The translations under genes were made by a program, and so were the position numbers. A stretch of DNA of 64,000 bases from a virus: IMG/VR virus record IMGVR_UViG_3300032116_000057, positions 40,455 to 104,454 of that record; one strand, written 5' to 3'. The notes under the pieces were generated by a model. The model saw only the letters and a program-made list of their open reading frames with translations. It did not search any database and was not told the origin of the DNA. How positions within the stretch are numbered: position 1 is the first letter of the stretch; each line of letters begins with the position of its first letter. This document shows positions 1 to 64,000 of this stretch, one piece after another.

Positions 1-1207
1 TCTCGATGATGGCATTGAGCAATCCCTTCAATTGGTCTTTAGTCTTAACCTCTACTGGAAGGTTGAATGCACAAGCATTATTTTCCTTAAATGCGGGGCA
101 ATTTGCTGCAACAAAACATGTATTACATTGACGCAATGAAGACTGGTTAGTTCCGAGCACATTTACGTCTCTTATCAGGTCCCTTCCATCTTCATCTTTA
201 TCTATAACTCTCTTCGTAGATACTGAAAATACGGGTAAATTCATAGTTTCTGATGGGTCTCTAGGAACTATTTTCATAGTTGCTGGGGTGTTTTCTTTCC
301 GCATATCTAAGTCCTTGTTATCAGGTTCCAACCCTAGTGTTTCCGCAGAACCGGGAGTATCTATGTCATCACTGTTATCAGATAACAATCTTAAATGTGG
401 TGGTTTTTTCTTGTCCAAAGATTCCTCCAGCTGCAGGTAGCTCCAAATAGCGAGGCGAGTTACCTCGTTACTATCATCATTAATAATCTTATCGAAATCC
501 AAACCTGCCCGTTCAATAACAGCTTTATAACGTGGCCGTGCCTGGTCTTTTTGTTTCTTTTGGTATCGTACTAGTTTAGTTCCATCCCAGACAATAGTTT
601 CTCCTCGCATCATGGGGGATAGCCACGAGAGGGTGCTGGCGGTGGATAGAGGCACTTGTCTTAGATTGTCTGGCTTGGCACAACCCAAACCATGGAAGTT
701 AGTACCAAACTGCCCTTGTAGGGCCCTGGTTCTTCCGGATAACGTAGCGTCGTCTTCTATAGTATCTCCCAGAATAGCTATGTTAGCCCACTGCTCTGCT
801 AAAGCCATTAAAGTTGGGTGCCCATGTTGTGAGTGCCATACTGGCCAGTATTTATCCCCAAGTTCAAATCCAAGAGTTTTTCGTTGCTGGGCAATCCAGT
901 CATGACCAAGGGCAGGGGCATCAAACTCTACAACACCAGATATACGATCATAGTTAATTGCAACCCAATCCTCGAAGTTAGCCGCATGTTCTTCTAGCTC
1001 AGCCTTACTTAGGTTGGGATTAGATCCGGCACCGGCTACATAAATCTTTACATCATCAGGATATTTCTCTGATAATAGATAGTCTTTAGTTTTAGGTAAA
1101 CCGCGTTTAGCTAGGCCCCAGTAACTAACGCCTATATGTTTTACTCCACTATCAATCAAAAGAAGTCTATGAGAGGGGACTTCTCCCCCAAGAAATACTA
1201 TATTCAT
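1..1207 (-). CDS. TGT/DpdA-like (tRNA-guanine transglycosylase fold) protein with C-terminal Cys cluster; truncated at window edge; absent from ORF track
   Basis: Manual translation from ATG at 1207 (ATGA overlap with the upstream stop) is open to base 1: MNIVFLGGEVPSH...GVSYW...WPVWH...FHGLG...STASTLSW...CNTC..NC..AC. PVWH, HGLG and SxxSW resemble phage TGT-like proteins. Confidence 0.6.
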   Translation of the reverse strand, partial: MNIVFLGGEVPSHRLLLIDSGVKHIGVSYWGLAKRGLPKTKDYLLSEKYPDDVKIYVAGAGSNPNLSKAELEEHAANFEDWVAINYDRISGVVEFDAPALGHDWIAQQRKTLGFELGDKYWPVWHSQHGHPTLMALAEQWANIAILGDTIEDDATLSGRTRALQGQFGTNFHGLGCAKPDNLRQVPLSTASTLSWLSPMMRGETIVWDGTKLVRYQKKQKDQARPRYKAVIERAGLDFDKIINDDSNEVTRLAIWSYLQLEESLDKKKPPHLRLLSDNSDDIDTPGSAETLGLEPDNKDLDMRKENTPATMKIVPRDPSETMNLPVFSVSTKRVIDKDEDGRDLIRDVNVLGTNQSSLRQCNTCFVAANCPAFKENNACAFNLPVEVKTKDQLKGLLNAIIE

Positions 1208-1668
1208 TCAAATCTCTTTACCTTGCTGCCCAAATCAGCATCTAACAGAGCCAATCGTTGACGCTCTACTTCTGCAGATAATTCTTTCCAGGGCCTTACC
1301 GGACGGGTAGTTCTAACAAACTTTGGTGCAGAAAATAACAATGTAGGTACATTGTTGGCGAGCGCATAGGCACATCTATCTACATCTGGATCTATAAAAA
1401 GCTCTACTCTGCCTTGAGATCTGGCAACATCTAGCTGACGCATGCGTAGATCTTTACCCTCAAAAGCACATCTATCATCATAGATTTGGGCATAACCAAC
1501 TATGAGATTAGATTTAAGCCAATGTTCTGTAAGTTCTGGGTTTTGATCTGACCCAATAGTCATGCGGTAGTTTTGTGCTAGTACTCTATATAGTTTAATA
1601 CCGTCTGGGATTGGATCCCCAACTTCGGTACACAGCACGCCTTCTAACGATATTAACGCTGTATTCAT
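1204..1668 (-). CDS. HAD-superfamily-like protein with degenerate motif I
   Basis: ISLEGVL in place of DxDGVL; LFIDPD resembles motif IV. Confidence 0.5.
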   Translation of the reverse strand: MNTALISLEGVLCTEVGDPIPDGIKLYRVLAQNYRMTIGSDQNPELTEHWLKSNLIVGYAQIYDDRCAFEGKDLRMRQLDVARSQGRVELFIDPDVDRCAYALANNVPTLLFSAPKFVRTTRPVRPWKELSAEVERQRLALLDADLGSKVKRFE

Positions 1669-2595
1669 CTATGGCCTTAGAGCTCTTCTGACCATAACAC
1701 TTGCATCAGGGAGCTCTACGCCATACTGCTCTAGTTGACTTGCTTCTTCTGCTGCCTTTTTGTGGTCCTTAATTGTTCTTAGTGCTTGTATTACCCCAGT
1801 TCGTTTTCCAGCTTGCCATCTATAGTTATTAAAATCAGAATAGCCTTCGCCAATACGACTAAAGGCAACTTTTCTTCCAGAATGTATTTCATCAAAGAAA
1901 GCTTCAGCTTGCTCTGCAGCAAGTTTTAGTTTAGATTCGGCATTAACTCTGTGTGCGGGGTTTTGTGCACTTCTAACCTCATTGAGCGCAGAAGAATACC
2001 TGTCTACAAGTTCTGAACCTTGTTGATAATCTCTATTAGCTTTCAAATCCCATTCTGCATTGCGTGGCGGTGTTTCATACTTAGGCTCAACAGTCCAGTC
2101 ATCTAGAATTAAATCATAGGCGGCATATGGGTTAATATTTCTAATATCGGACTGCTCATTTACATAAAAAGTTAATTCAAATCCGTGCCAGTTTTTTGTT
2201 TTTGGAGCCAAAGCGTTATAAAACCCTTCATTTATTTCTTTGGCAATCTCTGCGTCTGAGAATCCTATATAGTTTTTATTAGACTCTCTAAAGCTAACGT
2301 AATCTACCCCCACCAAACAATCTAAATCTCCGGGAAGCCGTGCCGCCTCCCATTGATAGGAAACCCCAGATCCGGCTAACCATGCCCTAGTCCAACTATG
2401 AGCATTGTTAAACCTTCCATCAAGGAAAGTCATTAGTAGCGTTAGAACACCTGTTCGAATAAACGGGTGAAGCTTTTCGCCCACATCAAATAGCTTTGGG
2501 TCCAACATAGGGGATGGTGCGCTGAAATAAGAGGTAGATGCCGGTGAAATCGCGGGAATAGGTCCGCTCTTGGCTATAGCATCAATGTAACTCAT
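1669..2595 (-). CDS. Pol-beta-family nucleotidyltransferase
   Basis: WLAGSGVSYQW...GDLDCLV (GS-x-DxD) followed by ELTFYV. Confidence 0.75.
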   Translation of the reverse strand: MSYIDAIAKSGPIPAISPASTSYFSAPSPMLDPKLFDVGEKLHPFIRTGVLTLLMTFLDGRFNNAHSWTRAWLAGSGVSYQWEAARLPGDLDCLVGVDYVSFRESNKNYIGFSDAEIAKEINEGFYNALAPKTKNWHGFELTFYVNEQSDIRNINPYAAYDLILDDWTVEPKYETPPRNAEWDLKANRDYQQGSELVDRYSSALNEVRSAQNPAHRVNAESKLKLAAEQAEAFFDEIHSGRKVAFSRIGEGYSDFNNYRWQAGKRTGVIQALRTIKDHKKAAEEASQLEQYGVELPDASVMVRRALRP

Positions 2596-2634
2596 AGCCC
2601 TATTCTTTCACTGAGTGTGCAGGTACGTCTTGGT

Positions 2635-2880
2635 TTATTCTGCTTCAGCAGACTTTTCTAGCTGTTTAATACGGAGCACAGTATATTCAGCAGCGGCCTG
2701 TGCCTGAAGATCGCTGACGATCTCCGAGCAGAACCGGCGTACCTCCACAAGGGAAGCTTCTCTATCTAAGTCAATAGAGAAAATCTCTGGGTTTCGTTCA
2801 ACAAACATATCGCCGTTTTCATTCACTAATACGGCAAATCCGGTCTTCATCTTTGGCTTGTTTTGTGTTTCTTCAGTCAT
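2635..2880 (-). CDS. hypothetical protein
   Basis: ORF with AGGAG RBS, same orientation as neighbours. Confidence 0.7.
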   Translation of the reverse strand: MTEETQNKPKMKTGFAVLVNENGDMFVERNPEIFSIDLDREASLVEVRRFCSEIVSDLQAQAAAEYTVLRIKQLEKSAEAE

Positions 2881-2888
2881 GATGCTCC

Positions 2889-3473
2889 TTATTTGTATAG
2901 GCCTTTGTCTTCACGTTGTCTTGTTACATAATATGTCTTTACTGGGCAGAAATCACAAAGATATACGTTGGTACTAGCAGACTGTGCTGCGGACTGTAAA
3001 CCAACTTCTTTGCGAAGTTCTGCAGTGCTTTTAGGAATTAGACGCTTTTTGCTGTCTCTCCAATCCCCACAAGCTCCTACGGGACGCATATGTAAGTTGT
3101 AACACTTCATTGCGTCATCATAGAAAGTTGCTTTAGTTGTGTAGTAGTCTGGATCTAGATCCGCTAAACCCCCACCAACTCTAGTTCTTAAATTCTTTAT
3201 GATCTCTTTTTTAAACTTTTCTTGAGACCATATTTTTACTCCGATCTTAGATAGAAAACCTGTGTGGGGAACGCCAGCGGACTGATGTTTTTCAACTAAC
3301 AGCTCTAGCAGCGTATCATCTTCTGGACGACCTTCAAAGTCTGGCAACTCTTCTATGGTCTTACAGTTAAAGCAATAGAGTAGACGAATCTTTGGACCGT
3401 CATCACGAACCTCGGTGTATGTTCCTTGGTCGGCAGGCGTGTTTCCACTACCTAAAATAGGAATATCAGACAT
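2889..3473 (-). CDS. hypothetical Zn-binding protein
   Basis: CFNC and CDFC pairs; leaderless-type promoter upstream. Confidence 0.7.
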   Translation of the reverse strand: MSDIPILGSGNTPADQGTYTEVRDDGPKIRLLYCFNCKTIEELPDFEGRPEDDTLLELLVEKHQSAGVPHTGFLSKIGVKIWSQEKFKKEIIKNLRTRVGGGLADLDPDYYTTKATFYDDAMKCYNLHMRPVGACGDWRDSKKRLIPKSTAELRKEVGLQSAAQSASTNVYLCDFCPVKTYYVTRQREDKGLYK

Positions 3474-3494
3474 GGGCCTATCCTAGCAGGTAAT

Positions 3495-4676
3495 TTACTC
3501 GCCCCTGGTATTCCTGCGTGGTTTGCTCTGTACGGGGGCTGGAATAGCTGGTGTTGCAAGCTGAGATGTCTCGGTAAGCATCCTTTGCTCATCTGTTTCT
3601 CTATCAGAAATGGGAGTTAATCCGGCAGAAGCGGCTAGCTCGTTAACTCTTGCCGGTCCAAAGAACTCTTCTTCAGCCACTTTTCTAAACTGAGTAGTTG
3701 GTGGAGCAGGTGGAACAAAAGAATCTGTTTTATGGACGCGTTTATGGTGGGCAATTGCTGGAACTATTAAAGATCTTGCTTCAGTACCCTCTAACCCTAA
3801 ATTTTTGGCGTGATAATAGTAGGCTTCAGCACTGGGCTGCACGCTCCCATCATCTGCGGTAGACAATGATCTTAAAAGAGCTTGGTGAGCTAAATGTAGG
3901 CGGGATTTGCCGCCAGTAGCTCTAGATATAACATCAGGAATTGCAGGCAATGTGGCTTTCCACCCCGCATCAACTAAATCTTTAAAGTCTTTTTCTGAAA
4001 GCACGTCTTGAGCTTTAGGTTTTGGAGCTCTTCCTGGACCATGAGTAAGTTTTTTTCTACCCGTCCAAGGTTGAGCACCGGCTTGTTGTGCAAAACTTTC
4101 GTCTCTAAATTCACCTAATTTTTTATGTCTAGCTCTATGCACTCGAAATGCAAGTCTGTCGTCCTTTGTGATCGGATAGCTAGCAAACTCTTCTCCGCCC
4201 ATATACTCAGACGCGGGAGTTGGTTCCATAGAAACTGCTGTTTCATCCCTACTTAGTTTTAGAGCTTTTAGATGCCTATCACATACGGGCATGTGCATTT
4301 CTTGACCCGGAACTTTTATAAAGTGTCTGGCATAACCCGCATGTCTAGAACCTGGAGCATCACATTGCAATGGTTTGTGTGCTTCCGGTCTATTTCTAAA
4401 TAATTTTTCTAAATAGTCAAAAGTAGGTTCATCTAATTCGCCTGTATACGCATCTACCTGAGTTTCTTCAGGTATGCCAATTACTCTACGACGATATCCG
4501 CCAGGATGAAACTCTTCACTGAGGCCAACCTCAACGTGACCCCCAGATTTTTCAATATCTGTTTTACCTGGTTTAATGGTATCTGGAAGCGCCTCAAACT
4601 TATCGGGAGATATGTCTGGGCCTTGTCGTTTGGCCGGTACATTACCACCAGAACCTGGGACAACATCGTTAGCCAT
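3495..4676 (-). CDS. hypothetical protein
   Basis: 393-aa ORF overlapping the upstream stop; C..H..CxxH possible Zn site. Confidence 0.7.
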   Translation of the reverse strand: MANDVVPGSGGNVPAKRQGPDISPDKFEALPDTIKPGKTDIEKSGGHVEVGLSEEFHPGGYRRRVIGIPEETQVDAYTGELDEPTFDYLEKLFRNRPEAHKPLQCDAPGSRHAGYARHFIKVPGQEMHMPVCDRHLKALKLSRDETAVSMEPTPASEYMGGEEFASYPITKDDRLAFRVHRARHKKLGEFRDESFAQQAGAQPWTGRKKLTHGPGRAPKPKAQDVLSEKDFKDLVDAGWKATLPAIPDVISRATGGKSRLHLAHQALLRSLSTADDGSVQPSAEAYYYHAKNLGLEGTEARSLIVPAIAHHKRVHKTDSFVPPAPPTTQFRKVAEEEFFGPARVNELAASAGLTPISDRETDEQRMLTETSQLATPAIPAPVQSKPRRNTRGE

Positions 4677-4905
4677 TTTTCTTTCGCTTCTTGCCTTTGG
4701 TAAGTGCGGTAGCGTTATCTCTTAATTCTCTGTTATCACGAATTCCCATAGTTCCGGTAAACTCATTATCATCAATTGCATAGTCTGGATGATCTTTTGG
4801 TAGGGCAGCACGACGAGCAATATCTGCATTTATTTCTGCTATTAAATCTCTCTTTTTAGGAGCAAAACTAGGACGACTGTTGTCGCGACGTGGAACATTA
4901 CTCAT
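4669..4905 (-). CDS. small basic hypothetical protein (N-terminal VPRRD)
   Basis: Coupled ORF with Lys-rich C-terminus. Confidence 0.65.
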   Translation of the reverse strand: MSNVPRRDNSRPSFAPKKRDLIAEINADIARRAALPKDHPDYAIDDNEFTGTMGIRDNRELRDNATALTKGKKRKKNG

Positions 4906-5281
4906 CTTGTTTCGTCATCCTTTTCATATCACGTTCTTCTTTAAATTTACCCATTGATATTACATTATTATTGGATTCGTCTGCACCAACCATTAGATTA
5001 GCTAAACGACCCTTCCCAGCTAAACCATTTAGTACATCTGCAGTAGTATTTGGTCCAGCCTTTTTAACTCCGAATCCCATGTCATTTGCTACTAAATGCG
5101 AAGTGTCTTCTGGTTCGTAGTCGTCATCATAACTAGATTCACCAGTTACTTCGTTAATGCCTTGTTCTTTACCTAGTATGTGCTCAAAAAACGCATTTTT
5201 TCCTAAACGAAAACGCGCTTGAATATCGCCAGGACCTCTTCTAATAGGTACGACGTTAGACGGAGTGTCCTTCTCGTCCAT
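4898..5281 (-). CDS. hypothetical protein
   Basis: Coupled ORF in the chain. Confidence 0.65.
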   Translation of the reverse strand: MDEKDTPSNVVPIRRGPGDIQARFRLGKNAFFEHILGKEQGINEVTGESSYDDDYEPEDTSHLVANDMGFGVKKAGPNTTADVLNGLAGKGRLANLMVGADESNNNVISMGKFKEERDMKRMTKQDE

Positions 5282-5284
5282 GGA

Positions 5285-5557
5285 CTAGTAGGTTGGCCCC
5301 ATAGTATCTTCATAAGAGTTAGAAACTCTTTGAGAAGACGATGCAGCTTTTGTAGCTAATGGGTTTACCTTAGTGGAATCTTCTTGATCAATATAATCAT
5401 AGTTCCAATAAGGATGTAAGTCTTGACGGTTAGCTCTTACTAGTTCGTCGCCCTTGCCTGCAGCTACAGTTGTATTCGGACGTACCTTACGATACTTTCC
5501 ATCAGTAGCGCCTTCGTTTAGGCTTTGGTTTAGTGAGCGTGATTCGTTAGTTGCCAT
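5285..5557 (-). CDS. hypothetical protein
   Basis: TAATG-coupled ORF. Confidence 0.7.
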   Translation of the reverse strand: MATNESRSLNQSLNEGATDGKYRKVRPNTTVAAGKGDELVRANRQDLHPYWNYDYIDQEDSTKVNPLATKAASSSQRVSNSYEDTMGPTY

Positions 5558-5769
5558 TAGTTATCCTTTTTCTTAGGTGCGGTTACTTGTACAGAAGGCA
5601 TTGGTTCACGATATGGCTCGTTCTTTTTTGCGCCACCACTTGTCCAAGGATCTGCTGCACGGGCATCGTTATCCTTTTTAGCAGCGCTAGTAACGCTAGC
5701 TAAAAGAGCAAGTCCATTAGGTGATTTAAATCCCTTACGTATTTTATCTCTACGAGGTACAAAACTCAT
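5557..5769 (-). CDS. small basic hypothetical protein (N-terminal VPRRD)
   Basis: ATGA-coupled ORF. Confidence 0.65.
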   Translation of the reverse strand: MSFVPRRDKIRKGFKSPNGLALLASVTSAAKKDNDARAADPWTSGGAKKNEPYREPMPSVQVTAPKKKDN

Positions 5770-5927
5770 TTTTTGCCCGCTTTCTTTTTCTTTTTGGCCT
5801 GTTTTTCCCGCTCTTTATCCGACATAGTCTTTACCTTTAAAGGTACGATCTTTGTTTTTTTAAGTGGGCTATCCACGTCTATAGTATTACGTGTAAATAC
5901 CCTTTTATCTCGTCTAACGCCCGCCAT
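5766..5927 (-). CDS. 53-aa basic hypothetical protein (MAGVRRDKRV...); not in ORF track
   Basis: Manual translation; fills the gap exactly with TAATG and ATGA overlaps. Confidence 0.65.
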   Translation of the reverse strand: MAGVRRDKRVFTRNTIDVDSPLKKTKIVPLKVKTMSDKEREKQAKKKKKAGKK

Positions 5928-6199
5928 TATGACTTCACATCCCGTCTGACTTGCTTTCTAACCCTAGGTCTGATTACTTTTCGGGTTCTAGACCTCTGTC
6001 CAGTAGCTCTATAAATACGGCGTTGTGCAGCGCTTTCTGAACCTGGGTTTAGTGTAGTAGATTGTTTACCTACCCAACGCCCAGAGGGTCTTTTCTCCCA
6101 ACTATCGCCAACAGATTGGTATTTAACGCCGGTCTTAGTTTTAGGTTTGCGAGCTACGGCAGGTTTATAAGCTTTTACAGTCTTAGGTTTTTCAGCCAC
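5927..6199 (-). CDS. Arg/Lys-rich hypothetical protein
   Basis: Coupled ORF, very basic. Confidence 0.65.
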   Translation of the reverse strand: MAEKPKTVKAYKPAVARKPKTKTGVKYQSVGDSWEKRPSGRWVGKQSTTLNPGSESAAQRRIYRATGQRSRTRKVIRPRVRKQVRRDVKS

Positions 6200-6359
6200 C
6201 CATAGCCCCTTTCCTTGCAGATTCGTACTTTAAATTTCTACATGTTGGGCAAACCTTGCCGTCACCATACATGACAACTACCGGATCCATAACTTCCCTG
6301 CACTTACGACAAATTCTACTACCATCATAGATAGTAAGGGTACTGATTTCTTCTACCAT
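6192..6359 (-). CDS. 55-aa Zn-ribbon protein; not in ORF track
   Basis: MVEEISTLTIYDGSRICRKC...VCPTC; overlaps both neighbours. Confidence 0.65.
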   Translation of the reverse strand: MVEEISTLTIYDGSRICRKCREVMDPVVVMYGDGKVCPTCRNLKYESARKGAMGG

Positions 6360-6700
6360 ACGGACTCAGTTACGTTTCTGGAAGTACCCTGGTAAGAAGT
6401 TGGAGACTGTGAGTAGTCAGTTCTAGTTGGCTGGTACTCAATATTGACATCTACTATGTCCATAATAGTAAGCTCTTCAGTTCTATAGCCGAACTTAGGA
6501 CGAAATAGCTGGATCTGAGGTAGGTTAGGACGCACAATATCTTGAATCATAGCTGCCGGCAAAGTTACAGACATAATTGCACGACTAATTAAGGCATCCT
6601 GGGTATCTTCAAAAGGACCCATGTAGTCATAACGGATTTTAGGACCGTTATCTACAATTTCACGGGGCTTACTGTGATCGTATACGCCGTCTTGCATCAT
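6353..6700 (-). CDS. hypothetical protein
   Basis: ATGA-coupled ORF. Confidence 0.7.
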   Translation of the reverse strand: MMQDGVYDHSKPREIVDNGPKIRYDYMGPFEDTQDALISRAIMSVTLPAAMIQDIVRPNLPQIQLFRPKFGYRTEELTIMDIVDVNIEYQPTRTDYSQSPTSYQGTSRNVTESVW

Positions 6701-7383
6701 GGTTTTCTCTTTGGTAATCGACTCATCTTTTTACCTACACTTTTTGATGAAGCCAAAGCATCAGTAATATTTGATGTTATAAGCGGCTCATCATCGTTAC
6801 TTGTTGTGCCGCCAGAAGGGTTAACTTGACGACCTTGTGGAAACCAACGAAGTCTGTCTCGTAAATATTCATGTCTTGGATGTGGATTATCAAAAGTATG
6901 TACAGTCTCTCCGGCAGCACGTTTAGCACGTACGCCTGATCTTTCTTCGTCTCTTCTTCTTTTTAGCGGTTTAGAAAGATCGCCAAAGGGGTCCTCTTCA
7001 TCCATATATCTAATGACGTCTTCCATTCTATGCCAAGTTCTTGTACCACGCTGTAAACGATCTTCACCGCTACTACCCATACCCTTACGCTCAACGTAAT
7101 GTGGCATGTTTCTGGTGTGTGTCCATTTTTTGACGGTATCTGGATGAACGCCGTAAACTCTCGAAAGCTCTGAGTTACTTAAAAGAGATAAGCCCTCATT
7201 ATCAACAGGAACTGGTGCTGCAGTTGAGGGGCGTGTATATTCCTTAGACATAACTTCATCAAAATGTTCTTTGCTTTGAATAGGCTGAGCCTTAGGCATA
7301 TCGTCTCTGGGATCGGCCACTGCTTCAAACTTTTTGACCTGGGGGGTTTTTTTATTATTGTCTTTTTTTGCCATTATTGCCAC
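6697..7383 (-). CDS. helix-turn-helix (MerR/excisionase-like) DNA-binding protein
   Basis: LSNSELSRVYGVHPDTVKKW. Confidence 0.55.
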   Translation of the reverse strand: MAIMAKKDNNKKTPQVKKFEAVADPRDDMPKAQPIQSKEHFDEVMSKEYTRPSTAAPVPVDNEGLSLLSNSELSRVYGVHPDTVKKWTHTRNMPHYVERKGMGSSGEDRLQRGTRTWHRMEDVIRYMDEEDPFGDLSKPLKRRRDEERSGVRAKRAAGETVHTFDNPHPRHEYLRDRLRWFPQGRQVNPSGGTTSNDDEPLITSNITDALASSKSVGKKMSRLPKRKP

Positions 7384-7916
7384 CTAGGTTTTAGGTGTTC
7401 AAAATGTCCAGCAAGCTTTGTATTAAACTCTAGAGGTACGTTGGCAGATATATTAGCCTTACCATCATTGATTAAACGTGGTGCTGGAGCTAAAGTAGAC
7501 TTAGGGGCATTGCGTTTAACCATAAAAGCAACTCCCCCCTCATTATCTATAAGCTTAGCTTGAGCTTTAATTCTACGGTCAGGCTCTAGTCCTTCTGGCC
7601 AAACATATTCACCAAGGTCTATGCGTTCGCCCTTATGAACACCGCGTTGGTATCCACGTTGATTCTGACGTGCCTTAAGGGAGTCAAGTACAACATCTGA
7701 TACCGCGTAAGGCTTTCCTCTATCGTCACGGCGAGAACGAATAGTGCCTAAATAGCCGTCAGGGTATTCAGCAGACGGCGTTTTTCCTACACCAATACGC
7801 AATGAATCCATTACGCTGCGAGTAACTACAGGCGTACCTCCACCACCAGTAGTGGTGTAAGCTCCAATATACCCGCTAGCGCCCAGGTATTGCCAGTTTT
7901 GATGTGAGGATGGCAC
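7374..7916 (-). CDS. hypothetical protein
   Basis: 180-aa ORF with GAGGAG RBS. Confidence 0.7.
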   Translation of the reverse strand: MPSSHQNWQYLGASGYIGAYTTTGGGGTPVVTRSVMDSLRIGVGKTPSAEYPDGYLGTIRSRRDDRGKPYAVSDVVLDSLKARQNQRGYQRGVHKGERIDLGEYVWPEGLEPDRRIKAQAKLIDNEGGVAFMVKRNAPKSTLAPAPRLINDGKANISANVPLEFNTKLAGHFEHLKPRWQ

Positions 7917-7918
7917 GA

Positions 7919-8203
7919 TTATTTCTCCTCAGTAGTCTCTTTAACTTCTGCTTTCTTTTTTACTGCTGCTTTTGGTTCTTCAACCACTTTTGGTTCTTCA
8001 ACCACTTTTGGTTCTTCAACTACAGGCTCTTCAACAACAGGCTTTGAAATAGCGGGGGTAGGTAAAGAAACTTCAAAGATCTTTACGTTTAGATCTCTAC
8101 TTAGTTTTATAAACCATGGCAAGTGAGAAGCACAATAAAATTGAGACGTTGGTTTTTGTCTCAGTTCGTATACAGCAACACTTGAACAGTTATCGCACTT
8201 CAT
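7919..8203 (-). CDS. small Zn-finger protein with VVEEP(K) repeats
   Basis: CDNC...CASH; four VVEEP units. Confidence 0.65.
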   Translation of the reverse strand: MKCDNCSSVAVYELRQKPTSQFYCASHLPWFIKLSRDLNVKIFEVSLPTPAISKPVVEEPVVEEPKVVEEPKVVEEPKAAVKKKAEVKETTEEK

Positions 8204-8463
8204 TATTTTTTCTTTTTCTTCTTTGACTCTGCCACGATTGATTCAAGTTGTTTTTCAATCTCTGGAAGAACAGCTTTGACAATACCAAATGCTGGGTCTT
8301 TTGGATTAAATGCACGTGCTGCTACGGGTACAACAGCTGCAAGTCCTGCGGCAATAATTCCTTTTGGATCTGTAATTTCTCCAGTTTGCCATACGGCTAA
8401 AGCTGCTGCAATAAAAGAGCGACCGTATGAGGCTAACATAGCCTGTAGTTGTTTCTTGTCCAT
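8203..8463 (-). CDS. holin-like membrane protein
   Basis: SYGRSFIAA, two hydrophobic segments, NPKDPAFG, basic C-terminus. Confidence 0.6.
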   Translation of the reverse strand: MDKKQLQAMLASYGRSFIAAALAVWQTGEITDPKGIIAAGLAAVVPVAARAFNPKDPAFGIVKAVLPEIEKQLESIVAESKKKKKK

Positions 8464-8527
8464 ATTTATCCTTTCTAGGGAGGGTCCTAGACTACCAATA
8501 GTGCCCTAAAAGGGGTGTAACGTCAGG

Positions 8528-8776
8528 CTAATCCCGGCCTTCTTTGAGGTGCTGATCTAATCTGCCCTTCATTTCAGCCACATCAGCCCGGATCTCGGAC
8601 AACAAGGGGAGGATCTCCAACTTAACTTTGTCAGAAAGACTTGATCCACCGTTAGGTTTTAATTCACTTAAGTATTCTTTAACAAGATATTGATTAAACT
8701 TTTTAATTCCAATTCCGAGTGATGAAAGAATTGCAATTAGTCCTGTAATTACTCCAACCCAATCAAGTACTGACAT
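8528..8776 (-). CDS. membrane protein (N-terminal TM, ELKPNGGSSL motif)
   Basis: TM followed by PNGGSS, a pattern common near actinophage lysis genes. Confidence 0.6.
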   Translation of the reverse strand: MSVLDWVGVITGLIAILSSLGIGIKKFNQYLVKEYLSELKPNGGSSLSDKVKLEILPLLSEIRADVAEMKGRLDQHLKEGRD

Positions 8777-8872
8777 TTAAACTCCCAAGCGATATTAAGT
8801 TGTAAGTGCAAACTATGATACATGTAACACAATCTGTCATGGTAAAGTACGCTTACAAGATAGGAGATTACC

Positions 8873-11683
8873 GTAAATACACTGCGTATATTCGCAGCAC
8901 TAATTGGTCTCTATAAAAGAATAACATTTGCCCTAGGAGTAGGGTTTTTTTTCGTATTGCTAACTATTTCTTCTGCCTACGCTGAAGGGGAAGGGTCAAC
9001 AACCACAGGAGAAACAACCCAACAGCCCACACAAAGTCCAGAACCATCTCCTAGTCCTTCCACAACGTCTTCGAGCGAAGCGACTCCAACTCCGACTCCA
9101 ACTCCAGAACCCTCGCCTGCAACTTCGGACCCTCAAACTTCCAGTACGACATATTCCACTGAGGCGCCTCCATCCCAGACGAGTGGGACTGCGTCAACTT
9201 CTGGTTCATCCGAGCCAAGTCCGACTCCTGCGCCTTCACCTTCGCCTGAGCCCAGCGCAACTCCTCTTCCAACATCAGAACCCGCTCCATCTTCTGAACC
9301 GAGTCCAACTCCAACACCGACTCCAGAGACTTCACCTTCCGTAACAACGGCTCCTTCGTCTGAACCCAGCCCACAACCCAGCCCGCAAGAAACGACAACA
9401 ACGGTAGCCACAACTCCAGAAACATCAACGGTTACCTCCGTTCAAAATAAAATTGAGAGCGCAACTGTAACATTAAACACGGCTGTTCAAGCCGCTAGTT
9501 CAGAACAACAATCTGCTGCCGCTACTCCGGTTGCAGAAGCTCAGACAGCTATTGCAGCCGCCGAATCTGCCACCGTAATAGCTGTAGCAGCGCAAACTGC
9601 CGTTGATTCTCAAACTGTTGTGGTGTCTACGGCAGCAAGTAACGTGTCTACTGCTCAAGAGCAATTGGCTACTCTTCAGGGTGCCCCAGAAAACACAAAA
9701 GTTTTTACAACAGATGGGTATGTAGCTCCGGTAGCTCCTGAAAGCCCTACGGTAACTACTACTACTCTTCCTATTATGTATGATGCTGCAACTAAGATTC
9801 AAACACCATTTGACATTAAAATGGGTGATACCGTCTATAACGGTCAAGGAACAGCTAGCCAGATCTATGTAACTTCTAAAGCAACTATTACCTTTGGTAC
9901 TGGCGACTTTAACTGGTGGGATTTTCCTAATGGTCCAAGCATCTCAGTGTTTGCAAGTGACTACCAGAATGCTGGTCCTGGGGCATCGACTGTAGTCACT
10001 ACTACAGAAACTACTCTGGAAGTTGATTGGACCCTCCATAAGTTTGCAGATCCAAATGGACCGTTAACAAATGTTAATTGGAAGATGACGGTAAACCCTG
10101 AAACTGGGGAATGGACAGGAATCGGTAAGATTTCTGGAAACACTACTGGCTTGTGGAATGGGCCTAGAACAGGAGTAAGAGAAGCTGTAGGAGAACCAGT
10201 TAAACCAATGACTGCCGTAACTTCTGAGACCATTGCTGCAGCTGAAATTGTTGTAACAACAGCTCAAACTACTTTATCAACTGAGCAAACAACCCTAACT
10301 ACACTAACTGAAACAGCTACTGCAACTATTGCTGCTGCGGATCAGTTGGCAACTGTTGCTGTTGAGAAGGTTGCGACTGCAGTAACTGCGCTCTCAGCAC
10401 CTGTAACTTCGCCAGAGACTCAACAGCCGTCTGTGTCGCCAAGCGAACCGACTCCTGAACCTGCTCCCTCTCCAACTCCTCCTGCTCAAGAATCTTCTCA
10501 ATCAACAAATCCTCAGAGCCCTCAGCCATCCACTCCTCAACAATCTGACGCGCCTTCGCAATCTCAAGATTCCACAACAACTCAAACTGATGCTGGTCCA
10601 TCTACTTCTCCTTCTGACACTGGCAATTCTGGCACTGACACGGCTCCAGAACCTCAACCCGAGACTCAACCTCAACCAACTTCTCCTGAGCCTCAGCCTG
10701 AGCCAACCTCTCCATCAGAACCTGAGTCTGAGGATCCTCCAGTAACTCCTGAATCGCCGTCTGAACCTCAGGACGAACCTGTAGAACCAGAGCCAACTCC
10801 TCAAGAGCCTGAACAAGAACCTTCTGAAGAGGAAACACAAAATCCGGAAGAGGTTGATCCGGTTGATACTCCAGATGACAATCCTTCAGACACTCCAGAC
10901 GATTCAGAGAATCCTCAAGAAGATTCTGAAGCTTCCAATGATCAGTCCACAGAAACGGATTCATCTACTGAGTCGCCCACAGAAGAACAATCAGAGCCCA
11001 CAGAATCCCCAACAGATACGGAAGATACTTCATCGGAATCCGAAGAAACTTCGGAGCCTCCATTGGAAGATGGCGCAGCTGAGGAAGAAGAATCACAACA
11101 GCAGTCACAAGAGCAAGAGCAAGAAAATCAGTCCACAGAATCATCCTCTAATACTACACCTTCTGTAGAAGAAGCTGTCACAGAGGCGCTAGCAGATGGA
11201 AAACTAACGGAAGCTGAGAAAGAGGTTGTTGCTGAAGCTTTAATTGAGGCTGCTAATGGCGGTCCAGTATCTGCTGAAGCCATAAAAGAAGCAGGTATTG
11301 AATATAAAGATCTTCCTGCCGAGACTCCAGTTGAGGTTAGGAAGGATGAAAACGGTAACGAAGTTATAATTACAGCAGACGTTGCTGCGGCTCTCGTTTT
11401 ATTAGAGAACCCATCTGAATTAGTTGGCGCAATATTTAGCGACCCCGGGGAAGCACTACAAGCACTTGGAAGTATCGGTGCTGATATGTCCCCTGAAGAA
11501 AGAGAAGAAGCAGAAAAAATGGTAGTTGCTGCCGTCATTGCAGGCAATGCTGCAATCAATGCTGTAGCAGTTGCTGGCGCTGCTGGAGGAACCACCACCG
11601 GTGGTAGCTCTAGTGGTGGAGGAAGTTCTGGAGGCGGAGGAGCCTCTGGAGAATCAAAAGGATATAGGAGACGCAAACCTTGA
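8873..11683 (+). CDS. large Pro/Ser/Thr/Glu-rich (mucin-like) surface protein with signal peptide, central NIDO-like domain and C-terminal hydrophobic segment
   Basis: Track start is TTG 8957, but the frame is open from 8864 and the signal peptide KRITFALGVGFFFVLLTISSAYA lies mostly upstream of 8957; AGGAG at 8862-8866 suggests a start near 8873. Confidence 0.75.
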   Translation, partial: VNTLRIFAALIGLYKRITFALGVGFFFVLLTISSAYAEGEGSTTTGETTQQPTQSPEPSPSPSTTSSSEATPTPTPTPEPSPATSDPQTSSTTYSTEAPPSQTSGTASTSGSSEPSPTPAPSPSPEPSATPLPTSEPAPSSEPSPTPTPTPETSPSVTTAPSSEPSPQPSPQETTTTVATTPETSTVTSVQNKIESATVTLNTAVQAASSEQQSAAATPVAEAQTAIAAAESATVIAVAAQTAVDSQTVVVSTAASNVSTAQEQLATLQGAPENTKVFTTDGYVAPVAPESPTVTTTTLPIMYDAATKIQTPFDIKMGDTVYNGQGTASQIYVTSKATITFGTGDFNWWDFPNGPSISVFASDYQNAGPGASTVVTTTETTLEVDWTLHKFADPNGPLTNVNWKMTVNPETGEWTGIGKISGNTTGLWNGPRTGVREAVGEPVKPMTAVTSETIAAAEIVVTTAQTTLSTEQTTLTTLTETATATIAAADQLATVAVEKVATAVTALSAPVTSPETQQPSVSPSEPTPEPAPSPTPPAQESSQSTNPQSPQPSTPQQSDAPSQSQDSTTTQTDAGPSTSPSDTGNSGTDTAPEPQPETQPQPTSPEPQPEPTSPSEPESEDPPVTPESPSEPQDEPVEPEPTPQEPEQEPSEEETQNPEEVDPVDTPDDNPSDTPDDSENPQEDSEASNDQSTETDSSTESPTEEQSEPTESPTDTEDTSSESEETSEPPLEDGAAEEEESQQQSQEQEQENQSTESSSNTTPSVEEAVTEALADGKLTEAEKEVVAEALIEAANGGPVSAEAIKEAGIEYKDLPAETPVEVRKDENGNEVIITADVAAALVLLENPSELVGAIFSDPGEALQALGSIGADMSPEEREEAEKMVVAAVIAGNAAINAVAVAGAAGGTTTGGSSSGGGSSGGGGASGESKGYRRRKP

Positions 11684-11850
11684 AGCTACTTAGAGACATG
11701 ATAGATCAGCTTTGGACACTATTAGGCATGTTTATTGCCTGGGTTGTCCTAGACGGTAGTGCTAAGACTGTTGTAGGCTACGCAATAGTAGGCACCTTGC
11801 TGGCGTGGGCAATCACATACCCCTTGAGGAACCCAAAGGATGAAGAATAA
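11680..11850 (+). CDS. 56-aa two-TM membrane protein; not in ORF track
   Basis: TTG start overlapping the previous TGA, AGGAG RBS; MKLLRDMIDQLWTLLGMFIAWVVLDGSAKTVVGYAIVGTLLAWAITYPLRNPKDEE. Confidence 0.7.
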   Translation: MKLLRDMIDQLWTLLGMFIAWVVLDGSAKTVVGYAIVGTLLAWAITYPLRNPKDEE

Positions 11851-12043
11851 GAGTAAGCTATTCCTTGCAGGAATGTCCCTGGTCTTTTTAACAGGCTGCG
11901 GATATGATGGACATTTTAGATATCCGTGTCAAGATCCAGCAAACTGGGAAGCAGCAGAATGCAAGCCACCAATTTGCACAGCTAGTGGAACTTGTCCAGA
12001 AGACTTAGGCAAACCAGAACAAGAAGGAACACAAAATGGCTAA
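11840..12043 (+). CDS. small lipoprotein
   Basis: Signal peptide with lipobox LTGC; Cys-rich RYPCQDP..ECKPPIC..TC. Confidence 0.75.
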   Translation: MKNKSKLFLAGMSLVFLTGCGYDGHFRYPCQDPANWEAAECKPPICTASGTCPEDLGKPEQEGTQNG

Positions 12044-12446
12044 AGAAAGACTTACCCCCCAAGAACTAGATGCTCGCCTTAAGTTTATTTTAGGCATAAC
12101 ACTAGGCTCTATTTTATTTTTTACCGCTATAGGTATTCTCTATGGCCTTTTATTTGTTACTCAACCTATTGGGGCTCAGTCTGAAAATGACAAGATGTTC
12201 TTTAACGTTCTTGGAAGCGTAGCAACATTTATCACCGGAACCCTTGCTGGCCTTCTTATCGGTCAATCAGGCGCTAAAGATATTATGGCAGCACAGCTTG
12301 CTAATAAAGAGATGGATGCTAAGAACACTCAAGCCGACAAGAAGCTTGAAGCGGAGATTGATGATGCTAAAGCCCGTAGATTGGCAAAACCAGACGGCGC
12401 TATGCCAGAACCACAACCAGTAGATGAGGAATGGGATAAAGACTAA
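12036..12446 (+). CDS. two-TM membrane protein (holin-like)
   Basis: Two hydrophobic helices, charged C-terminus, directly before the endolysin. Confidence 0.6.
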   Translation: MAKERLTPQELDARLKFILGITLGSILFFTAIGILYGLLFVTQPIGAQSENDKMFFNVLGSVATFITGTLAGLLIGQSGAKDIMAAQLANKEMDAKNTQADKKLEAEIDDAKARRLAKPDGAMPEPQPVDEEWDKD

Positions 12447-13018
12447 TGGCTGAAATGGGAACAGCAGCAAAGCTCATTGAAGTAGCTACTGCGGAGATTG
12501 GAACCGTAGAAGGTCCTAAAGATAACGAAACTAAGTATGGTGCTTTTACCAAGGCTAACTTTCAGCCATGGTGTGGCTCATTCGTTATGTGGTGCGCTGA
12601 TCAAGCTGGAGTAAAAGTACCTAATACTGTTTACACTCCAGGTGGAGCACAAGCATTTAAGAAGAAGAACTCTTGGATTGATGGAGACCTAGCTGATCCA
12701 GAACCAGGCGATATTGCGTATTTTGATTTCCCATCCGATGGAGTAGACCGTATTTCGCACGTCGGCATTGTTGTTAAGGACAATGAAGACGGCACCGTAT
12801 GGTGCATAGAAGGAAATACCTCTGGAGATTCCAAAGGTAGTCAACGTAACGGAGGAGAGGTCTGCAAAAAACTACGTGCATACAAGAAAAATAAAAAGAA
12901 TGTACAAATCTCTATCGTTGGATTTGGTCGCCCAAAGTTTAAAGGGGCAGCTAAATCATCTCCGTCTCCAGCTGCTGAAACTCAGGAGACATGCCATTGT
13001 TGTGGTAAACCTAAATAA
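12446..13018 (+). CDS. CHAP-domain endolysin
   Basis: QPWCGSFV (catalytic Cys), PGDIAYF, SHVGIV (His), IEGNT. Confidence 0.9.
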   Translation: MAEMGTAAKLIEVATAEIGTVEGPKDNETKYGAFTKANFQPWCGSFVMWCADQAGVKVPNTVYTPGGAQAFKKKNSWIDGDLADPEPGDIAYFDFPSDGVDRISHVGIVVKDNEDGTVWCIEGNTSGDSKGSQRNGGEVCKKLRAYKKNKKNVQISIVGFGRPKFKGAAKSSPSPAAETQETCHCCGKPK

Positions 13019-13041
13019 TTAGGATGTGATCCTTATCTAGG

Positions 13042-13072
13042 ACGGGGAGCCGAAAGGCTCCCCGTTCTTATT
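13042..13072. terminator. intrinsic terminator between convergent genes
   Basis: ACGGGGAGCC-GAAA-GGCTCCCCGT then TCTTATTT. Confidence 0.75.
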
Positions 13073-14238
13073 TATAAGACTACTAGCTCCCTGCGTGGAT
13101 CTATACCATCCCCTACGACTAAAGAAACAAGACCTGGGGCGCTTTCAAGACCGGACTTATTTCTAAACCAAGCGGAGCCATTATCCATTGCAGGGTTCTG
13201 TATAAATAACCTAGGGCCTACGCTTTGAACATGGTAGTGATGAAAGTGACCAACATTTAGAATGTCAGCTTGAGCGACGGAGCAACGTCCCATAGCTTGT
13301 CCCATCCACCACTTAATAAGATCCCTAGCTTGATGGCCATGAGCCATGCCATATAGGGTTCCACTTAAATCTACTGCAATAGTTGAATCGTCTGCAGCAG
13401 GATACCTAAACTCAACTCGATCACGAAGGAAATCATTTTCTTTACAGATATCTTCTACTGAAGCAACAATATCAATCTGCCAAGAATCTTCCGGCCTACC
13501 TACAAGAAACCTTTGTACCTCATCATGATTACCAGGAACTACAGGAATAATAATTTTAGATGTTAGTTGAGACATGGCTTTAATCTGTGAAATAAGCATG
13601 CGTCGTCCTACACGAACTTGTTCTGATACTCCTATATCATGACGTCCCATGACTTTACCTTTTTGGCTAGTCATGCCTTCGATGCAATCGCCTAACTGTG
13701 GTAATGCGATCTGACCAATAGAATATTTTTTAGTTAGTTCTTGATGGCGTTCTACTGATGCATCAAAACCTTTTAACACTCTATCAATAATAGCTGGGGT
13801 ATCGTCTTTACCGTATTGTGTGTCGCCAATGCTATATACGGCTGTTAAATCTCCAGTTGTATCTACAGACTTGTTTGGTGTCCACTTGCTTATACCCTCC
13901 AACAACTGCTCTAAGTCATAATCTTTTTTAACCGAATCAGTAACTGGAACTACGTTAACTCTAAACGACTCTAACCAATCACCGTTGTATGTTTGCCAAC
14001 GAGATCTACGATGGGATACGACTGCCCACTCTTCTGGGTTTAGATTTGCTTCACGCAGAATATCTTCTGCACCTGGCGTATTACCATCTGGTCTAGGTGT
14101 TGAAACAACAAATCCACCATCAGTGCCAATCTCTGATCTAGGACGCCAAGCATCCGGAATACTTTTATTTAACTTATCTGATCCTTGATTACCGGCTTGA
14201 ATTATTGCATCGTAATCATCTGCTAAGGACATCCGCAT
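13072..14238 (-). CDS. calcineurin-like metallophosphoesterase / nuclease
   Basis: GDTQ, GDCIE, GNHD, HGH, GHFH motifs. Confidence 0.85.
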   Translation of the reverse strand: MRMSLADDYDAIIQAGNQGSDKLNKSIPDAWRPRSEIGTDGGFVVSTPRPDGNTPGAEDILREANLNPEEWAVVSHRRSRWQTYNGDWLESFRVNVVPVTDSVKKDYDLEQLLEGISKWTPNKSVDTTGDLTAVYSIGDTQYGKDDTPAIIDRVLKGFDASVERHQELTKKYSIGQIALPQLGDCIEGMTSQKGKVMGRHDIGVSEQVRVGRRMLISQIKAMSQLTSKIIIPVVPGNHDEVQRFLVGRPEDSWQIDIVASVEDICKENDFLRDRVEFRYPAADDSTIAVDLSGTLYGMAHGHQARDLIKWWMGQAMGRCSVAQADILNVGHFHHYHVQSVGPRLFIQNPAMDNGSAWFRNKSGLESAPGLVSLVVGDGIDPRRELVVL

Positions 14239-14456
14239 GCTCCATTTCTATGGGTGAGCAGGGATGACAAACCAAATGTTGCTCCTGCTTTTTGGTATAA
14301 ACGAAAAAGACTTCTCGTTGAGAAGTCTGCGTCATTAATCGAAGTATCAAATGCAGCTCTATCATTTTCTGCAAGAGAAGCTGCCCATTGTCCTACAACA
14401 CAATAGTTGAGGATCTTGTTATTTTCTTTAGCCTCTTCGTAGAGGTTTTGTAACAT
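14223..14456 (-). CDS. small hypothetical protein coupled to the phosphoesterase
   Basis: C...HRNGACGC pattern suggests a Zn-binding HTH-like protein. Confidence 0.6.
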   Translation of the reverse strand: MLQNLYEEAKENNKILNYCVVGQWAASLAENDRAAFDTSINDADFSTRSLFRLYQKAGATFGLSSLLTHRNGACGCP

Positions 14457-14525
14457 GTGTTTGCTCCGTATGTTGGTCCGTATTGCCTAGCCCCAATTCT
14501 GAGGCTAGGCATATACTACACGAAA

Positions 14526-14876
14526 TTAGTACGAAGCGGAAGTTCCGCCGTCAAAGTTAATTCGAGTACGCTTTGTAGCTGTACGAATAATGACGCCGTT
14601 ACGTTGGGTCTCACCTGAAGCTGGGTCTACCTGCTTTGTATATCTAGCGGTAGTAGGTGAATAAGCTGCGCCATTTCGCTCAGCTGCTGAAGGCAACGCG
14701 TTCTTACGATTTGCTTTAGTACCGTAAGCGCTTGGGTCTCCAGACTGTGCACCCTGCTTCTTAACTAACTTACCAGCTTTTGGTGTAGCCGTAGAAAACT
14801 TAGTGCCTTCACGTCCCATAGGGGTGCGGCCTTGCTTTGCCATTCCGGCTAAAGCTTCTGATGTTGCATCTGCCAT
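14526..14876 (-). CDS. basic low-complexity hypothetical protein
   Basis: ORF with its own upstream -10-like element and RBS. Confidence 0.65.
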   Translation of the reverse strand: MADATSEALAGMAKQGRTPMGREGTKFSTATPKAGKLVKKQGAQSGDPSAYGTKANRKNALPSAAERNGAAYSPTTARYTKQVDPASGETQRNGVIIRTATKRTRINFDGGTSASY

Positions 14877-14919
14877 TTTAATCCTAACCCTTGTTAGATC
14901 TCTTAATGATAAGAATACC

Positions 14920-15198
14920 CTAAGAGACTTGTATAGTAAAGACTATCGCAGAGATTTGTCCATCTCTTGAATCTACCGTAGTAAATCCAGGTCTGCAAGT
15001 AAGATCAAGCCCTCTTGGGGCAACATATCCACGAGCTATTGCAATAGCTTTGACAGCCTGGTTGACAGCGGATGCGCCTACGGCTCTTAATTTAACTTGA
15101 GGAGCCTCATAGAGAGCGTGGGCGATAGCCGAACCAACCGACTGTGCATTAGATCCAGCGCTTACACGCAGGAATTTATCTTCAGTTTCTTCTGCCAC
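14920..15198 (-). CDS. spoVS: SpoVS-family (Alba-like) protein
   Basis: LRVSAGSNAQSVGSAIA...AVGASAVNQAVKAIAIARGYVAPRGLDL...ISAIVF matches the SpoVS signature. Confidence 0.9.
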   Translation of the reverse strand: MAEETEDKFLRVSAGSNAQSVGSAIAHALYEAPQVKLRAVGASAVNQAVKAIAIARGYVAPRGLDLTCRPGFTTVDSRDGQISAIVFTIQVS

Positions 15199-15257
15199 GT
15201 TTAGTAGTCCTTCGGTTTCGAATAGTGGAAGCCCTCCGAAGGTAAACGGTACGATAT

Positions 15258-15608
15258 TTATGGGGTTAAGTCAGCGTATCCTGCCGCCTTTAATAGCTTA
15301 ATTAGGTCGTCTAACCTAAGAACTGCTGGCCAGTCTCCCACGGTAGCTGGTCCCTGGCCATTCAGTCGGAGGACGGCTACAGGCAACAGGTCGTCCGCAC
15401 TTCTTTCCTTTAGCTGCTTTATAGCTGCACTTGGATTAAAATCTTTGCGAGCTTTTACTTCCCAATCTATGCCGATAGTTCCTGTAACGTCAGTACCTGA
15501 TCTACCCGCACCAGTAGACTTTGCATAAGGCCAGCCTTCAGACACTAACTTGTTGGCAAGAATGTCCTGGGATTTGTACCCGCGATGCTTTCTAGATTGC
15601 GATGGCAT
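15258..15608 (-). CDS. Holliday junction resolvase-like PD-(D/E)xK nuclease
   Basis: SRKHRG...GTDV...WEVKAR. Confidence 0.75.
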   Translation of the reverse strand: MPSQSRKHRGYKSQDILANKLVSEGWPYAKSTGAGRSGTDVTGTIGIDWEVKARKDFNPSAAIKQLKERSADDLLPVAVLRLNGQGPATVGDWPAVLRLDDLIKLLKAAGYADLTP

Positions 15609-16191
15609 CGTTCATCCTAATTTTAATTAGGAGTTCTAAGTCTTCTAAAGTTCCCCCATTGACAATGGTATGGTCTGGAGTAAATCCGTCCAACTCAGTC
15701 TCTGATATGTGAGAATTTACTGCTTCTACTCCAGGGCGTACAACTCTCCAGAGCTGCCCCTCAAACCGCTCAATATAATTTGCTTCGTTGGTAAAACGAA
15801 CATCAGTAACAACGATTCTTTCTGATGGGTGCATGTCAGATAAGGCGGCTTGAATCCAAAAGTCTTCATTAAAAACTTTACGGGCAGATACTCCCAAGTC
15901 TTGTAATAAACGCCTTACTTGATTCTCCTGCTTAGCTTTATCCCAACCAACAAGATCTACTAAGTCTTTTAGATAACCTGTTGGGCTGCAAGCAACCAGG
16001 GGATTTACGTCGTACAAAAACTCTCTGATCTTATCTGCAAAAGCGACACGTCTATATCCATACTTCTCTACAAGAATGTTTGCTACAGTATCTTTACCCG
16101 ACTGAGCATAACCTGTTAGTCCAATTAACTTATAGGATCTTCTAATACCAAGCTCTTCATCAGTAAATAAAGCCATTTGTTCCCAAGTCAT
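15592..16191 (-). CDS. deoxynucleoside monophosphate kinase
   Basis: GLTGYAQSGKDT, FADKIR, RRLLQDLG, TDVRF.NE, HISE. Confidence 0.9.
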   Translation of the reverse strand: MTWEQMALFTDEELGIRRSYKLIGLTGYAQSGKDTVANILVEKYGYRRVAFADKIREFLYDVNPLVACSPTGYLKDLVDLVGWDKAKQENQVRRLLQDLGVSARKVFNEDFWIQAALSDMHPSERIVVTDVRFTNEANYIERFEGQLWRVVRPGVEAVNSHISETELDGFTPDHTIVNGGTLEDLELLIKIRMNDAIAI

Positions 16192-16199
16192 GTGTCCTC

Positions 16200-16697
16200 C
16201 TAAGGTAATAGCCAGGTACTTCTACCTGCAGCTTTGTTTATATTAACTCTACGAGTAATCTCTCTATTGATTAGAGCAATATCTTTTGATAAGCGGTCAG
16301 AGATAATCTTTATAAGGCCGCAATAATTTGATAGTTCTTGCAAAGCATCCGCTTTGTTTCGGTACTCCTCATCCAACTCAATCTCTGCGTCAATCATGGC
16401 CACTGCCTTGCCAGAACCCTTGAGGGATAATTTTTTTTCAGCCCTAACTATGCTAAGAACTTTTTCGCCTTCTGCTTTATCTACTTCTGCACACCAAAGC
16501 TGTAGGTTTATAAACTCTAAATAAGCAACATACTTTGTGTATAAATCCATAACTTCTTCTTCCATCATACCTGTGATGTCTGATGGTAATGCTGGAGCGT
16601 CATAACCAAAACGTTCGTTAACTAATAAGCCTTGATTCTTTAACGCCTGAATAGTTCTACTACTGGCCTCAGCTACCTTTAATTCAATAGGGCTCAT
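16200..16697 (-). CDS. coiled-coil protein, possibly a UvsY-like recombination mediator
   Basis: All-helical, lies in the RecA/nuclease cluster; function inferred from context. Confidence 0.4.
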   Translation of the reverse strand: MSPIELKVAEASSRTIQALKNQGLLVNERFGYDAPALPSDITGMMEEEVMDLYTKYVAYLEFINLQLWCAEVDKAEGEKVLSIVRAEKKLSLKGSGKAVAMIDAEIELDEEYRNKADALQELSNYCGLIKIISDRLSKDIALINREITRRVNINKAAGRSTWLLP

Positions 16698-17575
16698 GCT
16701 TCTCCTCCTCTAAAAGGTGCACATCTCTTACACCCAACTACTGGGTTAATACTACACACTGGTGGTCGGTTGTTGTCAACTGCCCAGGAAACATCCATAG
16801 CCTTATCAAAAATATCTTTGGTGTACTCGGGGTTATATTGAACTGTAAATTCTTTATAGTCTTGACTTGATTTAAGTTCATAGATAAATACAATCTCTGT
16901 TGGCGCAGAATCTAAAAGACCTTCTGCAACCATTAAATGACATAAATGTAGGTATACCTGCCCCTGCAACTGGTGGCTTCTAAATGGAGACTTGATATTC
17001 TTCCAGGCTTTTTCTACATCTCCGTCGGCCTCTGCTAGTAAATACGGGGCTTCAAAACGAAGAGTCCCAGGACCTATTGATTTAATCTCAATAAGAAAAT
17101 CGGGCCCTAATCCCTTAACCCAACCATCTGCTTTTCCAGAAATCTTATGCTTAGCGCTGTGTAGAGGAACTTCTGCATAGTCAACACTTGGGTGAATATC
17201 TTTTGATAAAGCCCAACTTGTTCCAGTTTTATCTTTCCACGTACCGTACAAGTTTCCCATTTCGGCAATCCATGTTTGCCATTTAGTGTGAATGTAGTTA
17301 CCTTCAGCAAAAATAGATGCCTGTCTAAGAGTTAACTTATCCCGCACTTCTACATAATTTCCACGTAGTGCGTGATAAGCAGCTAAGGCACACCACTCTA
17401 TCTTTACTAGATCAGATGGGTGAAGTACGTCATGATTACGTTCATCAAAAGGCTTTGCAAGTATGTGGCGCTCTAAAGCACCTACAAGCTTTGTTTCTCG
17501 CTTCTTTGTATTAAGGAAGCTTTTTAGCTCCTTGTTTTGTATCGCCTTTTTTACCACGTTTGTCCTCCGAATCAA
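16694..17575 (-). CDS. Cas4-like PD-(D/E)xK exonuclease
   Basis: HPS..C, GKADG, IEIKS, QxQxY, C-terminal C..C..C (Fe-S). Confidence 0.85.
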   Translation of the reverse strand: MIRRTNVVKKAIQNKELKSFLNTKKRETKLVGALERHILAKPFDERNHDVLHPSDLVKIEWCALAAYHALRGNYVEVRDKLTLRQASIFAEGNYIHTKWQTWIAEMGNLYGTWKDKTGTSWALSKDIHPSVDYAEVPLHSAKHKISGKADGWVKGLGPDFLIEIKSIGPGTLRFEAPYLLAEADGDVEKAWKNIKSPFRSHQLQGQVYLHLCHLMVAEGLLDSAPTEIVFIYELKSSQDYKEFTVQYNPEYTKDIFDKAMDVSWAVDNNRPPVCSINPVVGCKRCAPFRGGEA

Positions 17576-17876
17576 GCCACTGGTCTAAGCTTAAACCCTT
17601 GGCGGTATACCGACGCTTAGCTGCATTTCTTTCTCTATGAGACATGCCGCCAAAAATTCCATGTAGTTCATCATTAATGATAGCTTCCTTTAAACATTCT
17701 CTACGTACAGGGCACGGAGGTCTCCCATCTTTGCCCCAGCAAATAGCCTTAGCTTTGTCTGCTATCTCTTTATATAAAGTTTTGTCTCGTGGCGGAAAAA
17801 ATATTTCCGTATCTTCTCCTCGGCACTTAGCCTCATATCTCCACGCCCAAGACACTCTGTCCTGGTATTCGTCCAT
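17511..17876 (-). CDS. whiB: WhiB-family transcription factor
   Basis: C..EIFFP..AKAIC..CPVRREC..GIFGG. Confidence 0.9.
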   Translation of the reverse strand: MDEYQDRVSWAWRYEAKCRGEDTEIFFPPRDKTLYKEIADKAKAICWGKDGRPPCPVRRECLKEAIINDELHGIFGGMSHRERNAAKRRYTAKGLSLDQWLDSEDKRGKKGDTKQGAKKLP

Positions 17877-18193
17877 CAGTCTCCCACTATTAAGTTGTGC
17901 AGCTCAAAAAAATCCTCCTCTAATAGGACTACATAATTCTCACCGTCTAGGTGTAATCCTAGCACTGGTTTACGACTATCCAGGATCGCCTCTTTGGTGA
18001 TCTTCTTGAGCACTTCAGACTTAATGGTGACCTGTTTTTTTCCAGTCCACTTATGCTCTATGAGGAGGCTGTCGTTTCTTACATCCCCTTTACGAGACCA
18101 AAACGCCCCCGAAGCAGCACTGCGTTGCCCGCCTATTTTTTTGGCTAGCCTCTTCTCGTGCTTTAGGGACTCTTTTTTACCCCTACTCTCCAT
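17876..18193 (-). CDS. Holliday junction resolvase-like nuclease
   Basis: HEKRLAK..ASGA..KGDV..LIEHK. Confidence 0.75.
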   Translation of the reverse strand: MESRGKKESLKHEKRLAKKIGGQRSAASGAFWSRKGDVRNDSLLIEHKWTGKKQVTIKSEVLKKITKEAILDSRKPVLGLHLDGENYVVLLEEDFFELHNLIVGD

Positions 18194-19238
18194 CGAGCAT
18201 CAAGATTGGCTTGGTCTTAAGAGTATCCATAACAGCCCGGCTAATCTCCTGCTGTAGGTCAACTTCTTCTCGCAGAGAGTCTAGGAGGGCTTGGGTACCC
18301 TGCCACTTACGCTCTCCGTAATACATCCAACCTCCACGGCGGTCTACGATCCCATTTAGAATCGATAAAGCAACAATCTCTTTAGCAGAATCATAATGAC
18401 CTGCATCGATTGCCCCACCGTCCGAAAAATAAAAGTCTAGGTACGCCGTTTGTTGCGGTGGAAAGGTTTTGTTTTTGATGGTCCGAACGCGAATAGTTTG
18501 TCCAACACGTCGCTTATCTTGTCCAGTACCGACTTCGAGCCACTCGTCTCGTTTGACTTCACAACGAATCGAGTATGCGTAGTCTTTGCCGAGTCCTCCC
18601 GGCGTTGTACGCGGGTCACCGTGCATCACTCCGATCTTCATTCTATATTGGTTGATCATAATTCCTAAGATTGGGCGTTCGTCTTCGACGAGATCGCGCT
18701 TTGTAGCAGCTGCAACCTTACGGAAGAACTTATTTGTAAGCATAGCTCCGCGTCCGACCGTAAACTCCTCCATAGTTTTCTCATCCTCAGCCGAGGGTAC
18801 AAGAGCAGGTAAAGAGTCGATGACAACCATGTCAACAGACTTAGACTCACAAAACTGAATAACAGCGTCAAATGCATCCTCCATACTATTTGTTTCTACA
18901 ATCAGTACCCTAGAGGTATCGACTCCGCACATCTGTGCGTATTCTGCGTCAAAGTTTTCAGCAGCTACCCATACAGCAGTAAAGTCTGCATTTGCTTTTT
19001 GATTAGCTGCAATAGTTTTCAGCGCAATAGCTGTCTTGCCGTGAGATGCCTCACCAACTACTTCAACCCAATGATTCATAGGCCAGCCCCCACCTAGAAC
19101 TACGTCAAGTGTAAGAGAACCGGTAGTAATTCTTTTAGGTAATCTCATTTCTGAGGCAGTAACTACGGTGTTGTTTCCTAGTTTTTTGTTAATAGATGCC
19201 GCAATTTTTAGTGCATCTGAATTAATTGTCATGGTCAT
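18183..19238 (-). CDS. recA: RecA-like recombinase
   Basis: TTGSLTLDVVLGGG, Walker A GEASHGKT, VIDSL, INQYRMKIGVMHGDP.TTPGG, KNK. Confidence 0.95.
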   Translation of the reverse strand: MTMTINSDALKIAASINKKLGNNTVVTASEMRLPKRITTGSLTLDVVLGGGWPMNHWVEVVGEASHGKTAIALKTIAANQKANADFTAVWVAAENFDAEYAQMCGVDTSRVLIVETNSMEDAFDAVIQFCESKSVDMVVIDSLPALVPSAEDEKTMEEFTVGRGAMLTNKFFRKVAAATKRDLVEDERPILGIMINQYRMKIGVMHGDPRTTPGGLGKDYAYSIRCEVKRDEWLEVGTGQDKRRVGQTIRVRTIKNKTFPPQQTAYLDFYFSDGGAIDAGHYDSAKEIVALSILNGIVDRRGGWMYYGERKWQGTQALLDSLREEVDLQQEISRAVMDTLKTKPILMLDGE

Positions 19239-19636
19239 TACCCGATCCTATCTACGATTACAGTGGGGTTGAATCCGCTTCCTTGTGCTGGTTGTTTTGC
19301 TGGAGTTACTGGACCTTCGGACCCGGTACCACCAACACCGCTACCAGCTTGAACTAATGGGTAGCCGCAATCATAGCAGCGTTTACGTTGAGTGCCTTGA
19401 GGCGCCATGTAATTTCCTGATGTACAGTTTGGACAACGTTCAGTATCTCTTGCGCTAGCAGCTCTAGTAACTAGCTGATCTTGGTTTGGATCGTAAGAAA
19501 CTTGAACGTTAGGTTGCTGGGTAGTGGGGCGGTATACATTGCCCGGCAATGGACTTGTTGGAGGTGTAGTAGGTACGGCGTTTGGATTACCTAATTTTTT
19601 GTTCCACCAATTTGCATTACTCATAGTCTTCCTCAT
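19238..19636 (-). CDS. Zn-ribbon hypothetical protein
   Basis: CPNC...CYDC. Confidence 0.7.
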   Translation of the reverse strand: MRKTMSNANWWNKKLGNPNAVPTTPPTSPLPGNVYRPTTQQPNVQVSYDPNQDQLVTRAASARDTERCPNCTSGNYMAPQGTQRKRCYDCGYPLVQAGSGVGGTGSEGPVTPAKQPAQGSGFNPTVIVDRIG

Positions 19637-20066
19637 CTACTAATAGCTTTGAGTCAATTAATCCTAATGAAAATAGAGTTGATACGCAAGAGACCGCAGC
19701 CGATAGAGATACCAGTCTAAATAATTCGTGAAGTTGGGCTGCATCCTTTTCGCTCAAAGCGTCAGGATCTCCTGAGGAATCATCCAACATATACGCTGCA
19801 GTAGTTATCTTTGCACATAAATCTGCATGAGAATCAATTAGGGGCAGTAGTGCTCCCATCCTAGAAAGTCTAGCTTGACTATCTTGTTCTTCCATTTCTG
19901 AGACTTCGTCGGAGATGGGAGGTAGGCCCATTGCATCAGCTATACCTTCAGGAGGAGTAAGCATAGTGTCGTAAATAACTTGTCGCATAAGCACTGGAAG
20001 AGGAACCTGCGTTACTGTAATCCTTTTCTTCTTACGTCTAAATAGCCTCACTTTGCCTCTCCCCAT
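19617..20066 (-). CDS. hypothetical protein
   Basis: Coupled to polA; probable start GTG near 20051. Confidence 0.65.
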   Translation of the reverse strand: MGRGKVRLFRRKKKRITVTQVPLPVLMRQVIYDTMLTPPEGIADAMGLPPISDEVSEMEEQDSQARLSRMGALLPLIDSHADLCAKITTAAYMLDDSSGDPDALSEKDAAQLHELFRLVSLSAAVSCVSTLFSLGLIDSKLLVDEEDYE

Positions 20067-22024
20067 CTATTTACTACCTTTACATCTGCTAACAAAGGTA
20101 TGTTCAATGCTTTGATGCCTTCCATAGCTTGACGAATTGCTTCAGCTGTTTGCTCAGCAACATCTGCTGGCGTTACTGTAACTAACTCATCGTGTACCGT
20201 AAGAATAAGGCCTGCCCCTTCCGGGATCATTTTGTTAGCCCTAATCATAGCAAGTTTAATTAGGTCAGCTGCCGACCCCTGTATAACCGTGTTAAAAGCT
20301 TGACGTTCAGCACGAGAACGCTTCCAAATTTCTGAGGATCTAAGATCAGGCAAATACCTGCGCCTCTTTAAAAGAGTGCTGGCGTAAGGTATGGGAGACT
20401 GACGCTTGCTTTCAGCTATAACTAGTCGTTTATACCTAGAAACAGAGGGAAACTTTCTGGAAAACTCATCAAGTAATTCTTTTGCTTCCGATAAAGAACA
20501 CCCAATCGATGTAGAGATTTTATCTGGGCCAACACCGTAAGCTAGGGATAAGACAAGAACCTTTCCAGCTTTTCTATCTACACCCATAGTATCTCCGATA
20601 GTGGTATAGATATCCTCCCCGTTAAGATATGCCTCGCACATAATACGGTCCCCACTAAAGGATGCAATAACTCTAGGCTCAATCTGACTATAGTCAGCAA
20701 CAACTAGCTGATGACCTTCTGGCGCTACAAACAGATTTCTAATAGCTTTTCCATTGGCGGTGTGTGGTGCTGGCACATTTTGTAGGTTTGGATTTCTACT
20801 AGAAAATCGACCTGTCTCTGCCCCATACTGAACAAAGTCTGTATGAATTCGGCCTTTATTAAGCAAAGCCTTCTTAGCAACAATCTTTGATTTGCCGCCT
20901 AAAGTTCTAGTTATATCCCCACCAAGGTAGGGAATCACATAGGTAGTCAACAACTTATTTAAATCAGAGTACTGAATAAGGCTATCTACTAACTCATCCT
21001 TACCAGCAAAAGCCTGTAGAGCCGGCTCAGCAACTGAGTAGTCGGCAACTGTTGGTGTAAGACCCTGATCGATTCTCTTCTGTCCTGCCGGAGTTAATAC
21101 CTTTGGCTTTAGTCCTCGTCCCCCAACTGTTTTGGGAGAATACAAAAGCTTTTGTTTTTCTGGAACACTGTTGATATTAAAAGCTTTGCCGGCATTTTTA
21201 TATATATCTGCCTTAGTTTGTTCTAGCTGCTCTTCTAAGTTAATCTTAAGAGAAGAAAGCTCACTAACATCGATGTCTGCTCCCCGCAGCTCCATGTTGC
21301 AAATAACCTCTAGTACGTCCATCTCTAAAGCAAAAATACCTTGTAATCCATCAATTTTTAAACGATCTGAGTAGTTTAAGTAAAGCTTCCAGGTCCACTC
21401 GGCATCCAAGGCTGAGTATTTAGCAACCTCATCAAAGCTGTGAGACTCTACGTGAGCTCCGACTCCCTTAACCATATTGTATTTAAACTCACGCTCAAGG
21501 CAATCGTCAAGACCTAAACTGTTGCGAACTTGGTTATCTAATATAAACGCTGCATTAAGGGTACAAGCGTAAGGCTGTGCAGGTAACTGCCCCAAATACT
21601 TTGTAATGCTTTGTAGATCAAACTTTAAGTTATGACCGACTTTAATCTTGTCACTTAAAAATAATGGTTTCAATGCTGAAAAGACTTCAGCTGGAGTTAA
21701 TTGCTTGGGTGGCTCACTAAAGATGCGCTTAGCCTTACGTTCATCTTTACTGTAATCGATAGGACGAAGCTCTAGTCCTTTAAGCACTCGTGCGTGTGCG
21801 GAAGGCAGTAGTGGATATTCAACACGCAAAAAATCTCCGTTGGGATGTCCCATAGGTATGACATCTACTCTGTCATGTGTTGCTAAAGATATCCATACAA
21901 CAACGTTTTGTCGTGGATCTCCTCTGTGATCGCCCATGCTCTCGACGTCAAATGCAAAAGCATCTACTTGTTCATAGGCTGAAACTAATTCTTGTAACTG
22001 TTTAGTGGTCGTAATAATATTCAT
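20048..22024 (-). CDS. polA: family A DNA polymerase with 3'-5' exonuclease
   Basis: ExoI DVE, ExoII HNLKFD, ExoIII YSALD; TGRFSS.NPNLQN; DYSQIE; KVLVLSLAYG; VHDE. Confidence 0.95.
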   Translation of the reverse strand: MNIITTTKQLQELVSAYEQVDAFAFDVESMGDHRGDPRQNVVVWISLATHDRVDVIPMGHPNGDFLRVEYPLLPSAHARVLKGLELRPIDYSKDERKAKRIFSEPPKQLTPAEVFSALKPLFLSDKIKVGHNLKFDLQSITKYLGQLPAQPYACTLNAAFILDNQVRNSLGLDDCLEREFKYNMVKGVGAHVESHSFDEVAKYSALDAEWTWKLYLNYSDRLKIDGLQGIFALEMDVLEVICNMELRGADIDVSELSSLKINLEEQLEQTKADIYKNAGKAFNINSVPEKQKLLYSPKTVGGRGLKPKVLTPAGQKRIDQGLTPTVADYSVAEPALQAFAGKDELVDSLIQYSDLNKLLTTYVIPYLGGDITRTLGGKSKIVAKKALLNKGRIHTDFVQYGAETGRFSSRNPNLQNVPAPHTANGKAIRNLFVAPEGHQLVVADYSQIEPRVIASFSGDRIMCEAYLNGEDIYTTIGDTMGVDRKAGKVLVLSLAYGVGPDKISTSIGCSLSEAKELLDEFSRKFPSVSRYKRLVIAESKRQSPIPYASTLLKRRRYLPDLRSSEIWKRSRAERQAFNTVIQGSAADLIKLAMIRANKMIPEGAGLILTVHDELVTVTPADVAEQTAEAIRQAMEGIKALNIPLLADVKVVNRWGEAK

Positions 22025-22040
22025 GGGTCTCCTGTTTAAG

Positions 22041-22092
22041 TGTTAGGAGCCGGGGAAGAGAAAGGAGGTTAAACAAAACCCGGCTCCTAACA
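22041..22092 (-). promoter_or_regulatory. 14-bp perfect stem-loop between ssb and polA with an anti-SD sequence in the loop
   Basis: TGTTAGGAGCCGGG / CCCGGCTCCTAACA inverted repeat; minus-strand loop contains ACCTCCTTTCT. Confidence 0.6.
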
Positions 22093-22103
22093 ACGATGAT
22101 TGG

Positions 22104-22814
22104 TTATGCCTGTCCAGCTAGTTCTCGAGCTACCTCTTCCAACTCGGACTTACTCGGGATGTAGAGGGCATCCGGGCCAAGTGGCTTGAGGGGTTTAATT
22201 AGCTCTGCAGCTGCGACAGGGTCGATGTCCCAGTCATCAGCAAGATCGCGCTCTTTAACAGGAGTAATAGAGTACGCGGTCTTGGTTCCAGTACCAGACT
22301 TGCTCACTGCCCAGTAAAGATCTGAGCGGTCAAGTGGTCCAGTCTTTTTATCCATGTGCAACTTCTCAAGTTGTCCACATAGACGAACGCCAACAATCAT
22401 CAACTGAAGTTGTGGTTCTTCTTCAGATAGATTTAGAACAGTAAAAGCAAACTTCTGTGAAGGTACGCTTCCTACTGCGATTAATGGATCTCCTTCTCCA
22501 ATACTAATGAATGATTTTTTTCCTTGACGATTTACCCAATGCTGCATAAAAGTCATTGGCTCTCCAGAAATAAATTTGATTAGCTTAACGTCTTCTTCAA
22601 ATCTAAAATCAGTAGCGTACTTCTGATTAGATTTAGCTACTGCTTTCTTTGCAGCAGCCCAACCACTTTGGATTGAAGAAGAGCGATTAGTTGTATCGTT
22701 TTCATCTTCTTGGGTAAAAATTTCCTCCAGCTCAGATGCTGAAGGTGTGTGAGGTTGTGCGTCAACATAACTGTCTAAGTTAGGTGTTTCTGTCTTTTCA
22801 ATTCGAATACCCAT
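22104..22814 (-). CDS. putative single-stranded DNA-binding protein (gp32-like)
   Basis: IKF..P..FMQHWV, SKSGTGTKTAYSI; sits next to polA. Confidence 0.65.
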   Translation of the reverse strand: MGIRIEKTETPNLDSYVDAQPHTPSASELEEIFTQEDENDTTNRSSSIQSGWAAAKKAVAKSNQKYATDFRFEEDVKLIKFISGEPMTFMQHWVNRQGKKSFISIGEGDPLIAVGSVPSQKFAFTVLNLSEEEPQLQLMIVGVRLCGQLEKLHMDKKTGPLDRSDLYWAVSKSGTGTKTAYSITPVKERDLADDWDIDPVAAAELIKPLKPLGPDALYIPSKSELEEVARELAGQA

Positions 22815-22865
22815 TCTGGGGTACTCCTTTCATAGGATCATAGGATCATTGGTCATAGGTCAAAT

Positions 22866-23336
22866 TCAAGAAACGGCTGTTTCTTGAGAGTGAATCTTAC
22901 TCCATTTTTCCATCAACTCAATTGATAGATCTGGATATCGATTCCAATCAACCCGAGGGGCTCCTAAGAGCTCTCTAGATTGAAAGCTTTCAATGGTGGT
23001 TTCAATAATTGCTCTGCTGTACATCCGCCATCCTGGCTTCTTTACACCATCTACAATCACTGACTTAAGTCTATAGGGTGCACGAGGTATGTACCCCTTA
23101 CGTTCCCACAACCTAAGCGTAACCAGCGGTCTGTTTAGCGCCAGGGACAGAGCCCCGGCACTGAACAATTCTATACTCTTTCCGTTAGGAAGAGTCTTCA
23201 GTTGGGGCTCTGAATCCCAGGCAGTAGACAGCTGTTTTACAGGTTTAGCGTTAGGGTTTGGTTCCCGACGCTTACGTTTTGATCCCGGATAGTAATCGTC
23301 CAGGTCACTAAACAGTTTGTCTACTTCGTCGCTCAT
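22866..23336 (-). CDS. MerR-like HTH DNA-binding protein
   Basis: FSAGALSLALNRPLVTLRLWERKGYIP..RMYS. Confidence 0.75.
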   Translation of the reverse strand: MSDEVDKLFSDLDDYYPGSKRKRREPNPNAKPVKQLSTAWDSEPQLKTLPNGKSIELFSAGALSLALNRPLVTLRLWERKGYIPRAPYRLKSVIVDGVKKPGWRMYSRAIIETTIESFQSRELLGAPRVDWNRYPDLSIELMEKWSKIHSQETAVS

Positions 23337-23770
23337 GATTTACTTGTAATAAACGCCCACGTAATTTTCTTTGGAAACATAGCGTCCACATCTTCCTCTG
23401 TGAGTTTTCCCTCATAGAGTGCAGCCATAACCTCATCCTCAGCAACTGTTGGGATAGGCTTGATACAGCGATCTGCTAATCCTTTTTGAGTAAGAATTAG
23501 AATTGCTGCATCCATATCAAGACTTTGTGAAACTCTGCGTTCCCGCTTAAGAGATACAACGCCATCTACTTCTTCTGGAAGAGGAAGCCAAACGTGTCCC
23601 TTATCGTCTGTCTCACCTTGTTTGTCTACAAGATCTGAAAGCTCCGTTTTAAGTACGCTCTGCTCTTTAGTCAGATCATCAATCCGACGCTTTAGATTTA
23701 CGTATTGTTTTACCGTTCCTAGTAAACCTTTGGGGGATACGTCACGTGATGGTTTTTCTACTGTTGCCAT
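23333..23770 (-). CDS. hypothetical protein (coiled coil; Gp157/Gam-like possible)
   Basis: N-terminal coiled coil; replication context. Confidence 0.5.
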   Translation of the reverse strand: MATVEKPSRDVSPKGLLGTVKQYVNLKRRIDDLTKEQSVLKTELSDLVDKQGETDDKGHVWLPLPEEVDGVVSLKRERRVSQSLDMDAAILILTQKGLADRCIKPIPTVAEDEVMAALYEGKLTEEDVDAMFPKKITWAFITSKS

Positions 23771-23787
23771 GTGCCCTCCTTGTTTGG

Positions 23788-24279
23788 CTATTTAATTTGG
23801 ATAGATTTTGCTTTCTTATCCTCTGGCAATTCCTGTTCCAATGTAATACGAAGCATACCATCTTTAAGCTCAGCGCTTTTAATTTTGACATACTCTTGTA
23901 ATACAAAGTCCTGTTCAAAATCTCTGGCTGCGATTCCGCGGTAAACCGCAGCTTCTGGCTCAGAGGTTTTTTCTCCAGACACCGTAAGAATATTCTCTTT
24001 TACGGTAAGTTGCAAATCTTCTTTTGTGAAGCCTGCCACAGCTAACTCTAGAGTGTAGGTTTCCCCCTGTTTATAAAGGTTATAGGGAGGATAGGTAGTG
24101 GTTTTTACCTCTTTACTGATCTCCTTTAAAGTTTCAAACAGGGGATCAAAGCCAATTGCCCAACGATTAATGTTGGGGAAAAGGGTTGAGAGGGTTGGTG
24201 GCATAGATGCCGGTAGTTTTGATCTTGGCGTTTCCCAATCTTTTGGGCGCCAGTCTTTTCCATTTGGGGTTGGGTACAT
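23788..24279 (-). CDS. small heat-shock protein Hsp20 (IbpA-like)
   Basis: IGFD, YPPYNL, LELAVAGF, YRGIAARDF, AELKDGML. Confidence 0.95.
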   Translation of the reverse strand: MYPTPNGKDWRPKDWETPRSKLPASMPPTLSTLFPNINRWAIGFDPLFETLKEISKEVKTTTYPPYNLYKQGETYTLELAVAGFTKEDLQLTVKENILTVSGEKTSEPEAAVYRGIAARDFEQDFVLQEYVKIKSAELKDGMLRITLEQELPEDKKAKSIQIK

Positions 24280-24346
24280 AGTTCTCTCCTTAGACGAGAC
24301 TAGTTAAAGACCCCCGTTCGGCGGGTCTAGGTGTGTAACAATTATA
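24280..24346 (-). promoter_or_regulatory. hsp20 promoter (TATAAT) and two-hairpin 5' leader
   Basis: Minus-strand TATAAT at 24341-24346; hairpin AGACCC..GGGTCT; second hairpin pairs over AGGAG. Confidence 0.55.
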
Positions 24347-24355
24347 GCGTAAAGA

Positions 24356-24499
24356 TTATTCCGCTATGTATTTTTTGAGGGCTTCGATAATAACCTGAGT
24401 TACGGTCGTTCCCTCAATAGCTGCTTTTTCTTTTACAGCAGCCCAAAGCTCATTAGAGACACGTATAGTACGCGTCGGAGTCTTAGGCGAATTAGGCAT
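24356..24499 (-). CDS. 47-aa ribbon-helix-helix DNA-binding protein; not in ORF track
   Basis: MPNSPKTPTRTIRVSNELWAAVKEKAAIEGTTVTQVIIEALKKYIAE. Confidence 0.8.
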   Translation of the reverse strand: MPNSPKTPTRTIRVSNELWAAVKEKAAIEGTTVTQVIIEALKKYIAE

Positions 24500-24508
24500 A
24501 GTAATATG

Positions 24509-26071
24509 TTACAGGGAAACATTTTGTAAGAACCCCCTAAGTGAACCCACAGTCAACTTAATTCCGCCCTGTGAATCTATACCCTCTCCATCTACAACAG
24601 CGCCAGCTACTGCTAATTTTTGATCTAGCATTGCATGCTGTCGTTCTTCTACCGACCCCTCCATTAGTAAATCCTGTATGACTATAGATCCCCATTCGCT
24701 GGATGCTCTTCGGATTCGTCCATTACGTTGAAGTGCGAGTCCGGCATTCCACGGAAGATCGTAGTTAATAAGAAGATTAGCTTGAGGTAGATCCACACCA
24801 TAACCCCCAGCATCAGAGCTGACAAGGATCCTAACTTCAGGATCTGTTTGAAACTTAACTTTTGCTTCTTCTTTTTGTTTAGCATTCATTTCTCCTGTAT
24901 ACGGTGCACTAGCCCAATCCATTATAAACTCATCGCGTATTAAATTTACCATGTGCACATAGCTGGTAAAAATAACAACTTTGTTGCCTTCGTACTCTGA
25001 TAAAAAGTTATTAACGTATTCTTTTAAAGCAGATAATTTTGGCGACTTAGTCACTGAATCTAGACGACCGCTGTTCTTTAGCTCTTCAGCATACGCAGAG
25101 GATTTGGCAGACTTTCTAAGTAGATCTGGGTGGTCGCAAAGCATTCTAAGTGCAGTAAGTTTAGACATAATTTTACCACGCATAGCGTCGGCACCATCAA
25201 AGTTTTCTCCCTGACCATAGTGTGCAAAAATATCAAATGATGCACCGTAGGAGTCTAAAGCCTCTTCTAAATCATTTAATAGTTCATAAACTATAGACTG
25301 ATATAGCTTCTTACCGGCTGAATCAAAAGCTACAAGGATAGGTTCGGCATTAATAGTTTCTGGCAAGAAGGGGGCTACATCAGGATCGCTTTGACGTTTA
25401 CGTACGCAAGCTTCCATAAGAGTTTTGTTAAGTACGGGAAGATTTCTGTATCTCTCTACGCCACCAAACCTATTTCTAACAATAAATGTTTGGTCAAATA
25501 AATCAAAACGACCTAGAACACTTTTGTCTACAAACTGCATTATGCTATACAGCTCTTCAGGCTTTCCATTTTCTACTGGGGTACCTGTAAGGGCAAACTT
25601 ATAATCGCTACTTAATTTCTTTATGTATTTAGATCGTTTTGATCTAAAGCTTTTAATTGCGGTTGCTTCGTCACAGACAATGAATCCTGTAGGGAGTTGT
25701 CGTACATACTCCCAGTCGTTAACAACTTGCTCGTAGTTAAGAATGACGTAATCCACCAACGAATGACCCCAGTCGATGGCTTCCGCATACTGCTCTGCTC
25801 TTTGCTTTGGCGTTCCATCAATGACCAAAGGGTTTGAAGATCCATCGGTAAACTTCCTTATCTGTTCTGCCCATTGATATTTAAGGCTGGAAAGACAGAT
25901 TATAATTCCTGGCTCACGTACGGAACCGCTATCCATTAGCTGTTCTAGCGCAGCAATTGTAAGGACTGTCTTTCCCAGCCCTAAGTCATAAGCAACCAGC
26001 ATCTTTCCCCGCCGAGTCATAGCTTCAACGGCTTCTGGTTGAAACGGGAGTAACGTGCCTGTAAATGTCAT
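24509..26071 (-). CDS. SNF2-family helicase
   Basis: DLGLGKT, DEAT, LTGTP.EN, GYGVDL, QRNGRIRR. Confidence 0.9.
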   Translation of the reverse strand: MTFTGTLLPFQPEAVEAMTRRGKMLVAYDLGLGKTVLTIAALEQLMDSGSVREPGIIICLSSLKYQWAEQIRKFTDGSSNPLVIDGTPKQRAEQYAEAIDWGHSLVDYVILNYEQVVNDWEYVRQLPTGFIVCDEATAIKSFRSKRSKYIKKLSSDYKFALTGTPVENGKPEELYSIMQFVDKSVLGRFDLFDQTFIVRNRFGGVERYRNLPVLNKTLMEACVRKRQSDPDVAPFLPETINAEPILVAFDSAGKKLYQSIVYELLNDLEEALDSYGASFDIFAHYGQGENFDGADAMRGKIMSKLTALRMLCDHPDLLRKSAKSSAYAEELKNSGRLDSVTKSPKLSALKEYVNNFLSEYEGNKVVIFTSYVHMVNLIRDEFIMDWASAPYTGEMNAKQKEEAKVKFQTDPEVRILVSSDAGGYGVDLPQANLLINYDLPWNAGLALQRNGRIRRASSEWGSIVIQDLLMEGSVEERQHAMLDQKLAVAGAVVDGEGIDSQGGIKLTVGSLRGFLQNVSL

Positions 26072-27066
26072 GCGTATATGGCCTCTACCCCGAATACGAA
26101 ATGTTTGGCATTATTAATGCCATTTTGAACTTCTTCTAAAGCCATATCCCCTATATCTTTCTTGCCGCTATCACCGTAAGCAAAAAAGGAACACTCCATT
26201 CCTAATGACCGTATTCTAGTAAACATATCGAGGGATGCTTTCTCACCAGCCGGATCTACTTTGGGATTATCAAATGCAAGGATTAACTTGTCCGCCTGTC
26301 GCATAAGATCGATCTGTTCTGAGCTTACAGAAGCTCCAAAAGTTGAAACACCAGATCCAATTCTCAATGAAGAGAGATATACGGCGTCTAAAGGAGACTC
26401 AACTACAATCATAGTTCCGCCCATCCAAACGTCAAGACCAAATAAAGTCTTTGATTTTTGTACGCCGGCAGGACGGTTTCTAAATAGCCTGGAGTTCTGA
26501 CCCTTTTCTTGCCAACCCATAAGCTTGTTAGTTTTAGGGTCACGTATGGGGGTAATCCAGGACTCCTGTTTATCATTCCACAAAACACCAAAGTTATAGC
26601 AGGCAGTGGCTGTTAGTTTGCGGGCAGCCAAAGCCCATTCAGGAGCGCTATTAAATACCGCTAAACGAGCTTCGCTCATCTCTACAGGTCTAGGAAGAGA
26701 TACGTATGACTCACGCATCTGCTCTACATGCTTAATAAGTAAATCTAGATCTACTTGGATAGATGCTCTTAGCCAGTCTTTAGCAGCATCAAAATCTAAG
26801 CGTCCCCACTCAGTTTTAAGATCAAGTATTTCCGCCACCAAAGTTAGTAATGTTCCTTTGTATCCACAGGAAAAGCAGTGGTGGACACCGGTCTCAACAT
26901 TAATAGACCAGGATGGATTGAAGTCTTCTCTGCCGGTACGTTCCAAGTGCATAGGGCACCAGCCAGTAAGTTCATCACGATGCTGAGCTTTGTGGTCTAA
27001 CCCTAAACGAAGTAGGGCTTGTTCTACATCCCCTTCTCTATACATTACGGCCTTCCCACTCTTCAA
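26068..27066 (-). CDS. DNA primase (CHC2 Zn finger + TOPRIM)
   Basis: CPMH...HCFSC; VVESPLDA; FDN; KKDIGD. Confidence 0.9.
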   Translation of the reverse strand: MKSGKAVMYREGDVEQALLRLGLDHKAQHRDELTGWCPMHLERTGREDFNPSWSINVETGVHHCFSCGYKGTLLTLVAEILDLKTEWGRLDFDAAKDWLRASIQVDLDLLIKHVEQMRESYVSLPRPVEMSEARLAVFNSAPEWALAARKLTATACYNFGVLWNDKQESWITPIRDPKTNKLMGWQEKGQNSRLFRNRPAGVQKSKTLFGLDVWMGGTMIVVESPLDAVYLSSLRIGSGVSTFGASVSSEQIDLMRQADKLILAFDNPKVDPAGEKASLDMFTRIRSLGMECSFFAYGDSGKKDIGDMALEEVQNGINNAKHFVFGVEAIYA

Positions 27067-27274
27067 CGCTCCACTCTTTATGGCAATGCATGCAGTAATA
27101 ATGATCTACTGGAGACAAGTAATCGTCTGTAAGTAGAACTCCTGCTACTAACCCGTGATTACCACGCTTACACTTAACCGTGTAGATATAGTTTCTAATT
27201 CTCCACAGACCTGTGTTGAACTCTACAAAGCTTATTGCTCGCTTAAACAGATATTTAAATCTCCACACGATCAA
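27038..27274 (-). CDS. small Zn-binding hypothetical protein
   Basis: C...H...CMHC. Confidence 0.55.
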   Translation of the reverse strand: MIVWRFKYLFKRAISFVEFNTGLWRIRNYIYTVKCKRGNHGLVAGVLLTDDYLSPVDHYYCMHCHKEWSVEEWEGRNV

Positions 27275-27497
27275 TTGGCGTAGGCGCTGTAGCTAATGCT
27301 CCGCACTCCGCACACTCCATTTCTAAGAAGTAGAACGATATCTCATAGTCATCGAACATGACTTTTAGGTTCCATAAAGTTGATCCGCAAATACATACGT
27401 GTATAGGGTTGTCTTTATCTCTTAAATCAAGTGGTGACACGTACCCTCCTTCGACGTAGGTATTTGCGATCCTTAGATGTTGTGCCACCCCACACAC
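27255..27497 (-). CDS. Zn-ribbon hypothetical protein (probable start GTG near 27440)
   Basis: CICGS...CAECG. Confidence 0.65.
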   Translation of the reverse strand: MCGVAQHLRIANTYVEGGYVSPLDLRDKDNPIHVCICGSTLWNLKVMFDDYEISFYFLEMECAECGALATAPTPIDRVEI

Positions 27498-27684
27498 CTT
27501 CTAACTCTGGGTGGCGTACTGCGTATGCAAGGCAATCAAGGGTGAGCGGACAGTCTTTGCAGATGCTCTTAGCTTTATCTAAGTCTGCGTACATCCCCTC
27601 GTCATCTGGAAAAAATAGTTCAGGGTCTGCGTCTTTACAGCTTTGTTTGCCGTTAAATGGATGTGTTTCCAAATAGAGATCCAT
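27427..27684 (-). CDS. whiB: WhiB-family transcription factor
   Basis: CKDADPELFFP..AKSICKDCP...C..GVWGG; start refined to ATG 27684. Confidence 0.9.
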   Translation of the reverse strand: MDLYLETHPFNGKQSCKDADPELFFPDDEGMYADLDKAKSICKDCPLTLDCLAYAVRHPELEGVWGGTTSKDRKYLRRRRVRVTT

Positions 27685-28894
27685 ACTCTTCAAACTTCCC
27701 TTCTTCCCAATCCCATAACAGGTCAGTGGATGCTGGCCCGCAGTTGCGACTTGCAACAATTTTTAACTCTCTAGATGTATCGTCATTCTCATCTTGCTTT
27801 TGTAGACCAAGGATTACATCTGAGTCCTGGTAGAACGAAGATGAATATCCAATGGCGTCCGCCGAAACTTGGCGCTTCTTCATCTTCCAAAGAAGAACCT
27901 GGGTAGAGATAACCATTGGAAGTTCTTTGGACATTGCTAATTTCTTTAAGTTACGGGTGACATTTGTAATAGATTGAGGTGTGTTAATCTCCCCCGTGAT
28001 TTCATCTAACATAAGGTAAACACCGTCTACAAATACTATATTGGGACGAAGCTTATCAATCTTGGCAGCAAGACCCGTAACCGTCATTGAAGGTACTGCG
28101 TCAGTTAGATAGAAGTTGTGCATACTTTCCATCTTTGAAAGTGCTGCTCTATATCGAGCTTCTTCTTGTTGATTTAAGGATCCACGAATCAAGCGAGAAT
28201 GTGCAATCTTGGCACGCATTGCGTCGTGACGATGTTGTTGCTCAATGTTAGTCATCTCAAATGATTGGAACATGGGTACGAAACCATCTTCGTGGACGTT
28301 AACTGCAATTTGCATTGCAAGGACAGACTTACCTGTCTTTGGTGGAGCAATAATTGTTACTAACTGGCCTGGCTGTAATCCGGCAGTAGCCTTGTCGATT
28401 GTAGGAAACCCGGTAGCCATACCAAGCAAACCGTTTGGTCTAGTCTTGATAGATAGATACTCATCAAAACGCTGTGATGCATTGTCCGTAAGATCGATAT
28501 CACCAGAATCTTTTATGCCTTCGTCTGCAATCTTGGCAACGCCAACACTCATAGCAGCGATAGCTGCATCATGATCTCCGCCTTGAATTGCTTCTGCTGC
28601 AGCCTGTACTACATCAATAGTTTTTTGACGTTTACGATATTCAATTAATTGATCTAATAAATAATCCAGTGAATCATCTACAGCAAGTAAGTTATATGTA
28701 GGAAAGTTATCTTTTACAGTCACAGCTGTAGGAACTTCTTGATATTTAGTCCAATGATTTACTACGAAATTCCATACTGATCTATTGTCTTCTACAAAGA
28801 ACCAGTCACCTTTTACACCAGCCTCAAGAAGTGGAGATATATCCCGTGTTCTAATTGCTCTAGACAGAAGACGAAGTTCATTATCAGCTGCCAT
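27653..28894 (-). CDS. dnaB: DnaB-like replicative helicase
   Basis: TGFPTID..GLQPGQL..APPKTGKS, SFEM, VDGVYLM, QDSD. Confidence 0.9.
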   Translation of the reverse strand: MAADNELRLLSRAIRTRDISPLLEAGVKGDWFFVEDNRSVWNFVVNHWTKYQEVPTAVTVKDNFPTYNLLAVDDSLDYLLDQLIEYRKRQKTIDVVQAAAEAIQGGDHDAAIAAMSVGVAKIADEGIKDSGDIDLTDNASQRFDEYLSIKTRPNGLLGMATGFPTIDKATAGLQPGQLVTIIAPPKTGKSVLAMQIAVNVHEDGFVPMFQSFEMTNIEQQHRHDAMRAKIAHSRLIRGSLNQQEEARYRAALSKMESMHNFYLTDAVPSMTVTGLAAKIDKLRPNIVFVDGVYLMLDEITGEINTPQSITNVTRNLKKLAMSKELPMVISTQVLLWKMKKRQVSADAIGYSSSFYQDSDVILGLQKQDENDDTSRELKIVASRNCGPASTDLLWDWEEGKFEEYGSLFGNTSI

Positions 28895-29301
28895 TAGATC
28901 TTCCCCCCCAGGTCTATAAACTTGCTGCCATATCGTAGAGCACGAGATGGTATATCCACAACTCCGACAAGTTCAGGGCGGTAAGGCAGCTCAGCCACAA
29001 GATCGGCTACTACGTTATATCTAAGATAATAGTTAAAAGGGTTAGTACCCAAATTGTCTAAATCTTCCTGGACTTGCTGCATTTCTTTGGTAGACATGTC
29101 AAAGCCTACAAGCTCCATGGAATAACCATATTTGTCAGCAAAGCGCCAGAATAAAGACAGCGCCTGTCTATTGTAAGAAACTTCTTCCCCTACTACAGGG
29201 ACACCTAGGACCCGTTTGAAAGTGGGCTTTCGATCAATAATGCAATCTAAAGTTACCACTACTCTCAAAGGAATCCCGTTAGAGATATCGCCCCCCTTCA
29301 A
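28894..29301 (-). CDS. hypothetical protein, degenerate HAD-like fold possible
   Basis: VVVTLDCII start and GVVD near the end. Confidence 0.5.
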   Translation of the reverse strand: MKGGDISNGIPLRVVVTLDCIIDRKPTFKRVLGVPVVGEEVSYNRQALSLFWRFADKYGYSMELVGFDMSTKEMQQVQEDLDNLGTNPFNYYLRYNVVADLVAELPYRPELVGVVDIPSRALRYGSKFIDLGGKI

Positions 29302-29302
29302 G

Positions 29303-29599
29303 TTAGACTACCTCAATTTTTCCGTAATCAATTAGAAGTTGTCTAAATACTTTTGGATCTTGACTTGCGGCAATAGCGTCTAGCTTAGACGCACGAGTAG
29401 AAAGATCGCAAGGATAAATTCCACCATTCCTGTTCATCTTAACTCTAACAAACCGCATATGTTTGCATTGAGCTCTTCTCTCAGAACCAGGACAATTACA
29501 GCGTAAAGTCTTACCGTCAGAGTTTAGTTCTACTTCGTGCACGCCCGTCTCTGACAGAAAGATCTGTAACACTTGCCAGTCATTCATTTTCAAGCCCAT
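29303..29599 (-). CDS. SWIM Zn-finger protein
   Basis: CNCP...CKH. Confidence 0.8.
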   Translation of the reverse strand: MGLKMNDWQVLQIFLSETGVHEVELNSDGKTLRCNCPGSERRAQCKHMRFVRVKMNRNGGIYPCDLSTRASKLDAIAASQDPKVFRQLLIDYGKIEVV

Positions 29600-30267
29600 C
29601 GTCTTCTATCTCCCTTCTCTGATACTACGTCAATAGGAACAAAAGCTTCGTGGCCAAAACTTCCCATCGACTCACCATACATGTCATCCCACTTATCCAA
29701 AGAATAGTTGGTTGTGACTATCGTTGGCAAACCGGCGTTAAACCGTGCCCTAAGTAAAGCATCAAAAGTATTTTCTGCCCACCCTGAAGCGGTCCTATAT
29801 TCTTTTCCTAAGTCATCTAGTATGAGCAGACAAACATCGTTTTCTTTGCCCGCCTCTCCATATAAGCCTTTGATAAGCAATTCAATAGAGTCGTCATCTT
29901 CAGACCAACTCATTTTTTGTAATCTTAATAGCTTTGGGTAATCAAGAAACATAACTGGTCTTCTTACAAAGCTAGTTGAGTTTCCCCAGACAGAAGACTC
30001 TGCTGTCAGTATGAGCTCCTGTGCTACAGCAGATGCCATCGTTGTTTTACCGTGGCCCGGGCTGCCCTGGAGTAGCAACCCAAGACCACAAGTCTTTTCC
30101 CCAAACGAACGAACTACAAGTTGTTTCTTTACTAAACCAAGCCACATTGGAATTTGATTTGGTAAATGATCTAAATCCTCTAAACGCATGCCAATAGTTT
30201 TTGCAGGAAAGTTAGCATTATTAATTTGTGCTCTCTTACTTCCTGGTAAGCCCTCTAGTGAATACAT
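29590..30267 (-). CDS. DnaC/IstB-like helicase loader ATPase
   Basis: GSPGHGKT, LILDDLGKE, R....PTIVTTN, GDRR. Confidence 0.9.
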   Translation of the reverse strand: MYSLEGLPGSKRAQINNANFPAKTIGMRLEDLDHLPNQIPMWLGLVKKQLVVRSFGEKTCGLGLLLQGSPGHGKTTMASAVAQELILTAESSVWGNSTSFVRRPVMFLDYPKLLRLQKMSWSEDDDSIELLIKGLYGEAGKENDVCLLILDDLGKEYRTASGWAENTFDALLRARFNAGLPTIVTTNYSLDKWDDMYGESMGSFGHEAFVPIDVVSEKGDRRRWA

Positions 30268-31214
30268 TACCCCTCCAGTAGTTTCAACATCTTTTCCTGA
30301 TGTTGTTTCATAGCTTCTGCATCGCCCTCAGGTTGCTGATCGCGGTGCACAATTCCATGAACAGTTCCGTAGTATGCCACAAACCGACGCCACAATGGCT
30401 CACCGATTCCAGCATCACGAATTAATCGTGGATCTTTAAAGAACATGCGAACTGCTTTTAGCATTCCCACATTTGTAGATCCTTCTCCAAACATGCGTAA
30501 CATCCAGTTGCGTAGATGATCACGATTAATCTGCCCGGGAACTCCGGGAACATTTTCACGAAGCAAGTCATAAAACTCTGCGATGATGTCGTTAACATCC
30601 CAGTCCTCTTCAACACGTTCGTTACGGCGCATGTGTTTAGGGACTGCCTCAAACTTTGTGCGCTTGTACTTTGCGTTTAGTCGTGCTTGACGGTCTTCAA
30701 TTTTTCCTACGGCGCCTGGTGTTGCGTCCATCTCCTTGGCGACTTTCTTCTTTGGCGATGTTGAATCTTCTTCTTCAAAAGGCCAACCCATATCTTCTCC
30801 TTCCCGTCCGTCAGGACCTAGAGATAAAGTACGTAGTACTTTATCTCTCTTTAAGCTAAGTGACTTATCGCTAGTATTAGTACTAGCGACTGTCCCACTA
30901 TTAATGTATAGACTGCCTGAAAAACCGCTGACGGAAAACCCGTCACTGGTTTTCTTTACATAAGGCATATTAAGGTCTTCTTCAGCAAACTTCCAATAGG
31001 TGCGGAATTGACCTTTTACTCGATGCTGTTCCATTTTGATATAACCAGCTAATTCAAGTTCTTTCATAGCGCTACGTATTGCGTCTCGTCCCTCATTAAC
31101 ATCCGGGCGATCCACAGCTTCCTCAGCAGATATGACTCTACCGATTTCTAAATAGAAATAAAAAAATCCCACGGCTCGTTTTGATAACCGCGGATCTGAT
31201 GCGGGTGATTTCAT
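30267..31214 (-). CDS. putative replication initiator (N-terminal wHTH)
   Basis: DPRLSKRAVG..EGRDAIRSAMKELELAGYI; precedes the loader; start refined to ATG 31214 (GGAGG RBS). Confidence 0.7.
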   Translation of the reverse strand: MKSPASDPRLSKRAVGFFYFYLEIGRVISAEEAVDRPDVNEGRDAIRSAMKELELAGYIKMEQHRVKGQFRTYWKFAEEDLNMPYVKKTSDGFSVSGFSGSLYINSGTVASTNTSDKSLSLKRDKVLRTLSLGPDGREGEDMGWPFEEEDSTSPKKKVAKEMDATPGAVGKIEDRQARLNAKYKRTKFEAVPKHMRRNERVEEDWDVNDIIAEFYDLLRENVPGVPGQINRDHLRNWMLRMFGEGSTNVGMLKAVRMFFKDPRLIRDAGIGEPLWRRFVAYYGTVHGIVHRDQQPEGDAEAMKQHQEKMLKLLEG

Positions 31215-31237
31215 AAGCCCTCCTTCAAAGGAGGACT

Positions 31238-31498
31238 CTAGCGTGGTGGGACCCTTGGTGGCAACTTGGGGGCTGGGGCGCTCCACTCGTCTACCAAGAG
31301 GGTAAAGACTAGGGCTAAAAAGGCCGCTGCAAGCCCATAGACGGGCAAATAAAGGATCTTAGTATCCAGGACTAGGGCTGCTCCTATAGAGGCTATAAGA
31401 GCCACTAGACCGCGCCATTTGCCTATTGGACGTATTAAACCTTCTATGGCAGACAGCAAACAGGCAGAAGCCAAAGCGGCTATAAAGACTGTTTCCAT
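31238..31498 (-). CDS. small membrane protein
   Basis: Three hydrophobic segments. Confidence 0.65.
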   Translation of the reverse strand: METVFIAALASACLLSAIEGLIRPIGKWRGLVALIASIGAALVLDTKILYLPVYGLAAAFLALVFTLLVDEWSAPAPKLPPRVPPR

Positions 31499-31506
31499 GG
31501 CGCCTC

Positions 31507-34149
31507 CTATTGACGGAATATTACCCTATCCACGTCGAATACTATACCTGGGGCAGGAAGATCTGGAGTACATTCAATTTTAATGTCAGCTTTAGACGCC
31601 CCATAAATTTCAGCTTTTGGAGCGTACACGGAAATATACGCCCAACGATTTAGTGCCTGTATACGTACTGTTTTAACTTTAGTTTGTAAAACAACATTTG
31701 ACTCATCATAAAACCTAGCTTTTAATGTGTAGTTTCCAAAAGCATCCGCGTTTTCAGGTTTAATGGCTACAGATGCGTAATACCCCGAAAGGGTATCTAT
31801 TAGTTCTATGTCACTATGTATTCCAAAAGTAGTTGCCGCAGTAGACGTAACTTTTCCAAAAGCAACTCCATTTGTGGAGTACTCGTCAAATAGCGTTCCT
31901 CTAAATACTGCTCTAGTTAAAAGTGAGGAATCAGTATTCCACCCATCAGTAGAGGATTCAAAAGAAGGAGACTGTAAAATTGATGGTGTTAATTCTGGAA
32001 ATTTAGGGGTGGGTAATCCTGGTCTTAGTTCCCAGCTTGCAGCATAAGGAAGAACTAAACTAATAGTGTCTACTAATCTTGCAGCTTTAGCTGCATAATT
32101 AGTCCAGCGATAACTACGACCAGAGGATGTGGAGTCATTTTCCCACTTACAATCGCTTGTTTCTATAACTTCTTCATTGATAGGATCAGCCGGAATATTT
32201 GCGCCATCTCCATCAAAGTATGTAGACTCTACTCCACTACGTTCTAGTTGTACTCCGTCTACATAAAAAATATCTCCAACTTCTGGATTAGTTAAAAATA
32301 AAGAAACTTTTGCTGACGGCGCTCCCGCGTCTATTACATAGGTAGGGGCTATAGCAGTTACCTGTACTCTAGTAGCAGAAGTTGATACTTCTTCTTCTAT
32401 AGCCTCTACGTAATAAGAGCCTGTAGGGTAATAGTCCCCGTCCTCATCAGAAAGAATTTGAGACTGATCTTCAGCAGACTGTAATGAAGAAAATTCAAGA
32501 CGAGCTGTAATTTCTTTTGAGGACTGAGCACTAACATAAGCAGTAAATGTATATGCTTGTCCGGCTCTTACCGGCATCCAATCACTTACTATTCCAGCCC
32601 TATCTGTAGTTGAAGCAACAAACTGTGCAGCATAAGAACCCCTATGGATTGCGTAAGCTGGCGTGGTTACCCTAGTCAAAGTGCCGTCGTGCGGTGTCCA
32701 AAAATTTGTATTATTTTCAAAAGACGGGTTGTGAATAAGATTAGTTTTATCTCCAGCTGCGTATATAAGAACTTTTCTTGCATCTTCAAACGTAGTGGTT
32801 CCATCAGCAACTGCAAGCTGCAACATGTCTATAAAGTATTCAACTTGATTGTTGTTATTTGTAAAGGTAAGGGCTATAGATGCATACGCCGCGTTATCCG
32901 GTGACAGTTGGCCATTTACTCCAGAGTCCGATTTTGATGCAAATTCTTGCCAAGTAGTTGTACCAGTTAGCGCTGTATTATTTGCTGTTGAAGATATCAA
33001 AGTACCTGCTCTGTCATACCAATTGATCTTTGCAGCAACTGATCCGGTTTTACTAGAGTCTTTTATTCTTAACCAACCAGTAAATCTATATCTAGTTGCA
33101 GGTTTTACAGGCACCCCGTATAAAACTTTATCTGCAGAGGTTGAAGGTAAATTAAGAACTGGAGAAGTGTTGTGTCCATGAATCCAACCAAACCCTATAG
33201 ATCTAGGATTAAACCCAGGATTGTAAAACAGTTCTGGGCTAGGTGGACCTATAGCTATACCAACTGTGGCAAAAGAATCAGAGTACTTTACCTGCGCAAA
33301 ATTACCTACAGAGGTTACCCAATTTCCAATTGACTCTTCAAAAGAAGAATCATTATAATTTAAAAGAAGATTTTTACCAACTTCTATTTCTGGAACCCAG
33401 TGAGTAAGAGCGGTTACATAAGACTGTATAGACTGTGTGCTTCCTTTAGTTGCATTTACTTTTTCACTAACTCGGTACACGCTTCTGTGGTAAATGTCTC
33501 CCAAAACAGGTTCATAACTAAACCCACGTTCTTCTATTTTAGATTGTAATAGTTCAACGGGGGTGTACTTATAGTCCATTGATAACTCTAGTACCTTAGC
33601 TTCGGTTCTTAACTTATCGTACGCAAAAGCATACCCAGAAAGAACGTCATTTAAATAGGTGTCATCAGGCTCACCTATTTCGTCTCCTTCTATATTTAGC
33701 CAGGCAGCTGGCAACCACTTTTCTATTTTTACTAAAGTAGGGGTTACTGACTCATCTACAATTACAGTTGAGGTGTTTCCGCAGTTAATCCAATCATCGC
33801 CGTCGAATATCCAAAGAGAATAGGTTACCTGTCTTCCTCCATCCAAAGGTCCATCTATAGCGGTAGTCCTATAATTTGAAATGGTTCCACTATCGACAAT
33901 TGTCCCATCATAAGGATCATCAGCCGCACCGCTAAAATTTCTGTTTATTCTCCAGTGCGTAACTGTTGCAGCTACTCCCGGACTTAATTCTTTTTCTGGG
34001 TCTGTTAATACAGAGCTCCAATATAGATAAACTGCACCATACGTAAGTGGAATAGCCCTAAGATTTCCGTTATAGTACGCACGATTGTTTTCTATCTGGC
34101 CATATTTAAGTCCAGCCTGTCCGTATACAACAAACGAATAACGACCCAT
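31507..34149 (-). CDS. baseplate wedge/tail protein (P2 gpI-like region plus carbohydrate-binding-module-like repeats)
   Basis: KGSTQSI..VTALT; three xxSFE jelly-roll starts; follows baseplate J. Confidence 0.7.
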   Translation of the reverse strand: MGRYSFVVYGQAGLKYGQIENNRAYYNGNLRAIPLTYGAVYLYWSSVLTDPEKELSPGVAATVTHWRINRNFSGAADDPYDGTIVDSGTISNYRTTAIDGPLDGGRQVTYSLWIFDGDDWINCGNTSTVIVDESVTPTLVKIEKWLPAAWLNIEGDEIGEPDDTYLNDVLSGYAFAYDKLRTEAKVLELSMDYKYTPVELLQSKIEERGFSYEPVLGDIYHRSVYRVSEKVNATKGSTQSIQSYVTALTHWVPEIEVGKNLLLNYNDSSFEESIGNWVTSVGNFAQVKYSDSFATVGIAIGPPSPELFYNPGFNPRSIGFGWIHGHNTSPVLNLPSTSADKVLYGVPVKPATRYRFTGWLRIKDSSKTGSVAAKINWYDRAGTLISSTANNTALTGTTTWQEFASKSDSGVNGQLSPDNAAYASIALTFTNNNNQVEYFIDMLQLAVADGTTTFEDARKVLIYAAGDKTNLIHNPSFENNTNFWTPHDGTLTRVTTPAYAIHRGSYAAQFVASTTDRAGIVSDWMPVRAGQAYTFTAYVSAQSSKEITARLEFSSLQSAEDQSQILSDEDGDYYPTGSYYVEAIEEEVSTSATRVQVTAIAPTYVIDAGAPSAKVSLFLTNPEVGDIFYVDGVQLERSGVESTYFDGDGANIPADPINEEVIETSDCKWENDSTSSGRSYRWTNYAAKAARLVDTISLVLPYAASWELRPGLPTPKFPELTPSILQSPSFESSTDGWNTDSSLLTRAVFRGTLFDEYSTNGVAFGKVTSTAATTFGIHSDIELIDTLSGYYASVAIKPENADAFGNYTLKARFYDESNVVLQTKVKTVRIQALNRWAYISVYAPKAEIYGASKADIKIECTPDLPAPGIVFDVDRVIFRQ

Positions 34150-34153
34150 TTAG

Positions 34154-34696
34154 TTACATTCCGGCTAGAAGGAAAGGGTCAAACCTAACTGCTTGGGCTG
34201 TTGCATATGCTTCGTTAGCGGTAGTGTTTAACGTGTTGTATTCAGAGCTACCCACGTATAAAACATTTGCTGTTCCAACCTTAGGTTGAGCATTTCCGTT
34301 TAGATTAAACCCAAGAGTATTGGTAGAGTTATATGCTTCAAATAAGTTGCTTGTTACCGTGGCTGAGCTATTTTTTAAAGTTAACGCAACAACGTTAGCT
34401 ACAGTCATGTTATCCCCAGCCTTAAGCAAATATGGGGAAGTAGGAACGCCATTTACCAAGCCACGTTCAATATTTGATATGCGCTCATCCAAAGAATTCC
34501 AAGAAGATGTAGAGGCAAACGTTCCTGTATAGTTTGAAGTTAATAAACCATTAGTAGCATCAACTGTTCCATTAAGAGCAATTTCAATGGCACGTACTTC
34601 ATCTTGTAGCGAGTTAATGTGATCAGCAAGAATGGTATCTTGAAGATCTACTTTTGTAGTAAAGCTTCTTACCGACGTGGGAAATGAGGCTGGCAT
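34154..34696 (-). CDS. minor tail protein
   Basis: ADHINSLQDEVRAIE; position in baseplate block. Confidence 0.55.
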   Translation of the reverse strand: MPASFPTSVRSFTTKVDLQDTILADHINSLQDEVRAIEIALNGTVDATNGLLTSNYTGTFASTSSWNSLDERISNIERGLVNGVPTSPYLLKAGDNMTVANVVALTLKNSSATVTSNLFEAYNSTNTLGFNLNGNAQPKVGTANVLYVGSSEYNTLNTTANEAYATAQAVRFDPFLLAGM

Positions 34697-34709
34697 TATT
34701 TTTCCTTTT

Positions 34710-36242
34710 CTAGGCTATTCCACCGGTTAGGTTGAATACAAGGTTAGTAGGCAGAAGGTATCCAAGTTGTCCTGCACTTAATGAGATTGTACCGACAGAT
34801 GCCGCGTTAGTTGTATTGAACTTGACCAAGGTTACGTCTTCTACACCTGGAATTAGGGCCACGGTAGAGATTACAGAAGACATAGTTATTGTTTTACCAA
34901 ATTCACTATTCTCATAGGAGAACAGACCTCCAGCATTTAAAAGAGCTTTTGATATGTTCAGCTTTACAGCGGATTGTTTATAGGAATTGCTTATTGTTAC
35001 TGCTAAGGTTAAGTATACGGGAACATATGTTGGGGCCTGTACGGTTACTGTAGTTCCCACAGGAATTTTATCGTCTAAGTAGTTTTCTACTCTATTTTTT
35101 ATTTCTGTCCATGAATTTGTAGCAACAGAGTTCACAATACCTGGAGTAACAGTTCCGTCGTCTTGTGGTTGCATATATAGGGTGATGTTTGTATATACCG
35201 CACCAATAGCTTTTGTACGACCTACCTGCGCCACTGTATTTGCTAGGTACTCAAAGTCAGCTAAAGTAATTGCTCGTTTTTTAGATATAATTGCGCCCTT
35301 AATTTTTTTTCTAAGCTGTGGCCCAGAATCAGCATCTGCTCCACCGACAGCGGCAGATCCGTTACTTACTCCAATTAAAGAAAGAACTTCAGGATCTCCA
35401 TTGCCAGGAATAAAGGTAACTTCTTCTATCTTATCAGCAAATATATTTCCAGCTATGCCGATGCTTACTTTATAAAGTGCACTGATTAATTGGTTTGCCT
35501 GAGGAATTAATCCATTGACGCCATCTCCAAATATTACCGTGGTAGTACCGTCTGCATTTAACCTTGTAGTAAACACCAAATCTCGTGGACTAGAATCTGC
35601 AAGAGACTCTACGTATGTCCACGGCGTAAAAGCGGTTCCTTGTCCTACGTACACAACTAAGCTATTGTCTACAATTCCGGTGTCAAATAGATCAAACTCC
35701 TGAGCGGAGGATCCATCGGATGTTCCTACGCTTACAGGAAGGGGCTTATATGTAGTTGGGCTAATTAAATCTGGACGATCTGTGTTAACTGTTTTTCCTT
35801 CTCGTGTTAATACTGAGATGCTTTGTCCAGGTTGCAACGCAATTATTGCCTCAACTGTTTCAAAATACACTTCGCTATAGTTACCTGTAGTTAGTGGGGC
35901 CATTACTTGAGTACCAGCAGGTAGGGTTACGTTAACATCTCCATTATTTAAAAAAGTAACTAATAGTTCTGCGGGGGTAGGTCCTGAGGGTTTATAGCCG
36001 TAAAGTTCTGCAAATTTAAGGAGGGTCTCCGTCTTTACTGCCGTATCAACCCCAGTTTCGTTTGCTACTCGGTCTAGGTAATAAGACATGATGTCGCCCA
36101 TATAAGCAAAGGCGTCAAGAAGGACTGCCCCAAAATCTGACTCATCCTCAGCATCCCAGTTAAAGTTAGTTCGTTGGTTTATTAAACGAACTAAATCAGC
36201 ACGCAAAGCCTCATAGTCTCTAGAGGTGTAATCTATTTGCAT
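34710..36242 (-). CDS. baseplate J / gp6-like wedge protein
   Basis: DYTSRDYE, FGDGVNGLIP, GGADADS, RAITLADFE. Confidence 0.9.
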   Translation of the reverse strand: MQIDYTSRDYEALRADLVRLINQRTNFNWDAEDESDFGAVLLDAFAYMGDIMSYYLDRVANETGVDTAVKTETLLKFAELYGYKPSGPTPAELLVTFLNNGDVNVTLPAGTQVMAPLTTGNYSEVYFETVEAIIALQPGQSISVLTREGKTVNTDRPDLISPTTYKPLPVSVGTSDGSSAQEFDLFDTGIVDNSLVVYVGQGTAFTPWTYVESLADSSPRDLVFTTRLNADGTTTVIFGDGVNGLIPQANQLISALYKVSIGIAGNIFADKIEEVTFIPGNGDPEVLSLIGVSNGSAAVGGADADSGPQLRKKIKGAIISKKRAITLADFEYLANTVAQVGRTKAIGAVYTNITLYMQPQDDGTVTPGIVNSVATNSWTEIKNRVENYLDDKIPVGTTVTVQAPTYVPVYLTLAVTISNSYKQSAVKLNISKALLNAGGLFSYENSEFGKTITMSSVISTVALIPGVEDVTLVKFNTTNAASVGTISLSAGQLGYLLPTNLVFNLTGGIA

Positions 36243-36637
36243 TACTGAGCCGCGCTTTCTATGAGTCCATTAGCGCCAAATACTGCGCTACTTATGGTAA
36301 CAGAGGTAAGTCTATCGTTTGGAAGTGCCGCTACGATGGTTATATTCGCATAGCCTTCAGAACTAATTTCATCTAGGACTAGGCTAGTAATACGAAGTTC
36401 TGGAAGCCACCGATCCATAGCCTCGGTAATGGCTACCTTAGCAGCCGTATAAAAGTCATTATCGTTTTCAAACAAAGCGCTAGCTATGTCTGTGCCGTAG
36501 TCCGGATTCCATGGTCGTTGACCTTTGGGGGTGGATAGTAGTGTCAGCATCCTATCCATATAAATTTTAGACTCGGTGGTTACCGCCTCTAGTTTTCCAA
36601 AAAGGTCTAGGGTAAACGGGTAATTTATTGCTCTCAT
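36242..36637 (-). CDS. gp25-like baseplate/sheath-initiator protein
   Basis: LLSTPKGQRPWNPDYGT...RWLPEL. Confidence 0.9.
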   Translation of the reverse strand: MRAINYPFTLDLFGKLEAVTTESKIYMDRMLTLLSTPKGQRPWNPDYGTDIASALFENDNDFYTAAKVAITEAMDRWLPELRITSLVLDEISSEGYANITIVAALPNDRLTSVTISSAVFGANGLIESAAQ

Positions 36638-37428
36638 GCTTTAGCTCCTATCCATACGGGAAATTCGGGATCTCCACCCTCAAACATAACCCACACATTT
36701 GATCCAATTTTAGGTACAAACTTTCCTACAAAATTTACTGAAGTAATAGCACTGCCCGATAGAGCCGCCCCCGCAGAAGATCCTTGGCACCCCACCTCTA
36801 GATAATCTTTTGCTTTTAGTTCCAGGGTATAGGCAAGAGATACCTGGTGTATTGGAGCAGTTCCATTATGGTTGATTACCATATCTGTATGGTTACCGGT
36901 AACTGTACCCCCACCAGATGGGGCTACATGAGTATACGCCGTTATAGTGTGTTCGCTGATCCATCCTAAAGCTGTTACTGTTTGAGTGGTATTGGCTACG
37001 GCAATCCCGTTTTTTCTTAAAGATAAAGATATGTTGCTTTGACCCAAAGAGTTTTTTGTAAAAGTAGCTAAGGAGTTTATTAAATAAGTTCCTGTTTCAG
37101 GTATGACAATCTGTGTTCCATTCACAGTAATTTTATTAGCATTCTGTTTTGTCCAACCAGTAATTGCTGCTATAGAAGTTGTAATAGTCTGGGTAGACGA
37201 AGACGTAAAAGTTCCATACGGCATATTTACATCCGCAATTTTTCCTGTTACTTGGTCAAGCCAACCAGAGCTTTCAGTTCCAGTTACTTGAGGAACTTGA
37301 ACCTTTATGCGACCCTTTTTAAGGGGATCAGTTACGTCCACAACTCTACCTGAGTACACTCCAAAAAATCTGACTCTTCCTAAAGGATCTTGCATATAGT
37401 TAAGGTCATTAATTTCTCTCCCGTTCAT
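36634..37428 (-). CDS. gp5/VgrG OB-fold spike protein with inserted C1q-like domain
   Basis: GRVVDVTDPLKKGRIKVQVPQV ... PKIGSNVWVMFEGGDPEFPVWIG. Confidence 0.8.
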   Translation of the reverse strand: MNGREINDLNYMQDPLGRVRFFGVYSGRVVDVTDPLKKGRIKVQVPQVTGTESSGWLDQVTGKIADVNMPYGTFTSSSTQTITTSIAAITGWTKQNANKITVNGTQIVIPETGTYLINSLATFTKNSLGQSNISLSLRKNGIAVANTTQTVTALGWISEHTITAYTHVAPSGGGTVTGNHTDMVINHNGTAPIHQVSLAYTLELKAKDYLEVGCQGSSAGAALSGSAITSVNFVGKFVPKIGSNVWVMFEGGDPEFPVWIGAKA

Positions 37429-38045
37429 AGCACCCTGCTTGCTTTAGTAGCTTGCCAAGATGTGCTTCTCTTTACCGCAGAAAAGTCTGGTATAGAGTCT
37501 TGGTATAAATCCGGAGAGTTTACTGCTGGGGTTACCGCCGTATCTCGTGGCTTTATATTTACTGATTCAATAGGTGGCTTATATAACTCAGTATCATTTA
37601 CAGAAAAAGCGTAATCAACTAATACGGACTCTGCTGGAACAATATTTTGTCCAGCTAATTCCGAATTAACATCCCTAGTTTCTACAGATTTGTAAGCTTT
37701 AGGGTTTTCTTCTCCAAGCACGTCGGTACCTAACTCTACTTCAAGCATGTAGTTAGCAGGTATTCTTCCAAATCTATGAACAACTTTTAGAACTGTCCAG
37801 TATCCAGACATTCCGTTTGGTAGGCCATCAATATAAATTGGGTCGTAAGGACGTATTCCAGCGTTACCAACTAGCGTAGCTGTAGCTCTATACGCATATC
37901 GTTTAGTTTCTGCCAAATCATTGGCAATTGCTTTTGCTTCTGTTAAGCTTGTAGTAACTTCGTGCACGTGATGTTTTTTGTATTTTGCTTTTGGTTTACT
38001 ACTAGAACTAACCTTAGAATACTTTGTAGATTTAGATGGCATCAA
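37425..38045 (-). CDS. baseplate hub, C-terminal part (gpD/gp27-like)
   Basis: ATLVGNAGIRP..I.IDGL..MSGYWTVLKVVH. Confidence 0.7.
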   Translation of the reverse strand: MMPSKSTKYSKVSSSSKPKAKYKKHHVHEVTTSLTEAKAIANDLAETKRYAYRATATLVGNAGIRPYDPIYIDGLPNGMSGYWTVLKVVHRFGRIPANYMLEVELGTDVLGEENPKAYKSVETRDVNSELAGQNIVPAESVLVDYAFSVNDTELYKPPIESVNIKPRDTAVTPAVNSPDLYQDSIPDFSAVKRSTSWQATKASRVL

Positions 38046-38883
38046 AGTACTCCTTGCTTGGTACTACTTTTCCTAAACTTTCTTTTCCAGCATAATCTTT
38101 TGTAGCGTGGCTAGTAGATATGATTCCTCCGGAAGAGGCATTAGTGCCGGTCATTACTCGATCTACACGTACTCCGGTTTCTAATGAATCGTCAGAAAGA
38201 TTTGGAGTAAATCTAAAGCAAGTACCAACTTGTCGTTCTTCTTTTGTTAATCCATCTACGTATCTAAAGTATGGAGCTTTAGCTTTTTTATCCTGATAAA
38301 TTTTATCTTTAGATACAAAAAATACGGTGGTGTTTTCTGTTCTTAAAGCAAAACCGGTTTGCTTTGCAAGGCGTCTCATTATTTGCCAATCGGTTTGTCC
38401 AGCTTGGACAATAGATTCTCGTAGGCGGGGATGCCGTTGAGTTACGGCGGTCATGCCCCTTTTCTTAGCAATTTTTGTTATCACCTGATCAGCCGTTACT
38501 TTTTTAAATACAACTTGATCACTGTCTTTTAGCACTGCTGATGCAGATACGCACCATATCTCAGTAACGTGTGCTTTTACTGTTGACACCGGGTTTATTT
38601 GATAGACGTATCCTTGGAATGTAGAGTTTGTTCCTGCGCTATCATATTTAAACTCTACTGGATCAGAAGATACAATGCTGATGTTATCGGCTTCAGACTT
38701 ACCTTTAAAGGTAAGAACTAAGATATCGTGTGCTTCTTGTTCTTGATAAAGATCTGCGCTTATAAGTATTAGGTCAAGCTCTGGAGTCTTTGGAAATTTT
38801 ACAGAGAAATCTGAAAGCCAAGGAGAAGCCGAGGACTCAAATTGAAAGACCTCTGAAGCCGTGGATAGGTTATCTATTGACAT
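38032..38883 (-). CDS. baseplate hub, N-terminal part (gpD/gp27-like)
   Basis: FQGYV, TADQVITKIA, QAGQTDWQIMRRLA; start refined to ATG 38883. Confidence 0.8.
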   Translation of the reverse strand: MSIDNLSTASEVFQFESSASPWLSDFSVKFPKTPELDLILISADLYQEQEAHDILVLTFKGKSEADNISIVSSDPVEFKYDSAGTNSTFQGYVYQINPVSTVKAHVTEIWCVSASAVLKDSDQVVFKKVTADQVITKIAKKRGMTAVTQRHPRLRESIVQAGQTDWQIMRRLAKQTGFALRTENTTVFFVSKDKIYQDKKAKAPYFRYVDGLTKEERQVGTCFRFTPNLSDDSLETGVRVDRVMTGTNASSGGIISTSHATKDYAGKESLGKVVPSKEYFDAI

Positions 38884-39160
38884 ACGGGATCCTAATAACG
38901 GTTCCTGGCTCAATATCAAACGGGTCTGTTATTGTCGGGTTTATCTCCAGTATCTTCCACCACAGCACCGAGTTAAGCAGATGCTTATCGGCTAAGGCTC
39001 CTAGGCTATCTCCAAACACCCAGGTGTAATCAAAGAAACTAATGTTACCTAGCTCTTCAAACTCTCTGTAAACAGCAATGTCATAGTTGCCTGTAGATTT
39101 ATTTTCAAGCTGAGCTAAAGGCCCAGTAAAGTATCTAGAACGACGCGTTATGTTACTCAT
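38870..39160 (-). CDS. LysM / tail X-like baseplate protein
   Basis: GDSLGALA..LWWKILEINP..PGTVIRIP. Confidence 0.85.
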   Translation of the reverse strand: MSNITRRSRYFTGPLAQLENKSTGNYDIAVYREFEELGNISFFDYTWVFGDSLGALADKHLLNSVLWWKILEINPTITDPFDIEPGTVIRIPYVNR

Positions 39161-41010
39161 TGACTTGGCTGCTCACCTTCTTTTTCAACGTTAGCAGTGC
39201 GTACCTTCTTCTTCTTATCAGACCAGGCTTGTTGTACTTTCTCGTCTGTATCGCTAATAACTGGGTACCTAATAAACTGAAGGTCTACAATAGAAAACAT
39301 AGGGATCATTTGTTCGCTAAATATAACGTGGTTTACGTTTAAAGACGCAAGCGATACCTTGTACCTCATATTAGGGTGGATTTTTAACCATACCGGAGTT
39401 CCAGTTATATAACCAAAGTCAGCAGTTTTAGGTTTTGAACCACCCTCGCTATAGCTTAGTAAAGTTCCAGAGCTTTCTTTTGGATCGCCGTTTACTACTC
39501 TATATAAAAACTCTAGATCATACTCGGTGCCTCTATGTAGAATTCCTTCAACTTCTTGCGCAGTTAACCCTCTAGGATAGTTTTTTGAGTAGGGTTGATT
39601 CTTACCCTTTAATGGAGCAAGCTCAGTCATGTCTACTACTCGGTTTAGGTATAGCTGAACACTCACGCTAAAGCTTCCACCAATATAGTTGGCTGGATCG
39701 TGTGTTGCCAATATCCAGTCAATAGAGGTATCCATTTGAGTACCATAAGAGACGTAGGTAGGGTTGTATATAAACCTAAATCCCCAAGGTTTTTTTGTAT
39801 CCGCATTTAATGCTTTAGCTGTTTGCGTATCTTGAAAGAGCATTCCTAAGACACCTTTTTCTGAAGTCTCTTCATATAAAAGATCCTTTTTACCTGGAAC
39901 AACAAAACTTGCTCTACGAGTTGTTTTAGTATCTTTTAGGTATTGATCTTTTATTTTTGCCCAGTGGGACGGACTTCTAGTGTAAAAATGGTTGGGGGGA
40001 TTAGTCCTAGAGTAGTCTTTAAAATCTTCTGGTCTTCCCCTATCAAAATCAGGTTCTTCTGAAGGTCCACCATCTTCAGCTTCTTTACAGGTGTTGTTCC
40101 TAATTTCAGTTAATCTTGTTCTTGCCACTCTTCCGTGGTCTACCCCGTCGGGTCCAGGCACTCCCACCCTACTGTCATAGCCAATATAAATAGTTTGCAC
40201 ATTTTGTTTTAATACTGCGGGGCTCATATTGTCAGCATCTAGGGGGTAATATCGTAAAGACCAATTTACAGCGTTTGGTTTGATATCCAATTCTTTAATT
40301 ACAGCAGCCCATCGATTGGGGGTAGAGCACCTATCTAATGCAATTAGTTCTTCCTGGTACGCCTCTTGTTTTACAATTTTTGGTATAGATGTGGTTTTGG
40401 ATATAGCGTTAGTAAAACTTATGCCAGTAACATATGTACTACTGTGGGGAAGAACTTCTCTATCTTCGTTTGAATTGTTTTCATTTCCATTTTTCTTTAG
40501 TTTTACATAAATATCTGGTTGAAGAAACACATTTGATTTTTTCGCTCTTACGGTAAATACAAAAAGTCTTTTTGTTGTTTCTGCGTCTGTAGTTACACCA
40601 CTGCTGCTTACGCTGTAGCCTGGGTCAGTGTAGTAAGGGAAATCACCAACAGTTTTTCTTTTAAATAATTTTTCGTGCTTTCTCCACTCAACTTCGCTAA
40701 TTTCAAAGTTTGCTGCTTGGGCATTCCTATAAGAGTCTAAAACATATACCTCTAGATCATCGTCTCTGGTTAAAGGGGTTGCAGGACTTGTGGGATTAAG
40801 TTGAAAAGCGTTTTGTTTCCAAACCCTCACTACATAGTAAATAGTATTGCCTTTGTACACGCTTTTATTATCTGTGTTGACTGGGACTGCAACGGCAGTT
40901 TGACCCCCAGCCTCATAGCAATCTACGGTCCAAAAGTATGCTGGATACCCAGCTTGATATACAGAGTTTGCATCCTGTACGGAAGAAAGGTTCTTATATG
41001 TCCAAGCCAT
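39157..41010 (-). CDS. tail tube initiator-like baseplate protein with N-terminal extension
   Basis: GFRFIYNPTYV and a tube-like C-terminus; lies between tape measure and LysM genes. Confidence 0.55.
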   Translation of the reverse strand: MAWTYKNLSSVQDANSVYQAGYPAYFWTVDCYEAGGQTAVAVPVNTDNKSVYKGNTIYYVVRVWKQNAFQLNPTSPATPLTRDDDLEVYVLDSYRNAQAANFEISEVEWRKHEKLFKRKTVGDFPYYTDPGYSVSSSGVTTDAETTKRLFVFTVRAKKSNVFLQPDIYVKLKKNGNENNSNEDREVLPHSSTYVTGISFTNAISKTTSIPKIVKQEAYQEELIALDRCSTPNRWAAVIKELDIKPNAVNWSLRYYPLDADNMSPAVLKQNVQTIYIGYDSRVGVPGPDGVDHGRVARTRLTEIRNNTCKEAEDGGPSEEPDFDRGRPEDFKDYSRTNPPNHFYTRSPSHWAKIKDQYLKDTKTTRRASFVVPGKKDLLYEETSEKGVLGMLFQDTQTAKALNADTKKPWGFRFIYNPTYVSYGTQMDTSIDWILATHDPANYIGGSFSVSVQLYLNRVVDMTELAPLKGKNQPYSKNYPRGLTAQEVEGILHRGTEYDLEFLYRVVNGDPKESSGTLLSYSEGGSKPKTADFGYITGTPVWLKIHPNMRYKVSLASLNVNHVIFSEQMIPMFSIVDLQFIRYPVISDTDEKVQQAWSDKKKKVRTANVEKEGEQPSQ

Positions 41011-44000
41011 TAGTTAACTCCCAGTCCATTCACCTTAAACTCATCATTGATAGCCTTCTTTAAGCTAGAAGCAACTCTGGTAATCTCTGCACTACCTAAC
41101 TTATCTACCTTAAGCTGTAAGTCTACCTTTACGTTTATTGTTTGATTACTAGTCACTGATCCAGATATAGATCCAGATCTTCTGTATCCCGCTGCACCTG
41201 TAGTTTCCATAGCCATGCCAGCAGTTGCAGGGTTGTCTCCACCTATACCTGCTTGTTCTCTAGCCATAACTGCATCATCTAAGAACTTGGTATAGTCACC
41301 TGTATTGTGGGATACCCACCTAATCCAGTTTCTTCCTTTGTTCGTCATGTGATATGCAACTTTGGCATTAGTTGTGGGATTTAAAAGATCACCAAGCCCT
41401 TTTAATTTAAACTTGGTACCGTGATAGTTCCACTCTTTCTTTATTCTATCGTCATAGTTTTTGCCATCCATATTGATCTGGAATAGGCCATAATCCTTAC
41501 TACGCTTATTGATAGTTCCAGAATTACCACCAGATTCTGCCAATGCAACAGCAAACGCAGTATCTAAAGCTTTTCCTCTAAAACCAATATTGTGTAAGAA
41601 CTGAATTAGTCCTTTTCTACTTCCCCCAACCATGGACCCACTGTCACCAGACACTTTATCTATGGTGTTGTTTAAGAAATGTTTCCCACCAGATTTTCCA
41701 AATCTTATGCCTTGTTCAATATCATCTGCTGGAAACTCTCTTTGGAAATCAGCAAAGTTTACTGGGGCTCCAGACATCATAGAGCTGCTTAAAGACTCAC
41801 TTAATGGCACGCTGCTTAGGTTAGACAGCGTTCCTTCAAAACGCAGCCCCTCTCCAGAGTTACGAATAGTTTTGCTTTTAATGTCTTCTTTTTCTTTACC
41901 TATTCCTAGAAATCCCTTTACAGCACCAAAGATGTTGCTTACAGCGCTCTTAACACTACTTACTAATTTACCAAAGAAACTCTTAGGGTTTACTCGCCCT
42001 TGTGCTCCAACTCCGCCAGGATCTCTAAGCTCAAAGTGAAGGTGAGGACCTGTAGAAGTACCTGCTCCAGGGGCACCCCTCTTACCACCAGACTTTGCGA
42101 TTACATCGCCTTTGTTTACTTGCTGCCCAACCTTTACTAAAATTTGGCTTAAGTGTCCGTAAAGAGTGCTCTTTTTTCCGTGATTTAGAATTATGTAGTA
42201 TCCGTATTGCCTATGTGTTCCGGCATGTGTAACCGTACCGTTAGCTGCTGCAACAATTGGAGTACCTACTTGTACACCGTAGTCAATACCCCTGTGGTAT
42301 GCAGAAATTTGTGGGTTCTTTGAGTTATCTCGAGGACCGTAATGAGAAGTAACTCTAGTACCTGCCGGGACAGGCATACCAAATATTTGACCTTTAGTGT
42401 CTTGATTGCCCGGACCCTTACCTGTTGTAAATCCTTTTTGTGGAGCAGACATAGATCCGGCAGGCATATTCTGCATACTTGTGCTGTTGTCTCCACCAAC
42501 ACCACACTTATGTGGCCCAACATTTCCGTGAGTGCAGTCGCCACCTTGTCCGTAAGGATTTGCTATTGATCCCACTCCACCAGCCACAGTTCCTGCAACT
42601 GCTCCAGGTATACCGCCAGCAGCTAAACCAGTTAACGCACCCTGGCCTAAATCAAACATAAAGTTACCGCCAGCACGAAGCCAGCCAGGACCCACCTGCA
42701 TCCTCTTTTGTAAAAACTCCATGCCTTGATATACGCCAAGTGCAAGTCCAGCTCTTCCTAATCCTTTTACAAAAGGACTTTTAAATCCGCCCTTAAATAA
42801 ACCTTTTGCTTTTGCTAAGTATCCTGCTGCACCGGTAGCTCCTGCTGCTGCAGCTGCACCACCAGCAGTAACGCCTCCCGTAGCTGCTGCAGCACCGGCA
42901 GTTCCCGCTGCATAAAGTCCACGCATCTTAGAAAGCATGTACATATTCATTCCTACACTTGCTGCAGTACCGGCTACACCAGTTAGAGTAGCTCCGGTAT
43001 TTCCTGCTGCAGGTAATGTTTGGAGTACGCCACGTAGTGTTCCCAATGCATTTGCAACGCCTGCAGCCTCTTCTGCTAGCTTGCTAAAACCATCGTTAAC
43101 CGCAGCTGTTGTTCTCATAGCTACGTTGTATCCGCCTACTAAACCTTTTTCTGTAGCCTGTAGCTTACGAGCTTCGCTAGTGTTGTAGCGGAAGTTAGTT
43201 CGCATAGGGCTTTCTTGACCAACACCCAAAAGATCTAGTGCTCGGTTTGACCCTTTAAGGTCTTCTTTTTTTAGAGGGCTGTCTTTCTTTGCACGAGCAA
43301 TGATTCCCATTTGGATAATTCCAGCAAGGTTTTGATCTCCACCAGCAATAGCTTGAATAGTTGCATAGCCTTTAGATCCTGGATTAAGAACTAAAGCGGC
43401 TTGTTCTGGAGTTACTTTTCGCCCACCGTATAAAAATCTATACGTGTCGTTAATAATTGCATTAGGTGGTCGTAAGTTTCCTTTAGTATCACGAGCTTGA
43501 ACACCTATGCGAAGGAACCGCATAGCATTTATGCCGGCTAATCCTTGCGCCATCTGTTCGTTGGTGCCGCCAGTTAATGCACTTAAGCCACCAACTTGTG
43601 GCATAACATTTCTAAAGGTGCCGCTATTAGCTGTATAGCCACCACTGTACATAAGGGACATGGCCGCCATGGTTGGACCCATAGCGCTAGTTGCTCCGCC
43701 ACCTACCGCATTGTTAGATCTTAATATTACTTGACGAGAATTAAGACCACTAATACCTGCTACAGCATCTGCACCTAAACGTTGTGTAACAGCAGCGCTT
43801 GTGTTTGGCATCATGCCCATACCAATAGCGCCTACAGCTGCAGTTCCTAGCCCTACCCTACCTGCAATAGTTGCTGCCCGTGAAGCTCCAAACGTGGGCA
43901 TAGCACCCAAAGAGCTAGACATTCCCGAGGATGATTTACCGCCATTGGCGGCTTCCATATTTTTCTTTATCTTCTCGGTAACTTTTTCAACTTCTTTAAA

Positions 44001-44129
44001 GACCTTAAGCATTTGCTTTTGGCCTTTGTCCATCTTTGTAAATAGTTTATCGACACCAGAAGTCATCCCGCCAACGATATTATCGTCGCCAGCAGGCATC
44101 AAGTTTTCATAACTTGCCAATGCTTCCAC
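41010..44129 (-). CDS. tape measure protein with M23 peptidase and lytic transglycosylase domains
   Basis: Ala/Gly-rich body; HRGID..STGPHLHFE (M23); AVALAESGG..DYGLFQIN (SLT). Confidence 0.85.
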   Translation of the reverse strand: MEALASYENLMPAGDDNIVGGMTSGVDKLFTKMDKGQKQMLKVFKEVEKVTEKIKKNMEAANGGKSSSGMSSSLGAMPTFGASRAATIAGRVGLGTAAVGAIGMGMMPNTSAAVTQRLGADAVAGISGLNSRQVILRSNNAVGGGATSAMGPTMAAMSLMYSGGYTANSGTFRNVMPQVGGLSALTGGTNEQMAQGLAGINAMRFLRIGVQARDTKGNLRPPNAIINDTYRFLYGGRKVTPEQAALVLNPGSKGYATIQAIAGGDQNLAGIIQMGIIARAKKDSPLKKEDLKGSNRALDLLGVGQESPMRTNFRYNTSEARKLQATEKGLVGGYNVAMRTTAAVNDGFSKLAEEAAGVANALGTLRGVLQTLPAAGNTGATLTGVAGTAASVGMNMYMLSKMRGLYAAGTAGAAAATGGVTAGGAAAAAGATGAAGYLAKAKGLFKGGFKSPFVKGLGRAGLALGVYQGMEFLQKRMQVGPGWLRAGGNFMFDLGQGALTGLAAGGIPGAVAGTVAGGVGSIANPYGQGGDCTHGNVGPHKCGVGGDNSTSMQNMPAGSMSAPQKGFTTGKGPGNQDTKGQIFGMPVPAGTRVTSHYGPRDNSKNPQISAYHRGIDYGVQVGTPIVAAANGTVTHAGTHRQYGYYIILNHGKKSTLYGHLSQILVKVGQQVNKGDVIAKSGGKRGAPGAGTSTGPHLHFELRDPGGVGAQGRVNPKSFFGKLVSSVKSAVSNIFGAVKGFLGIGKEKEDIKSKTIRNSGEGLRFEGTLSNLSSVPLSESLSSSMMSGAPVNFADFQREFPADDIEQGIRFGKSGGKHFLNNTIDKVSGDSGSMVGGSRKGLIQFLHNIGFRGKALDTAFAVALAESGGNSGTINKRSKDYGLFQINMDGKNYDDRIKKEWNYHGTKFKLKGLGDLLNPTTNAKVAYHMTNKGRNWIRWVSHNTGDYTKFLDDAVMAREQAGIGGDNPATAGMAMETTGAAGYRRSGSISGSVTSNQTINVKVDLQLKVDKLGSAEITRVASSLKKAINDEFKVNGLGVN

Positions 44130-44277
44130 CCCTAGGTCTACTAATTGCTCTGTCCAACCAGATCATACGTTCTCGCAAGCTAAGCCCTTTTAACTCTGTC
44201 AAAGACCACCCAGGATAAAACTGTGCTAGGTAATCTAATGAAATAATTAAATTTTCGTAGCTAAGCTCTTTACTGAA
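44107..44277 (-). CDS. tail assembly chaperone extension (gpGT-like second frame, reached by +1 frameshift)
   Basis: Open +1 frame FSKELSYENLIISLDYLAQFYPGWSLTELKGLSLRERMIWL... with no suitable upstream start codon. Confidence 0.6.
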   Translation of the reverse strand, partial: FSKELSYENLIISLDYLAQFYPGWSLTELKGLSLRERMIWLDRAISRPRGGSIGKL

Positions 44278-45088
44278 ACAAGTCCGCTAAAGTTAGCGGA
44301 AGCGATACCTCCTGACCGCAAGTTGGACATTCTTTCTTGATTTGTTGAAGTTGTGGGCCGGGGTTGCGTTCTGATATAGCGTTTAGGATTGCTCTACGAT
44401 CTGAGACGCTCATCTTAAGGACAGTACTTGAATCTAAGATGGGATTGCCGTTGATCTCTAGAACACAGCTCTTTAATACTATGGAGTCCAATTCTGGAGC
44501 TGTTTTATTTGTTGCTGTTACTAGTTGCTTTTGTACTACACCGTTTGGAAGCTTTACTTTAACGTCCCCAATTTTACATTTTACTGTAAATACTGGATCG
44601 TTTTCTAACTTCTTCATCGGCACATCTTTATCTAAATCAATTGTAATGCTTTTTGTATCTTCACACTTAGAACAGATTTGGCCTTCTATAGCTACTTCTG
44701 ATCCAAAAGTAAGTTTTCTAATCTCTAACAACAGAAGTTCTCTGTCTCCAGCCAACATAGTATCTAAAAGATCCCTGTCTACTGGCGAATCATTTAGCTT
44801 AACAACAGCACGTTCTAGTATTGTCATTAAACCTTTTGATATATCTGAGATTCTTGCGATAGCTTCCTCGTCCGCTCCTGTAAGTTCTCTTACCTCAGCT
44901 GTTGAAATAAATTCACCAAACGGAACTTGTAACCCCGCTAACAAAGTTACTTGTGGATCAGAAGGCGGTTTGATTGGAGATTCCTCTCGAACCGCCTCCT
45001 GAGGCACAGACTTAAGTGCTTTTTCGGTTAGTTGATTTACCAAAGCGGGATTATCTACCGCGCTTATGGTTGTCGTATCAGTAGTCAT
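44270..45088 (-). CDS. tail assembly chaperone (T4 gp26/gp51-like)
   Basis: VRELTGADEE, GDRELLLLEIR..TFG, two CxxC; lies between tube and tape measure. Confidence 0.8.
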   Translation of the reverse strand: MTTDTTTISAVDNPALVNQLTEKALKSVPQEAVREESPIKPPSDPQVTLLAGLQVPFGEFISTAEVRELTGADEEAIARISDISKGLMTILERAVVKLNDSPVDRDLLDTMLAGDRELLLLEIRKLTFGSEVAIEGQICSKCEDTKSITIDLDKDVPMKKLENDPVFTVKCKIGDVKVKLPNGVVQKQLVTATNKTAPELDSIVLKSCVLEINGNPILDSSTVLKMSVSDRRAILNAISERNPGPQLQQIKKECPTCGQEVSLPLTLADLFQ

Positions 45089-45107
45089 TTAGTTTTCCTT
45101 ATCTAAT

Positions 45108-45734
45108 TTAGAGACTTAGTTTTGCTGCTGATCCTGCTGTAGTCAATCCAGTAGCAAATGAAACATCAAAACCTTCATGGACTAGAGTCATTTCTTCTAC
45201 CATGAGGGTATTGCCACCCGCATCAAGATTGCTGTATCCAATGTTGGTAATCCAAGCATTGTACACCTTAAATCTCATAGAGGTGTGAAGGTCAGTGTCA
45301 TACTGACTTCCATTTGATGTGTCATCGCTTCCGGTTAGTGCTTTTGGATTTGGATGACTTAGTACTTGAATATCTATGTCGCAGCGGAACTCAGCTCCTA
45401 CCCCACTCTGAGCAGTTCCCGTGGAGATAGCGAATAGTCGCTTCATCCATAGGGCATGCTCCTTCTGTCCAAAGGTGATGCCTTTAGAAAGAGTAATTGG
45501 AGTAAATGAGCTTTGACCTGGTAACTGATGGAAGTTGGTATTGAATCCACCTTCGCGGTAAGCGATGCTTTCAGTAGAGACAGTTAATCCGGAAACAGAA
45601 ACAAAACCCATCTTTCCGAACTTATCTCCCCAACCAGTGTCTACCGTACCTACTGGATCAAAAGATACCAAGAATCGAAAATTGCGAAATTGATCTGTAG
45701 CAATTTGACTCAGTGTATTTTGTGGATTTGACAT
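45108..45734 (-). CDS. tail tube protein (gp19-like)
   Basis: GFVSVSGL..YREGG..LPG..ITLSKG..FKVYNAW..EEMTLVHEG. Confidence 0.92.
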   Translation of the reverse strand: MSNPQNTLSQIATDQFRNFRFLVSFDPVGTVDTGWGDKFGKMGFVSVSGLTVSTESIAYREGGFNTNFHQLPGQSSFTPITLSKGITFGQKEHALWMKRLFAISTGTAQSGVGAEFRCDIDIQVLSHPNPKALTGSDDTSNGSQYDTDLHTSMRFKVYNAWITNIGYSNLDAGGNTLMVEEMTLVHEGFDVSFATGLTTAGSAAKLSL

Positions 45735-45744
45735 GAGTTATCTC

Positions 45745-47277
45745 CTATGCATTTCCGGTTAGTTGGCTTAGCTTAATAACGATAAACTCAGCTGGATATT
45801 GCAACGCAACTCCAATTTCGATATTAACTATTCCATTTTGGATATCAGTAAAGGAGGTTGTTGAAGAGTCTACACGCACAAAGAATGCCTGTGCCGCAGT
45901 AGCTCCTCGTAAACCACCTGATTGCCAGAAGTTAAGAAGGAAACCACTCAGCGTAGTATTGAGACGTCTCCAAAGATTTGGATCGTTATTCTCAAACAAA
46001 GCAAACTGGCTTCTGTTCTCTAGTTCTTTCTTGATATAAATCAAAGAACGCTTTACGTTGATGTAGCGTTCATTTGAAGTATTGCGAAGTGTACGTCCAC
46101 CCATTGACACAATTCCTGCACCAGGAACCTGGCGGATTGCGTTGATAGGTTTAGTGCTATTGTTTAACGCATCGAGTTCTGCGTTAGTTAGCAAACGCTC
46201 TGTAGCAACTACGTTTGCTAAAGAATTGGTTAGGCCTGCTGGAGTCTTAAAGACACCACGAGAAGCATCAGTAGCAAGGTACTGACCAACCATAGCTGCA
46301 CCAGGAGCCTGTAGGCGGGTTGCGCCACCAGCAGCACGGAGGCTATCTGGAATTAAGGTCCATGGCCAGTAAGCGGCTGCAACTCCACCATCTGAATCTG
46401 GTGCTGCAGCAATTAGATCAGTCACATAAGTAGCGGCCTGTGCTCTTGTTTGAGCCTGTGGAATATCAACTACTGCAAAAGCGTCTCCGCGTAGTTCGCA
46501 GTAATTAACAAGATCTCCCTGTACGTTAAGGGAGAGGGTACGATCATCGTTACTTCCTGTTGGCAAGTAAATGTACGCTGCGTTAGGAATGTTAAAGACG
46601 AGTGGGTTTTGAATGGCATCAAAAGTTGCCAATCCATCTGAGTAATTAACTCTTGTTGGGGCAGATCCATTTGCACCTCCACTGAGGGCTTTTAAGCCAT
46701 CAGCTTCTGGCATATTATCTGGAGCAACAGATGCTGAGTTTAGATCATTAACCCGTACATATACAGAGCCAGAATTAACTACTGACTCTACAAATCTTGG
46801 ATCATTATCTACCAAACTTAGATCGGTAAACTGTTCTACAACAACGCCGCTTACAGATACAACAAGATTAAATCTATCATCTACTCCTGCGTCTGTTACT
46901 TCAACGGCAATGTTATTACCCCATGCACCTGCGTTTTCAGCTTCTACAGCGAGTGTGTTAAGACCCCCTGAAGCCCGGTCTGTTAAGATTACGCTAGCCT
47001 TTGCTGCACCGGTGCCAGTAATACGCTTTACGTAGAGCTGACGACCACCATTAGCAAAGAAGTTATATGCTGCCCAAGTTACTGGGTAAGTGTCATTTAA
47101 AGCACCAAAAATTTTGGTGAATGATGTCCAGGAGTTAAGCAATACTGGAGCTGTTGCAGGTCCCTTTTCTAGGGGACCAACAAATGCACCAGCCGCTGTT
47201 CCTACATCTCCAAGAGCTACCGATTCTGGAAGCGGTACCTCGTTGATAAAGACACCTGGTCTACTGTATGTAGCCAT
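45745..47277 (-). CDS. tail sheath protein
   Basis: RPGVFINE, FFANGG, GAWGN, RGVFKTPAG, GGRTL, RYINVKR, FENND, PAEFIVI. Confidence 0.95.
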   Translation of the reverse strand: MATYSRPGVFINEVPLPESVALGDVGTAAGAFVGPLEKGPATAPVLLNSWTSFTKIFGALNDTYPVTWAAYNFFANGGRQLYVKRITGTGAAKASVILTDRASGGLNTLAVEAENAGAWGNNIAVEVTDAGVDDRFNLVVSVSGVVVEQFTDLSLVDNDPRFVESVVNSGSVYVRVNDLNSASVAPDNMPEADGLKALSGGANGSAPTRVNYSDGLATFDAIQNPLVFNIPNAAYIYLPTGSNDDRTLSLNVQGDLVNYCELRGDAFAVVDIPQAQTRAQAATYVTDLIAAAPDSDGGVAAAYWPWTLIPDSLRAAGGATRLQAPGAAMVGQYLATDASRGVFKTPAGLTNSLANVVATERLLTNAELDALNNSTKPINAIRQVPGAGIVSMGGRTLRNTSNERYINVKRSLIYIKKELENRSQFALFENNDPNLWRRLNTTLSGFLLNFWQSGGLRGATAAQAFFVRVDSSTTSFTDIQNGIVNIEIGVALQYPAEFIVIKLSQLTGNA

Positions 47278-47324
47278 ATGTATTTCTCCTTGAGTTTAGG
47301 TTTATATTGTCTCGAGTTTCCATG

Positions 47325-47939
47325 TTATAGCGTTATTGTTTCGAATGGAGTGGCCGTGTATTGGATATCGATATTTGGATTTTGAGTGACCTTATAGACA
47401 TCTGCAAACTCTTTCTGGAAGAGCTCAGAGCTAATTCGGACAGTGTAAACATTTCTAAACAAGCGCTTGTCTTGTTCAGTCGTGTCTCTTTTGGCAAACC
47501 CGATAAGATCCAGACGACGAATGCTTCGATCTTCTGGGATTACTAGGCCGCCAAATCTAAATGGGATACGAGTTGGTTTAGTTAACTCGTATATAATCTG
47601 CCGGTCATGTCTTGGTTGACGAGCATATGTAGTAATTTGATAATCTAGATATACGGGAATAGGAAGACTTGACCTATATTCTTGCCCGTCCACAGTTCCT
47701 TCAGGACTATATTTATGTTCTCCGGGAGTGAAGTACCACTCGCCACGCATTTCTCTTTCAGAGTCAATAGTTACATTTATTAAATCTATAGTGATATACG
47801 GATAGGATTGAAATCTAATTTCTGGATCAGGCTGCCCAAACCATACGCCTACTGGACGTGCTGAGTTACCTGAGTCAGATACCGTGATTCCAGACAGGGC
47901 TGCCTTTAGCGCCTGGTCCTCATTTAAAATAAATGGCAT
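47325..47939 (-). CDS. tail terminator / completion protein
   Basis: YPYITIDL, LDYQITTYAR; directly upstream of sheath. Confidence 0.7.
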   Translation of the reverse strand: MPFILNEDQALKAALSGITVSDSGNSARPVGVWFGQPDPEIRFQSYPYITIDLINVTIDSEREMRGEWYFTPGEHKYSPEGTVDGQEYRSSLPIPVYLDYQITTYARQPRHDRQIIYELTKPTRIPFRFGGLVIPEDRSIRRLDLIGFAKRDTTEQDKRLFRNVYTVRISSELFQKEFADVYKVTQNPNIDIQYTATPFETITL

Positions 47940-48262
47940 TAGAACAGCCCACCCTTCTTTAATACTCTATCAAAGTATGCAGTCATCTCTGTATCTTTTA
48001 CTCCAGTCAAAAAATTACGAACTACTGGATTAGGTTGAGAATGCTCAGTACCGTATTCAGCATCCTCTACAGTTTGGGCATGCTTTGCTGGATAGGTAAC
48101 TTTGTAGCTTAGATCAGAAGGGACAACCGTTAGATGTCTAGAAGCGCCAGATGGCCAACCAGATTGGTAGGCTTTACGGCGTAGCTGTGCAGTAAGTTTC
48201 TTAGCTGCTTTCTGCTGACCCTGTTGAATATGCTTCGAGATGAAGTTACTTACGCTTGTCAC
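47939..48262 (-). CDS. neck/tail completion protein (HK97 gp10-like)
   Basis: AEYGT...P.PVVR motif. Confidence 0.6.
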   Translation of the reverse strand: MTSVSNFISKHIQQGQQKAAKKLTAQLRRKAYQSGWPSGASRHLTVVPSDLSYKVTYPAKHAQTVEDAEYGTEHSQPNPVVRNFLTGVKDTEMTAYFDRVLKKGGLF

Positions 48263-48419
48263 TTTTACCGAGTTTCGAGGAGAGTAGGTATCCTGCTACG
48301 AATCCCACCACTGCGGCCTTCTTCCCCTTTTCAGGAGTAGCGCCAACTAATCCTCGGACAAACTCTTGTTTATCAGCGTCTGTCTCGGCTTGCATCAATT
48401 TTCGTGCAAGATTAATCAT
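48246..48419 (-). CDS. small hypothetical protein
   Basis: ATG 48419 with GGAGG RBS; MINLARKLMQ... Confidence 0.6.
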   Translation of the reverse strand: MINLARKLMQAETDADKQEFVRGLVGATPEKGKKAAVVGFVAGYLLSSKLGKSDKRK

Positions 48420-48489
48420 CTCAAATCCTCCATCATGAGGCGTGCAGGGTATAGCAGGGTTCCGGGTTTCCCCGGCGTCATAGATAAGG

Positions 48490-48518
48490 ATAAACAAGAA
48501 AGGCCCCTTTCGGGGCCT
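48490..48518 (-). terminator. intrinsic terminator after the micro-ORF chain
   Basis: AGGCCCC-GAAA-GGGGCCT followed by TTCTTGTTT on the minus strand. Confidence 0.75.
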
Positions 48519-48524
48519 AACTGG

Positions 48525-48812
48525 TTACTTCTTTTTGTGCTTCTTTTTCTTATGTTCCCGCTTCTCTTCTTCGCGCTCGCCCTTTTTGCCTTCCTTGGCT
48601 TCATGGCGTTTTTCGACTTTCTTTTCAGCCTTCTTTTTTAGACGCTCATCGATCTTACGGTCTGCGGTTTGACTCTCAGGCTTATTACGCTTCCCATGGG
48701 CTGTGTCCAATTTTTCAAACTCTTCTTTTTCTTCTTTGGACATTCCTTTAGTAGTTTTGGCGTCCTGCTTTTTGTCATTTTTCTTGTTATAGGGAAGCCG
48801 CTTTCTAGACAT
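48525..48812 (-). CDS. Lys/Glu-rich hypothetical protein
   Basis: TAATG-coupled ORF. Confidence 0.7.
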   Translation of the reverse strand: MSRKRLPYNKKNDKKQDAKTTKGMSKEEKEEFEKLDTAHGKRNKPESQTADRKIDERLKKKAEKKVEKRHEAKEGKKGEREEEKREHKKKKHKKK

Positions 48813-48955
48813 TACATGCCTTTCTTACGAGGCATGGCTTGCTTTTTACCTTGTGCTTTAGAGCTACCCTTTTTACGGAGAATAGCAAAGTCACCGCTGT
48901 CAACCTTATTGTTCTTGTTGGCATCGAGTTTTTTCTGTCCACCTTTTAGCGCCAT
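48812..48955 (-). CDS. 47-aa basic peptide with EF-hand-like loop; not in ORF track
   Basis: MALKGGQKKLDANKNNKVDSGDFAILRKKG...; TAATG at both ends. Confidence 0.7.
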   Translation of the reverse strand: MALKGGQKKLDANKNNKVDSGDFAILRKKGSSKAQGKKQAMPRKKGM

Positions 48956-49086
48956 TATTTCCCTTTCTTGGCAGCCTTTTTACTGGCAGCCTTCTTCTTA
49001 GTACTAGCATACTTCTTGTTGGCAGCGGTTAGAGTCTTCTCGCCGTGCTTATCTTTGGGGCGCATACATCCGCAAGTTGCACACAT
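48955..49086 (-). CDS. 43-aa basic peptide with CxxCxC start; not in ORF track
   Basis: MCATCGCMRPKDKHGEK...KKAASKKAAKKGK. Confidence 0.7.
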   Translation of the reverse strand: MCATCGCMRPKDKHGEKTLTAANKKYASTKKKAASKKAAKKGK

Positions 49087-49092
49087 GTCGGC

Positions 49093-49164
49093 CTACTTAC
49101 AGCACTTGCACTTGCAAGCTTTGGTTTTGCACTTACCTTTTTTGCATCCACATCCAGCGCACAT
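49093..49164 (-). CDS. 23-aa Cys/Lys peptide, metallothionein-like; not in ORF track
   Basis: MCAGCGCKKGKCKTKACKCKCCK; TAATG-coupled. Confidence 0.55.
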   Translation of the reverse strand: MCAGCGCKKGKCKTKACKCKCCK

Positions 49165-49334
49165 TATTTTTTCTTCTTTCTGGCAGCAGCCATATTGTCT
49201 ACGAGGTTAGGATAGGGACGGCCTGCTGCCCGAGCCCTAGCCCTAGCAGAAGCCTTTTGCTTCTTGCTAAGTTTCTTTGATTTACCCGGAGTAGGATCTT
49301 TTTTATCCCAAACAGGCTTATCGCTTTTTGCCAC
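49164..49334 (-). CDS. 56-aa basic peptide; not in ORF track
   Basis: MAKSDKPVWDKKDP...ARARARAAGRPYPNLVDNMAAARKKKK. Confidence 0.7.
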   Translation of the reverse strand: MAKSDKPVWDKKDPTPGKSKKLSKKQKASARARARAAGRPYPNLVDNMAAARKKKK

Positions 49335-49455
49335 TTTTTTTCTTCACTTTCTTAGGGAGCTTCTTACCCTTAGGGGTTTCACCCCCCCACTTTTCAGCCA
49401 TTTTAGGGTCATTAGCATACATCCATTTACGCTGAGCTTCGGATTTAAAGGGCAT
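49318..49455 (-). CDS. 45-aa basic peptide; not in ORF track
   Basis: MPFKSEAQRKWMYANDPKMAEKW...KKLPKKVKKK; TAATG-coupled. Confidence 0.7.
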   Translation of the reverse strand: MPFKSEAQRKWMYANDPKMAEKWGGETPKGKKLPKKVKKKSGKKR

Positions 49456-50072
49456 TAAATACCTGGCACAGTTCCTTCAGGATCCTCATAGAATGAGTAT
49501 CTATCTCTAGGACCAAATGGAGTGTAGGTCGCGTACTCTGCAAACTGTGGGTCATTAATAAGCTCTTCAGCGTTTACCTGGTAGCAGACTACAGAAAATA
49601 AGGTGTAGTCATTAGTAATAATCCCCTTAGGTAGTACCTGTCTAGGGCTAAATACCTGGTTCTTAAATACAACGCGATCTCTTAAAAAAGCATCTGGGTT
49701 TGTAGGTAGGGCTCTTAATTCTGGGATAAGCAACGTCTCACTAGTTGATAGCGAGCTGCCTTCTGCTATATCCATATTTATTGTTATATTTAAAACGTCG
49801 GTGTTGTAGAAACCACGGTCACTAGGCACCGTACTGCCTTGTGTCAAGGTAGCGTTAATAACGGGAATGTGGTATGGGCCAACCCAACGACGTCCCCCAG
49901 TATTAGCTCCAACGTCGTATATGGGGTCAACAACAGTAGCAACAGGGTCATAAAGCCACCACTCTAAGTCATAGCCTACGGTACGTACTATTTCTTTTGT
50001 GGTGCCCTTAATAATCGATCCACGCTCATGATTGATCGTAAATCTGGAACCTTCGACTCGTTCTCCACGCAT
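49455..50072 (-). CDS. head-tail connector / head closure-like protein
   Basis: Beta-rich (RDRVVFKNQVF); position before neck genes. Confidence 0.5.
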   Translation of the reverse strand: MRGERVEGSRFTINHERGSIIKGTTKEIVRTVGYDLEWWLYDPVATVVDPIYDVGANTGGRRWVGPYHIPVINATLTQGSTVPSDRGFYNTDVLNITINMDIAEGSSLSTSETLLIPELRALPTNPDAFLRDRVVFKNQVFSPRQVLPKGIITNDYTLFSVVCYQVNAEELINDPQFAEYATYTPFGPRDRYSFYEDPEGTVPGI

Positions 50073-50119
50073 ATAGAGAGTATATCCCTAAAAGACCTAA
50101 CCTATAGGGTTTACAAAAC

Positions 50120-50854
50120 CTACTTCTTTTGATGATCAATAAAAGGGTTATCCCAGGCATCCCTACCCCTAAAATATTTTCTTCCGGCTGAGTGGGGCTT
50201 TAGCATGTCCTCTTGTTGCCGTTGCCTAGCTAATTCGGTCCCGGCTTTGTACTCTAACTCAATCTCTTCAGGGGTAAACAGTTCGTCTGCATATTTGATG
50301 GTAAAACGATCTGCAAAATATCTAGGTATTGGTATAAAAGCTCCAATAGGATCTCCTGCCTTTATAGTCACATAGATATTAGGTTTGGTGACTTTTAAAT
50401 TAAAGGTAAAATCACGACTAAGATTATCAGTCTCTATTACCCCAGTCATATGCATAAGCCCGTGTTGAGGAAAATTAGGTGGGGTTATAGTCATTAAATT
50501 TATTCCTGGCGGAGTTCGATAATGCCATAAGTTTTGAATTGTTAATATTCCAGAACCAAAATGACCATCAAATCGTTGACATCTAGCGTCTTCATGTTTT
50601 TGATTTATTATAAGGCCATGTATAGAGTCGTCCCCATTCCAATGAACAGTTACGTCTCGTTCAGCTCTTACTATAAACCCATAAACATTTCCTATAGACA
50701 GCGGAAGGCAATAGTAAAAGTGAGAAGTAAACCAATCTCTTTTTTTAATTTCTGTCAGAGGTATTAAAAGCTTATCAATATCCTTTTTGTCTATCCCTGG
50801 TTGTGGTACGACAACTAACGTTTGTTTTGGAACAAAAGTGTCTTTATTAATCAT
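50120..50854 (-). CDS. DUF6065-like protein
   Basis: YYCLPLSIGNVYGF, HFGSGILT, RTPPG.NL...PPN, GVIETD, FTFN. Confidence 0.7.
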   Translation of the reverse strand: MINKDTFVPKQTLVVVPQPGIDKKDIDKLLIPLTEIKKRDWFTSHFYYCLPLSIGNVYGFIVRAERDVTVHWNGDDSIHGLIINQKHEDARCQRFDGHFGSGILTIQNLWHYRTPPGINLMTITPPNFPQHGLMHMTGVIETDNLSRDFTFNLKVTKPNIYVTIKAGDPIGAFIPIPRYFADRFTIKYADELFTPEEIELEYKAGTELARQRQQEDMLKPHSAGRKYFRGRDAWDNPFIDHQKK

Positions 50855-51740
50855 GAGTTGGCACCCCTATTTTGCTTATGTTTAAAGGAACTATATACCC
50901 GGTTAATTTACAAAACTCATCTATAGTTTTTTTAGGGACACCATAAAAACCTTCAAGCTCTCCGCGTATAAATTTGTTTCCCCTAGAGGTATCATTTAAC
51001 ATGTCTAATTTGGGGTGGCCATCATTCCACGGCTTTACGTTACTTTGTATAGCTATTCTATCTTGCGAGTAAAAATGAAAAAATACCGGGTTATTAAAAA
51101 AAACTATTGGGTAGCCGTGATAAAAAGCCCTAATACTTAAACACATCTCATCACAAAAAAAATCTAATTCTGGGTCTTGAGGCACTTTTAACAAAAACTC
51201 TTTTTCAGAAAAAACGCAAGCTCCATGTATATAGTGGTGTTCTGTTAAGTCTTCGGCTTCTTTATGACTAGGCCAATTTCTAAACTGGGCACCTTCTAAT
51301 ACGGCGTGGGACATACGTAAAACCGGTCCTGTTTCTCTGTTTCCATTGGAATATAGTCTATACATCGCGGGGTATGCGCTCAAAACTACTGGGGAATTGA
51401 ATTTTTCTTTTGCTTTTTTATATACATTTATTATGTCGACATCCCAATTTTTTACAGAAAACATGTGTGCGTCTATCTGAAGAACATAATCGTAATCGCT
51501 AAACATGGCGGTTGATAAAGATCGCGCCCAAGTTACGCCGTAAGTTTCTTTTGGATTTACTTTTAGATATCTTAAATTTAAAGTAGGTATAAATGAAAGA
51601 TCTGGATGCTCGTAGTCTTGAGATACTACAGAGAATAAGATACGATCTTTATACTTAGCGTCTTCATAAAAAGAACGAACAGTGTGTTCTAATTCTATTT
51701 CTCTATATGAAGGGACAGAAATAAGTATTTTTTCATGCAT
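50847..51740 (-). CDS. GT60 / Gnt1-like (Skp1-hydroxyproline) N-acetylglucosaminyltransferase
   Basis: ISVPSYRE, GVTWAR, LQIDAHM..WD (DxH), VLSAYP, VPQDP..FFCDE, IRAF..G match the PF11397 GlcNAc family pattern. Confidence 0.8.
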   Translation of the reverse strand: MHEKILISVPSYREIELEHTVRSFYEDAKYKDRILFSVVSQDYEHPDLSFIPTLNLRYLKVNPKETYGVTWARSLSTAMFSDYDYVLQIDAHMFSVKNWDVDIINVYKKAKEKFNSPVVLSAYPAMYRLYSNGNRETGPVLRMSHAVLEGAQFRNWPSHKEAEDLTEHHYIHGACVFSEKEFLLKVPQDPELDFFCDEMCLSIRAFYHGYPIVFFNNPVFFHFYSQDRIAIQSNVKPWNDGHPKLDMLNDTSRGNKFIRGELEGFYGVPKKTIDEFCKLTGYIVPLNISKIGVPTHD

Positions 51741-52300
51741 TAGTACAACGCATACTCTTTAGATTTATCAAAAGTCCAAAAAGAAGCAATCGTGTACCTA
51801 GTGCTATCTTCTATTTTAGTTACGCCATGAAGATGTTCAGGATCACCAGGATGTATAGCTAAGTTTCCAGCTTTTGGTATAACCTCAAAATTATGCTCCG
51901 GGTAGTACGTATGACCCCCAGAATAGTTATCGTTTAAATAAATTATCGCTCCAAATACCCTATGCTCAAAACCTCTATGTTCTGTATTAGTCATGTCGTC
52001 TGCGTGAGGGGGTTGCTCCATTCCGGGAAACCAACGAATAATTTGAGTAAGATCTGCGTAAACTTCTTTGTCTAGGCCGTACTCAAACATAATAGCGTTT
52101 TTAACTTTTATGGTGGCTTCGGCAACAATATCTGCAACTTTAGGGTCTATGTTTTTTCTAAGGTTGGGAAGTCCTAAAGCCCTATTAGACCAAAAATCAT
52201 TGCCCGCACCCTCCCAAGTATCTACTTTAGATACGGTGGTTACTACGTATTCGCAATCTTCTTTAGATAAAAAATTTGATACTACTTTTGGATTAAACAT
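51740..52300 (-). CDS. prolyl-4-hydroxylase-like 2OG-Fe(II) dioxygenase
   Basis: PPHAD, IIYLNDNYSGG, PKAG, HGVT..RYT (HxD..H..R). Confidence 0.88.
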   Translation of the reverse strand: MFNPKVVSNFLSKEDCEYVVTTVSKVDTWEGAGNDFWSNRALGLPNLRKNIDPKVADIVAEATIKVKNAIMFEYGLDKEVYADLTQIIRWFPGMEQPPHADDMTNTEHRGFEHRVFGAIIYLNDNYSGGHTYYPEHNFEVIPKAGNLAIHPGDPEHLHGVTKIEDSTRYTIASFWTFDKSKEYALY

Positions 52301-52310
52301 TTTAGCCCTC

Positions 52311-52571
52311 TTAATCTTCCGTTTTAGACCATTTTCCTACGGGACATTCCGCAAGTTTTAATTTAGTTTTTAGGTGCATTAAACAACCGCATTTTTTACA
52401 CTGGTTTGTAGATTTTGTAAGAAATTCGCAGCCCCTACAAATGTTAAACCTAAGCTCAGCTATAGCGTCGGTAGTGTAATTATCCTTATTTAAAAGTTGC
52501 CAAGGTCTAGTTTCTCCTTGAGCTTCTTTCATATCTTGGAGTTTTTGCTTATATTCTTTCCATGCAGACAT
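52311..52571 (-). CDS. Cys-rich small protein (DUF6171-like)
   Basis: RFNICRGC..QCKKCGC..K....CPVGKW. Confidence 0.7.
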   Translation of the reverse strand: MSAWKEYKQKLQDMKEAQGETRPWQLLNKDNYTTDAIAELRFNICRGCEFLTKSTNQCKKCGCLMHLKTKLKLAECPVGKWSKTED

Positions 52572-52589
52572 GCGTATAGTGTACCCTAC

Positions 52590-53036
52590 TTAATTGGTGT
52601 GGGGTAAAAAGGCGGTTCCGTCATGCACCCAACCAATAGAAACTTCTTGGGAGCAGGGAAATACATGGGCATCAGAGGATAAACCAGCCTGAATCCTATA
52701 AAAATCTTCTGGATCCATATCCTCTTTAACATAGGTAATTGTTCCTACTACATCCTCATCAACAACCACAGCTACCCTACAGATACCTTCTGAAACGCTC
52801 TCAACTTCTGTAGCCGGATATAGCATTTCAGAGTCAGAATAAAAAATTCCATCCTTATATGTGTACGTTTTGTCCACGTTAGGGTAACGGTCGATATTTA
52901 TGACTGATGGATCAGAGCTAAATGCCGCAATCCATCTGTCCCAACTTCTTGTACTAATATCGCTGGGTTGATCAGGTAGGTCCATAGTTAAGAACACATC
53001 GCCTTCAACAACAAATGCAAATCGTTTTGTTAGCAA
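52590..53036 (-). CDS. hypothetical protein with internal duplication, possible fibre chaperone
   Basis: Two similar halves (FAFVVEGDV..AAFSSDP / VAVVVDEDV..AGLSSDA); coupled to the adhesin. Confidence 0.55.
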   Translation of the reverse strand: MLTKRFAFVVEGDVFLTMDLPDQPSDISTRSWDRWIAAFSSDPSVINIDRYPNVDKTYTYKDGIFYSDSEMLYPATEVESVSEGICRVAVVVDEDVVGTITYVKEDMDPEDFYRIQAGLSSDAHVFPCSQEVSIGWVHDGTAFLPHTN

Positions 53037-55096
53037 ACGATGCCTCCCAAGTTAGTACAGTTACCTGCACAGCTTACGGTACCCAGTCTAGCGCACTCTC
53101 CGCCAGGGCCATAACCGTAGACTTCACAGATATCTCCTTGGTTAGGTACACAACCTGGAGGTGGAGGTGGTGGTGGAGGCGGAGGCGGAGGTGGTGGAGG
53201 CGGAGGTGTTGACGGACAGCCAACAAACTCACAAAATCCTAAGAAACACTCATAGCAAGTCGGACAGCTCACATTACTACATGGATCCGCTGGTGGAGGT
53301 GGTGGAGGTGGAGGTGGTGGAGGTGGAGGTGGCGGTGGCGGTGGAGGCGGTGGTGGAGGTGGCGTACAACTATCCTGACATACGTAAGAGTATCCAGATA
53401 TGCTTCCACAACAATTATAGTTTGCTATACGCAAGGCATTACCGCAACACTCAGCTCGGTATACAGTTCCTGAAGGTATTTCATCACACAAACCGCAGCA
53501 ACCGCAATCGTTACACCCACAGGGAGCAGGTGGAGGGGGTGGTGGTGGCGGAGGTGGTGGCGGTGGAGTGCTACAACCAAGACCAACATAGTATGGGCTA
53601 CCATAGTTTGTAGTTCCATCCGAACACTTAGGCCAATAAGTTTGATAGTTAGTGCATCCCGGGCAAGATCCATCAGGGCAGCTTCCGCTACCTACAGGTC
53701 CTTGAGTACTTCCATATTGAGTGCCACAAGTTAATGTAGGGCAGCTGCTTCCAGAGCCGCCACTACCCCCGCAACCAGAAACGTTTACAGCAATACAATT
53801 ACCATAGCTCGTAAGGGTAGCTGCAGGACAACCATCAGTAGTATAGACCCCATCACAGAGTCTTCTATAACCGGTGTAGTTTCCTACGTAGGAATCTTCC
53901 CCGTTACATGTAGGTTGTGTAAACGTATAGGTTTCACAAGATCCACATTGAACAGTACAAGTACGAGCAGTAGCAAAACTACCAGTTTCAGTATAACTAT
54001 TGTTACAGTTATCAGTTCTAGTCCTAGTAGTAGCTGTACCGGATTCAGTGTTGTTAACGCAGTTACCGCTCCAAGTAATACCGCTGTATGACCATGCTGA
54101 GTACGAAGTGATAGTACATCCTCCTGGCCCTGGTGGCGGAGGAGGAGGTGGCGGTGGAGGTGGAGGCGGTGGTGGCGGAGGTGGTGGTGGAGCTACATAT
54201 CCGCATACCACCGAGTTAGATTCTACTAATTTGTCTAATATAAATTCATTATTAGTAACTCCTGCAGAACTATATCGAAGGTACCCAAGACGTTGACGTC
54301 TATTTACTCCGCTGCAATACAACTCATTGAGAAATGTACCGACTTGATAAAAAGATGAAGTCGCTTCGGTAGTTGCGGGAGACGTTATGTAAATATTGTC
54401 TGCAGTGCTACCCTGTTGATCAGAACTTAAAGTTTTAATTAACCCAATATAAGTACCTTGAACAGGAGATGGGGGAGTGACTATTAGCGGCACTGATAAT
54501 TGAGTAGTTGCTAAAAGATCAGAATAAGCGATTATCCTTAACGTTCCGTCTAAAGATTTTACAGAAATGCTATTTATAGACGTGTAGGCAGAACTACTAT
54601 AATTTATTACCGCGGTATATACCGTTGATCTTGTTCCCGACACATTTCTAATAACATCAATAGATGATAGGTATACGCCATCAGACAACGAGTATCTAGG
54701 TACTGCTGCCCACCAATTATTAGAGTCTGTTACCCAAAAAGCTAACCCGACACCGCCGCTAGTACTTACCCTAGCGTCAAAACTAGAGCTATATAAATCT
54801 GCTACGGTTAATGCATTGCTGCTGGGGCTTTCATCACATGATGCTTGTTGAGACCCATTTACTTTCCAAACACCACCACCAAAAGACAACCATGTTTGTC
54901 CACTTTCAGCCGTTCCCAAAGATGATACGGAAGACGCTCTGCTAAAGGTGTCCTCTATTCTAGAAGCAAACCATTGACGCCATTGACCATTAACTTTAAC
55001 GTAGGCAGCAGTAACGGTTTTCCATTGACCGCTTATTTTAACTGAAAGACGAGACGCCGTCCTCCAAGTACCGCCAACCTTCGCTTGACCTGGCAT
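53030..55096 (-). CDS. putative fibre adhesin with four polyproline tracts and Cys-rich modules
   Basis: N-terminal triple (V)KVxGxW motif typical of fibre-tip adhesins; lectin-like beta domain; P20, P13, P24, P17. Confidence 0.75.
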   Translation of the reverse strand: MPGQAKVGGTWRTASRLSVKISGQWKTVTAAYVKVNGQWRQWFASRIEDTFSRASSVSSLGTAESGQTWLSFGGGVWKVNGSQQASCDESPSSNALTVADLYSSSFDARVSTSGGVGLAFWVTDSNNWWAAVPRYSLSDGVYLSSIDVIRNVSGTRSTVYTAVINYSSSAYTSINSISVKSLDGTLRIIAYSDLLATTQLSVPLIVTPPSPVQGTYIGLIKTLSSDQQGSTADNIYITSPATTEATSSFYQVGTFLNELYCSGVNRRQRLGYLRYSSAGVTNNEFILDKLVESNSVVCGYVAPPPPPPPPPPPPPPPPPPPPGPGGCTITSYSAWSYSGITWSGNCVNNTESGTATTRTRTDNCNNSYTETGSFATARTCTVQCGSCETYTFTQPTCNGEDSYVGNYTGYRRLCDGVYTTDGCPAATLTSYGNCIAVNVSGCGGSGGSGSSCPTLTCGTQYGSTQGPVGSGSCPDGSCPGCTNYQTYWPKCSDGTTNYGSPYYVGLGCSTPPPPPPPPPPPPPAPCGCNDCGCCGLCDEIPSGTVYRAECCGNALRIANYNCCGSISGYSYVCQDSCTPPPPPPPPPPPPPPPPPPPPPPPPADPCSNVSCPTCYECFLGFCEFVGCPSTPPPPPPPPPPPPPPPPPGCVPNQGDICEVYGYGPGGECARLGTVSCAGNCTNLGGIVC
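53156..54190. repeat. four (NGG)n coding tracts encoding polyproline on the minus strand
   Basis: 53156-53206, 53291-53362, 53528-53566, 54131-54190. Confidence 0.95.
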
Positions 55097-55332
55097 TAGA
55101 TATACTGCACCCAGAGATCTCCGTCGTTACCTTGCCCAGATGATGGGGCGTTAGTAGAGACGAATGTATTTCTAACAGCAGCTTGTCCAGGATTAGCTGT
55201 AGTAACTGTTCCGTTATTTACAGCAACTGCGCCAATTGATGCCGGAGTAATTCCTAAGCTAGCTGGGTTTAGTTGTGGACTACCAAATTGTTCCCACTGT
55301 CCGGTATTTGCGTTATATCTTCTAATTGCCAT
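55096..55332 (-). CDS. small fibre connector protein
   Basis: C-terminal STNAPSSGQGNDGDLWVQY, a fibre C-terminal motif often found before adhesins. Confidence 0.55.
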   Translation of the reverse strand: MAIRRYNANTGQWEQFGSPQLNPASLGITPASIGAVAVNNGTVTTANPGQAAVRNTFVSTNAPSSGQGNDGDLWVQYI

Positions 55333-55904
55333 TAATTTACTCCATAGACTAATGCGGTACCACTTAAAGTTCCGCTAGAGGCTGTTAAGGTTAAAGTAGT
55401 AAGTGCAGCAGTATTTTTAAATGCTGATGTAGAATCTACTACGGTAACTACATCAGAAGCGTTTGTGTACACCCCCGTCAAAGATGCCCAACGAAATAAA
55501 TCTGTAGTTACCACGTCTGGGATTTCTAATTCAAAATGGTTTGTAGTGATGCCGGTTTTTACGTTTGCTAAAGAGAATAAAGACGAGGCTGTAGGGGCAT
55601 AGTCTGTGGTATTTCCATTTAGAGTAAAGGTTATATTTCCGTTAGAAGATACTGCCAAGTTTCTAAAAACTACATACACATCTTTATATGCAGTAAAAGA
55701 TATTGAAACGTTTGCAGAAGAACCTAATAGGGATACTCCGGAAATAAAGTTTTTTCCAGCATTATTAAAAGCATCAGCATCTAACCAGATGTCGCCTTCA
55801 ACAATTCCCGAGGGAGTGTTTGGTCCTATAAATACTCTACGACCCGGCTTATCGTCAGTAAATACGATTCCTGTCTGGGGTTGACCATTATTCTGAATAG
55901 CCAT
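55332..55904 (-). CDS. virion fibre-associated protein
   Basis: P..GDIWLD; C-terminal GTALVYGVN. Confidence 0.55.
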   Translation of the reverse strand: MAIQNNGQPQTGIVFTDDKPGRRVFIGPNTPSGIVEGDIWLDADAFNNAGKNFISGVSLLGSSANVSISFTAYKDVYVVFRNLAVSSNGNITFTLNGNTTDYAPTASSLFSLANVKTGITTNHFELEIPDVVTTDLFRWASLTGVYTNASDVVTVVDSTSAFKNTAALTTLTLTASSGTLSGTALVYGVN

Positions 55905-55906
55905 GG

Positions 55907-56248
55907 TTACGCTACCTCAGAACCGAATGCCTGGAATGTTAAGTTAGCTGTAGAAGCTACTACAGTAATGGTATCTGAAGCAGATAGTGTAACTCCCAGA
56001 GTAAACGTGGTTGTAGTGTTAGCTGGTACAGAGGTGTCATAAGCAAGATACTGCTTATTATCTAAGGCAGCGTTATCCTCACGAATAGCGATGCGGTAGG
56101 TTGCAGCAGACGTACCTCGGTTGCAGATTACGATGGTGGATACGACAGCCGCACTACCTGCGGTTGAAGGTACTGCGTATAGCTGACTACCTCCAGATAC
56201 GTTAGCTGCCGGGGCTACTTGCCCTAGGATCTTGTATGTTGTTGCCAA
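55907..56248 (-). CDS. virion structural protein
   Basis: YKILGQVAP...LYAVP...STIVICNR...FQAFGSE; beta-rich. Confidence 0.55.
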   Translation of the reverse strand: MATTYKILGQVAPAANVSGGSQLYAVPSTAGSAAVVSTIVICNRGTSAATYRIAIREDNAALDNKQYLAYDTSVPANTTTTFTLGVTLSASDTITVVASTANLTFQAFGSEVA

Positions 56249-57305
56249 GGGATTGCTCCTTCGAATAAAACGCTAGATTAGCTGTAAGGCGTTGGTCATT
56301 TGGGTTCAATTCTACGGCCTTAGCTCCATATTTAACGGCTTTATCAAAATCTCCTAGGTTGTAATAGGAGATGGCTGCATAGTCCCAGGGGGCCGATCCC
56401 CAGGCAAATTCTTCACATAGATAGTCCAAAGGCTTAGCCTCAATATCTATGGCCTTAGTTGCTGCTTGATAGCAGGCCGTCCACATACTTCTCTCATAGT
56501 AATACTGCGCTAGCTCTACTAACGCTTCCCGTCTTCCGGGATCTTCATTATGGGCTTTAAGCAACCACTGCTCTCGCTCATCAGAGTTTTCTGACATTTT
56601 TGCAATATAGCGCATAGATGCCGCACGTTCTGGTCTCCACACTGCTTTTGGAAGACTTAGGTGCCTTTTAAACTCAGCGATAGCCTCTTCAAATTGTCCA
56701 TAGAAAAATAACTCTCTAGCATAATAAAAAGCATTTCTATCGTCATATGGGTCTTCTTTTACTGATTGAGCTAATAGTGGAAAATATTGTGATCTGGGTT
56801 TTTCATTATCCGGATAGTGCTGAATTTCTAATCCTATCCAAGTCTGTACTTCGTCTATGCGGTCTGCAGTCAACACTTCGTGTACAGGATGTTTCCAACG
56901 ATATCCATGTCTAGCGTGAATTTTATCTCCACCGTATTCTAATCCTGGCGACCCATCCGGATTCCAACTCCAAGTATATTTATATCTAGGGCGGGTTGTT
57001 TCTTTTGAAATGTTGTCCAAGTATTTACGCCAACCGGACACCAACACTTCATCCATGTCTAAGGCTATGCAGAAATCTATATCGTCTGGAATTAATGAAA
57101 GCGAAGCGTTTCTAGCATCATCAAATCTCCAAGGTTTTATGGAGATAGGAATTACGCTTATGCCAAGAGACCGACCAAGATCAACGGTGCCATCGCTAGA
57201 GCCAGTATCAGCAATAAGGAGATAATCTGCTTCTTTTGCGGATTCATACCACCTCTTTACAAAGTGCTCTTCGTTTAAAGCTATTGTATATACGGCTATT
57301 TTCAT
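56202..57305 (-). CDS. GT2 glycosyltransferase with C-terminal TPRs
   Basis: IALNEE, DTGSSDGT, FDDARNASL, LDMDE, W..PVHE; TPR helices. Confidence 0.9.
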   Translation of the reverse strand: MKIAVYTIALNEEHFVKRWYESAKEADYLLIADTGSSDGTVDLGRSLGISVIPISIKPWRFDDARNASLSLIPDDIDFCIALDMDEVLVSGWRKYLDNISKETTRPRYKYTWSWNPDGSPGLEYGGDKIHARHGYRWKHPVHEVLTADRIDEVQTWIGLEIQHYPDNEKPRSQYFPLLAQSVKEDPYDDRNAFYYARELFFYGQFEEAIAEFKRHLSLPKAVWRPERAASMRYIAKMSENSDEREQWLLKAHNEDPGRREALVELAQYYYERSMWTACYQAATKAIDIEAKPLDYLCEEFAWGSAPWDYAAISYYNLGDFDKAVKYGAKAVELNPNDQRLTANLAFYSKEQSLGNNIQDPRASSPGS

Positions 57306-57322
57306 ACGCCCTCGCAGTCATA

Positions 57323-57436
57323 TTATTCTTCTGGAAAAACCAAATCGTATCCGATAACCTTATCGTTATCATCTCTGACTTCAAATTTTTCAGCCCCTGT
57401 TTCTGGGTCAATGCCTAAGCTTACTCTAGTTGTCAT
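57323..57436 (-). CDS. 37-aa peptide after the collagen fibre; not in ORF track
   Basis: ATGA-coupled; [37 protein letters not shown]. Confidence 0.5.
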
Positions 57437-59325
57437 GATAGTCGTCCCCACGGTGCTACGGTTGTAGCGCTAAGTGAATTGGATGTAAGTGGTAAATCTG
57501 ATTGAAGAGGCACGGTTCCAGAAATTCTTGGGGATAAGGAGCTAATAATTCCGGGCACAGAGTTATAGGCAGTGTAGACGGTGGGGGAAGTAGACCCAAC
57601 CCAAATAATACCTAAAGCGTATCTTTGTCCAGCCTGCAATGTGTAGTTTGCGGGATACCCACCAACGATGTCAAAAGACCGGTTATACAAAGTATTTGTA
57701 GTTCCAAACAATGTTACGTCAGACGCAGTTCTGGCTACCAAAGTAGCTGTAGTACCATCAAACGTATAAAGCCCCAAACGAGCAAGAGTAGTTCCGGAAG
57801 CGCCGGTATTAGCAGACACTACAGTTAATGATGAAATTGTTATGTTTGACAGCGGTGTGAAAAACGATAGGTATGTGGTGCCGTTTGTTAGGGCAGCGCT
57901 TGAGTTTCCTATTCTAGGGTATACGTCTACAGCAGACGCAGACTGGTTTAGGTTGGAAACGGCATAAGAAGCGGGAACAACGCTAAGCCATTCTAACCCT
58001 GTTGCAGTTGAGGAGTTAGTCGTAAGAGCATACCCATTTGTTCCAGCAGATAAAATACCCACTGTTCCAGCTGCAGTTCCAGCAAGAAGATCTCCCTTTG
58101 CCGTGTACTGGTGCGTACCTAACAGTGTAGTTGTACTAGTTGGTAGGGTAAGGGTTCCGGTATTGCTGATAGTGCTAATTGTTGGCGAAGTAAGCGTAAG
58201 ACCAGCAACAGTACTTGCTGTTCCTCCAAGAGAAACAAGAGTAGACCCAATAGTAAGGCTGCTATTTTCAAGCTTAACATTAGTTACATTTGCATCCACA
58301 ATTTTTGCAGTTGTGACTGTTCCGTCTGTAGGAGTACGAGTATCTATAAACCTAGGGTCAGAATCTTTAGCTAGTTTAACCCAAGAACCAGCATGGGCAT
58401 AATATGAATACCCAGTGCCGTGAACATGTGCAAACATGCCGTGTTTAAGGGTTGCGCTTGGTAGATCTTCTTCGGTGTTGTAAACTTCCCAAGTAATATT
58501 TTCTGTTTCAATTAAGCTTTGGTCAAGACCTAATACTGCAGCTATTGCTGTTCCAGTATTTGTAATAGGACCAGTTACTGAAATTACCCCTGAAGGTCCA
58601 GTAGGCCCTAGATCTCCTTGAGGTCCAGTAACACCTTGAATTCCTTGTGGACCAGTTGGGCCAGTTGCTCCTACAATCTGTCCTGCGCTATACCACTGTG
58701 AGCCGTCCCAGACGTATATATCTCCGTTCTCATCAACTATATAAGCGTCATTTAGTACGTTACCTGTAGATGGTAGTGCGGCAACAGTTGCAACACTTCC
58801 TTTAAGAGTTATAGGAACGCCCTGAGCTCCTTGCGGTCCAGTAGGACCTGTTGGTCCCGTAACTTGTGAATCAGCGCCAGTAGGGCCGGTAACACCTTGT
58901 GCTCCTGTTGGACCAGTTGGGCCTGTAGGACCAGTAACTTGTGAGGCTGCACCTGTTGGTCCAGTTATACCCTGCGCACCAGTAGGTCCTGTAGGTCCTG
59001 TAGGACCAAGTGCACCTTGTGGTCCAGTTGCACCAATAGGAATACCAAAATTTAAAACTGCAGCGGTAGAAGTTCCACTGTTTGCTACTGTTGCATTTGA
59101 TCCAGGATTAAGAGTAGTTGTTGTACCAACAGAAACTGTTGGTGTTGATCCCGTAGGTCCTGTAACACCTGAAGAATATGCAAGAGAGTTCCAAGGAGTT
59201 AAACCATTACCAACTTTAAAGCGACCGGTATCAGTTTCCCAACCAGCTTCACCTTGTGAAAGAATTGGGTTATTGAGGTTCCACTCGGAGGCAGTGCCTC
59301 GTCTAAACTGAATCTTTACTGCCAT
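57433..59325 (-). CDS. collagen-like fibre protein with Mtd-N-like N-terminus
   Basis: [11 protein letters not shown]...NPIL..GE.G.ETDT.RFKVGNG; GPT/GAQ triplet runs. Confidence 0.85.
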
Positions 59326-59691
59326 TTAAACTCCTAGTACATTTCCGCCGTTAAGAGTAATACCGCCGCCATAAACGCTATTTGGTGCTCCACCATCTAC
59401 GTTGTCATTTTCTGGACCTGTAGGTCCTGTAGCTCCCGTAGGTCCAGGCTGAGTTGATACAGGCCCTGTCGGTCCTGTAGGTCCTGTTACTCCAGGTCCT
59501 GTCGGTCCTGTAGGACCAGTTATACCAGGTCCTGTTGGTCCTGTCGGCCCGACTGGTCCTGTAGGTCCTAAATCTCCTTGAACACCTTCTGAAATAAGAA
59601 GGCGCCAAACAGAGCCGTTCCAATACCAGGTCGTCTCACCAACAGTGAACTGTTGATCAAGAACGGGGGAGTCTGGAAAATCTATGGCCAT
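59326..59691 (-). CDS. short collagen-like virion protein
   Basis: [17 protein letters not shown] followed by GPT repeats. Confidence 0.8.
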
Positions 59692-59730
59692 AGTAAGACA
59701 GTATAGGGTTATTTAGACAGTTTTTTTAGC

Positions 59731-60264
59731 CTAAATGTAAACCCACCAGTCCTCAAAGACTCTTTTTGGGTTGTTATTTATACACACGTTCTCTTTATAG
59801 AGAGAGTATCCAGCACTTAAAAATAATGCGTGAGACTCTTTTTTAACCGCATCATTTGCTTTCATAACGTATAGATCGTGCTCAAAAGTAACTGCCTTAA
59901 ATATGTAGTCGGTAGCTAACAGCATTTTTAAGGCCTGTAAGGTTTGAGGAGCCGGCTCTATATCCAAAGATAGGTAATCTATTTCCTTAGGAAACCCTTT
60001 ACTATCTAATAACTCTTGATAGTTAAGCGTAAGGGCGTCCGCCTTTATGCACTCATTAGATCGATTAGAGTTAAATTCATACACTCGTTTTTCATACTTC
60101 TCTATGGATAGGCCTTTCCAGCCGTAATCTTTTTCTAAAAGAAACGTATTAGACATAGTCCTAGAATGTCCAGCACCCACCTCTAAATAGGTACCGTTTT
60201 CTTTAAAGTCAGAAATGGTTAAGGCAAATAGGTCTTGTCCTGCCTCACTATAAAATCTACTCAA
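59731..60264 (-). CDS. FkbM-like SAM-dependent methyltransferase
   Basis: S.AGQD, YLEVGA, SNT..LE...GW.G, IDYLSLDIE, FEDW. Confidence 0.85.
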   Translation of the reverse strand: MSRFYSEAGQDLFALTISDFKENGTYLEVGAGHSRTMSNTFLLEKDYGWKGLSIEKYEKRVYEFNSNRSNECIKADALTLNYQELLDSKGFPKEIDYLSLDIEPAPQTLQALKMLLATDYIFKAVTFEHDLYVMKANDAVKKESHALFLSAGYSLYKENVCINNNPKRVFEDWWVYI

Positions 60265-60928
60265 CTTCTTGAAACCCTTTTTCTACAAAATTACGAACTA
60301 ATTGTTTGCCTAAATGCGTTTTATACGGAGACCACATATGTTCCCAAATAGATGGGTCTACTGGTACCACTATAGGTATCTCTGCTTTATCAAGAGCCTC
60401 ACAAAAGTTTATATCTTGTGATTTTGGACCATATTCACCAGAAGTTGCATACCAATACATGGTGGTTTGATTTAAAGTTTTATCATTATCTTGAAAATTA
60501 ACGGTCAATACAAAGTCTTTTATACGAGTAAATACTTCTTTTTCAATTTTAGCAAAATCAAAATCTATAAACTTAGCGGTTATTTCTGAATCTACATTAA
60601 TTGGGTTTAAAACTACGTTATATTCATCGTTTGGCGAATAAAAATTTTTAGTAGGTACGGCTTCTACAAGAGAGTCATTTTTAATCATAGATATTAGATG
60701 ATCCGCAACCCATTGAATATGGGGCTCTATAAGAACTAATGTATCAAATTTATTCTCAAATAGATACTCTACCGCTTCATTTCTATACACTTCGGCATTT
60801 GGTGACCAAAAAAATTCAAACTCTATGGAGTTTTCTATACCCTTAGCATAAGTTTCCGCTAAAGCTTTTGCATAAAAAATAGAGGAAAATGGTGTGGGAG
60901 AACTTGTAGCAATCAGTACTTTCTTCAT
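60257..60928 (-). CDS. divergent GT-A-fold glycosyltransferase-like protein
   Basis: KVLIAT, RN, LIEPHIQW (no DxD), KIEKEVF, SQDINFC, VDPSI..H. Confidence 0.55.
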   Translation of the reverse strand: MKKVLIATSSPTPFSSIFYAKALAETYAKGIENSIEFEFFWSPNAEVYRNEAVEYLFENKFDTLVLIEPHIQWVADHLISMIKNDSLVEAVPTKNFYSPNDEYNVVLNPINVDSEITAKFIDFDFAKIEKEVFTRIKDFVLTVNFQDNDKTLNQTTMYWYATSGEYGPKSQDINFCEALDKAEIPIVVPVDPSIWEHMWSPYKTHLGKQLVRNFVEKGFQEVE

Positions 60929-60937
60929 TTAGCGCTC

Positions 60938-60972
60938 CAAATAAAATAGGCGGGTCATATAGACCCGCCTAT
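60938..60972 (-). terminator. intrinsic terminator
   Basis: ATAGGCGGGTC-TATAT-GACCCGCCTAT then TTTATTT on the minus strand. Confidence 0.7.
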
Positions 60973-60986
60973 CCTATCAGTACTTT

Positions 60987-61271
60987 TTAAGACTCCAGCT
61001 GATCTGAAGGCACCTCTGCAGTTGCTTCTTCAAGAAGCTTAGCCTGATCCGCTTCAAAAGCAGCTTTTTTAGCTGCCTCTTCTTCAGCGCGGGCTACTAG
61101 TTCGGCCTCATCAGCTGCTACCCAAGCTTCTGCCCAGGCTTGAGCATCTGCGTTAGATTCAAAGGGTGTGAACCCTTCTTCTCTTGGATCAAAGGTTTGA
61201 GTTAAATAAACTCCACCTTCTTCTGTTTTAATGGTTACAACTTTATTTGTAACGTCAATAGTTTTAGCCAT
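60987..61271 (-). CDS. small acidic protein, likely fibre assembly chaperone
   Basis: Q..DP....PF....AQAWA; follows the large fibre gene. Confidence 0.5.
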   Translation of the reverse strand: MAKTIDVTNKVVTIKTEEGGVYLTQTFDPREEGFTPFESNADAQAWAEAWVAADEAELVARAEEEAAKKAAFEADQAKLLEEATAEVPSDQLES

Positions 61272-61274
61272 TTA

Positions 61275-63998
61275 TTACACTTCCTTCGCTCTCACTAAAA
61301 AGTATGCGGTATTTCTCCAAGTACGTACACCATCTGCTTCAGAACCACCGGCAATAATTTCTACTCCACCAAGGCAAGCCTTGTTGTAGGAGAAGTTAGA
61401 CCAGTTGTTTCCGATTGTTCCAGACGATGCTGATACATATGAGGGTGTAGAACGAGAGTTCATAGGAATGTGAGATGAGATAATTTTTGGTTCTGACGCA
61501 AGATTATCCATATCAAATACGTAATATCCCGTTCCATCTGGTTTTTCACAGATTGCATACCGACCGTCATACCATACGTGAGGAGCACGAAGCATGGTGG
61601 TGTCACCGGTCCAGTATGGGCTAGACGTCGTGTGTAGACGGCGCCATCCAGTTTGAGTAGCAGTAAATGGTGAAACACCTTGTTCACGGCTATACTGAAC
61701 TAGAGTACGTCCATCCCAGAAAATAGTTCCTTCTGGAATACTGATGGCGTTTAAGCGACCAGATCCAAACTTTACTACCTGTACATAACGGTTATCGATA
61801 GCATCATGCCCTAGCGTATATCCTTGTGGGACTTGACCCGCACCTTGGTATGCAGCGCTATACCAAGTATAGTTTGTCCAGCGATAGTTACGACCGTATT
61901 GACGGTTAAACTGATTCCAGATGTTATATACCTCGTACTGGTTAGCATCGTATGGACGCATGAAGTGTACGCCTGGTTTGTAAGCTCTGCCAGCTGCATA
62001 AATAGCTAGTTCACCTGGATCCTGCAAACCAGAAGTTTGTCCGGCACGATCCCACATAGTTGGGTCGTGTGAATCACCGCCCTGATCACCGGTAAATCCT
62101 TGATCCTGGTACCAGAATCTTCCAGTATCTTCTTCAAGAATTCCCGATACTGCACGCCATGGGTTACGGTTGTAGGTAGCAAAGTTATAGTTACCATCAT
62201 TCCATAGAACTCCAAGACGAGATGGCATAAGACCAGTTACGTAGTAGCGTCGCATCTGAGGGTCATAAATAGCTTGATTAATGGTGATTTCTTGGAACAC
62301 TGGATAAACTTCACCAGCAGTAGTAATCATCTCACCACCCCAAGTCTCAAATGAATGTCTTGTACGAGTTGATGTGCTTACGGTATCTCCCGTGCTGTTT
62401 CCACCAATTACTTCAGAATCGACGTTCCAGTCGCTATAGCCTGCGTAAGTTACCGGAGCAGCAAATGGGTTTCTGTGATAGCCGAAAGCAAAAACTGTAT
62501 TTAAACCTACAGCCATTTCGCCACGTGGACGATAGTTACCAATGTACTCAACTTTTTTAGGCTTTTGAGTATCAACATAATCGTGGTTATAACGAGTTAA
62601 CGCAGAACCACCATAGTTATTGCGGAAGCGCCAGAAACGACCATTCCAAGAGGAGTCCGCTGGCTGCCAAATAAAGGTTGAGCCATAAGTATCGTTTCCT
62701 GGACGCATTGCTAGTGGGTAGAAGTCACCCATATCTTCTGATTTATCAAGCCAACGATCAAGAGATTGAGTAGCTGTGTCATAGATATAGAGACGACGAC
62801 CCCAATAACGATCTGTGTTGGATGGGGCGGTAGCGTTAGTTGTATAGGTACGACGACCAATAACACCAAACGCTGTGTTGCTATAGCGGAAAATTTGACC
62901 GCCACGGAACCAAGTAGATGCCTCGTTTGTACGAGATGGGGGCGTTACTTTTGCCCACACGTTGTTAGTTGGATCATAAATCTGATAGTCAGTTGTACCG
63001 CCATCAGTGTTACCAATACCCTGAGTTGGGCTAGCAAGGAAGTAATTGTTTACATAAGAACCTTCGTGCCAAGTATCGGTAGCTGTTTGGATTGTGTCTC
63101 GTACACCGTTGGAAAGGTTATACCTAACAAAGCCGTTACCTGAACGCTCCTGCTGCCAGTTGTACCAATAACGAACACCAGAAATGGTGTGAGTAAAGGA
63201 CATCTGTGGACCATCAACATATGAGTTGTAACCTGTAGCGCCTAGGTTCCATGCGCCAATAAAAGTCCAAGTATCTGTGGCTTTTGTGTATGTGTAAAGA
63301 TAGGTATCAACAGAGGTATAAACAACTGAGTTGATTGTCTGTGTACGGTTGTCGTTGCATCGGAACCAAACAATAATATCTGCTCCTGTGTCCCACATTA
63401 CTGCACGACGAAGACGTTGCTCAACAAATGTAGTTGCATTTTCAGTAGACTGTGGGGGAAGTGGAATATCTGCAAGACGAGTCCAAGTATTAGTTGTGTT
63501 ATTAAGCGCCTTGTAGAAGAAGTTTCCAGCAATACCTGAGAAGGTTGTTGAAGAGGTTCCAATACCTTGACCTGCAGATGGGGTGTTACGGAAGCGATAT
63601 ACACCAGTTCCTGTAGAATCATATGTCCAGCACACCCATGCAGCAGTATTTGCAGTTCCATCAAGACGAGCTGTCATTGGGTTACGGGAGGTATTCATAC
63701 CATAACCTTCGTAAGCAAACCAGTCAGTTGACTTTTCGGTATGTGCGTATACTTCGCCAAGACCGTCAATAGAAGATCCCGTACGGGCTGGAATAGATGA
63801 GCTGTACTTAATAATTAAAAGAGTAGAACCAGTACCTGCGGTGTTTCCACCAGAAGTTGCAGTTAGAATACGGATACGAGCAATAGTTCCATTGTGTGTA
63901 AACGCTTTTCCTTTTACAAGAGAAATTGTTTCAATAGGAGTAGTTAAGTTTCCTACCGCATAAATGGCAACTGTAATTGGCTCTTCTTGAGCACGAAA
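61275..63998 (-). CDS. large beta-propeller (Kelch-like) virion/receptor-binding protein; 5' end beyond the window
   Basis: WTRLADIP, YTKATDTWT, IYDPTNNVW repeats; frame stays open from track start 63698 to the window edge. Confidence 0.7.
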   Translation of the reverse strand, partial: FRAQEEPITVAIYAVGNLTTPIETISLVKGKAFTHNGTIARIRILTATSGGNTAGTGSTLLIIKYSSSIPARTGSSIDGLGEVYAHTEKSTDWFAYEGYGMNTSRNPMTARLDGTANTAAWVCWTYDSTGTGVYRFRNTPSAGQGIGTSSTTFSGIAGNFFYKALNNTTNTWTRLADIPLPPQSTENATTFVEQRLRRAVMWDTGADIIVWFRCNDNRTQTINSVVYTSVDTYLYTYTKATDTWTFIGAWNLGATGYNSYVDGPQMSFTHTISGVRYWYNWQQERSGNGFVRYNLSNGVRDTIQTATDTWHEGSYVNNYFLASPTQGIGNTDGGTTDYQIYDPTNNVWAKVTPPSRTNEASTWFRGGQIFRYSNTAFGVIGRRTYTTNATAPSNTDRYWGRRLYIYDTATQSLDRWLDKSEDMGDFYPLAMRPGNDTYGSTFIWQPADSSWNGRFWRFRNNYGGSALTRYNHDYVDTQKPKKVEYIGNYRPRGEMAVGLNTVFAFGYHRNPFAAPVTYAGYSDWNVDSEVIGGNSTGDTVSTSTRTRHSFETWGGEMITTAGEVYPVFQEITINQAIYDPQMRRYYVTGLMPSRLGVLWNDGNYNFATYNRNPWRAVSGILEEDTGRFWYQDQGFTGDQGGDSHDPTMWDRAGQTSGLQDPGELAIYAAGRAYKPGVHFMRPYDANQYEVYNIWNQFNRQYGRNYRWTNYTWYSAAYQGAGQVPQGYTLGHDAIDNRYVQVVKFGSGRLNAISIPEGTIFWDGRTLVQYSREQGVSPFTATQTGWRRLHTTSSPYWTGDTTMLRAPHVWYDGRYAICEKPDGTGYYVFDMDNLASEPKIISSHIPMNSRSTPSYVSASSGTIGNNWSNFSYNKACLGGVEIIAGGSEADGVRTWRNTAYFLVRAKEV

Positions 63999-64000
63999 TT

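Follow-up and report, generated by a model that had tools for sequence, protein, structure and literature searches.

Extensins, the hydroxyproline-rich glycoproteins of plants and algae, carry Ser/Thr-(Pro)n tracts that serve as PPII rods. Their hydroxyproline (Hyp) sugars are arabinose and galactose, attached by other GT families than the one considered here. According to the account of Eriksson et al. 1999 given in PMC9301287, the chlorovirus PBCV-1 has a prolyl 4-hydroxylase as well as Pro-rich repeat proteins of its own. In the Skp1 pathway of Dictyostelium and Toxoplasma, the hydroxylase PhyA acts first on a single Pro in the cytoplasm and is followed there by Gnt1, a GT60 member and the one Hyp-GlcNAc transferase known (PMC6939170). 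Mimivirus L230 (PDB 6ax6), which acts on Lys of collagen in a viral fibre protein, is a fused bifunctional collagen lysyl hydroxylase/glucosyltransferase. In Synechococcus phage Syn9, a tandem dioxygenase array accompanied by a dUTPase-fold protein with a conserved cysteine was proposed to function in secondary-metabolite synthesis (Iyer, Abhiman, de Souza and Aravind 2010, PMC2938197). The solved structures of P. putida PPHD and B. anthracis P4H are described in their PDB titles as EF-Tu complexes or studies.

The locus described here shares features with each of these virus, protist and plant systems. As with PBCV-1 vCPH (PDB 5c5t), a virus-encoded, apparently collagen-type prolyl hydroxylase occurs in one genome with Pro-rich repeats; however, PBCV-1 infects a eukaryotic alga whereas the present virus is a tailed phage, its candidate substrate is encoded by the adjacent gene, the Pro tracts co-vary with the enzyme and consist of pure polyPro between Cys knots rather than (PAPK)n, and the enzyme gene is coupled to GT60 and DUF6065 genes. 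The combination of a cytoplasmic prolyl-hydroxylase-type enzyme with a GT60-family transferase recalls the Skp1 pathway, but the phage system has no Skp1 target, its candidate polyPro rod would offer dozens of sites, its hydroxylase is nearest to P3H1 and vCPH instead of the PhyA/PHD type, and GT60 of related phages occurs without a hydroxylase. With extensins the locus has in common Thr-(Pro)n tracts that would act as PPII rods and an oxygenase in the structural group of plant and algal P4Hs (Chlamydomonas P4H-1). Extensin modification is secretory, whereas the phage system would be cytoplasmic. Unlike L230, the phage has separate hydroxylase and glycosyltransferase genes, a prolyl-type enzyme and a non-collagen polyPro candidate target. 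The Syn9 array likewise sets classical 2OG oxygenases next to a dUTPase-fold protein that has a conserved Cys (C49 of DUF6065 here), and JmjC genes are also found in relatives of this phage; yet Syn9 has ten oxygenases plus halogenases, whereas this phage has one oxygenase, no halogenases and a Pro-tract fibre gene directly upstream, and its cassette is read as virion tailoring. No account of phage Hyp glycosylation turned up in our literature search, in keeping with the novelty claimed in the first-pass annotation, but the pairing of dioxygenase and dUTPase fold had already been described in 2010 (PMC2938197).

Organization of the fibre locus

The window analyzed is a stretch of 64,000 nucleotides within a virus record of 104,454 bp, which is 100% complete by CheckV. 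The source is an uncultured, myovirus-like tailed phage, and the record contains tail sheath, baseplate and collagen-like fibre genes. Contigs near-identical to the record share the gene order and the Pro tracts, so the locus is not an assembly artefact. The six minus-strand ORFs of the first-pass annotation were all recovered in place (Table 1). The stop codon of the oxygenase gene and the start codon of the GT60 gene share bases in TAATG, which couples translation of the two genes, and the GT60 gene shares 8 bases with the DUF6065 gene. A homologue of the 205-aa flanking gene follows the slot in relatives both with and without the cassette.

Table 1. Features of the locus, with positions in the window unless given as residues
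Feature	Position	Strand	Basis or remark
Candidate substrate, fibre/adhesin-like, 688 aa	53030..55096	-	sequence, N-terminal PHROG match
Pro tracts of the 688-aa protein	residues 303-322, 511-523, 579-602, 631-647		lengths 20, 13, 24, 17
148-aa protein, p148	52590..53036	-	conserved small family between Pro-rich gene and DUF6171
DUF6171, 86 aa	52311..52571	-	PF19668, E 1.2e-7
Prolyl-hydroxylase-like 2OG-Fe(II) oxygenase, 186 aa	51740..52300	-	PF13640 2OG-FeII_Oxy_3, E 2.2e-8
GT60-type glycosyltransferase, 297 aa	50847..51740	-	PF11397 GlcNAc (GT60 domain), E 7.1e-28
DUF6065, 244 aa	50120..50854	-	PF19541, E 6.1e-37
Conserved flanking gene, 205 aa, outside the cassette	49455..50072	-	downstream edge of variable tailoring slot

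The 688-aa protein contains 98 Pro, and a recount of its four unbroken tracts returned the 74 prolines originally reported for them. CCA, CCT and CCG codons are mixed within the tracts, which are thus not a simple DNA repeat, and Thr directly precedes three of the four (CST-Pn, CT-Pn, ST-Pn). The tracts alternate with Cys-rich modules: of 45 Cys, 3 lie in the N-terminal part and 18, 12, 6 and 6 in the modules after the successive tracts. The N-terminal 45 aa form a conserved motif matching phrog_36019 and phrog_25859, and this short match, together with gene position, suggests a virion location. Behind the motif, the predicted structure possibly includes a lectin-like beta-sandwich; its matches to laminin-G/3-keto-disaccharide-hydrolase-like folds in the Atlas (TM about 0.5) are leads only.

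The p148 protein has no Pfam or PHROG match, and its Atlas matches are sub-threshold leads to tail fibre assembly proteins. A Jackhmmer search from p148 recovered 47 of the 67 ORFs that occupy the corresponding position in relatives. Judged purely by position, p148 may be a fibre assembly chaperone. DUF6171 has six invariant Cys in the alignment (CxxC...CxxCxC...CP). It is present in 76 of 80 hydroxylase-anchored loci and is also kept in relatives without hydroxylase; it is associated with the Cys-rich fibre protein, not with the hydroxylase.

Folds of the oxygenase and DUF6065

The oxygenase gene carries the only PF13640 match in the genome. Residues H99 and D101 (HxD), H158 and R168 are invariant across 19 homologues. 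The predicted model (pLDDT 92.6) retrieved prolyl hydroxylases exclusively among its top 50 structural chains, including P3H1 (Z 20.3, rmsd 2.3 over 178 residues), PBCV-1 vCPH (Z 17.2) and, at Z 16-17, P. putida PPHD, Chlamydomonas P4H (P4H-1, PDB 2jig/3gze; Z 16.8 to 3gze), PHD2 and B. anthracis P4H. With the family profile, B. anthracis P4H was the best sequence match (E 7e-8), followed by P3H1 (3e-7), Chlamydomonas P4H (8e-6), vCPH (1e-3) and, weakly, Mimivirus L230 (8e-3). The Pfam, profile and structural matches bear out a dioxygenase of prolyl-hydroxylase type. The more specific PhyA/PHD assignment did not hold, as P3H1, vCPH, B. anthracis P4H and Chlamydomonas P4H, all collagen-type enzymes, matched best and PHD2 scored slightly lower. 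By its model, the oxygenase belongs to the collagen-type prolyl hydroxylase group.

The DUF6065 model (pLDDT 80.9) matched dUTPases with VIA-align Z of 10.5-8.0, and the top 20 were all dUTPase or dCTP deaminase. VIA-align and Foldseek thus predict a dUTPase-superfamily fold plus a C-terminal helical extension, with C49 as the invariant Cys. DUF6065 recurs beside phage P4H-like and GT60 genes.

Co-variation of the hydroxylase with Pro repeats

A set of 80 viral loci was assembled through the oxygenase. Along one strand these loci encode a Pro-repeat protein, a p148-like protein and DUF6171, then optionally GT or other enzymes, and finally the hydroxylase and DUF6065. Of the 37 hydroxylase loci having enough upstream DNA, 35 encode a protein in which Pro makes up 40% or more of a 30-aa window; the repeats vary among relatives (polyPro, (PPPIIAT)n, (PPVT)n, (PPVV)n, (TPPPA)n), and most of these proteins end in a C-terminal Cys knot. 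In samples picked independently of the hydroxylase, with sheath and DUF6171 as anchors, the slot held a hydroxylase in 19 of 30 loci with a Pro repeat and in 0 of 20 without (Fisher p 2e-6, or 1.5e-5 minus near-duplicates, both ignoring relatedness; the phages compared are related and their synteny is conserved, which makes the counts non-independent). The predicted linkage of the hydroxylase to a Pro-rich fibre-region protein is therefore present in relatives. It is one-way only, since Pro-repeat proteins also occupy the same position in about 10 of 18 hydroxylase-free loci.

The closest relatives by sheath (L324, L383, L328 and L336; 65-77% identity) have a homologous fibre protein with Cys-rich modules and without Pro tracts. 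p148, hydroxylase, GT60 and DUF6065 are missing from the fibre-gene site in these phages, which retain DUF6171, the collagen-like fibres and GT2-TPR. Together with the linkage above, absence of the hydroxylase from this site in the tract-free relatives favours hydroxylation of the Pro tracts. We give roughly even chances to the locus being a fibre-tailoring cassette whose oxygenase and GT60 modify the adjacent 688-aa protein; the polyproline fibre-like protein is probably what the enzymes decorate.

The GT60 acceptor and alternative targets

Assignment of the transferase to GT60 was confirmed by its PF11397 match (98.5 bits against a cut-off of 21), the only one in the genome, and the QxDxH motif (Q88, D90, H92) is invariant in 10 homologues. 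The first-pass annotation went further and proposed a strict two-step pathway, in which 4-hydroxyproline in the polyPro tracts receives GlcNAc from GT60 as on Skp1, giving an extensin-like Hyp-glycoprotein on the virion. In tracts of nothing but Pro, Hyp would far outnumber any other hydroxyl acceptor; the TAATG coupling and the family of Gnt1 also speak for this pathway, as does the hydroxylase linkage of two GT60 clades, the phage's own (window, L008, L185; three of three) and a second of six members (L120 type plus L431) throughout. However, hydroxylase-linked and hydroxylase-free members are interleaved on the GT60 tree, and in L422, L436, L450 and L445 a GT60 occupies the slot with no hydroxylase present and comes immediately after a Thr-rich or (TP)n fibre protein. 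In another viral group, 73 of 76 GT60 loci lack such an oxygenase in their neighbourhood, as do all 28 bacterial ones. GT60 is present in just 24 of the 80 hydroxylase loci, and L117, a relative with polyPro13 tracts, has the hydroxylase and no GT60. The polypeptide alpha-GlcNAc transferase of Trypanosoma cruzi is directed to Thr. It too belongs to GT60 (PMC6939170), so family membership does not imply a Hyp acceptor. From the hydroxylase-free loci, Ser/Thr appears no less likely than Hyp to be the acceptor, and a sugar on Hyp is not supported by the related phages. With a hydroxylase of collagen type in addition, we consider the strict pathway doubtful; the enzyme families and the Pro linkage of the original interpretation stand, whereas the PhyA/PHD type and the tie of GT60 to hydroxylation do not.

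The enzymes might act on something else altogether, whether the collagen-like fibres with their GPT/GPQ triplets, a protein of the host (EF-Tu, for instance), some peptide or a secondary metabolite. Bacterial P4H-like enzymes, PPHD and B. anthracis P4H among them, can take other targets such as EF-Tu, which counts against a polyPro substrate; the B. anthracis enzyme acts on collagen-like peptides and EF-Tu by its PDB titles, and the genome has three collagen-like genes. Secondary-metabolite pathways were the earlier reading of cyanophage dioxygenase/dUTPase-fold arrays (PMC2938197), and P4HA-type genes are often listed as viral auxiliary metabolic genes of 'cryptic' role (PMC9301287). Against this, the collagen-like fibres and GT2-TPR persist in close relatives without hydroxylase, in many hydroxylase loci no collagen-like ORF lies within reach, and the cassette lies within the fibre/neck structural block and follows the Pro tracts of the adjacent gene, making another target unlikely. 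The dUTPase/dCTP-deaminase fold of DUF6065, which virion tailoring leaves without explanation, and the 'DNA endonuclease' labels of PHROG families matching the oxygenase would fit instead a hydroxylated, glycosylated base, as in base J or glucosyl-hmC. Oxygenases and GTs are used together in phage DNA hypermodification. Profile and structure nevertheless place the oxygenase in the prolyl/lysyl hydroxylase group, with no TET/JBP or AlkB chain among the structural matches listed, and the genes sit in the fibre block, apart from the replication and nucleotide genes of the window. dUTPase folds are moreover reused as non-catalytic modules, and herpesvirus pp71 and ORF10 are among the DUF6065 matches. 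Nucleic-acid or nucleotide modification is accordingly very improbable.

A variable tailoring slot

In the fibre-tailoring reading, the 688-aa protein would be a distal fibre or adhesin whose polyproline (PPII) rods space small Cys-rich modules. The cytoplasmic oxygenase would hydroxylate rod prolines ahead of virion assembly, the coupled GT60 would attach a HexNAc-type sugar to the same protein, on Ser/Thr or Hyp, and DUF6065 would be an accessory protein. The genes present, the families and folds of the enzymes and the co-variation seen among relatives lead us to infer this substrate, order of steps and sugar and any effect on the virion; the rods may be stiffened and the process may depend on oxygen. 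The slot between the fibre gene and the neck/sheath genes holds other enzymes in relatives, including radical SAM-SPASM, two GT61, cupin, JmjC, UDP-glucose dehydrogenase, a sulfotransferase-like gene, APS kinase and PF13640. GT60-family genes have entered it at three positions and in at least four lineages of the tree. The slot is thus a hot spot for the exchange of protein-tailoring enzymes among related phages.

Genome context and the fibre-region gene run

The virus record is 104,454 bp long and complete by CheckV, and the window is its last 64 kb. Tail sheath, baseplate wedge, tape-measure/peptidase, and collagen-like fibre genes are encoded together with DNA polymerase, helicases, primase, and a UvsX-like recombinase, and the source virus is a myovirus-like phage. 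In the phage isolate database, the region has no DNA match and DUF6065 has no match. The GT60 transferase finds only ~23-25% identity matches, in four jumbo Xanthomonas/Stenotrophomonas phages. The best oxygenase matches are in Synechococcus phages, with identity no higher than 29% across most of the protein and up to 35% across half of it. Judged by that database, the window phage appears to have no close cultured relative.

The six minus-strand genes of the run lie exactly where the first-pass annotation had placed them, and each enzyme family of this cassette is present in a single copy in the genome. The 688-aa protein contains four uninterrupted Pro tracts of 20, 13, 24, and 17 residues (74 Pro in total, mixed CCA/CCT/CCG codons), which set apart modules with 18, 12, 6, and 6 Cys residues. 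Extensin-like Hyp-rich glycoproteins contain Ser/Thr-(Pro)n units that are hydroxylated and glycosylated; in the window protein, Thr directly precedes three of the four tracts (13-24 Pro in length). Its C-terminal end is a Cys knot, whereas in two compared contigs, L008 and L160, the Pro-tract protein has a Hint/intein-like domain (CLVGSTLVSTPSGYVKAEDIVVGSVV...) after its final tract. Atlas leads for the fibre N-terminal domain and for p148 were under the level of evidence and were set aside.

Coordinates of features in the window and in viral contigs compared with it (L numbers)
Feature	Location	Strand	Remarks
688-aa Pro-tract protein	53030-55096	-	four Pro tracts and Cys modules
p148 (148-aa gene product)	52590-53036	-	no family
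DUF6171	52311-52571	-	six invariant Cys
PF13640 oxygenase	51740-52300	-	Pfam family
PF11397/GT60 transferase	50847-51740	-	start overlaps oxygenase stop as TAATG
DUF6065	50120-50854	-	PF19541, E 6.1e-37
GT2-TPR gene	56202-57305	-	phrog_13126, E 4e-118
Ser/Thr/Pro/Glu-rich ORF	8957-11683	+	908 aa, no Pfam family
100-base repeat	~59532-59631		inside 121-aa collagen-like gene
Pro-tract protein with Hint-like end	L008:3-638
Pro-tract protein with Hint-like end	L160:1-1191
Homologue with Cys-rich repeats	L324:5215-6984
Homologue with Cys-rich repeats	L336:5321-7066
P4H-like and polyPro proteins	L223:4528-5929
Pro-repeat ORF without Met	L136:5920-7117
Slot enzymes	L119:6504-9999
(TP)n fibre gene run	L377:800-3920
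(TP)n fibre gene run	L359:1126-4181

The oxygenase as a predicted prolyl hydroxylase

The oxygenase was modelled with AlphaFold (pLDDT 92.6), and the best 50 chains aligned to the model by VIA-align were prolyl hydroxylases without exception (Z 20.3 to 15.6). The top match was the catalytic domain of human prolyl 3-hydroxylase 1 (P3H1; Z 20.3, rmsd 2.3 Å over 178 residues; Foldseek E 1e-11). It was followed by PBCV-1 vCPH (Z 17.2) and, at Z 16-17, by P. putida PPHD, algal P4H, PHD2, and B. anthracis P4H. Among solved structures, a profile built from 19 homologues matched only peptidyl prolyl or lysyl hydroxylases, including B. anthracis P4H (E 7e-8), P3H1 (E 3e-7), Chlamydomonas P4H (E 8e-6), PBCV-1 vCPH (E 1e-3), and mimivirus L230 (E 8e-3). 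The HxD...H iron triad and the residue for the 2OG C5-carboxylate (H99, D101, H158, and R168) are invariant in these 19 homologues. On the grounds of the profile matches, the structural matches, and the invariant residues, the modelled enzyme is of prolyl-hydroxylase type, with hydroxylation of peptidyl Pro as its predicted activity. With P3H1 ranked first among the structural matches and 4-hydroxylases behind it, the label P4H is provisional.

The first-pass annotation had described a P4H-type dioxygenase with Arg as 2OG ligand, as in PHD/PhyA enzymes. The protein belongs to the prolyl-hydroxylase group (PF13640/P4Hc) by profile and fold, and the triad and Arg (R168) stand. The corresponding basic residue in C-P4H-type enzymes is Lys, whereas the window oxygenase has Arg. 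A closer assignment to PHD/PhyA gained no specific support: PHD2 aligned at Z 16.6, lower than P3H1 and vCPH, and was not among the profile matches in PDB sequences.

Hydroxylase genes and Pro repeats in related phages

The oxygenase profile retrieved 80 viral loci, mostly at 51-63% identity. They share a recurrent same-strand order of Pro-repeat protein, ~140-aa p148-like gene, DUF6171, optional enzymes, hydroxylase, and DUF6065, with DUF6171 present at 76 and DUF6065 at 65 of the 80. At 35 of the 37 loci with 2.5 kb or more of upstream DNA, a gene within 3.5 kb encodes a protein whose Pro content reaches 40% or more in a 30-aa window. The repeats vary widely by locus, comprising polyPro, (PPPIIAT)n, (PPVT)n, (PPVV)n, and (TPPPA/T)n. 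Most of these proteins carry a small C-terminal Cys knot, some an FN3 domain, and two a Hint-like end.

Because this sample had been chosen through the hydroxylase, two further samples were drawn, one anchored on the tail sheath and the other on DUF6171. At the 40% Pro threshold, the association in the DUF6171-anchored sample was non-significant (p = 0.16); all four loci scored as having a hydroxylase without a Pro-rich protein contained (PFFP)n or (VTP)n repeats with 37% Pro. We then pooled the sheath and DUF6171 samples and scored them at ≥33% Pro, a threshold set after inspection of the 37% repeats. The hydroxylase occupied the slot, the variable site between the DUF6171 gene and a conserved 205-aa gene, at 19 of the 30 loci with a Pro repeat (11 had none) and at 0 of the 20 without one (Fisher p 2e-6, or 1.5e-5 without near-duplicates, with the pooled loci related and the events not independent). 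The association is one-directional: no hydroxylase was found without a Pro repeat, and Pro repeats were common without a nearby hydroxylase. The pairing of hydroxylase and Pro-rich gene noticed in the window is thus borne out as a linkage in relatives.

In the closest relatives by sheath identity (L324 and L383, 77%; L328, 67%; L336, 65%), the counterpart of the 688-aa protein is clearly homologous: it shares the N-terminal 130 residues and the Cys-rich modules but has no Pro tracts. At the site they have only DUF6171; p148, hydroxylase, GT60, and DUF6065 are absent. DUF6171 seems to be tied to the Cys-rich fibre protein, not to the hydroxylase, because it still lies downstream of the Pro-tract-free homologues in L324 and L336. 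The same four relatives retain collagen-like fibres, which were considered as an alternative substrate and are ranked lower, since they occur there without any hydroxylase. By this comparison, the putative hydroxylase target is more likely to be the Pro tracts than the collagen-like fibres.

Several other features of these fibre regions were observed. In L324 and L336, the Cys-rich repeats (e.g. CDQSQVTSTSNPPSNQCCSGVSQGGGG, repeated) sit in the middle of the N-terminal domain and are not appended to it. The window also encodes a GT2 glycosyltransferase fused to TPR repeats, whose gene adjoins the collagen-like fibre genes and is retained upstream in the cassette-free relatives; this protein may serve fibre glycosylation as a separate enzyme. 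A (CCN)14 scan of viral contigs found a P4H beside a polyPro ORF only in L223 among 80 loci; viral polyPro tracts at large seem to occur with no hydroxylase close by, although these loci are short and give the scan little weight. In L223, the gene for a membrane-anchored P4H-like protein precedes one for a small membrane protein whose polyPro run spans 26 residues, an independent pairing of P4H and polyPro protein on a contig that is probably from a virus of a eukaryote.

Other enzymes of the slot

Between DUF6171 and the hydroxylase, L119 carries a radical SAM-SPASM enzyme, two GT61 genes, and a cupin; UDP-glucose dehydrogenase is found in the slot of L132, JmjC in that of L136, and extra PF13640 copies in relatives. 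The gene run of L377 and L359 opens with a fibre-region protein that has a Cys knot and long (TP)n tracts. Downstream of it are a sulfotransferase-like gene (PF03567, E 1.4e-3, below cut-off) and DUF6171, then, in L377 only, a PF13640 oxygenase, and in both an APS kinase (PF01583, E 4e-16) that carries a fused nucleotidyltransferase-like part, a gene content that suggests sulfation of a phage fibre protein. Judged by its genes, the slot is a putative tailoring hot spot, and the set is as expected for enzymes acting on adjacent low-complexity fibre tracts.

DUF6065 has a predicted dUTPase fold

Sequence search gave no usable solved relative of DUF6065. Its model (pLDDT 80.9) shows a dUTPase-superfamily barrel with C-terminal helices, and the best 20 of 48,161 chains all belonged to the dUTPase/dCTP deaminase superfamily. 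The dUTPases scored from Z 10.5 (EIAV dUTPase) to 8.0, after which values fell towards 4. C49 is invariant in 28 sequences. Phage dioxygenases paired with a dUTPase-fold protein have been known since 2010, and the authors read the dioxygenase array as secondary-metabolite synthesis (PMC2938197). DUF6065 fits their description of a dUTPase-like fold with a conserved cysteine; by profile, modelled fold, and conserved Cys, it corresponds to this predicted partner of phage dioxygenases.

The GT60 transferase and its acceptor

The GT60-type call for the transferase was upheld by a PF11397 search (E 7.1e-28; score 98.5 bits, cut-off 21; match to profile positions 98-294 of 352; 84.5 bits in the genome search). 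QxDxH, a DxH-type metal/nucleotide motif, is invariant in the homologue alignment (Q88, D90, and H92). No solved relative was found by sequence search. Membership in GT60/PF11397 is solid at the sequence level; the UDP-GlcNAc donor and the alpha-linkage to a polypeptide hydroxyl are predicted.

GT60 includes both the Hyp-specific Gnt1 and a T. cruzi polypeptide alpha-GlcNAc transferase (PMC6939170), and therefore the acceptor is not fixed by family. If the window enzymes followed the Skp1 pathway, in which PhyA hydroxylates a Pro and Gnt1 then adds GlcNAc, GT60 would depend on prior prolyl hydroxylation, and its co-occurrence with a hydroxylase would be obligate. Viral and bacterial loci differ from this prediction. 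GT60 was found at 24 of the 80 hydroxylase loci, and L117 combines polyPro13 tracts and a hydroxylase with the absence of GT60. Of 76 GT60 loci in another viral group, 73 lack such an oxygenase nearby (14 have DUF6065, often adjoining GT60), and the oxygenase occurred at 0 of 28 bacterial GT60 loci. Within the same phage group as the window, GT60 occupies the slot without any hydroxylase in four contigs, where the upstream fibre protein has (TP)n (L422), Thr-rich tracts (L436 and L450), or (YYAAPQ)n (L445). In quick trees, GT60s with and without hydroxylase linkage interleave, with at least four lineages among the slot-associated ones; in the small clade of the window enzyme, all three rows are hydroxylase-linked, and the acceptor there may be Hyp. 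Taken as a comparison of gene content, this co-occurrence argues against an obligate link between GT60 and hydroxylation, and the strict Hyp-GlcNAc pairing first proposed is not supported by it. Ser/Thr is at least as likely as Hyp to be the acceptor of the window GT60.

The proposal that phage enzymes decorate a polyPro virion protein fared differently in its two halves: hydroxylation gains comparative support, and Skp1-like Hyp-GlcNAc chemistry appears as one possibility of several, not the best supported. We consider it unlikely that the phage builds the complete virion Hyp glycoprotein, with the polyPro rods of a fibre or adhesin hydroxylated by its prolyl hydroxylase and the resulting Hyp capped with GlcNAc by GT60.

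Additional observations on expression and assembly

In L136, L161, L167, L153, and L192, several ORFs that encode Pro repeats, for instance (PPPIIAT)n or (PPVT)n, lack Met. They begin with GTG right after a stop codon and lie ~20 nt downstream of a ~238-aa ORF that is in a different frame; they may be expressed as frameshift extensions of that ORF or may have plain GTG starts. In the window, the Ser/Thr/Pro/Glu-rich ORF is the sole large plus-strand ORF within a minus-strand gene run. It is extremely rich in these residues (TPTPTPEPSP and SPSPEPS runs) and ends in a Gly/Ser tail and KGYRRRKP. Its upstream frame extends from ~8870, and the in-frame residues there (ITFALGVGFFFVLLTISSAYA/EG) have the look of a signal peptide with an AxA site and are preceded by no ATG, GTG, or TTG. 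Record bases 1-100 repeat exactly at 99986-100085, and the first 200 do not; either an assembly join or chance identity between collagen repeats may account for the recurrence.

Implications

Particular to the window are the pure polyPro rods between Cys knots, the single hydroxylase, and the coupled GT60, together with natural 'knock-out' relatives that lack both tracts and cassette. In agreement with the first-pass annotation, searching the literature brought up no account of phage Hyp or Hyp-glycans. Genes of the prolyl-4-hydroxylase-like kind rank with the commonest 'auxiliary metabolic genes' of aquatic viromes, where their viral use was called 'cryptic' in a 2022 survey (PMC9301287). Here and in related phages, such genes lie in a swap-site behind a fibre-region gene, only where Pro repeats are present, which provides a concrete candidate substrate. 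This would make P4H-like genes a matter of 'virion decoration' instead of 'host metabolism'. Confirmation of such a substrate would mean that hydroxyproline, and possibly also a Hyp- or mucin-type glycan, is seen on a phage particle for the first time. The hydroxylases, GT60/GT61, radical SAM and JmjC enzymes, and sulfotransferase-like genes with APS kinase would then form a modular toolkit that diversifies host-recognition proteins without sequence change. The complete Hyp glycoprotein, if true, would parallel extensins and Skp1 modification in a virus of prokaryotes; receptor-binding fibres would depend on oxygen and 2OG, and the great abundance of 'cryptic' P4HA genes in aquatic viromes would be accounted for.
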